Shown here piece after piece: positions 1 to 38,618 of a DNA stretch of 38,618 bases; position 1 is the stretch's first letter, and each line of letters begins with the position of its first letter. Position numbers and translations under genes: made by a program. Source of the DNA: Ionaspis alba (taxonomy: Eukaryota); the NCBI GenBank assembly GCA_964255285.1, contig CAXUUL010000067.1:1-38618 (forward strand). The letters are read 5' to 3'. A model generated the notes under the pieces. That model saw nothing but the letters and a program-made list of their open reading frames with translations, did not search any database and was not told the DNA's origin.

Positions 1-1
1 G

Positions 2-88
2 GATGGGGATGAGGTTGGGGTGGGAACCGGGGAGAAGAAGAATAGGTTCAGTGGGTTGAGGAAGAAGACGAGTGCGCTTTTGATGTGA
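2..88 (+). CDS. Possible 3' end of a gene entering from the left edge (..DGDEVGVGTGEKKNRFSGLRKKTSALLM*)
   Basis: Open frame from 2 to TGA at 86-88. G-rich codon usage matches the 3' ends of other genes here. No homology recognised. Confidence 0.3.
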   Translation, partial: DGDEVGVGTGEKKNRFSGLRKKTSALLM

Positions 89-898
89 TGTGGGAGGTTT
101 GAGAAACGGAGGTAGCAGAGAAAAGGGGGATGATGGGTGTACTATATTGGGTTGGTGTTTGGGAGGCATGATGGTCGTACGGCGCGGGTTGACTGTTTAG
201 TGGGAACAGAGGCGTGGCATTGGAGGTGTTTCTGTTTCTGGTTCTCGTTTTGTGGGAGCCATGGCCATGGGTCAGGAGGTTGGATGTATTATGGGGGTTG
301 AACGGAAGGAATGTCTGGATAATGGGAGTATGAGGTTGGGATATGGCATCTGGGTGGTTGACTTCATTATGCATATAGTTGCTGAAGTGTCACTATGCGG
401 GTATGCGGTACGATTAGATATGAGGTCTAGATTATGGTAGATCTAGATCATGAGAATGATGAGATAGAGATACAATAAGACTCTCTGATCTAATAGGAGT
501 AATTTATTGGTCTTGTTCCCATCTCATTTTGTTGGACCGCTTCACGATCTCCGGTTCAAGAGATGAATGGCCACAATCGTTGAACGCAACTCAGCAGCCC
601 TGGACCGAGTACTTGAGGTGCAGGTAACACGAAGATCCAAACCCAGATGCGTGTGTGGTCTTATTGCGGCAATGATCATCTATAGCCCAGGCATTGCCTC
701 CAGTTACCGAACGCTTCGCTCAGACCAAATGCACTCAGCAACGGTTTCTTAGCGTCTTAACACCGCTAACATAGTCATGTCCATCCAGCTGGAACATTAT
801 TACCCCGATCTCATTGAAGTTCTGTACGCCACCGAGCACTTTTCTCGACCTGAAGTGCCCTGTCCTCGGTCAACCCGTGCCTTCCCGTTCACCGCATG

Positions 899-1517
899 TC
901 ATCCCAGCGCAAGCTCATAAGCTATCACCAGCGTATTAATCACAATCAGGGGTACTGCAATACCACGCATCAGCTTATGTTTCTCCACCAGTCACCCCTC
1001 AACATCCTCTCCCACGACCCAGACGGGTCCCCCCCAAGCTTCTCATTGTCGATGACCATGGATTGGGTTCACGAGCAAAAGGCAAAAGGAAGTGGCAGTA
1101 CGTACTCCTCATCAGGGTCCGCACACTGGCTATCAGTGTTATGATCTTGGCTTTGACGCTCGTCGTGTCGTTCGTACTCCCGAAACTGGGCGATGTGGGA
1201 GTGGTGCCCCAACCGACTGTCCGAACAAAGCACAATCAGCATTCTCCACTCTCCTATCAATTCCATAGCCCCAGCCAGTACCGGCGATCGAAGGACAGAT
1301 CGAGAGGGAACGGAAAGGAGAACGTACTCCGCGCCAAAAACCTATCCTCGGAAAGAATCGCGACTGCGTTGACGAGGAGGATGGAAACTGGTGCTGCCTG
1401 TTAGCTAACCTCTTCTTGCTTCACTGGCGAGAGCGCCAATTGGGAGAGAGGGGAGGAAGGCGAAGAAGAGACAAAGGCCTTACCGTAGACGATACCTCCG
1501 AGTCCGAAAAAGACCAT
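899..1517 (-). CDS. YOS1: Yos1 ER-Golgi transport membrane protein (86 aa, 4 exons)
   Basis: Exons 1517-1484, 1387-1328, 1216-1106 and 954-899, all GT-AG. Spliced product MVFFGLGGIVYVSILLVNAVAILSEDRFLARIGWG...SVKAKIITLIASVRTLMRIPLIVINTLVIAYELALG* carries the Yos1 signatures NAxAILSEDRFL and SVRTLMRIPLI. Confidence 0.93.
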
Positions 1518-2376
1518 CTTGAGGATTGTTCTCCTAAATTGACGGAAGAAATGAGAAGGGTACTAAGTAAAGCTGCACATGGAAGCGTGTACTTTTTGGG
1601 CCTCGTAGGGCTGACTCTGATATCCTAGGGCTGAGGGCAATTTCTTGGCTGTTTGTGGCATCTATGGCCTCACGTCTCTTCTGTGTGATTAGTATGGGAT
1701 ATGGCTTCGCTGCACAGGCGTTCTCCCGTGTCCCTGCCCTTTACGGATTCTCGAGTATTACATCTTTGACTCATGTGTTTCAATACGCGGTCCTCATAAA
1801 TTGAGCTGAGAATCCTCGAAAGTCGTGGAAATCAATTGGCTTTCGCCTATATACGAATGCGTTACGCAGGAGCAGGCGAGCCCTGTACCACGCTCTACAT
1901 CGCTGTCTTTCTCCTCAGACTCGTTGTATGACGAACAGTCATGGCCGACCAGGTTCCGCTCACCCCACAGCTTCAAAGACTAGAGCCTGACCGCATGTCT
2001 TCCATTCCATCGGACCTCGGTATTTATGCCGCCGTCTTCCCCTCCTCCGCAAAGCATACAACCCTCAACCGTAGAGAATTATAACAAATCCTTCCTCAGC
2101 TTCTGTGTATCATTTTGTGCTTCTGTTGACTTACAAAGCCTCTTTCATAAATGCTATACAATATCTACATTGCGATCGATTGCGGCGTAGAAGACTTGCA
2201 TAAGAGGTTGGGATTACAAATATTGAGCTGGTTTTTAAGAGCATAAATTGAGCTGCTTTTCGTCTGCTCTTTTGTCTATCAAGAAGACTCTTGTGTTCTC
2301 TGAAGAAGATCGAACTTGTTTACCATCCATATTCTTTTTTCTTTGCTAAGACCCCAATTCTGGGATATCAAACACA

Positions 2377-3794
2377 ATGCCTTCCCTCGAAGAAACCTTC
2401 GAGGCCGCCTGCGCCGCTAGAGAAATCCCAGGTGCAGTCCTGCTAGCCACCGACAGATCTGGTAACCAAGCTCAACCCTCCTCCTCCTCCTCCTCCTCCT
2501 CGTCGACATCACCGCCCTACTAACAACAATCTCCAGGCGACTTCCAATACGCCAAAGCCTTCGGCACCCGCTCTCTCAAAGACCCCAAAACTAACGACCC
2601 GCTTCCCATAGACGCCGTAATGTGGATAGCCTCCTGCACGAAACTCATGACCGCAATCGCCGTCCTACAATGCGTAGAACGCGGGCTCTTGAAGCTAGAC
2701 GACGACGTCACGTCGATCCTGCACGAGCTCAAAGATCTCCAAGTCCTGGAGGGGTTTGAAGAAAGATCCGGGAAGCCGATTTTGACGAAGAGGACGAATC
2801 CCATAACTCTGCGGTCAGTTCTCACCGACTCGTTCAAGAGTATAAGATACGAGCGGGTTACTGACTCTCCACCAGACAACTCCTCACCCACTCCTCCGGC
2901 CTGGGCTACGACCTCTTCGACCCCATGTTGATGCGCTGGCGCACCAGCCGTGGCGAAAAAATCGGCGCCGGCTCCACCATCCAAGACCGCTATTCCTGCC
3001 CCCTCCTCTACCAACCCGGGACCGGGTGGCGCTACTCCCCCGGTCCTGACTGGGCGGGCCTGATGGTCGAGCGCGTGAACGATGGTATCTCTCTGCAAGC
3101 GTATATGCAGAAATATCTCTGGCAGCCGCTGGGGATCAGGGATATGACGTTCTGGCTGAAAGACCGCGAGGATTTGCGTGCCAGGATGCCGGATGTGAGT
3201 GTGCGGGATCCGCAGGGGGGCGCCGCGGCTGTCTATGCGGAGGGGTTGCCGATGTTTTTTCAGGATGCGAAGGATGCGATGGGCGGGAGTGGCGTTCGGG
3301 GGACTGCGCCGGAGTACCTGAAGATTTTGCAGGCGCTGCTGGTGAATGAGGGGAAGGTGCTGAAGAATGAGTCGGTGGATGAACTGTTCAGACCGAGTTT
3401 GAGTGGGCAGAGTAAGGAGGCGCTGAAGAAGATTGTCAGTGATCCGGTGACGAATTTGATGTTGGGGGGGTTGCCGTTGGGGAGGGAGAAGGATTATGCG
3501 GTGGGAGGGATGGTGTTGGAGGAGGATATGCCGGGATGGACGAGGAGAGGGATGCTGTCTTGGGGTGGGATGCCGAATTTGGTTTGGGTATGTTGGAACT
3601 TCTTCTTATGATCTGTGGAGGTTTTTTTTTTTTGACTGATGGCCTGTGAACAGTGGATTGATCGTGAGGCTGGGATCTGTGGGATGTATGCTTCACAGAT
3701 TCTGCCGCCGGGGGATGCTAAGTCCAACGAGTTGAATGGGGTTTTTCAGAGGACTATGTATGAGAGGATGGGAAAGGAGAAGGCGAAGATTTGA
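2377..3794 (+). CDS. Beta-lactamase/serine-hydrolase family protein (LovD/EstB-like esterase or acyltransferase)
   Basis: Exons 2377-2461, 2537-2813, 2876-3587 and 3654-3794. Motifs: IASCTK (SxxK), RQLLTHSSGLGY, PGTGWRYSPG and WGGMPNLVW|WIDR. Ends in AKI*. Confidence 0.9.
2477..2500 (+). repeat. (CCT)8 microsatellite in intron 1 of the beta-lactamase-like gene
   Basis: Read directly from the sequence. Confidence 0.9.
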
Positions 3795-4820
3795 GGAGGC
3801 GGAGGAGAGGGAGGAAAGAGGATGATCGGTGGTGGATATATGGGAAGGGGATATATCCTATAGCTACAGTAGAGGATCCAATTGTGGAGTGAAGATTTAC
3901 ATCGGATTCTTAACGTGCTCGTCAAAACCAATCGTCCACTCAAAATAGCTTCCCAGGAATTAGTCTTTCGGTACGAACCGGAAAATATCAATGCCGTCGA
4001 TTCCTTTGCGAGGATCTTATTGGTTTTGAAAAGATACGCGGGCTTTTGGCAGATCAACAGTGCCAATGGAGGCGGAGACGGCAGAAAGTGTGTGTGGTGA
4101 GCAGGCAGAAGTGTCAACCTCAACCCCGCCCCTTGATGCGCAAAGCACGGCAATCCTGGCCAGCTGACGCACCGGACTAGTTTGCACATCGTGACCAGAG
4201 AACATGGATTAGGGGGTCGTCAAATGGACGGCAATCAATTGAAGGGATATCTCCATGTCGTGGAATTTTGTGGGGAAAGATTGTCACTCTCGCGGTCAAT
4301 TCGTTGGTTTTGGTCACAATGACTATAAATTCTTTTTGTAGAATAAATGTCAGTGTAGACGCTGCATGAAGGATCATTTGCTTGTGATGATCATGATGAT
4401 GTTGATAATACTTCTGGTGCTGTGTCCGCCAATCTTGCAGCTGCGAAACAATGACGGCATCTGCCAAGAGATCGTTCGAGGCGCTCTATCGTCTGCCCAC
4501 TCCAACCAAGCGGGCAAGCTGCTAATCTTTTCACTCCGTCGACTTTCTACCTCCACTTCTCTCCTCCTCCCACTACTCCCTCTCTCCACAGTCCTCATCT
4601 TGAGTGACTATCCTCATCACCTCCCTATCACCATCCCATCATCGGAGGTAGAGCTGCTTCAAGCTGAAGGAGGAGTCGCCAAGGCCTTTCCCGTTTCCAC
4701 CAAAAGCGGAGCTCTCTAACGTCAACGAAGTCCCTGCATCTGACAGGCACCTCGCCTTGACCTTGTCTAGAGATTTTCCCTAGCCACTCCATGAGCTTTG
4801 TAAAGCTCTCATCCTGAAAC

Positions 4821-6482
4821 ATGGTATCTCTCTGGGGTACCAAAGATGGCGAAGAGGAGCAAGCTGGAGACCGTGACCCCAATGCCCAAAACGGTGAAGG
4901 AAGCGGTCCGAATGGTGGCCGAAGAAGTCATGAAGCAGATGAGCGGACTAGACTCCTACCACCCCGACGTGATGGATATCTAGATCCTGATGATCCAGCT
5001 GTGAGTGACAACTTACAAAGATCTCTATGCATAAGTAGAAGCTGATCATATACCCCAAAGGTCTCCCCGTACAACCTCTGGAGCGTCCGAGCCCTTCGCT
5101 ACCTCACCGTCATCTTCCTCATCATCACCTTCCTGTGGTGGGTAATCCTGCTCGTCTCCATCTTCGTCAGCCCCCCCATGATGCACTCCCGGGGCTCCGG
5201 CTTCTTCGACTTCTCCTTCACAACCCTCACAGCCGGCAACCTCCTCGTCGCCATCCTCTTCTTCTCCGTCCCCTCCAAAGCCATGGAGATCTCCAGCCTC
5301 GTCATCGCCGGCTTCCTCCTCATCGACGTCCTCATCGTCAGCGTAACGCCCCGTCTCCGCTCCGAAGAAGGCTGGGTAGGCATCGCCTCCGTCGTCTGGG
5401 CAACCCTCATGGCCCTCTGGAACGTCTTCGCCGACCGCGTGGTAGCCTGGGGCAAAAAAGAAGAAGAAGAGCGACTCACCGGCCGGTCGGAAACCCGCCG
5501 CACCGTCCGCGAATGGTGTGCGGTGATCACTTCCTTCGTAATCATGGTCGTCATGATCGCCGTCGTCTTCCTGCTCACCGCAACACTGATCCTACGCTCC
5601 CGCGACGCTTCCCTCAAACCCCCCGGCGACCGCTGGTTCGTCGATGGCGATAAATACAAAGTCCACGTCGCCTGTATGGGCGAGGTAACCACCGCTCCGA
5701 ACGGCAAACGCAACCCCACCGTCCTCGTCGAAGCAGGCGAACAGCCCTTCGAAGACACCTTCGACGACTGGGTCTACTCCGCCTACACCAACGGCACCAT
5801 CTCCCGCTACTGCTACTGGGACCGTCCCGGCTTCGCCTGGTCCGACAATGCCCCCTCCCCGCACTCGGCCGGTATGTCCGCTGATGCGCTCTCCGAAGCT
5901 CTGGCCGAGGCGGGCGAGAAGGGGCCTTGGATCCTCGTGTCTGCGGGTATTGGCAGTATCTACAGCCGCATTTTTTCGAGCCGGCATACCGGCCAGATCA
6001 AGGGCCTTTTCTTGATCGATGGCTTGCATGAAGACCTGCTCTACCAGGTCGGGAATCCGGGCAGGGGCTTCTTGCTCTGGGCCTGGGGTGTTATTTCCCC
6101 GCTTGGACTGGACAGGTTGCCGGCTGCGCTGTTCAAGGGGAGGACGCGAGAGGATCGAGTGTATGGGCAGTCGGCGTACCAGTCGGGGAAATATATTAAG
6201 GCGAAGTTGCAGGAGAATTTGGTGGCTAACTCGTTGACGAAGAATGAGATCTCCCAGGCTAGGAATATTCAGGGGAAGAAGACCCCGTTGGTGGTTGTCA
6301 GTTCGGGGGATATGGTTCAGAAGGAGGAGGGGTGGGAGGAGAAACAGAGAGATTTGACGACTGTGACGCATAATCTTGTGGGGTGGGATGTGGTGGAGGG
6401 CGCGCCGCATGAGGTTTGGAGGACGGCGGAGGGGAGGAGGGTGCTGGAGATGAGGTTGGGAGAGTTGGTGAAGGGTGCTTAG
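4821..6482 (+). CDS. Multi-pass membrane protein with C-terminal alpha/beta-hydrolase fold (YNL115C-like, about 533 aa)
   Basis: Exons 4821-5000 and 5061-6482 (intron GTGAGT..AAG). DERTRLL..YLDPDDPAVSPYNLWSVR, about 5 hydrophobic helices, then hydrolase-fold motifs YCYWDRPGFAWSD, WILVSAGIG, LIDGLHE and GAPH. Confidence 0.85.
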
Positions 6483-6929
6483 GCGAAGGAATGATGGGTG
6501 AGAACGGTGGTTAGGAAGAAAAGTTTGTAAAAGGGATGGTAGCACATATTGCATAGGGGATTGTTTCGTTTTGTTGTGTTTGGTTCTGTATAACTATTCA
6601 TTGTGCTGTGAGTGATGAGGATGATGCGAAGCTAATAGTCGTTTTATGTGAAATCATTTGGCGGTTTTTAAGCGGTTGGTATGGTGGTGATACTCGACTC
6701 ATAGCGGTTGATATAAATTGTTTTCGTCTTGATCAATTCTACTTCATACAGAATGAGCATGTCATCATGCTGCCGGCTTCCAAGGTTAGACCATGTGCAT
6801 CTTCAAAGGCATCCGAGCAACCCATATACCTGGCTTTTATGTCCACCTTCTACTCTCAAGGAACTATGCCTTAGCCCTTGGTCATCCAACATTCTATATC
6901 GTTGAGTCAGAGTTTTATTTGGTTTCTGG

Positions 6930-7813
6930 CTATTCTTGCTTCCAGGGTAATCCCAGTTCTCGCATTCTAACAGCCAATTGGAAAATGTAATCCAAGCTAC
7001 TTCGAATCAGTTCCTGCCTGTACAAACGTCGAATAATCTCACCTCTCAGCTTGCGTCTTCGCCTTGGGCACGTTGTCTCCCCAGACATATCTACACAAGT
7101 TAGCGTCTCTTCGGAAGGGTTCCTGAGGGAAGTCATACATTCCATGCCGTCTCACCAGCACGGCATACGTATCCGGGTATTCCTCCATCGCAGCCTGCAG
7201 GCTACTCGTGAGATTCTCTTCTCTAGTACACAGTCAGTCCTAGCACTTTCGAGAATGCGCGAAGTGCTTACTGTGCTGTATTGTCAATAATTGGCACCGT
7301 CAACGTATCAAAATACCCCAACATTCCCTCCTTTCCCCTCCCCCTCGGAATCCCTTTAATCTGCTCAATGCACTCAATCTCGAAACACTTCCTCCCCTCG
7401 TCTCCCTCCTTCTCCTTCCCCTCCCTCTCATCCCTCTCTACCAAAAGCGTAACCAAAACCGCCCACTGACTATGCGTATGAATACAGCACCCCGCACCCC
7501 GATCAAAAGCCGCCAGAAACAACGGCGTGCACGCCGACGGCTTCAGAGCAGGAGGCTTCCGTAAATAGGTCCTAGAGGCATAGTCGAGGACAAAGATGTC
7601 GTGGGGTTCCAGCAGCTCCTTCTGGACGCCGGAGGGCGCGATGAAGATGTGCGGACCTTCCCGGATCGAGGTTCCGCCGCCGGTGCCAGTTACCCAGCCT
7701 AGGTTATAGAAGGCACGGCAGAGGGTGGGGATGAGGTTTGCGGGGTAGGTGGGAGATGGGGAGAGAATTAGGTCATTGTGGTTGAGAGTGGATGGGTAGT
7801 TTGTGGTGGACAT
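6930..7813 (-). CDS. MDE1: Methylthioribulose-1-phosphate dehydratase (methionine salvage; APIP/MtnB family)
   Basis: Exons 7813-7272, 7222-7139, 7090-7043 and 6996-6930. Motifs [39 protein letters not shown] and VLVRRHGIYVWG. Confidence 0.95.
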
Positions 7814-8166
7814 GGTTTAATCTTTCTTTGAGATTCTTAGCACGCATTGGATAGCGATATACAGCGATACAACAATAATTGATCTTTGAACCTCATATTC
7901 CTTGCACACTCAAATCATAATGGATAGAATGTGAAAATCTTCTTTTTTATGGATGTGGTTGTAGAACAATTCCCATGGGCAGTGCTTAGGACCAACAAAC
8001 AACAAAATATCATTGCGGCGTGAACGCGTTTACGGACCTGGCGGAGCACCCTAGTAATCCAACAGCAGATGACCTAATTCACCGAGCTAGTTGTCCGTAT
8101 GTAGACCGAGTGCAAGGCATGACATCAAATAAATCAAGTCTCTCATAAAGATGTCCGAAATAGGAT

Positions 8167-8181
8167 TGAACGTTCTAGAAG
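8167..8181. promoter_or_regulatory. Perfect heat-shock element (nGAAnnTTCnnGAAn) in the divergent MDE1/calnexin promoter
   Basis: tGAAcgTTCtaGAAg lies about 230 bp upstream of the calnexin ATG. Confidence 0.55.
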
Positions 8182-8411
8182 TGTCGCACGGATGAAGTAA
8201 ATTACAACTAGCGTATCTAGCGAAAACGAAAACAATTCGTGGAGCTTCAATTTCCGAAAAGGCCAGCTTTCAACTCTCTTTCCATCAGTGTCCGCATTTG
8301 AGCACTACAATCTCCTGTCGCTAACTTCACGTCTCCTTCCCATCACCTATCTTTGGCTTAGATCTTGTCTTTTGCCAACAGGTGGTGCTTTAAGCAGTCC
8401 CGGGATCCAAG

Positions 8412-10404
8412 ATGCGTTTCGACGCTGTTCTAGCTTCCGCGCTCTATTCCTCTGCACTGCTCTATGGGCAGGTCCGGGCAGACGAAGTTGAAGATGCAGC
8501 GGAGTCTTCGACTACTTCGGTAGTGGAGTCTTCTACTTCTACGGCTATTGAGAAGCCAACCTTCACTGTATGCAATGATTCTTGGGCGCTCATAGCTGGC
8601 TCCTTCGGGTAGCCTGGAAAGCAAATAAAAGTTATACTGACTTATAAAACAGCCTTCAAATATCAAAGCGCCATTCTTTGAGCAATTTACCGAGGATTGG
8701 GCATCAAGATGGGCGCCGTCACACGCAAAGAAGGAAGACTCCAAGACCGACGAAGAGTGGGCATACGTGGGAGAGTGGGCTGTGGAGGAGCCCCATGTTC
8801 TCAAGGCCATTGAGGGAGACAAGGGGCTTGTAGTCAAGAATCCAGCAGCCCATCACGCCATATCAGCCAAATTCGACAAGAAGATCGATAACAAGGGCAA
8901 GACTCTTGTTGTCCAGTATGAAGTCAAACTTCAAAGTACGTGGCTCGATCATTTGAAAAAGCTTTAGATTCTTGCTAACAACGATCTCTAGATGGCCTCG
9001 AGTGTGGTGGAGCATATATGAAGCTCCTCCAGGACAACAAGGCACTACACGCCGAGGAATTCTCGAACGCTTCCCCCTATATTATTATGTTTGGCCCTGA
9101 CAAGTGTGGAGCCACAAACAAGGTAGGTCGCACTAATTTAGTATTTCACACTCTGGCTACATACTAAACAGTCATATCAGGTTCACTTCATCTTCAGGCA
9201 CAAGAATCCCAAATCTGGCGAATACGAAGAAAAGCACCTCAAGAGTGCTCCCATGGCTCGCATCGAGAAACAGACCAACCTCTACACTCTCATCGTCAAA
9301 CCAGACCAGACCTTCATGATCCAGATCAATGGCGAAACCTTGAAGAATGGTAGTCTTTTTGAAGAATTCACACCATCTATCAATCCTGAAAAGGAGATTG
9401 ATGATCCCAAAGACTCCAAGCCAGATGACTGGGTTGATGAGGCCAGAATTGCCGATCCCGAAGCCAAGAAACCAGAAGACTGGGATGAGGACGCTCCTTA
9501 CGAGATTGTCGACGAAGACGCCACCAAACCCGCCGACTGGCTGGACGACGAGCCGAGCATGATCCCAGACCCAGAGGCAGAGAAGCCAGAAGATTGGGAT
9601 GATGAGGAAGATGGTGACTGGATCCCACCGAGTGTCCCCAACCCCAAATGTGAGGAGGCCTCTGGCTGCGGCAAATGGGAACGACCAACCAAGAAGAATC
9701 CCGACTTCAAAGGAAAATGGACAGCACCTTTCATCGACAACCCAGCATACAAGGGTATCTGGAAACCAAGGAAGATCAAGAATCCCGATTACTTCGAAGA
9801 CAAGACTCCCGCCAATTTCGAGCCCATGGGAGCTGTAAGTTCAACTGCACTGTCACTCAAGAAACAATGCTAATGCAGGAAATAGATCGGATTTGAGATC
9901 TGGACTATGCAAAACGACATCATGTTCGACAACATCTATATCGGCCACTCCATCGAAGACGCCGCCAAGCTCAAAGCCGAAACCTACGATATCAAGCACC
10001 CCATCGAAGCCGCCGAGGAGGAAGCCACGAAGCCCAAGCCATCCGACACTCCCAAGTCACCTCTGGACCTCAAATTTATGGATGATCCCATGCTCTTCGT
10101 GAAGGAGAAATGGGAGCTCTTCCTCACCATCGCCAAGAGAGATCCCATCGAAGCCGTGAAATTCGTCCCGGAAATCGCTGGAGGTCTAGGTCTCCTTGTC
10201 ATTACCATGCTTGCAATTATCGTCGGAGCTATCAGCATGAGCAGCGCTACGCCCCCTCCTCAGGTCAAGAAAGCTGCGGAGAAGGCTAAGGAGACGGCTG
10301 CTTCGACGACGGATCAGGTTGTTGATGCTGTTTCTTCGGGTGCGGAGAAGGTCCAGTCGGAGGTTAATAAGCGGACTACGCGTTCGTCGGGACCGGCTGA
10401 GTAA
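8412..10404 (+). CDS. CNE1: Calnexin (ER lectin chaperone)
   Basis: Exons 8412-8567, 8653-8935, 8992-9122, 9181-9834 and 9886-10404. Signal peptide, [21 protein letters not shown]-domain repeats KPEDWDE and GxWxxPxIxNP, C-terminal TM helix. Confidence 0.97.
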
Positions 10405-10862
10405 GGGGTGAATGGTGGTTGGGTGCTGGGATGAGTGAGAGGGTGGATTAGTGGGGAGTCTATCCTCATGGAGGAGAGAGATGAGAGTTGGAATGGAGGG
10501 GAGACATATTGCAAGCAATTGAGAGCTTTGCGTGGCCCTCTTCTCGAGATGTTCTGTTGCTAGTTGTACAATATTTTTGGCTTCGCAGAAAGCCTTCGAA
10601 AATGAAAAGCTAATACATCGTCGTTGTCTGCTCATGTCTATAATTTGTTCACTATAATGTTTTTATAGATTGCAACGACAATTTCTGTTTTGGCGGTAGT
10701 GTTGCACCCAATGCCGGTTATCCTACCCCCTCGTCCGCCGTCCGGGGTTGCCCGACCCCTGTCATCGGCAAACTGCACCCCGCATAACGGCTTCGAGCTA
10801 TGGAATTTATTTTGAAAGAGCCTCCCACATTTTCGAGAAGCTAGCCATTCCAATGTTCAAAA

Positions 10863-12774
10863 ATGTCGTCAGCTTCCAGACAAATACTTAGACGGTCGTT
10901 ACTCAATCTTCCACTCCGCACCTCTACTCCACACCGAACAGCTTCACTTCCAATTGCCTGTTCACGATTGCGGGGATCTCAAAACAGCTCAAGATACCTT
11001 CATTCCAGTCCCGGACGTCTCAATCCAGCCGGGACAACCACAGCAGCAACAATGGCAGAAGAATACCCCACCAGCCACAAGCAGATCCAAAAACCAATCG
11101 ACACCACCAACTTCATCGACAACCAATTCCTCCCCTCAAAAACCACCTCCTGGATCGACCTCCACGACCCCGCGACCAACAACCTCGTCACCCGCGTCCC
11201 CCAAAGTACCGACACCGAACTGCGCGCCGCTGTCGCCAGCGCCGCAAAAGCCTTCCCAGCATGGCGCGCCACCAGCATCATGAGTAGGCAACAAATCATG
11301 TTCAAATTCGTAGGGCTGATCCGGCAACACTGGGATCGGCTGGCCGCGAGCATTACGCTGGAGCAGGGCAAGACGTTTGCGGACGCGAGGGGGGATGTGT
11401 TGCGCGGATTGCAGGTCGCGGAGACGGCGTGTGGGATTACGACGCAGATTACGGGGGAGGTGTTGGAGGTGGCGAAGGATATGGAGACGAGGAGTTATCG
11501 GGAGCCGTTGGGGGTTGTGGCTGCTATCTGTCCTTTTAGTACGTCCTCTGCACATACGTTTCCAACGGAGTCTGCAAGACTGATTGATGTGCATTTTAGA
11601 TTTCCCTGCCATGATTCCCCTCTGGTCCATCCCCATCGCCACAATAACAGGCAACACGCTGCTCATCAAGCCCTCCGAGCGAGACCCCGGCGCTGCTATG
11701 ATCCTCGCTGAGCTGGCTGAGAAAGCCGGATACCCGCCCGGTGTGGTGAATATCATCCACGGCTCGGCGAAGACGGTCGATTTCATCATCGACGATCCAA
11801 GCATCAAAGCTATCAGCTTCGTCGGCAGCAACAAAGCCGGTGAATATATCTACACGCGGGGATCCGCGCAAGGAAAACGCGTCCAGGCGAATTTGGGCGC
11901 TAAAAACCACGCCGCGGTGATGCCCGATTGCAACAAGAATCACGCCTTGAATGCCATCACGGGTGCGGCGTTCGGGGCTGCGGGGCAGAGGTGTATGGCG
12001 TTAAGTACGCTTGTGATGGTTGGCGAGACGAATGCCTGGCTCCCGGAGTTGGCGGAGAGAGCGAAGAAGTTGAAGGTTGATGGCGGATTCGAGGAGGGTG
12101 CGGATCTAGGTCCGGTCATTAGTCCGCAGAGCAAGGCCAGGATTGAGGGACTGATTGCGAGTGCAGAAGAGGAGGGGGCGACGATTTTGTTGGATGGAAG
12201 AGGGTACAAGCCTGAGAAATATCCGGATGGGAATTGGGTAGGTCACTTGGCTTCTTTCTTCTGACAGTGAGTCCATGAAAGCTGAGCTAAGGTGTTGTCT
12301 AGATTGCTCCAACGATCATCACGGGCGTTAAGCCTCATATGAAATGCTACACCGAGGAAATCTTCGGTCCCGTTCTCGTCTGCCTCGAAGCACCGACCCT
12401 GGACGCTGCTATCGACCTTATCAATGCAAACGAGTACGGCAACGGCACAGCTATCTTCACCCGCTCCGGCGCTACCGCAGAACGATTCCGGAAGAATGTC
12501 GAAGCTGGACAAATTGGCATTAATATCCCCATCCCAGGTACTTCACCTCTCATCCCCTTATACTGAAAGATATGCTGATAACGGGAAAGTGCCATTGCCA
12601 ATGTTCCAATTCAGTGGGAACAAGAAATCGGTAGCTGGAGGCGGCGCGAGCAACTTTTACGGAAAGCCGGGATTGAACTTTTATACGCAGTGGAAGACTG
12701 TGACGAGTTTGTGGAAGGAGGAGGATGCGGGGTTGAAGGAGGGGAGTGCGGTCAATATGCCAACGCATAGTTGA
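10863..12774 (+). CDS. mmsA: Mitochondrial methylmalonate-semialdehyde dehydrogenase (ALDH6 family)
   Basis: Exons 10863-11538, 11600-12237, 12303-12537 and 12590-12774. Arg/Ser-rich presequence, [40 protein letters not shown] (catalytic Cys) and EEIFGPV. Confidence 0.96.
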
Positions 12775-13139
12775 GAGAGACTGAGACTGTAGGAGATGTG
12801 GATGGGATTTGGAGTGGTGGATGGTGGACTTGTATATACTCAAGAGAGGGGGTGGATGCTTAGGGTTAAGTAAGTGAGGGGAGCCGGAAAATCGTTGAAG
12901 GTTTTTGTGATCGATAAAGTCCTCTGTTGTATGTAGGCGAAAGGGTTTACTAGAATTTGTTGACATCTCCAGGGCTATGGCATTCGAAAGAAAGGTGGGT
13001 TACTAATCGAGCAATGATATTTTCGATGATTCTAGGACGGTTGGGCACGATGGAGGTTCCTAGCTCCATTCTTCATGATATGCACTGAAACCCCCGTCGT
13101 ACAGCTTTGAGAGGATTTCGTTCTGCTCAATAGTTCAAG

Positions 13140-15098
13140 CTACGCAATTTCTTCTTCCATCTACATTCTTGCAGTCCGAGCCTGGCAGGTCAGTATTCAT
13201 GTCTCGGTTATGCTGCTGTGAAGTTGATATTCGGAGAGTGAAGACTTGGTAGAACGGGCACTCGGCAACTGGGTTGGTCTGAGAAATTCATTGGATGATT
13301 AAAACCTCCATTTAGCCTCTTCAATGTTATACTCAGCGTTTCCAGGGAGAAGTTCTCGCTCCCTCTCGCTCTACCACCTTGGGAAATGGACAACATGATC
13401 CAGGCCGGTCAAAGCAAGGCCATCGAGTTCCTCTTCCTCATCTTCCTGGTGCACATCGAGCTGGGCCAGGGCCAATTGCGAAGTGCCGCCTGTTGCACAT
13501 TTTGGAAATGCGTCTCCAGACCTGGAGTGATCGATAAAATCCTATTCTTCATCGCCCTGAGGAGTCTGGTCTAGCGAGTATTATGGCTGCTCCTTGACCC
13601 CTCTGCATCGCACTGCTTCCCTGCCAGCTTGCCTTTGACAACGTTTCAACCGAGAAAGCTGAGCTTCGACAGCATTCACAGTTCTTTCGGGGAACATTTT
13701 GCTCTGAATGGCATGTGGAATCTTACCCATCTCATCTGCTTGAAAAAGTTTCAGATTATCTTGCTTAGTCCACCGCCTTTCATGTGATGTAGTAGACTTG
13801 GAGGCTTTCGAAGATCGTAGGCATGTTTCTGCAAGTCCGGCAGGTAAAAATCCTTCTTAGCATTTGAAGGCGGCCGTGTCTCTAGATCTCGATCTGCTAG
13901 TCCTGTCTTGTAGACTTCGATAAGGTTTCGAATATGCGGTTTCGGTAGCGCACACGTGTTGGGGAGACCTTGCAGTCCGCTGTGCAACAATGACTGTAAT
14001 CCATAGGTTCGCCTTTTTCTAATGGGAGGCGATGGTGCTTAGTGGTTTGACTTGAGGAATTCTGGTCGCTTCCTTACGCGGTCGCCGTGACGATTAGCAC
14101 TACCCTCATCGGCCAAGCCTCGAGATATCATCTCTCGACAAAGCTCAACTTGAGCCCCTCTGAACTTGCTAGGCTGTTTGTTCGTATAGTTTGCAGAGGT
14201 ATACGAGAGAACAGCTTGTGCTCCATGTTCAAGTTTGCCGGGAGTTATGCTCGGTAGGCCAGAGGAATAGTGTGGGTATCGCTTGTGGTTCCGAACGTGC
14301 GGGATAGCCCACGATATGTTGCGGTTCAGTCTTGAGCTTAGTTTCTGTGCCATGCTGGATGCTCGACTCGTTTTTGCTTGTCCAGAATTGTCTCCGTGGC
14401 GCCGTTGTTGACTGGTAAGGGAACAAGTCTTCTCGGATGTCCTTGAAGATACCGCCCTTCGCCCTCATCGTCTGGCTCGACACCATTGCTGAAATCCGTT
14501 GTCGACATTGACCTTGTGTAGAGTTCAGTACTATCGCGCTGACTAGCATCCTCATTCGATTGCTTGTGCGGTGAGCGGACCGGTCTAGGGAAATGCTATA
14601 TGATATCTGCACACAAATCATGCCCTGAATTGCCTCGACGAATAGGCGATCCATGGCTGGAACACATTCTGTTAGACATTTGTCCCAAAAGGAGCACTCT
14701 CGCAGAATCAGAAGCTCTACTCTGGAAAGAACACAGCCTTTGCTCTTTTGTCCGGAACGACGAGGCAGCGTCGACCCCTCAAAAACGGGACTATCACACT
14801 GGTCTTCCTCTTCGACAGAAGTCCGGTCATTCTCACTATCCGCGCTCGAATGGTGTTCGCTGTGGCCACCCATTCCCTGGCTATGGCGCCGATTGTTCTC
14901 ATCCGTGTGATTTGGATTCCAGGTGGGGATTGCCGCCCAGTCAGAAGCTACGGGTGGGCCCGTCTCAACTTTGTCCGTGGTAATGTCATTACCAGTTGGC
15001 ACGCGACGAATCGGCGTTGTCGTGCCATGAATACGTGCTTGATGTCTCGCGTCGATATCGTAGATTAATCTGCGTTCTGTGCAACGATGCCTGTTCAC
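13140..15098 (-). pseudogene. Disrupted or unresolved orphan gene containing a Myb/SANT-like motif
   Basis: A 289-aa ORF (15098-14229) is followed by ORF fragments in other frames. 13778-13641 reads RRWTKQDNLKLFQADEMGKIPHAIQSKMFPERTVNAVEAQLSRLKR. The same frame continues with stops at 13583, 13544, 13373 and 13301. I found no clean spliced model. Confidence 0.4.
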
Positions 15099-15892
15099 GC
15101 CGAGCTCTTCTTCGCTACGCTACTTTGTCATCCATTCGAGCTCAATTCATCACACAAGAAACAAGACTACCTTTCGCTTGCTTACTCTCTTTCCCATCTT
15201 ACTCGATGACTTAACCTGGTAGATTTCCTGAGAATTGCTGCAGTCAAACAACGAAGCCAGCAGGGGTCCTCAAATGGTGCTCATGCTAATGCTCGAAACA
15301 ATCTGCGAGGTGCTATGCCACAAGATTATATAACAATGAAGAATATAGTAGACCTACCTACAAGATACCTGCTCGCTACACCGAGAGCCAACACTATGAC
15401 ACCAGAAAATGGTAGCATGAACTCGAGCATGCTCCGTCTTTTGACCAAAATATATGGGAATGGAGAGTACCTCAGTCTCAAGGGAAGATACCGTTATGGC
15501 AAGACAGGACTCGAAGTTCGTTGCGCATGGTAAAGACTGGTTTTGAGAAGTAATCGCTCGAACGCACTCCGAGAATAGAGGAAGGAACCCGAGCAATTAC
15601 TCACACGAGATTTTCGTTCTCAGTGCACATAGAACTTTGGCGGAAACTGTCGAGCATCGAGATCTGCTCCTCACGTACGTCAGAAACATCATGAATCAAG
15701 AAATTCTGTTGGCCTGTCACATAATGATTGCAAAGACATCTCAACTATCTCCCGCCGAAAATAGCGAATCTGCGAGTGCCAAGTAAGCGAGATGATATGA
15801 AACACTTTTACAATTGCATGATGCAGATCTCTAGGACCTAAAATGGACTGCTTCAGGCAACAAAAACTGTATTATCACATAATATACACTGA

Positions 15893-17093
15893 CTACTGGT
15901 CTTCCGATGCTGCAGCTCCCGTGATAATCTCCACTAACTCCCCAGTAATAACGGCTTGACGAGTTCGATTGAAAAGAATCTGGAACTTGTTGATCATGTC
16001 ACCGGCGTTCTTCGAGGCGTTCTGTTTTCGTTGACATTAGTACAGATTTTGGGTCATTCTAAGGAGAGTTTCCAGAGAAACCTACGTCCATAGCGTTACG
16101 ACGAGCCGACTGCTCACATGCATGACCTTCTGCAAGAGCCTAGAAGTGGTAGATTAGTAGTTGATACTTTGAAAATCTTCTAGACAGTGCTTACCCAGTA
16201 GAGCGAATTGGCCAAAGCATACTCTCTAAGGTTGGCAAGAACCTCATCATCAATTTCGAATGCGGAAAAGTTTGCTATGGGAGTGTAAGAAACGAAATAA
16301 GCCCTTTGGACTAGTGTACTAACGAGAATTGGTGATAGCTTCTTCCGAGAAGGCCTCGATAGGTGTGGGCTCATAGCTCGTAGCGTTGATGAATTTGTTA
16401 TAGATGATTTGGATACTGGCGTAGTCTGTTGGTAGCGAGATAATCTGATCTGCAATTGCCTGAGCATCCGCAAAGGTTGGGACGTCCTTTCCGACTCCAG
16501 CGAAGCTGAGCACCATATTACGTCCATTGGATCGACCCAATTGAGCCTTCGACTTCTCGCCAATCACGACAATGTCGGCATCTGGCTTGTCCAACAACAT
16601 TTTTCGGACCGCTTTTGACAATCCGGAGTGTATACCACCACAAAGCCCCTTGTCAGAGCTAGCCACCACGAACAAAGTCTTCTTGCCCTCCCCTTCCACA
16701 GGTTTCGTCTCTGCGTTCTCGAAGACCGTATTAGATGTCTGACCGTAGCTCCTGGAATCCGTCATAGCACGCTGTGCTCTGGTGAGCTTTGTTGAGGCAA
16801 CGATTTTCATCGTCTTTGTGATCTTCTCGATGTTGCGGATCGACTTGAGTCGACCCTCGATCTCACGGAGCGTAGCATAGTTGGCGGAATTGGCAGCAAC
16901 TGGCCTGAGCCGTCACACAAGTCAGTAACACTTTAAATTGAGTCTTCTTCCAGTATACCTCAAGGGGACTCGTCAAAACAGCTTTTCCGCAACAGTCGGG
17001 AATTAGGCTAGCTTGGGCAGCGACGTACCGGACCAAAGCCGCTGACCCAGCTCTCACAGCTGGCCGCGCCGCCTTGGAGAGCATTGTAGACAT
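15893..17093 (-). CDS. ATP3: Mitochondrial F1 ATP synthase gamma subunit
   Basis: Exons 17093(or 17084)-17029, 16904-16324, 16274-16195, 16139-16086 and 16021-15893. Motifs [57 protein letters not shown] and [19 protein letters not shown]. Confidence 0.97.
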
Positions 17094-17590
17094 AGCAAAC
17101 CACTTTTGAAGAGAAGGAGAGAAAGCCCTTCAATGATGGACCAGTAGACCTCAACCGCTCTTAATCATAGGAGCTGTTTCTCGCTCGAGCGAGGGTCGTT
17201 TCGCCAAAGGTTGGTTTAGATGCTAACCTCAAGTGGGTAAGCGCACATGCGAGGCCAATGATGTGCGAGCGACGCATTTCACCCATTTCAGCGCGGATAG
17301 GCATGCCTCGCCCGCCCATTTGTAGAAGAAGTCCAGCCTCGAATGTGTTTCCTATTCTCTACTTTGGTTCTCATTCCTTCCTCCACACTCCTTCAGGTCT
17401 CTTTGGTGCCTTGAGTGCTTACTTTCCGATAGAGAACAGTCTTTTACCTTTTCTATATTCAAATTTCTGGGATTGATGGTCGAAAACCTCTCCTTCTGAC
17501 GGTCGCGTCTCCTTCCTTCTTACCTGTCACCCACTTGGCCTTGGACCTTGAAGTGCTCGACATCCCTTGTCGAAGACTTTGGCACTCACT

Positions 17591-20500
17591 ATGAGTTCTT
17601 CAGACGATGATGTTCCTCTTGGGCGAGGCTCTAAAACCAATGGCACCCATACTATCAATGGTGGGTTAATGTTTGTCACTACTGTTGTGGTCACTGCCGC
17701 CTTTAAACTTTTTGCAGTCAAGCCTTGGTTCCGACCTTCCGCACCTCACCTTGACTTCCTTCTTCACTCAACGCTTGATCTTACCTATTCATTCTCTTTC
17801 GTCTCTCATTCTCTAGGGTGTCTTGTCGCTGATCTGGTCATACACCCATAGGACACAAATCAGCAGACAAAATCCCGAAATCGCTCGATAAAGCTATGGA
17901 TAGGTCAATCCCCACTAGTAATCATGTTGATCCGGGCATATCCATTCGTCATGGACCTGTGGAGAAAATGGACATCGACGATCCTGCTGGAGAGGATACA
18001 AGGACAAATGGAGTCACCTCCGGCAAGCGGAAATCTCGCCAGAGCATGACCAATGGCAAAAGCTACAAAGAAGCCAGCAGTGATAATGATGAGGACGACA
18101 AGCCCTTGGTAAATTGATAAGTTTTCGGAGAATCTAGGACTACGTTGCTGACTCTTTCACAGAGCAAGCGACGTCGCACGTCGACCAAGAAGACAAAATT
18201 GGGTCTGGACTCCGACTCTGACGATGCACCGTTGGTGTCGAAAAAGCCTAAAAGAGATGCTCCGACTTCAGCCGCGATAAAAAAACCACCGAAGGCTTCC
18301 GAGACGGCGATTGGCGAGTCCGAGGACTCCGACACACCCTTGGGAGTCAAGCTCACGAAGGAAAAGGAAAAGATTGAGAAGCGTGCCTCAAAGGAAGCCA
18401 AGATCATCCGTAATGAGGAGAAAAAAGCTGCCACGGTTCCGAGGAAGAAGGTCAAGAAGGAGGATAGCGAAGATGACGACCAACCCCTGGCAAGAAAGAA
18501 GAAGCAATCAAATGGCGTATCAGCTTCAACCAAAAAACTGGCAAATGGCGTCAAGAAAGAGAATTCTGACGATGATGACACTCCTCTAGCTCGCAAAGCG
18601 CCTTCGAAGAAGATCAAATCAGAATCGAAATCGGACCTATCGACTCCCGTGAAGAAAGGATCCAAGGGCAAATCCAGAAAGGAAGAGACTGAGCAAGACG
18701 AAGAAGCTGAGGCTGAGGAAGAACAATATCGATGGTGGGAGGATCCTACTAAAGGCGACGGGACCATCAAGTGGACCACTTTAGAGCATGCCGGAGTTGT
18801 CTTTCCACCGCCATATGAGCCTCTGCCAAAGAACGTTCGCATGCGATACGATGGTGTACCTATCACAATGGCTCCAGAAGCGGAAGAGGTAGCTGGCTTT
18901 TTCGGTGCTATGCTCAACTCTACACACAATGTCGAGAACCCCACGTTCCAGAAGAATTTCTTTGGAGATTTCACCAAGGTTTTGAAGGAGAGCGGAGGTG
19001 CCAAGGACAAGGAGGGAAACAAGGTCAACATCAAGGATTTTTCCAAATGTGACTTCAAGCCTATATTTGAGTACTACGATGCTCAGCGAGAGAAGAAGAA
19101 AGCCCTTCCTGCCGCAGAGAAGAAGAAGCTCAAGGCAGAGAAGGACGAAGCTGAGGCACCATACATGTATTGCATGTGGGATGGCCGCAAGCAAAAAGTT
19201 GGCAATTTTCGCGTTGAACCCCCTGGGCTCTTCCGCGGCAGAGGCGAGCATCCAAAGACTGGTCATCTCAAGAAGCGCGTGCAACCAGAGCAGATCATAA
19301 TCAATATCGGCAAAGACGCAACAGTTCCTGCACCTCCAGAAGGTCATCAATGGAAAGAGGTCAAGCATGACCAAGAAGGCACTTGGCTGGCGATGTGGCA
19401 GGAAAATATCAACGGTGCTTACAAGTATGTCATGTTGGCAGCCAACTCGGATGTCAAAGGCCAAAGTGATCACAAGAAATTCGAGAAGGCTCGAGAGCTG
19501 AAGGTATGGTATTAAATGAGGTTGCATCGAACATTATGACTGATATCCTTTCAGAAATACATTGATATTATTCGAGAGGACTACACCAAAGAGCTGAAGT
19601 CCGAAAGAATGGCAGATCGACAAAGAGCAACAGCCGTCTATTTGATTGACAAGTTCGCCCTTCGTGCCGGCAATGAAAAAGGTGATGAGGAAGCGGATAC
19701 CGTCGGCTGCTGTTCGCTCAAATTCGAACACGTCTCCTTGGTCCCGCCCAACACCGTCATTTTCGATTTCCTTGGAAAGGACAGCATCCAGTTCTACAAC
19801 GAAGTCGTAGTTGATACCCAGGTATTCAAGAACCTAAAGATTTTCAAGAAGGAGCCTAAGGGTGAAGGTGACGAGATTTTCGATCGACTGACTGTACGTA
19901 GTTGTATTTTGCTGCCTTGTTTCTGCTGTTACTAATAATCGTCTTTTAGACAACTGGGCTTAACAAACACTTATCTACCTACATGCAAGGTCTTACGGCA
20001 AAGGTTTTCCGAACATATAATGCTTCGTGGACAATGGCCAATCTGTTACGAGAAATGGACTTGGAGGGCAAAACCGTTCACGAGAAGGTCAAAGCCTACA
20101 ACGACGCCAATCGAACAGTTGCGATACTGTGTAACCACAAGCGTACCGTCACAGCAGCGCATGGAGCTCAGATGGAGAAGATGGGTGACCGTATCAAAGG
20201 CCTGAAATATCAGAAATGGCGTCTGAAGCAAATGATGATAGACATAGACCCCAAAATCAAAAAGAAAAGGGGTGCCGAGTTCTTCGAGCTCGATAAGGAG
20301 ATAGATTCGGACTGGATAAAGGAGCATCAGACCTTTCTCGTTGAAGCAGAACGACAGAAGATCGAGAGGAAATTCACAAAGGAGAATGAGAAGCTCAAGG
20401 CCGAGGGTGAACGCGAGATGAAGGCGAAAGAGCTGCAGGAACGTCTTCAGGTGGCGGATGATCTAGAGAAGAAGTTCAAGAAAGAGAACAAGACCAGAAA

Positions 20501-20827
20501 AGTCGAGGCGGAAGGCAAGGGACCATCAATCGAGAAGCTTGAGAATAATCTTGCCAAGATCGATCAACAAATCAAGCGGATGGGTATCCAGGCCGAGGAT
20601 AAGGAGAACAACAAGGAAGTGGCACTAGGGACCTCGAAGATTGTGAGTCTATCAATCCCTGCTCGTCACTGGTCCTTGCTAACTCAACTTAGAACTATAT
20701 CGACCCGCGTCTTACAGTCGTCTTCTCCAAGAAATTCGACGTCTCGATCGAGAAGTTCTTTTCCAAGACTCTCCGTGAGAAATTTGACTGGGCGATCAAA
20801 TCTGTTGACGAAGACTGGGAATTCTGA
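17591..20827 (+). CDS. TOP1: DNA topoisomerase I (type IB)
   Basis: Exons 17591-17660, 17852-18108, 18163-19503, 19555-19893, 19950-20642 and 20693-20827. Motifs [36 protein letters not shown] and catalytic SKI|NYIDPR. Confidence 0.98.
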
Positions 20828-21873
20828 TGAGCAGTTCTCTGTCCGATCCAGAAAACTTACTTGCATCGAAGGGAAATTTATTCATGATAGAAGCCGTGAT
20901 CTTGGCATGCCTTATGCATATGGAAATCATAGAAACGGATCATTCTTCAACATTAGCCTAGCATTACACCGAGGAGCAGGCTGCTGGGCATGGATAGTCT
21001 TCTCTGGGGGACGGCCAGCACGCATGCTTGCTGCAGACTTGTAGCTAATAGCAAAACACGATCTCATGCTTGAATGACCGACTGCCGCTCAATACCTGCT
21101 GGGTTCGCAGCTTTCGACCCTAGCCCTGCCTTCTACCCCGTACCTTAGCTGACTGAAAGAATTGAATACAAATTAATGTCCCTATTCTGCCGCTGCCGGT
21201 CGATGCGGCTGCGTGCGCCATGCGAGACAATCGGTCTCGCATACCGATAACAACCGTGTCCCTAACTGTTAGATATCTCCGAGCTCGCCTGCAGCATCCA
21301 CTAAATGAATCCCATTTGGCGCATCAGGACTGGGCGACTTCAAAATCCTAGCGCAATGAGGGACCGTCTTATACCTAGATCGCTCTACATGCTAGTTACA
21401 GGCTTAATGAGAGCTCGCAGCACAATTCGTCGTGTACTTTTAGCTCCGAACGGTCAAACCATTGCACGGCAGAGAGTTCGCAATTGTTATATTCTGGAGT
21501 AACTCTACGCCAGTCCCGCTTCTTGATTCCTCAGCCACAGTATCAAGACTAGCAGCGCCGATGTTTACGCTAAGAGCCGCGGGTAGATCCACTGGCGAAT
21601 GAGATATTAGAGGCTGCGGTTGATAATCTTCAAACACAGCCCGAAGGATTGAAGGATTAAGGGATCAGAGGGCTGGGGATTTGCTATGCTTCTCCTTTAT
21701 AGCCATGATGTTATTTTATGAAGACTACGTCCGACAAGAACCTGTCGACGACCGTCGACTTCTGCGATATGTGTGATTCTTTCCGCTGCATTGTTTTTTT
21801 AGATTGCCTCTGATGTGTCGTTTCGTCAACCTAATTCTAACAATAATATAACATCGATCTCCGCATTGCGGAA

Positions 21874-23676
21874 ATGTTCTCATTTCCTATACTCGTTCTG
21901 GTGCTGATTACGAAACTGATCTATGCACAAATTGTTCAGGGAAAGTCAGCAAGTCCGATCGTGATTAAGGTATACTTCGATGCTGTTTCCTGACTACTGT
22001 AAATTGCTCATTGGTTTGCAGGGAGCCAAATTCTTCTATCAGGATAGTGGGGATCAATTGTCAGTGCTCTGGTTTTTGTAAGGTCAGGCAAAATCACAAT
22101 ACTGACATCTGATTCTCCAGTTTTATCAAGGGCCTCATATACCAACGCAAGCCGCCCTGTCTCTGCTAAGTCTATTTTATACTAACTCTCCTGAAGAGAT
22201 CCCGTCCAAGCTAGAGATCGGGAATGTGGCTGGAAATCTAGCTGCGAGCAGCATCAACGACCTCTATGTCGATGCTCTCGCCGATGCCGCTTCTTGCACT
22301 CGTGACCTGCCCTATATGCAGAAGCTACAAACAAATGTCGTCCGTTTATACGGCATTGATCCATCGCTAAATCACACGGAATGTATGACTCTGCTTGCAA
22401 ATGCTGGCATCTACGTCCTAGTGGACCTCGTGGCGCCAGGATACACAATCAGCACAACGAACCCTGTATGGAACGACGTTTTGTACAATCGTTATGCTTC
22501 GGTTATTGATGCAATGCAAAATTACACTAACATGCTAGGCTTTATCGTTGGAGATGATGTCGCCAGTGGCGTGGGCAGTAAAGACTCCGGGCCGTATATC
22601 AAAGCTGCTGTACGTGATATGAAAGCCTACATCAGAGAAAAGAACTATCGATCAATCCCAGTGGGCTACGTCAATTCTGTACTACAAGGATCAAACGCGC
22701 AGGCCTCGGATGCTTCTATGAGTATATGGAACTACCTTAACTGCGGTGATCAAAACGATGCCATTGATTTCTGGGGCGCAAACATCGTGGCTTGGTGCAA
22801 AGACAGCACATTCACGGATTCTGGATACAATGATGTGACGACCAAGCTGAAGAACTATTCTATACCTACATTCCTAGCTGCGTATGGCTGTAGCATACCT
22901 CTACAACGCGACTTCTCGGAGATTCATTTGTTATACAGCTTTCTTATGACACCAACCTGGTCAGGTGGTATTATTTATGAATATTTTGGCCAACTGGAGC
23001 CTGGATATGGTAAGTATACGTTACCGACAATTCGTAGCTTTCTAGGAAACTGACCCATCCAGGGCTTGTCACGGTCAGCGGCGCCTACGTAGCGACAGTC
23101 AGCAATTTCGACCAGGTATCTAGCCAGATGGCTACGGTGTCCCCATCTAGTACGAACTCGGCAAGCTATAACCCCACGAATACGGCCACGGTATGCCCAG
23201 CAGGTGCGGCAACCAGTTTACCACCAAACCCAAGAGCGCAAATATCGATCAGTGGCACCTCAACAACGTCCGCCACAGCAACCAGCACTCCTCAGCCCAG
23301 CCCTGATAACGGACTCTCTGTAGGAGCGAAAGCTGGAGTAGCTATTGGCGCGGTTGCCCTTGCGGCAGCACTTCTTGCCTTCTTGGTTCTGATGCGCAGG
23401 CGATCTGTCAAGAAGAAGGCAGCTGTTGAGGAGAAGGATCGCAGTGACCAATGGACCAAGACCGAATTACCGGCCGAGGATGTCGATCCGGAGGCGAGAG
23501 GTTATGGACCTCTTATGGCGGACTCCACAGCACGGGAAGAGATGGAGGGTACGGGCGTGAGGAGAGAAGTCGCGGATGATGGTCAGATCTATGAGGCACC
23601 AGGGGATACCGGGCGGGTACCGGAGTTGGGGACTGGAAGGTGGAGCTTGGGGCGGAGGAGGGAGATGCAGGGATAA
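21874..23676 (+). CDS. GH72 (Gas/Gel/Phr beta-1,3-glucanosyltransferase-like) type I membrane protein, predicted catalytically dead, 528 aa
   Basis: Exons 21874-21969, 22022-22059, 22121-22146, 22197-23009 and 23063-23676 (third intron is GC-AG). Signal peptide, then PIVIKGAKFF..FFIKGLIYQ, DALAD..CTRD, AGIYVLVDL, YIKAAVRDMKAYI, IPVGY, YLNCG and WSGGIIYEYF. Followed by an S/T stalk, a TM helix and a cytoplasmic tail. Confidence 0.9.
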
Positions 23677-24585
23677 GGTACAGACGAGCGAAGAAGATGT
23701 ATATATAAAGTCCTTGCTCTTTGTCACAAAATGGCTTAAGGACCTCCGTTGCTGCAGACCCTGTAATACAAATATATCCGAAACAGCATTAACATTTCCA
23801 AGCGCCTGGACGTGATCGAGCCGTCGGTGCCGTTTGTACACAATTCTGCTCGAGAATATGCCGCGGCGATCTCCCTGCCTCTCGATACGAAAGATTCTGC
23901 ATCAACCACTGGCACCCTTGCCTCGATCTGCACCTCGCCAGTTCGCATTTTGTCATATCCGGTCCCACGAATCACTATCCCTGGACTCCATCGCGTAAAT
24001 ACATATCTGCACCCCTCGAACATGCACAACGGCGGCCAAGCTGTAGCTCATCTCAAAGGTCCGAGCGATCGCCACTAAATATAGCCGTGGATCAGGGGCA
24101 AAGGGCTCGGGATGAGCTGTGGATGGTTACCAGCTATCTGGGCCAAGCAGCTATCGAGGTTTGTTGCAGCTCGAAGCGGCAGGTGAAGCAGGAATATGTA
24201 CGTACTCCCTTTATAGAGATGTTAGAATGATCCTTCTTCAAAATGATCGTCGATGCAGGTTGGTGGTGCAGCATGGTCTAAGCTTTGCTCTGCGGGAAAG
24301 CTAATGTTTACTCTATTTTATTTGTCCTCCGAAGGTTCCTTGTTTGAGGCTGACACTCCGGGAGCTGGCGCTGCATGTATGTAAATAGTCTAAGGTACAT
24401 AATTTGCGCTGCCGAGGACCCCTAAACTCGGTTTCCTCCGGTGTTCTTTTTTTGTTAGAATTGTATGGGTGTACGATGCGGTGACACAAGCTTCTCCAGA
24501 GTACTAATACCTGGCTTCTGCCTCCTGAGCGAGCTTGCCCATTGTTGAGCTCTGTCCACTGTGCCAGAACATAGCTCGAGCAACA

Positions 24586-25943
24586 ATGGCAGATCCAGGC
24601 AGCGTTCAAACTGCAGGAACCTCAACATCGTCTGCAAATGGAGAGAAGCCTGCTGTTCTGATCATAGGCGGTCTAGGTAATTGCTCCTTCCAATCCTCCA
24701 GTCATCATTGCTGACACAATTGGCTATCCAGGCTACATTGGACGCTTCCTCGCCCTCCACATCCACAAAAATAATCTCGCGTCTGAAGTCCGACTCGTCG
24801 ACAAAGTCCTTCCCCAACTTGCCTGGCTAGCTCCAGAATTTGCAGAAGCATGTTCACAAGACAAGTTCATGCAAGCGGACGCAACCAGAGAGCGTACGCC
24901 CATTCCTCCACCCATTGCCCCACACCTCCCCACAAAACCGTCCTCCATTCCGCCTCCTCTATCTACTGACACCTCGCCGCCCACCAGAATCTCTTCCCAA
25001 GATCTTCACCCCCGTCCACGCCCCCCAATACACCTACGTCTTCAACTGCGGCGGGGAGACCCGCTACTCCCAAGACGACTCCGTCTATACCGCCCGCTCT
25101 CTCGCCCTGACCACCACCATCGCTTCGGAATGTGCGCGGCGGCACATTCCCGCCTACATCGAGTTCTCCACCGGCATGGTCTACAAGCCTCCACCTAGTT
25201 CCGTCATCGCCTCTGGCGGCTGCAGCGAAACCGCCCCACTCAAACCCTGGCTCAAGCTCGCAAAATACAAGCTACAGGCTGAAGAGTCTCTGGCTAAGAT
25301 CCATGCAAAAGACAAAGGGCTCAACTACGCGATACTACGACTGGCACACGTGTACGGCGAGTACGACATCGGCTTTCTAGCCCGGGGTCTATGCCTCGCC
25401 AGAGTCTACCAAGCCCAACAAGAAGAAATGAAATGGCTCTACGGCAAAGACCTTCGCATCAACACCGTCCATATCACCGATACCTGCCGGGCAGCCTGGG
25501 CCGCAGCTTCCTACATCCACCGCACACCGCCTACCTCTCCCGCCCTGTCCGCCCCCGCAGGCCGCATATTCAACATCGCTGACGACGGCGACACCACCCA
25601 ACTCACACTCTCGCACATCATAGCACGGATTTTCAACATCACGACAGGGTTCCAAAACAGCCTGATCAGCGCCTTTGCGAAATTCAATCTCGAGAGCGTA
25701 GTCGATGATGTGAACGAAGAGGTGTTACAGCCTTGGGCGGATTTGTTGGCGCAGAAGGGGATTGTGAGGGCGGGGCCGATTGGGCCCTTTATGGAGAAGG
25801 AACTGTTGAGGGATTGTGATTTGTGTTTGGATAAGGGGAAGGCGGAGAGGGTGCTGGGTTGGAGGTGTGAGATTAAGGGTTTGAGTGAGGAGGGGGTAAG
25901 GGGCGTTGTGGAGAGTTATAAAAGGATGGGGTGGTGGCCTTGA
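24586..25943 (+). CDS. NAD(P)-binding epimerase/dehydratase-family protein (atypical extended SDR)
   Basis: Exons 24586-24676, 24732-24893 and 24988-25943. VLIIGGLG|YIGRFL Rossmann motif, EFSTGMVY, ILRLAHVYG and INTVHITD. Confidence 0.88.
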
Positions 25944-26790
25944 GTGGGTGGGGAATGGGAGCTTGGGGTAAAAGAAAATGAGGGCTGTTGTTGGAAGAGA
26001 AAACGCTTGTGGTGTGGATTGCTTTGCTTGGAAGGTTGTATGATTACCCATTTTGAATCCATTCTGGAATTAGCGTGCTTGCCTTTCTATTTCGGATATC
26101 TGATAGTTGCCCATTCTTGGCTAAGGCAGGCATATCGCTATGCTGCCTGTTGCGGATTTATGGTCTATAGATAATTTTAATTTAGCATAGCGAGAGTCAG
26201 AATGAGACAACATATGGAATGTCATAAATGGATCCGGTAGATTGCTGGAGACTTGGTCAGCAAACCTAGATTTGTACTCGCACTAGTGCATGTTACCAGG
26301 TGGGTATCCAGTGAGCAGTCGTTGTTTCTATGTTTCCACGATACGGAGAAAAGTGCTGGAGCACAGCAACGCGTGGGTACAATCTTGCTCTACGGTTATG
26401 GACAGAGATATCAGAAGCTTCAGTATGTGAGTAAGCAAGAGCAGAATTCCACACCGTAAATACAGTGCTCCAACGCAACCCTCCACCTACTGTTCTTCAA
26501 CAGCATAAACACCTTTGCTAAAGTCGCCTGAGAAACATGCCCATGCTTGCAGATTAAAGCGCCGAAAAGTCACGGGTAATTGTCATTAGGTACACTCTGC
26601 CTGAAACAAAATGAACGTGAACGAATATGAACAGCGCGTTCGTGCGGTACAGACTATGGAAGATCCTACAGCGATGATGGCAGTTCGATGTAAATCCCGA
26701 GAATTCGTGAATCATTGTCGTCGTAATGGCGCATATATGCTTTAACTGTGTTCTCGAATCTCGAGGTATTTTGCAATGTGAAAGGCGTGA

Positions 26791-28125
26791 TCATTCCACT
26801 AAGGTCTTTCCACAAAATAGACAATCCATATCTTCCGTCCAGGTCTTCGGCTCTTCCTCCCGGAGATCTGTGAAAATCACTCGTCCGGAAACCTCAGCAG
26901 GTTCCTGGCCTTCTTCACTTTCATCCTCCTTTGCAGGTTTCTTTTCAAGCGTTGCTTCAAGTTGACCCTCCCAAGGTCTGTCAGATTGTACTTGCGTTTT
27001 TCCTTTGCCCTTCCCTCCTCTTTTGGACCGAGTTCTTCCAAGAGGTCTGCTAGTGGTGCTGTTTGGTGTCTGAATGGGTGTTTTGGTTGTAGTTGCGCTA
27101 ATATCCTCCTCTTCTTTCTTGGGTGCTAATTGGATAGTATCGCCCGGTGTGGACGCTTCCTCTTCTGGAGACTCGACAGGTTCTGGAGGGTCCTCTGACT
27201 TTGTTATCCGCTCCCAGGCCTTCGCTGCTGCTGCTTCAAGTAGACAAGGCTCATGCATCCATTTGTTGCAGCCTGGGCTCACACAACGAATGAGCAGTTT
27301 GTCAGGGTTGTGAAATCGTCTGCAGATGCACCCCTTCTTCAGTGACTAGTAACACTAGGTTAGTGTTCTCTAGCTCTGAATCGAGTTCGGGTTACTCACG
27401 GAAGTCTTCTGCGTTGGGAAGTCGAAAATTTGGCGCCAGTAGAGGCCTGTCACAACAGGCGCATCATCTGTTTCGACTAAATGCTGGACCGGTGCTTTGT
27501 AAGACACTGTTGTTGCATCAATGATTTCCATATGGTTGCTTGCGACGAGTTCTTGCTCTCCATGGTAATACTCGCGGCCCTTTGGCAACTCCGTTGGCCA
27601 GTACATCCAGAACACTCGGAGATAAACACACGATGGACCTGATGCTCGGACTTCCAATACCCGAGCCACCCAGTATTGATGTTCGCTATCCTCCGCTCCG
27701 TCATCCTTTGTTGTGGCATGGTTCACGAAAACGTAATCGTGTACTCCAAATTGCTCTTCGTTGACTAATACCAGAACATGAGCACATGTCTAAGTATTAA
27801 TTATCGCGACCCAACCTCACTTACCGACAAAGTTCTTGTACTTCCTCAGTCCCTCCCAATGCGCGCCAGGCAGTACAGTAAACGCGACAGGCTTCTGACC
27901 CTCCGCGACGTCAGTTTCTAACCTTCCGGGAGCGTGATCCGCTTTGGCCCTGTTCTTCGCGCTGCCTCGACGTGTCTTGGGTTTGGAATCCGCGGACTTG
28001 AGGTACTCTATAGTGAACGGTGTTTGTGCATCATTCTCTTCCACCAGCTCGGGTGACGATGATTTGTAGCCCGGTTCGTTGCTTTCTGGTGTGGCATATG
28101 ATTGACGCTTGCGCTTTTGTGCCAT
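26791..28125 (-). CDS. BAH-PHD chromatin reader (EPR-1/BP1-like; plant EBS/SHL-related), about 406 aa
   Basis: Exons 28125-27825, 27764-27400 and 27345-26791. BAH core YWVARVLEVRA..VYLRVFWMYWP.EL..YHGEQELVASNHMEII. PHD ligands CIC..CVSPGC..HEPC, with CLFC at the C-terminus. Confidence 0.88.
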
Positions 28126-28925
28126 TGTAATTCCTGTCTCAAGAAATATTTGGGTATGGATCTGTCAGTATGAAGTGGAGGAGATGCGCGTTTCTTTGAC
28201 AGCGTTGGTGTGGCTTCTGTATTGCTTCGGGCAGTGAGAGGGCGCGATTGGTAAGAAATCTCCTCAAGTGCTAGCTGAAAGTGATAGCGAGAAGGTTCTA
28301 GATATCTAGAGGAGCCACGAGCCAAATTGGAGTCTTACTTCCAACCTGCGCAGAGCCGGGAGTCCGCTAACAGAGGATGCAGGAGCCAGTTAGTGACTAA
28401 TCGAAGCGCTTCGTTAGTATTCTGTAACAATGCTCCGAACAAATAACACAAAGATCATCCCCGACGTGAAAGACAAAGATCGAGAGCATATGGACAGAAA
28501 ATGCGAGAATTGTATCGAGGGCCAAGACGCGTATGAGAGAGTTAGTGATCTGTACCCCGAGCTGTTGCATGAGCCATCACAAGCGCTGTGCATGACGTCG
28601 AAAAGTTTCATGCATTAGTCTGCATAAAATTGAACCAATGACAGAGCTGCGTTTGGCCAAACCCTAAAGGACTGATGGCAACGGAGCTTGACAAGTATCC
28701 CTCACACTGCCGGTCTTGAAAACAAAACTTTGAGAAGGCAATCATCAGAGGAAATAAAATGCTGAAACTCGTTGATTCTAGATGTCCACAGCCCCAGTAA
28801 AACGCCTTCCAATTCTCCATCCGAGCCACCTGCCCCAGAAGCTAGGCACAGCATAAATTGATTGATAAACGAAATTTTAGCATATTGACCATGCTTGCTG
28901 TAGGTATGCCACCACAGCAAACTCA

Positions 28926-29509
28926 TCAAGCTGGTCTCCTTTTGACAAATTCCTCCAGATCTCCCCTCGTCGCAACTCCCAACACAAATCTCCGACTTCC
29001 ATCCGTGACGACAGCAAAGTCTTGAGGTCCAGATCCATTCGATCCATGATTGAAGAACTCTTCCAATTCTTCAAGGGGCGTATCCATACTGATGACCTTG
29101 TACACTTTACCTTTCCGCCTGAACTTCTGCATGGCTCTTTCGACAGGGTCACTATCCTTTACAGACCCGGTCCGCAACAGTTCCTTCAGTCTAGGGATGT
29201 TGAGATAGCCAAGTAAAGACCTGGTGTCTTCGGATATGACGGTAAGGTGTGTGTAGTCTCTTTCGTAGGCATTCATGAGGGCATTTGAGATAGGATCTGT
29301 AGGCTTGGAGGAGAGTGCTGGAGGAGGATCGAGGTCTTCGACCGTAGCCTATCATCTGCCATTAGCATCTAGTAAAGAAACGTCTTTCTCAAGATGTAAG
29401 TTACTCCACGGTATTTATTAGCCCAGATTGATTTTGCTGAGGAAGACGAGGCTGCCCCGTCGATATTTGTCTTCCCATTGTGCTCAGAACTAGGAGCCAC
29501 TGCAGTCAT
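28926..29509 (-). CDS. Small fungal CBS-domain protein
   Basis: Exons 29509-29405 and 29348-28926. NKYRG|ATVEDLDPPPALS..ALMNAYERDYTHLTVI..LLGYL..TPLEELEEFF..FAVVTD..RFVLGVATRGDLEEF resembles a CBS pair. Confidence 0.82.
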
Positions 29510-29915
29510 TGGAGCAGTGGGCACTGGGTTTTATTCAAGGAGGTCCTTCATTGATTTTGTCTATACAGCATGCTTGAATGTTGAGTTGCATGAATCTAGC
29601 ATAACAGAAAGACAACAATGGTCCTCCGATAGGGCCGATAATGGTAGACGCTCGGTACGCTGGGCACGTCATATTCTCGCTAAAGCTTCCCTCCGGCCCA
29701 GGAGCTCTCCCCCGCAAGCTCTCCTGCCACCAACTGTCATTTGGCTTCCAACCGTCAAGTTCTCGGAGCTGACGACTCTTACAAAATTCAGTTTTTTCAT
29801 TGTGACGATCGAAGTCGCCGGGTATTTCAGGAGATACATTGAGCATTGAACCTTATTGTGAGGAGGAATCTATTGGAGATAAGCGCAAGAACTGGACGCT
29901 GACCTTATCAGCGCC

Positions 29916-31283
29916 ATGCCTCTCCTCTTCCCCACTCAGGGCACGCTTCACGATATCTTTGCTAGACGATCGCCTATCATTCGGAAAGCGGAGAACCCCC
30001 AACCTAAAGAAGCTCCATATAATGCTCGAAAAGAGCTCTTCCCAGCATGGAGCGCGGTTGACGATGTGAAGAGCAAGGCCGGACAATTGAGTGCCGAGGC
30101 TCAGAAGGAATACCAGAAAGCAAGCCAGGCAGCACAAGCTAAAGCAGGCAAGATCGAGTTGTATTCGCCGAAATACTACGCAGCATGCACTCTTGGAGGT
30201 CTACTGGCCTGTGTATGTTTTCCTGGTGATCCCGGGCAATGCAGATATTGATTCTACATAGGGCGTTACCCACACCGCCGTGACTCCTCTAGATCTTGTT
30301 AAATGTCGTCGTCAGGTTGACTCGAAGATGTACAAGGGCAATTTTGAAGCTTGGGGCAAGATTGGCCGTGCCGAAGGTTTCCGCGGAATTTTCACTGGAT
30401 GGAGTCCTACGTTCTTTGGGTATTCGGTCTGTCCCATCGCACCATTTGCCCTTCAAGATGCCTACTGATCAATTCTTGCAGGCACAAGGAGCTTTCAAAT
30501 ATGGAGGATATGAATTCTTCAAGAAATTCTATGGTGATCTTGCCGGAGAAGACCTGGCCTACCGCTATAAGACATCCCTCTACTTGACTGCCAGTGCTTC
30601 CGCCGAATTCGTCGCCGATGTTGCTCTATGTCCCTTCGAAGCTGTCAAAGTCCGCATGCAGACAACGATTCCACCATTTGCGACCGGCACGTTCAACGGT
30701 ATCTCCACTATCACTGCCAAGGAGGGAACAGCTGGGTAAGAATTCCAAAGCTGTCCGTTGGTGTATGAAATTTTCTAAACATGTGTTAGTCTCTACAAGG
30801 GACTCTACCCTCTCTGGGGTCGACAGATCCCGTACACCATGATGAAATTCGCCTCCTTCGAAACGATCGTCGAAGCAATCTACAACTACCTCCCAGGAAA
30901 GAAATCCGACTACGGTAAAGGTGCTCAAACCGGTGTTTCCTTCGCTGGTGGTTATCTTGCCGGTATTCTCTGCGCTATAGTCTCTCATCCCGCCGATGTC
31001 ATGGTTAGCAAACTGAACGCCAATCGTCAACCTGGTGAAGCATTCGGTGCCGCTATGGGTAGAATCTACAAGGACATCGGTTTTATTGGTCTCTGGAACG
31101 GTCTTCCTGTCAGAATCGTCATGATTGGAACATTGACCGGATTGCAATGGATGATGTATGTATCTCTTGTTCTTCCCTTGCCGCACTGGTTGTTGACAAT
31201 GTTGTAGTTACGATTCGTTCAAGATTTTCATGGGTCTCCCCACCACAGGTGCTGCTCCTCCGCCATCTAAGCAGGTTTCTTGA
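29916..31283 (+). CDS. PIC2: Mitochondrial phosphate/copper carrier (SLC25A3 family)
   Basis: Exons 29916-30212, 30262-30426, 30482-30735, 30790-31155 and 31208-31283. Carrier signatures [16 protein letters not shown] and PADVMVSK, plus [10 protein letters not shown] and [10 protein letters not shown]. The N-terminal [10 protein letters not shown] extension is typical of the Pic2 branch. Confidence 0.92.
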
Positions 31284-32067
31284 GGTCACGAAGGTAGTAG
31301 TTGGTGATTGTGAATGGAGGTGGTGAGTTGCAAGCAAGGCATGGAGATTTGTGCTTGGATTGCGTAAAAGGGGCCAGTGTAGTCGAAATCCACTCCGATT
31401 ATGTTGTATATATCGCCTTTGGCAGCTTCATTCGGATACAGCCGCCTTGATTTTCGATGAATCTCTTTTGTGAAGCATTGATGTCCAATTTTGAAGGAAC
31501 AGAATGAAACCATTTCGACTTTGATTTGCCGAGGCAATGACGCAAAGTCAACAGACCCCAAATCATGGCTCTTCCTCAGTATTAGCCCTGGATTTTGACG
31601 TCTTGGCTGCACGATGACTGTTCGAACTCAAGTTGTTTGGTTTGGGGACCAGGATGAGTCGAGGATCCATCGACTTCTCTATGTCCTGTAAGCCGGTTTT
31701 ATTAGCCCTAAGTAGCTCCGTGTTGGCTTTGGAACATGACAGAAGAGAAATATATCCGTTAAGCTAGCAGGACTAGAAATACCCAGACACTTATCACATG
31801 GATCAAGGATATGATGGAAGGATGAGGTTGTTTTCGGCTTTGGGTGCTTCATCTAGAAAGATCGTGTAAATTGCCCATGTCGATGGAGGGATTCACCGCA
31901 TTTCGGCAATCCTGCCGGCGATTGGGTGCTGTTTCCCGGGTTCCAATAGTAGTTTCCATGGAATTGTGAAGAAGACGCCATCCAGTGGTTTGCTGTGTAA
32001 CAACAACAGTGCATTATGCAAGTCCTAGTAATGCCATGCTTGCGTGAGAGCAATGACATACCGAGCT

Positions 32068-32210
32068 CTTATCGGGGCGCTTATCGAGAGCATTTCTTGG
32101 CATACCACCCGAGGGAATCCCCCGGTCCCGAAAACATCCCACCTTGCCCTATCCCTTGTCATCACCTCATACCTGCATTGTACCACTGTGCCGGATTTCT
32201 ACTTATAAAA
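32068..32210 (+). promoter_or_regulatory. Tandem GATA sites (CTTATC x2) and TATA box upstream of the DUF3602 gene
   Basis: CTTATC at 32068-32073 and 32080-32085, a third copy at 31790-31795, and TATAAAA at 32204-32210. Confidence 0.5.
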
Positions 32211-32391
32211 ATTCGAGTTCTGGTACCTTGATCTTCAAGTTTCCACCATCTTCACCTCATCATCTAAACTTTAGGTGAGTTGCTGTCTATATCAGATCAG
32301 AGCTACTGTAGCTTTGTTAGCCTACCCGCTTCAACAGCAGCGCGAGCTTGACGTAATAGCTACTGAACAAGCGCAGGACATAGTCACAACA

Positions 32392-33042
32392 ATGACAGGC
32401 GCAGACGCACCCATCGTGTCGCATGGTCGAGGAGGTGAGTGCCACTCATACTCAATTACCTACAATTCATAGCTGACTCTCTAGGTGCTGCAAACATCGG
32501 AGCAGACTCGACTGAGTACGTCGCGCAAATCTTTCACCCTCCCCTCCAGTGCCCAACAGGTTTTCTGACTGCCAGATCTACAGATACGTTGACGGTGAGA
32601 TTGTGCGCCAAGGCGTCGAAGGCGACCAAGGCGATGGGGCTTACTCTACCGGCGTACGTCTCGTCTATCACAGCTGCTCACATTTCCGGCGCCAGACTGG
32701 AGACTGATATCTTCGTTCTGTACAGCGTGGCGGCGCAGCCAACATTGGCTCTCCAGGCCTGAAGGCGCAAAAGGGTCCAAAGCACGACCAGGATGTGATC
32801 CCGGAGGCAGCAATGCGCGATCCGACACCAGAAAACTATCATGTTGGGGTAAGTCCAACCCTCACTTGTCTGGTGCAGGAGCCGTTCAGAAAAATCCAGG
32901 AGAGAATGGATGAGCAGAGCCGAGGCTGATGATCGTACAGCGCGGTGGGGAGGGGAATGTCCACAAGGAGAAGAGCGGGACGGCGCATGAGGGCCTTGCG
33001 GATAAGCTGAAGAACAAGATTGGGCTGGGGCACAAGAAGTGA
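32392..33042 (+). CDS. DUF3602 / Par32(Amu1)-like GRGGxxN-repeat protein (122 aa, 5 exons; not captured by the ORF track)
   Basis: Exons 32392-32434, 32485-32515, 32584-32653, 32726-32848 and 32941-33042, all GT-AG and in frame: MTGADAPIVSHGRGGAANIGADSTEYVDGEIVRQGVEGDQGDGAYSTGRGGAANIGSPGLKAQKGPKHDQDVIPEAAMRDPTPENYHVGRGGEGNVHKEKSGTAHEGLADKLKNKIGLGHKK*. Probable 5'UTR intron at 32275-32376. Confidence 0.87.
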
Positions 33043-33360
33043 GGGTGCCGTTGCTGCGAGTTCGAGGATGCAAGAGCTCTTAATGGAACTCGATTGGGAT
33101 TTTCCTTTTGGTTTGGTAGCAGGAAATCGATCAACTGGATCAGAGGTAATGATGTTGGAGATGCCAGTCAGGGCGATATTTGTTTTCCCTTTAAGATACC
33201 TTCTCTATCGACGATCGAACTCTTCATAGCGCTAAATCGAAGCTGCTGAAACTGGTATATCCATTCCCATCTCTACCAATGTAGTCCAGGCGCAAACCCA
33301 ATATGCCCCAAACCCTATCAATACTTATACAGAAAATGCGTTGACTTTGCCGAGCCCTTT

Positions 33361-35525
33361 CTACCGTACGAACTTCAACTTCCTAGTCGCATACGCTGCA
33401 CCAACCGAACTCAATGCCCCAATGGCCAAACATACCGCAATACCGTTAACGCCTTCTTTTCTTACCTCTGTAGGCTTCCCATCCGCCAATTCCTTACTCT
33501 TACCTGGCTCCACGATCGCAAAAACAATCATTGAGATAAACGTTCCTACAAACTGCGGCAGGGTAGTGAACAAGTTCAATATCCCCAAGTAGATGCCTGC
33601 GGTCTCGCCCGTGGACGAGGAAGGTGAGTCGTCGAGGTCGCGATCGAGATGGTTTAGGCGGAGCTGGCGTGGTGAGCTGGGAGGTGAATCGTCAAGGTTG
33701 GGTTCGGTACTGTTGTTGGGGAGGAGGGCGTGCGTGTCGCTACTGAGGCGATGATATGTGCTTCCGTTTGCGAGCATTGTTGTGGGGGTGGTGAGTCTGT
33801 TGATTTCGACGCCTATGAAGGCAAAAGGGGCCCAGGAAGCGAGGGCCCAGGGTCTGGTACATTGGAATCATCAGCTATCGGATGGGAGTGTCCCAGCAGA
33901 GTTCGAGTAGAGCAAACAATCGCATGGGTCCATGGGAAGGACTTACATCCCACATATTGCCACTAGAATGGTGGCAAATTGGAGCGATCGCACGAAAGGA
34001 GCAAGAGACATGGCGGCTGCAAATATTAGATGGCTTACCAGCCAGGTGGAGAGAAGGTCGGGCTTGAGGTTGTGCATAGTTGTGAGGAAAGATGCGAGGA
34101 TTGGTGGAGGCCGGGGAGTAAATTTTCGATTCTCATCTTCCGGGGACGTGATGACCCAGGGCAGGAGGACTGAACCAGCGAAAGTAACGATGGAGAAGAT
34201 GACCAGAGATAGACTGCCAATGCGGCCGATCTCGCCAAGTTTATCGGTAGAGTTTTTGAGGTCCTCGGGAGCTGAGTAGCGGAAGTATGTCTCGCCAACC
34301 CATGTTGGGCTGTAGAAGAGGAAGGGAAACCATCCTGAAAGACTTAGTAACTGTCACGGGAGTCAGGCGGGGAGTACTCACCTATCCAAGCCCAGAACTG
34401 GACCCAGCAGATGGCTTGAATCCTATTTGGCAGGTGCATAGTTGTCTTGTATATCTTGGTGAGCATGTTGATGATACCAGACGTGGTATCTGATTCCCTA
34501 GCTTTTGTCAGATTAGAGGTATCAATGATATCACTGGAAAGCCTGTACCGTGGGGAGATCAAGACGCGCTCTGTCACGGCGTAAGAAGTAATCCCAACTG
34601 CAGACATCAAGCCAAATGCAGCAATAACAGACATTTGCTTGAGTTGAGAATTTCCGAGCAGAGTACCAAATATGCTCATCAGCTTCACTGTCCCCACGCC
34701 GTAGCCAACAAGATGACCAATGGCCACCATTCTACTTGCTTCGGAGGTTCAGCAACCGTCTTGAATCCAATACAAGGTATGTGCTTACCCCAAGCAGAGC
34801 CCAGCTGCTGCTTCGATATGGGTAAAGTGTCGACGATCAGACTTCGACACGATGACTGAACTATTCCCCCGTCAACACCTATCCCATCTTCGTTGTAGCT
34901 TGGAACACATACCAGCATTAATAGCAAAATCGACGGCATAAATACTTAAAACAGCCAACACAATCGTCCAAGTAGACTTCTGCAACCTCTCAGCCAACAT
35001 CTCCAAACTTCATCACTACAATATTACCCACAGCATCCGGGCTCTTCACAAAAATCCCCACAATTTCTGCCGTCCACCCCAAGGTCAAAAGGCACAGAAC
35101 CACGATGACAGACCCGCCGATCATGAACGGTCTTCTCCGTCCCCATCTCGACCTCGAATTGTCCGCGATGACTCCCACAATGGGCTGCATGATCAGTCCC
35201 GACAACGGTCCCGCGATCCATACCATCGACGTGCGGCTCTTGCTCAGGCCGAGCTGGAGGAGGTAGGGTGTGCAATCTGGGATCGCGTATCAGCCAACGC
35301 ATTTCTTCTCTCTAGCTGCTAGTAACAACAGGCGCTTACAGGTCATCTCGAAGCTCCAGGTGAATCTGCAGGCATAGCTCGTCAGCAAAGGCGCGTAGTC
35401 TAAACATGCACGGGAAGAAAAGCTTACTGGAGACCGATCAAGCTGAAGGTCAGGAGAGCCATTCGCAGAGACTCGGTGGAGCCTTTGATGGAGGGCGTGC
35501 CGACCCATGATGCCGCCTGAGGCAT
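33361..35525 (-). CDS. SUT1: Sucrose/alpha-glucoside:H+ symporter (GPH family, S. pombe Sut1 / plant SUC / SLC45-like)
   Basis: Multi-exon gene (first exons 35525-35428, 35365-35340 and 35276-35032). SWVGTPSIKG..GLQ|FTWSFEMT|YCTPYLLQLG..WIAGPLSGLIMQPIVGVIAD..WGRRRPF, DFAINAVQSSCR and GIYLGILNLFTTLPQF. Confidence 0.9.
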
Positions 35526-36019
35526 TGCCTCCCAAAAATTGAGCTGTCGTGCTATGGAAGTGACATCTGGTTTTGTATTGCTTTGCAAGTGTGTTTTTGG
35601 CTGGAGCTAGGGGGAGGGTGCGGCGTGAGACCTGGCGAGGTGGTTTGGGAGAGCGGCCAGCGCTAGTGAGGGAGAAATGTAAAAATCCTACAAGCAAGGG
35701 AAGTTGCAATCGGTCGTCAAGGGGCGCGCTTCACGTGTAGAAAGAAAGAGCAACCGATGACGATGGTTTGCATGGAGAAACACGATAAAATTGGTTCTTG
35801 GTATCGATGCACAGCTGCACTTTCATGTCCGGACATATCGTTGCATTTTCATAACGGACATCGATAACCTTCTTCATATCGCTCCACTATATCAAGTATT
35901 GTCCTATCAATCGCCAAGTTGAGCGCGGACAATGTAGTCTGCTCTATTCACTATTGCTAAGAACAAATGTACGTCCCATGCAGCTATACCAATTCAACCC
36001 ACGCCCCAGCGTCATTCAT

Positions 36020-37861
36020 CTAAAGCTTGTTCGGAGTCTGTTGTGTCATTGGCCACTGGTAGCCAGCCGGATCGCTGAATTTGTAGCCGTAGGACGAGAT
36101 GAAGTCATCTAGTACGGCAGGTCCTCGTGAACCTATGGGCGATCAGTGATTCGTTCTCTGTCAAGTGGTCTTTCCCAACATACCATATGGATACTCCATG
36201 GGAATAATCTCCTTGTTGCCATCAAGATAGTGAAGCAATGGCGTGAAGATCCTCCAACTTGCGTCTAGTTCATCGTCACGCACGAAGTTGGAGTGGTCAC
36301 CCTTCAGAGCATCCAGAATCAATGACTCATAAGCCTCTGGGATCTTCAAGTCGGAGAACCGACGACGGTAAGTTAGGTCAAGCTCAGTAACCACAGTCTG
36401 CATACTCAGGCCTGGGAGCTTGGAGTTCATCTTTATGTACACCGACTCGTTAGGCTGCACTCGGATAACAAGCTCGTTTCGAGGGATGTTTTGGAAGATT
36501 CCGGATGTGACATCCTTGAACTGGATGCGAATTTCTGTCTTTTGTTCATTGAGAGCTTAGTCTGGTCAGCGGATTGTTCAGATGGGTTAGTTGAGCAAAG
36601 ACAAACCTTTTCCGGCCTTCAGGATGAATGGTACACCGTCCCACCGCTCGTTCTTGATATGAGCGACCATTGCACAAAACGTGGGACACCTCGACTCTTT
36701 TGGAACAGTATCGTCCTCCTTGTATCCAGGCTTACCACCATCGAGCGACTTACCATATTGACCGATGATGACATTCTTGGGTTCTATGGCAGGAATACCT
36801 CGAAGAACCCGGACCTTCTCATCACGAATGTCCTCTGCAGAGAACGATATCGGTCTCTCCATTGCGAGTAGTGTCAGGACCTGCAGCAAATGATTCTGCA
36901 TGACGTCACGGATGATGCCAAACTCATCGAAGTAGCCTCCTCTCCCCTCTGTTCCAAAGGGCTCTTTGAAGGATATTTGGACATTGTCAATGTGATTGCG
37001 ATTCCAGGTGGCGCCGAAGAACTCGTTACCAAATCTCAGAATAAGTATGTTCTTGACCATTTCCTTCCCAAGGTAGTGGTCGATACGGAAGATCTCCTCC
37101 TCCTTCCAATTTGGCTTCAGGGCACGGGACAGCTCTCTCGAGCTCTGTAAATCCTTGCCGAACGGCTTCTCGACAATGATCCGCGCAATACCGCTCGTGG
37201 GATAACAGTTCTTTTTGATGTGTTCGGAGACGGTGGTGAAGACGCTTGGTGGTAGGGCCATGTAGAAGACACGGTTGTGTTCGGATCGACCTTTCTCAAG
37301 CCCCTCCAAGTGCTTTCTAAGCTCAACAAAAGACTCATCCTGGTCGTACTGCCCAGATACGTAGGTACATTTGCTGCAAAATTCGTCTAGCTGTTCTTCC
37401 ATCTCCTTCGAGGGTGTCTTGATATAGGACTTGACTCGCTTAAGGTACTCCTCATGATCCATCTTCGTTCGAGCATATCCGACGATTTTGATGTGTTTGG
37501 GTAGGAATTGGTTGCGGTACTAGTATTGGTCAGGTAGGCTGAGTTGGACAAGGCGCATGGGAGAAGGCATACCAGTCCGAACAGCGCTGGGAACTATGGA
37601 AATACTGTTAGGTCTAATTCTCTGAAAGAGTCTTTTTAGGTTCATTTTCGTACCGTCTTCTTCTTCGCAAGATCGCCTGATGCTCCTAGAACAACTATGA
37701 CAGTGTTGTCCTTCAGTTCTATCGTGCTATGATTTTCCGGCTGTCAGCGAGTTTGCCCCACGTCAAAGTAACCGTGCATGTAGAGATCGATAGGTGACGT
37801 CGGGTGGGGGAACTCACCCAGCGTTTTCCGGCTCATCGGGATGCACCACCGTGTCCGCCAT
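36020..37861 (-). CDS. ZWF1: Glucose-6-phosphate 1-dehydrogenase
   Basis: Exons 37861-37818, 37726-37654, 37593-37573, 37519-36607, 36555-36184 and 36132-36020. Motifs GASGDLAKKK, EKPFG, RIDHYLGKEMV, RDVMQNHLLQ and RWDGVPF. Ends in PNKL*. Confidence 0.98.
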
Positions 37862-38618
37862 GATTAGAGAAAAATCGCGAAGCTTAGAAGAGTATCGCCA
37901 GTAGGATTTTGTGAGGGCAATGGAGAGTGTTAAAGCTTGACGAGGTAGAGCTCTTTTGGTGGGGGGGAACTTCAGAGCGACCAAGACCGTTTCGTCACAG
38001 TCCAGGGGTTAGGCTGTGAGTAAGCACACAGCGCAAATTTCATGCAGTGAGAGCTTTTACTGTCCAATCAAACATGCTGAAATCCCGCCGAAGGAATCTT
38101 ATCAATTCTGAAATCCGAGTCGCTTTCTCCGGGGATATCCGGGACCTCTACGTGCCCTCAATTTTGATACATGTAGTGCTTCATGGAATAGACTCGGACG
38201 ATAGATGCTAGCTGCAACCCCCAGACGTGCCCGACACTCAAATTCTCTGTATTTACAAGGACTACTCGCTCCAGTGTATCGACCTTGTCGTAATGGTGCA
38301 TGACAACCAAGCCAATCGCTACCTGTCGCCGGTGATTCTTCTCATTTAAGAATTTGATAGCTAACAGGACCAAGGCTGCTCCAGAAGGTTTTGTGTAGAC
38401 TTGCGTCGAGAGATTTATACATATCTTGGAGGATAAGAAGTGAGTTTTGAGGGCTCATGTGGCTGTAGCATCAGCATGGATATCACGAATTTTCTCTTTG
38501 AATAAGCAGTAGCGACTTATACAGTAGCATTAGCATCGCTTTTGTCAGCAGAGCGTGTTGAAGAAGTCCGACAAAACACTGCGCGGGAATTGCTGCCTCT
38601 TCGCTTCCGACTCCACAC

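Follow-up and report, generated by a model that had tools for sequence, protein, structure and literature searches.

The gene at positions 21874-23676 of the Ionaspis alba contig CAXUUL010000067.1 (forward strand; the window analyzed is the whole stretch of 38,618 nucleotides) apparently encodes a conserved and previously undescribed pseudo-transglycosylase of the GH72 family, anchored in the membrane as a type I protein. GH72 transglycosylases belong to the core machinery of wall building and serve as antifungal targets; they are known as GPI-anchored or soluble proteins. The reading we favor, with slightly less than even confidence, is that of a receptor-like pseudo-transglycosylase whose ectodomain binds wall glucan uncut and whose tail couples it to the cell interior. 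A protein of this kind was not described in the full-text literature searched. The GH72 tree in Supplementary Fig. 53 of PMC9098629 may show the clade; elsewhere in the supplements to that paper GH72 occurs only in family lists and counts.

Gene model and splicing

The earlier note on this DNA had called the open reading frame intact. Translated straight through, 21874-23676 contains many stops and no single open frame, and in that form the claim does not hold. It probably does hold for a spliced fungal gene of five exons, all on the forward strand, whose coding sequence of 1587 nt comprises 528 codons plus stop with no internal stops, provided that one GC-AG intron is accepted. Exon 1 (21874..21969) contains the start codon, a hydrophobic, signal-like N-terminus (residues 2-21) and the onset of the GH72 domain (..PIVIK). 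Alignment to orthologs places intron 1 (21970..22021; 52 nt, GTATAC..CAG) and exon 2 (22022..22059; GAKFFYQDSGDQF..), and the resulting join PIVIK/GAKFFY resembles the IEIKGSKFFY of the aligned orthologs. Intron 2 (22060..22120; 61 nt, GTCAGT..CAG) has a branch-like site, CTGAC, and is followed by exon 3 (22121..22146; ..FFIKGLIYQ), which supplies the first barrel strand with its conserved YQ. The GH72 (beta/alpha)8 core, residues 54-325, lies in exon 4 (22197..23009). Beyond intron 4 (23010..23062; 53 nt, GTAAGT..CAG, again with a branch-like CTGAC), the join EPGYG/LVTVSG agrees with the orthologs, and the first part of exon 5 (23063..23235) encodes the end of the GH72 domain and the linker, including the sixth conserved Cys (C369) and LPPNP.

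Intron 3 (22147..22196; 50 nt) is best read as a non-canonical GC-AG intron, with the donor GCAAGC and, 10 nt upstream of the AG, a TACTAAC branch site. When every donor/acceptor pair was enumerated, 12 combinations left the frame open, one of them with a GT donor (22159-22241). This GT-AG intron was rejected as the primary model because it would delete the clade-conserved segment IPS..G.V..NLA; the GC-AG model alone gives the YQQ[VI]PS...G[SN]V..NLA of the orthologs. Nor is the GC donor an assembly slip, since DNA contigs from two public runs, covering 21800-23482 and 22002-22460, agree with the gene at 0 differences, although one of the runs may be the source sample and so is not independent.

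The GH72 fold

The GH72 fold motifs claimed for the protein are indeed kept. It matches Pfam PF03198 (Glyco_hydro_72) at an E-value of about 1.5e-83 to 2.3e-83 and 281 bits, far above the cut-off of 25.9, and the same match was found in 16 of 16 scanned members of the group of relatives that share its replaced catalytic site (the dead-GH72 clade, below). Among structures, its sequence matches Gel4 (8pe2, E 4e-70) and Gas2 (2w62, E about 4e-60 to 9e-60), and over the core it is 45-52% identical to Gel4/Gas1/Gas2/Phr1-2-type enzymes. The fold was modelled on an ortholog, P0001, which is 65% identical to the Ionaspis alba exon 4, using a 28-row alignment; the Ionaspis alba protein itself was compared by sequence only. 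The predicted (beta/alpha)8 barrel of P0001, with pLDDT ~90, is superposable on Gel4 and Gas2 (rmsd 2.1-2.9 A, about 370 columns; against 8pe1/8pe2 the rmsd is 2.1-2.4 A, with a TM-score on target of 0.70).

Six GH72 cysteines (87, 116, 236, 254, 285 and 369) are present in the Ionaspis alba protein and occur in 20-23 of the 23 rows of the clade alignment. PMC5753161 describes Cluster I of GH72 as having six Cys in three disulfides, a linker Cys among them. The Pfam scan also bears out the claim that the X8/CBM43 box is missing: PF07983 was matched neither in the 16 clade members nor in the Ionaspis alba protein, where PF03198 was the only family found. The active relatives do carry X8/CBM43, and the closest relatives outside the dead clade are Gel4-type GH72+ enzymes; because the sequence is closest to these, loss of X8 looks secondary.

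The catalytic site

Both catalytic glutamates are replaced, as had been proposed. Alignment by phmmer to Gas2 (2w62) settles the register: D173-D174 (22553..22558) pair with the N-E acid/base pair N175/E176, V251 (22787..22789, GTG) with Y244, the middle Tyr of the Tyr triad, and A282 (22880..22882, GCG) with the nucleophile E275; the alignment to Gel4 (8pe2) agrees. The codons read as the earlier note had given them. GGA GAT GAT at 22550-22558 encodes G172-D173-D174, so that GNE has become GDD, while the GCG of A282 turns FFSEYGC into FLAAYGC and the GTG of V251 turns NxYxWC into NIVAWC. All 99 active GH72 sequences compared (99/99) have N, E, Y and E in these four columns, and D/D/V/A is therefore not ordinary family variation.

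The same holds for the clade as a whole. The acid/base Glu is found in none of the 23 dead-clade rows (Ionaspis alba and 22 relatives) versus 99/99 active sequences, and the nucleophile Glu in one (Candelaria P0015) versus 99/99; the other 22 rows have A, G or S in the nucleophile column. The middle Tyr of the triad is gone in 23/23, and the Ionaspis alba protein keeps the other two, Y105 and Y314. Two further sequences, P0078 and P0081, had been listed as lacking the acid/base Glu and were removed from that list, as column analysis shows N-E in both. According to PMC5753161, which also describes the Tyr triad of GH72, both glutamates are essential, and an E-to-Q change at either abolishes the activity of Phr1p with folding unaffected. 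Taken together, these residues make it very probable that the protein can no longer work as a GH72 transglycosylase.

Most other positions with a conservation of 93% or more in active enzymes are kept, including Y105, N249 and Y314 (Gas2 Y107, N242 and Y307), which would be compatible with a sugar groove that still functions. Beyond the two Glu, substitutions affect four to five more active-site residues that never vary in active enzymes, and the replacement residues are themselves conserved in the clade. The further changes comprise N173D, N177, D215 to V/I, R227 to S, Y251 to V and R267 to A/V, together with W253 to F in the clade but not in Ionaspis alba. So many conserved replacements argue that the -1/+1 region has been rebuilt, and the ligand therefore need not be beta-1,3-glucan, a point that also weighs against the favored receptor-like reading. 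That the protein still binds a beta-glucan appears to us an evenly balanced proposition.

Could the protein still be an enzyme with an altered mechanism, in which carboxylates at 173/174 and some other residue sustain hydrolysis or transfer on a new substrate? D173 is present in 21/23 clade rows, and a second Asp at 174 occurs in Ionaspis alba and the Sticta paralogs. Moreover, the early-branching Candelaria protein has E-D at 173/174 and keeps the nucleophile Glu; it may retain some activity, and the anchor may thus have evolved on an active enzyme. For the clade at large, however, position 174 is N or S in 17/23 and Q in one, the nucleophile is A, G or S in all rows but that of Candelaria, the Tyr that contacts the nucleophile is lost throughout, and in Phr1p either single E-to-Q change is already inactivating (PMC5753161). 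We regard continued catalysis by such a route as quite improbable.

A single conserved clade

A search for orthologs with the same dead site and membrane architecture, which the earlier note had suggested, yielded 22 relatives that share the dead site, stalk, TM helix, basic stretch and tail motif (20 GH72 matches, to which the tail search described below added P0123 and P0137). They come from Candelariomycetes and from no fewer than three orders of Lecanoromycetes. All dead rows group together in a single clade, with an SH-like support of 100 in FastTree (23 rows of 122) and an SH-aLRT of 100 in IQ-TREE (19 dead and 16 active rows). This clade nests inside the Gel4-like GH72+ enzymes of Pezizomycotina on a very long stem branch of 1.0 changes per site. 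Within it the Candelaria sequence is sister to the remainder (support 91), a position that mirrors taxonomy, Candelariomycetes standing outside Lecanoromycetes. A single origin with long-term conservation is thus shown. The sequences combine lost catalytic residues with a protein conserved across species, which is what marks a pseudoenzyme, and purifying selection is highly likely to be acting on them.

This conservation bears on the possibility that the gene is a decaying paralog or an annotation artefact without function. Loss of the catalytic residues and an intron that needs a non-canonical donor would both fit decay. Against it, the frame is open over 528 codons, architecture, six Cys and tail motif are all retained by the 22 relatives from two fungal classes, the replacements at former active-site positions are conserved, and the gene tree mirrors taxonomy. 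Decay or artefact consequently seems to us very improbable. The need for a GC donor at intron 3 nevertheless counts against the receptor-like reading as well.

Among metagenome contigs (JGI), the best 80 GH72 loci are all at most 52% identical and have the N-E motif in 80/80; judged from their sequences, these 80 are active GH72 genes of other fungi. One of the metagenome loci, L055, had been noted as a nucleophile-Ala match and was discarded, the regular-expression match having fallen in non-coding sequence.

Stalk, membrane anchor and cytoplasmic tail

Topology and signal peptide were inferred from hydropathy and the positive-inside rule. Hydropathy and composition uphold the proposed succession of Ser/Thr stalk, TM helix, RRRSVKKK stretch and cytoplasmic tail, with the single correction that the tail measures 93 aa, not 94. 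The Ser/Thr/Pro-rich stalk (23236..23319, residues 383-410) is poorly conserved (mean pairwise identity 0.26), and the equivalent stretch of the P0001 model has a pLDDT <50; its length is about 28 aa in Ionaspis alba and about 28-50 aa in the clade. It leads to a TM helix (23332..23394, residues 415-435) with a hydropathy peak of 2.79 and a conserved GAKAG motif just before it. The P0001 model places the corresponding helix at 426-459, and the TM region gives weak TM_ErbB1 and SKG6-type matches below Pfam cut-offs. The basic juxtamembrane stretch that follows (RRRSVKKK.., 23395..23451, residues 436-454) has kept its composition but not its sequence (identity 0.24). Because this stretch is positive-inside, the C-terminus should be cytoplasmic, and the protein is in all likelihood a type I membrane protein. 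The claim that a terminal GPI signal is lacking likewise stands up: the final 30 aa have a hydrophilic character (mean Kyte-Doolittle -1.1), and the sole late hydrophobic segment, 415-435, is internal.

The tail itself falls into two parts. The first is a conserved motif of 38 residues (23452..23565, residues 455-492, WTKTELPAEDVDPEARGYGPLMADS..REEMEG) with an identity of 0.58 versus 0.64 for the core, in which the 11-row alignment A1 shows W, E, L, G and M without variation. The second, distal part (23566..23676) is variable and acidic, contains E-hydrophobic-(P/G) repeats (..IYEAPGD..PELG..EMQG) and ends at the stop codon. In the P0001 model the tail is predicted to be disordered (pLDDT 31-38), as expected of a short linear binding motif. 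Pfam scans assigned the tail motif to no family and to no recognised signalling motif. A profile of 11 tails was searched against 1.84 billion representatives at E <= 0.001 and gave 30 matches. Of these, 17 were examined together with P0015 and P0016, and all proved to be members or last-exon fragments of the dead-GH72 clade; similarity outside the clade was thus absent from the 19/30 tail-profile matches examined. The matches include Ionaspis alba's own 182-aa ORF. Look-alikes of the tail in the ESM Atlas gave only leads below 0.9.

Comparison with known systems

Gel4, Gas1, Gas2 and Phr1-2 (GH72+; 8pe1/8pe2, 2w62) are true homologs. They share with the Ionaspis alba protein the (beta/alpha)8 fold as modelled for P0001, the three disulfides, two of the three triad Tyr and many groove residues, as well as a signal peptide and N-glycosylation sequons. 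Unlike them, the Ionaspis alba protein has both Glu, the preceding Asn and the middle Tyr replaced, is devoid of X8/CBM43, and has a TM helix with a 93-aa cytoplasmic tail in place of the GPI signal. The GH72- enzymes (Gas4/Gas5/Phr3/Pga4-like) resemble it in the absence of CBM43 and in a Ser/Thr tract after the linker, whereas its sequence is closest to GH72+. In the parts of PMC5753161 consulted, GH72- is defined by precisely these two traits, CBM43 absence and a low-complexity Ser/Thr tract after the linker, and its members are described as active, none of them with a TM helix plus cytoplasmic tail or with both Glu replaced; Phr3p, which is there termed genetically inactive, is likewise said to have no GPI site that can be recognised.

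In layout the protein resembles the wall sensors to which it had been likened. Wsc1-3, Mid2 and Mtl1 consist of a carbohydrate-facing head, a Ser/Thr stalk, one TM helix, a basic juxtamembrane stretch and a tail of roughly 90 aa, an order that the Ionaspis alba protein reproduces. Hydropathy and composition support that likeness of stalk, TM and tail, but it does not extend to the domains or to the stalk: WSC (PF01822) and Mid2 (PF04478) had no match at E <= 1 in 16/16 clade members, the head is a 350-aa dead enzyme, and the stalk is short, while Wsc-type sensors have a long one. In the ESM Atlas, one look-alike cluster has Mid2 in 25% of its members (score 0.83), which we take as a lead only. 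What makes a Wsc/Mid2-type sensor in the functional sense is a tail that docks a Rho1 GEF and switches on the cell-wall-integrity MAPK. The principle of a dead glycosidase fold is familiar from insect beta-GRP/GNBP and the GH18 chi-lectins, GH folds minus the catalytic carboxylates that are kept as glycan-recognition modules. These proteins are, however, GH16 and GH18, soluble, of animals and plants, and have neither anchor nor tail, so that they are analogous and not homologous.

Receptor or tether

A sensor role is plausible, and the mechanism we have in mind would be as follows. A barrel of the Gel4/Gas1 type would fold in the secretory pathway, having lost the double-displacement reaction. 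A short, O-glycosylatable stalk and one TM helix would hold it at the outer face of the plasma membrane and place an acidic peptide motif, conserved and disordered, on the cytoplasmic side. There the ectodomain would bind a wall glucan chain, beta-1,3-glucan or a related lichen glucan, without cutting it, the tail motif would recruit a cytosolic partner, and occupancy of the ectodomain, or pull on it, would be coupled to the cell interior. In this scheme we infer the type I topology, the glucan binding and the partner recruitment. That the protein transmits a signal rather than merely anchoring is possible but doubtful.

Several points weigh against this reading. Pfam detects neither a WSC nor a Mid2 domain, and in the tail it recognises none of the known signalling motifs, the tail-profile matches examined belong to the same clade and give no link to a known pathway, and the stalk is far shorter than in mechanosensors. 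The protein could instead be a passive tether, scaffold or regulator: close to the membrane, the dead barrel would attach to newly made glucan or to an active Gel paralog, and no signal would be relayed. It might then keep chains in place for active transglycosylases, fasten the membrane to the wall, or tune functional GH72 enzymes down or up, with the tail serving only in sorting, endocytosis or docking to the glucan-synthase machinery. A stalk of about 28 aa would keep the domain near the membrane, at the place from which glucan emerges, Gel4-type enzymes are the closest relatives, pseudoenzymes often regulate active paralogs, and sorting or docking could account for the conserved tail equally well. 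However, a 38-residue motif at 58% identity exceeds the need of most sorting signals. The present data do not separate the tether from the receptor; we consider the tether rather unlikely, if the most serious of the competing explanations, and continue to prefer the receptor-like pseudo-transglycosylase.

Named members from lichen-forming fungi

Ten named members of the clade bear the GH72 domain. They come from eight species: Villophora, three Teloschistes, Fulgogasparrea, Physcia, Candelaria and Sticta. Mycoblastus and Chrysothrix were matched by the tail only. We take the genera of the named members to be lichen-forming, and no non-lichen fungus was found among the named dead-GH72 relatives, in databases that are rich in unnamed metagenome proteins. 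The named members are thus found only in lichen-forming fungi, with the qualification that named records are few and many clade members are metagenome proteins. The G6PD gene that neighbors the Ionaspis alba gene is too conserved for a fine placement: its best matches are 90% to Pseudogymnoascus and 87-88% to several lichen fungi, and they locate the source no more closely than Pezizomycotina. A 2022 survey (PMC9098629) remarks that many of the GH72 sequences in lichen fungi have no characterised relative.

This distribution invites the explanation that the protein is a neofunctionalised receptor for another ligand, tied to the lichen life style. The ligand could be a photobiont-derived or thallus-matrix glycan (e.g. 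a lichenan-type mixed-linkage glucan) or a non-glycan, and the receptor would report partner contact or the state of the thallus matrix. In favor of this are the 10 named members in 8 species, all of lichen-forming genera (with Mycoblastus and Chrysothrix as tail-only matches), the lack of any dead-type locus among the best 80 JGI metagenome GH72 loci, and the long stem branch with its conserved new active-site residues. In addition, N. crassa GH72 enzymes are reported to be active on lichenin (PMC8777122 and PMC11758075). Given that the lichen restriction rests on few named records and that many members are unnamed metagenome proteins, we judge a receptor of this kind improbable.

A more far-reaching scenario, which we rate as a shade less likely again, is an invention of the lichen lineage: a receptor that reads a symbiosis-relevant glycan and takes part in controlling how the fungus changes its development towards the lichenised state. 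In the first step, a Gel4-type enzyme would have moved onto a TM anchor with a new cytoplasmic signalling motif, and the Candelaria form, with its nucleophile kept, would represent this anchored stage. Catalysis would then have been stripped and the pocket rebuilt, resulting in a receptor for a glycan of the photobiont surface or the thallus matrix.

If the receptor-like reading is true, an enzyme fold would here have given rise to a novel type of fungal surface receptor or wall-membrane coupler. To our knowledge almost no lichen-specific surface receptors have been identified, and because of this, and because the named members all come from lichen-forming fungi, the protein is a concrete candidate for how the mycobiont senses its wall, matrix or partner. 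It would also offer a stepwise natural example of the passage from enzyme to receptor, in which the anchor came first, the acid/base residue was lost, and the nucleophile was lost later.

Results

Straight translation of 21874-23676 meets stops throughout. Read against relatives, the DNA gives a spliced fungal gene on the plus strand with five exons (21874-21969, 22022-22059, 22121-22146, 22197-23009 and 23063-23676), which join into 1587 nt, or 528 codons plus a stop, with no internal stops. The intact ORF reported in the earlier note thus survives as an open frame of 528 codons, but not as one continuous reading frame. Introns 1, 2 and 4 are all GT-AG (52, 61 and 53 nt, respectively); intron 3 (22147-22196, 50 nt) has the donor GCAAGC and a perfect TACTAAC 10 nt 5' of its AG. 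Around intron 3 we enumerated all pairings of a donor (GT or GC) with an AG acceptor that keep the frame open, and found 12, a single one of them GT-AG. Only the pair joining 22146 to 22197 restores the junction ..LIYQ-Q-IPSKLEIGNVAGNLA.., in agreement with ..YQQVPSDDEQGSVATNLA.. in the relatives. The GT-AG alternative, 22158 to 22242, also leaves the gene open but removes the conserved segment at the IPSKLEIGNVAGNLA junction, and is the less probable model. The predicted splicing of this gene model has to include a GC-AG intron 3. Contigs of two public runs, one possibly the window's own source, show no differences over 21800-23482 (depth 112) and 22002-22460; hence the GC donor is in the DNA.

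Glyco_hydro_72 in exon 4 (E 1.5e-83) is the sole Pfam match above cut-offs, and Pfam finds no X8/CBM43 in the protein, as had been proposed. In phmmer searches of PDB sequences the core matches Gel4 (8pe1/8pe2) at E 4e-70 and yeast Gas2 (2w62 and others) at 4e-60 to 9e-60, and both alignments are ungapped near the catalytic motifs. In the printed alignment G-N175-E176 of Gas2 stands opposite G-D173-D174, N242-M-Y244-E-W-C opposite N-I-V251-A-W-C, and F-F-S-E275-F-G-C opposite F-L-A-A282-Y-G-C. The altered motifs claimed earlier (GDD, NIVAWC, FLAAYGC) were each found at their codons, and the register of both glutamate positions holds. Passages of PMC5753161 identify E176 of Gas2p as the acid/base and E275 as the nucleophile, report that both are essential, with E-to-Q at either abolishing activity and leaving folding unharmed, and describe the pair as surrounded by a tyrosine triad and an Asn. 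The window protein retains Y105, N249 and Y314, but the Asn-Glu pair, the middle Tyr and the nucleophile are gone. The alignments show a barrel predicted to be incapable of the GH72 double-displacement reaction; residual or altered catalysis appears improbable.

The core search was limited to proteins of 448-2000 aa. Among the 120 proteins listed, the top 17 plus P0019, P0020 and P0022 share 49-66% identity with the window protein and carry PF03198 alone; all others carry PF03198 and PF07983 and are ordinary Gel4/Gas1-type enzymes (45-55% identity). We aligned the window protein, these 20 proteins and two from a tail search (P0123, P0137) with active enzymes. The acid/base Glu and the middle Tyr occur in 0/23 dead rows and the nucleophile Glu in one, P0015 of Candelaria pacifica (G-E-D, FLAEYGC); among active rows of the same alignment Asn, both Glu and the middle Tyr are each present in 99/99. 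The search for orthologs suggested in the earlier note recovered its dead-site and transmembrane architecture in all 22 relatives: an S/T-rich stalk, a TM helix after G-A-K-A-G-I-G, a basic stretch and a tail with the consensus QWTKTELAADDVDREARGYGPHMADS..RAEVEG...E.P.DRPIFE.PG.....E[LM]. The dead GH72 is a conserved family, not an isolated broken copy. Mean pairwise identity over the 23 dead rows is 0.64 in the barrel, 0.53 in the linker, 0.26 in the stalk, 0.45 in the TM segment, 0.24 in the basic stretch, 0.58 in the tail motif (residues 455-492) and 0.28 in the distal tail, and the six cysteines are present in 20-23 of the 23 rows. At the sequence level, long-term conservation is shown for both the barrel and the putative cytoplasmic motif.

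Several members deserve separate mention. P0020, P0022 and P0123 are three Sticta canariensis paralogs, a local expansion; in each, the acid/base pair reads D-D and Arg stands in place of Y244. P0137 (528 aa) is very divergent (end branch ~1.0): its acid/base motif reads G-N-Q and its nucleophile motif FVASLPC, and it has a degenerate proximal tail motif and a still recognizable distal tail. Residues 54-72 (22197-22254) form an insert after the first strand, ..PS....G[SN]V..NLA.., that is conserved in the dead clade; in active Gel4-type enzymes a variable stretch of Ser/Thr/Gly occupies this place.

Of the GH72-domain positions with conservation of at least 93% in active enzymes, the dead clade keeps most; about 20 positions are consistently changed (51, 106, 137, 170, 171, 173, 174, 177, 215, 227, 251, 253, 255, 267, 280, 282, 290, 313, 320 and 339, window numbering). 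Dead-clade changes include D215 to V/I/L, R227 to S, R267 to A/V and Y251 to V; at several positions a charged or polar residue that is invariant in active enzymes has given way to a small or hydrophobic one, which is conserved in turn. Since the replacements in the active site are themselves conserved, the pattern is one of apparent remodeling under selection, not of decay, and a decaying copy is highly improbable. The site-lining residues Y105, R103, N249 and Y314 are kept, but the center of the former active site is predicted to be a different pocket. This pattern cuts both ways for glucan binding, with the lining kept and the center changed. A lichen-specific receptor for another ligand, the reading we rank third, is rather unlikely.

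An AlphaFold2 model of the ortholog P0001 (65% identical to the window's exon 4), made from a 28-row alignment, has pLDDT of ~85-98 in barrel and linker, below 50 in the stalk and 31-38 in the entire tail; its helix 426-459 is the TM segment. Foldseek against the PDB first returns Gel4 (8pe2, 8pe1) and Gas2 entries (E 1e-33 to 3e-38, rmsd 2.1-3.7 A over ~370 aligned columns) and then barrels of clan GH-A that are unrelated, with E no better than 1e-9.

Hydropathy of the window protein reveals a signal-like N-terminal segment (residues 2-21) and a single internal TM segment (415-435), followed by RRRSVKKK and 85 more residues, the last 30 hydrophilic; the proposed replacement of a GPI-type terminus by TM helix, basic stretch and tail is borne out. 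Hydropathy and the positive-inside rule, taken with three N-glycosylation sequons and six conserved ectodomain cysteines, predict a type I topology. X8 and GPI are shown to be supplanted by a predicted TM helix and tail.

A HMMER profile of 11 tails against 1.84 billion cluster representatives matched only 30 proteins at E <= 0.001. The 17 matches examined, together with P0015 and P0016, are all members or last-exon fragments of the dead GH72 family; many of them start at or close to the LPPNP linker motif, and P0122, a stand-alone protein in a public collection, is the window's own 182-aa last-exon ORF (23128-23676). Bacterial-style gene calling on lichen metagenomes hides the family as short "hypothetical" proteins. 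Pfam gave no match to WSC, Mid2 or any other named family in the dead-clade tail; SKG6 and TM_ErbB1 fell below cut-offs and matched the TM segment only, and ESM Atlas look-alikes all scored <0.9. Low tail pLDDT in the model, combined with conservation, marks the tail motif as a linear motif predicted to be disordered, a form typical of docking sites for partner proteins. Two named matches, P0143 (Mycoblastus sanguinarius, Lecanorales) and P0148 (a Chrysothrix MAG, Arthoniomycetes), have stalk, TM and tail motif with no GH72 in their gene models, and P0148 has an unrelated 300-aa region after the tail motif. Truncation or fusion of the gene models may explain them, or they may represent a genuine second architecture; the Arthoniomycetes match, if real, would extend the family beyond Lecanoromycetes and Candelariomycetes.

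In a FastTree phylogeny of 122 rows (proteins of at least 700 aa left out) the 23 dead rows lie on one side of a single branch with SH-like support 100, with a long-branch warning for P0015. An IQ-TREE quick search under a mixture model, for which 19 dead and 16 active rows were selected and two yeast Gas1-like rows served as the root, places the dead clade (SH-aLRT 100) among Pezizomycotina GH72+ enzymes, those with the X8/CBM43 module, on a stem of 1.0 changes per site versus 0.02-0.15 for neighboring internal branches. Candelaria is sister to the remaining dead clade (support 91), and no branching order is supported among the window protein, the Sticta paralogs and the Teloschistales/Caliciales crown. 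In NCBI taxonomy Candelaria belongs to Candelariomycetes, and Sticta, Physcia and Villophora to three orders of Lecanoromycetes; the gene tree parallels this, consistent with long-term vertical descent. Anchor and tail and the losses of the N-E pair, Y251, D215 and R267 are common to all members. Subject to the rooting, the tree suggests that the nucleophile was lost after the Candelaria split, and that W253 to F and D174 to N, both residues kept in the window protein, came later.

The ten named GH72-bearing members are from Villophora microphyllina, Teloschistes flavicans, T. peruensis, T. chrysophthalmus, Fulgogasparrea decipioides, Physcia stellaris, Candelaria pacifica and Sticta canariensis (three paralogs), all of which we take to be lichen-forming fungi; the others are ENA or Logan proteins. 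Among GH72 loci from JGI metagenome contigs, the best 80 all belong to the active type (80/80). The window gene lies inside the lichen-fungus clade of the GH72 tree. Housekeeping genes neighbor it, at 18121-21044 and elsewhere (DUF2417, calnexin/calreticulin, aldehyde dehydrogenase, ATP synthase gamma, NAD-epimerase, G6PD and, directly upstream, topoisomerase I); G6PD shares 90% identity with Pseudogymnoascus and 87-88% with several lichen fungi. The window holds no wall-related or secondary-metabolite cluster near the GH72 gene. Record 7 of the second public run is a 186-nt contig that matches only 39 nt (22595-22633, in the KAAVRDMK region), differs there at 5 sites and has unlike flanks; it probably stems from a different GH72 gene, either a paralog or one of another fungus in the sample.

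Discussion

The window protein belongs to the GH72 family by descent, nearest the GH72+ Gel4/Gas1 group, but lacks both Glu and the full Tyr triad that define the enzyme class, as well as the X8 of GH72+ enzymes and the usual GPI anchoring. The Wsc/Mid2-type layout proposed in the earlier note holds for the arrangement of stalk, TM and tail, but not for membership in either family. In principle the window protein is comparable to dead-glycosidase lectins (insect beta-GRP/GNBP, chi-lectins).

We tentatively favor receptor-like coupling, at slightly below even chances: a short stalk would keep the barrel at the outer face of the plasma membrane, the barrel would hold a glucan chain without turnover, and the tail motif would dock a cytosolic partner. 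The same conserved barrel and tail could instead serve, with no signaling, as a tether or scaffold or to regulate active Gel enzymes, a reading that we rank second and consider possible but doubtful.

In the full text of the literature searched, a GH72 that is both transmembrane and catalytically dead is not described; PMC9098629 reports no more than numerous lichen-fungal GH72 sequences that lack characterized relatives. The dead, TM-anchored GH72 is well supported as an entity and would be attractive for lichen biology, its role so far being that of a candidate.
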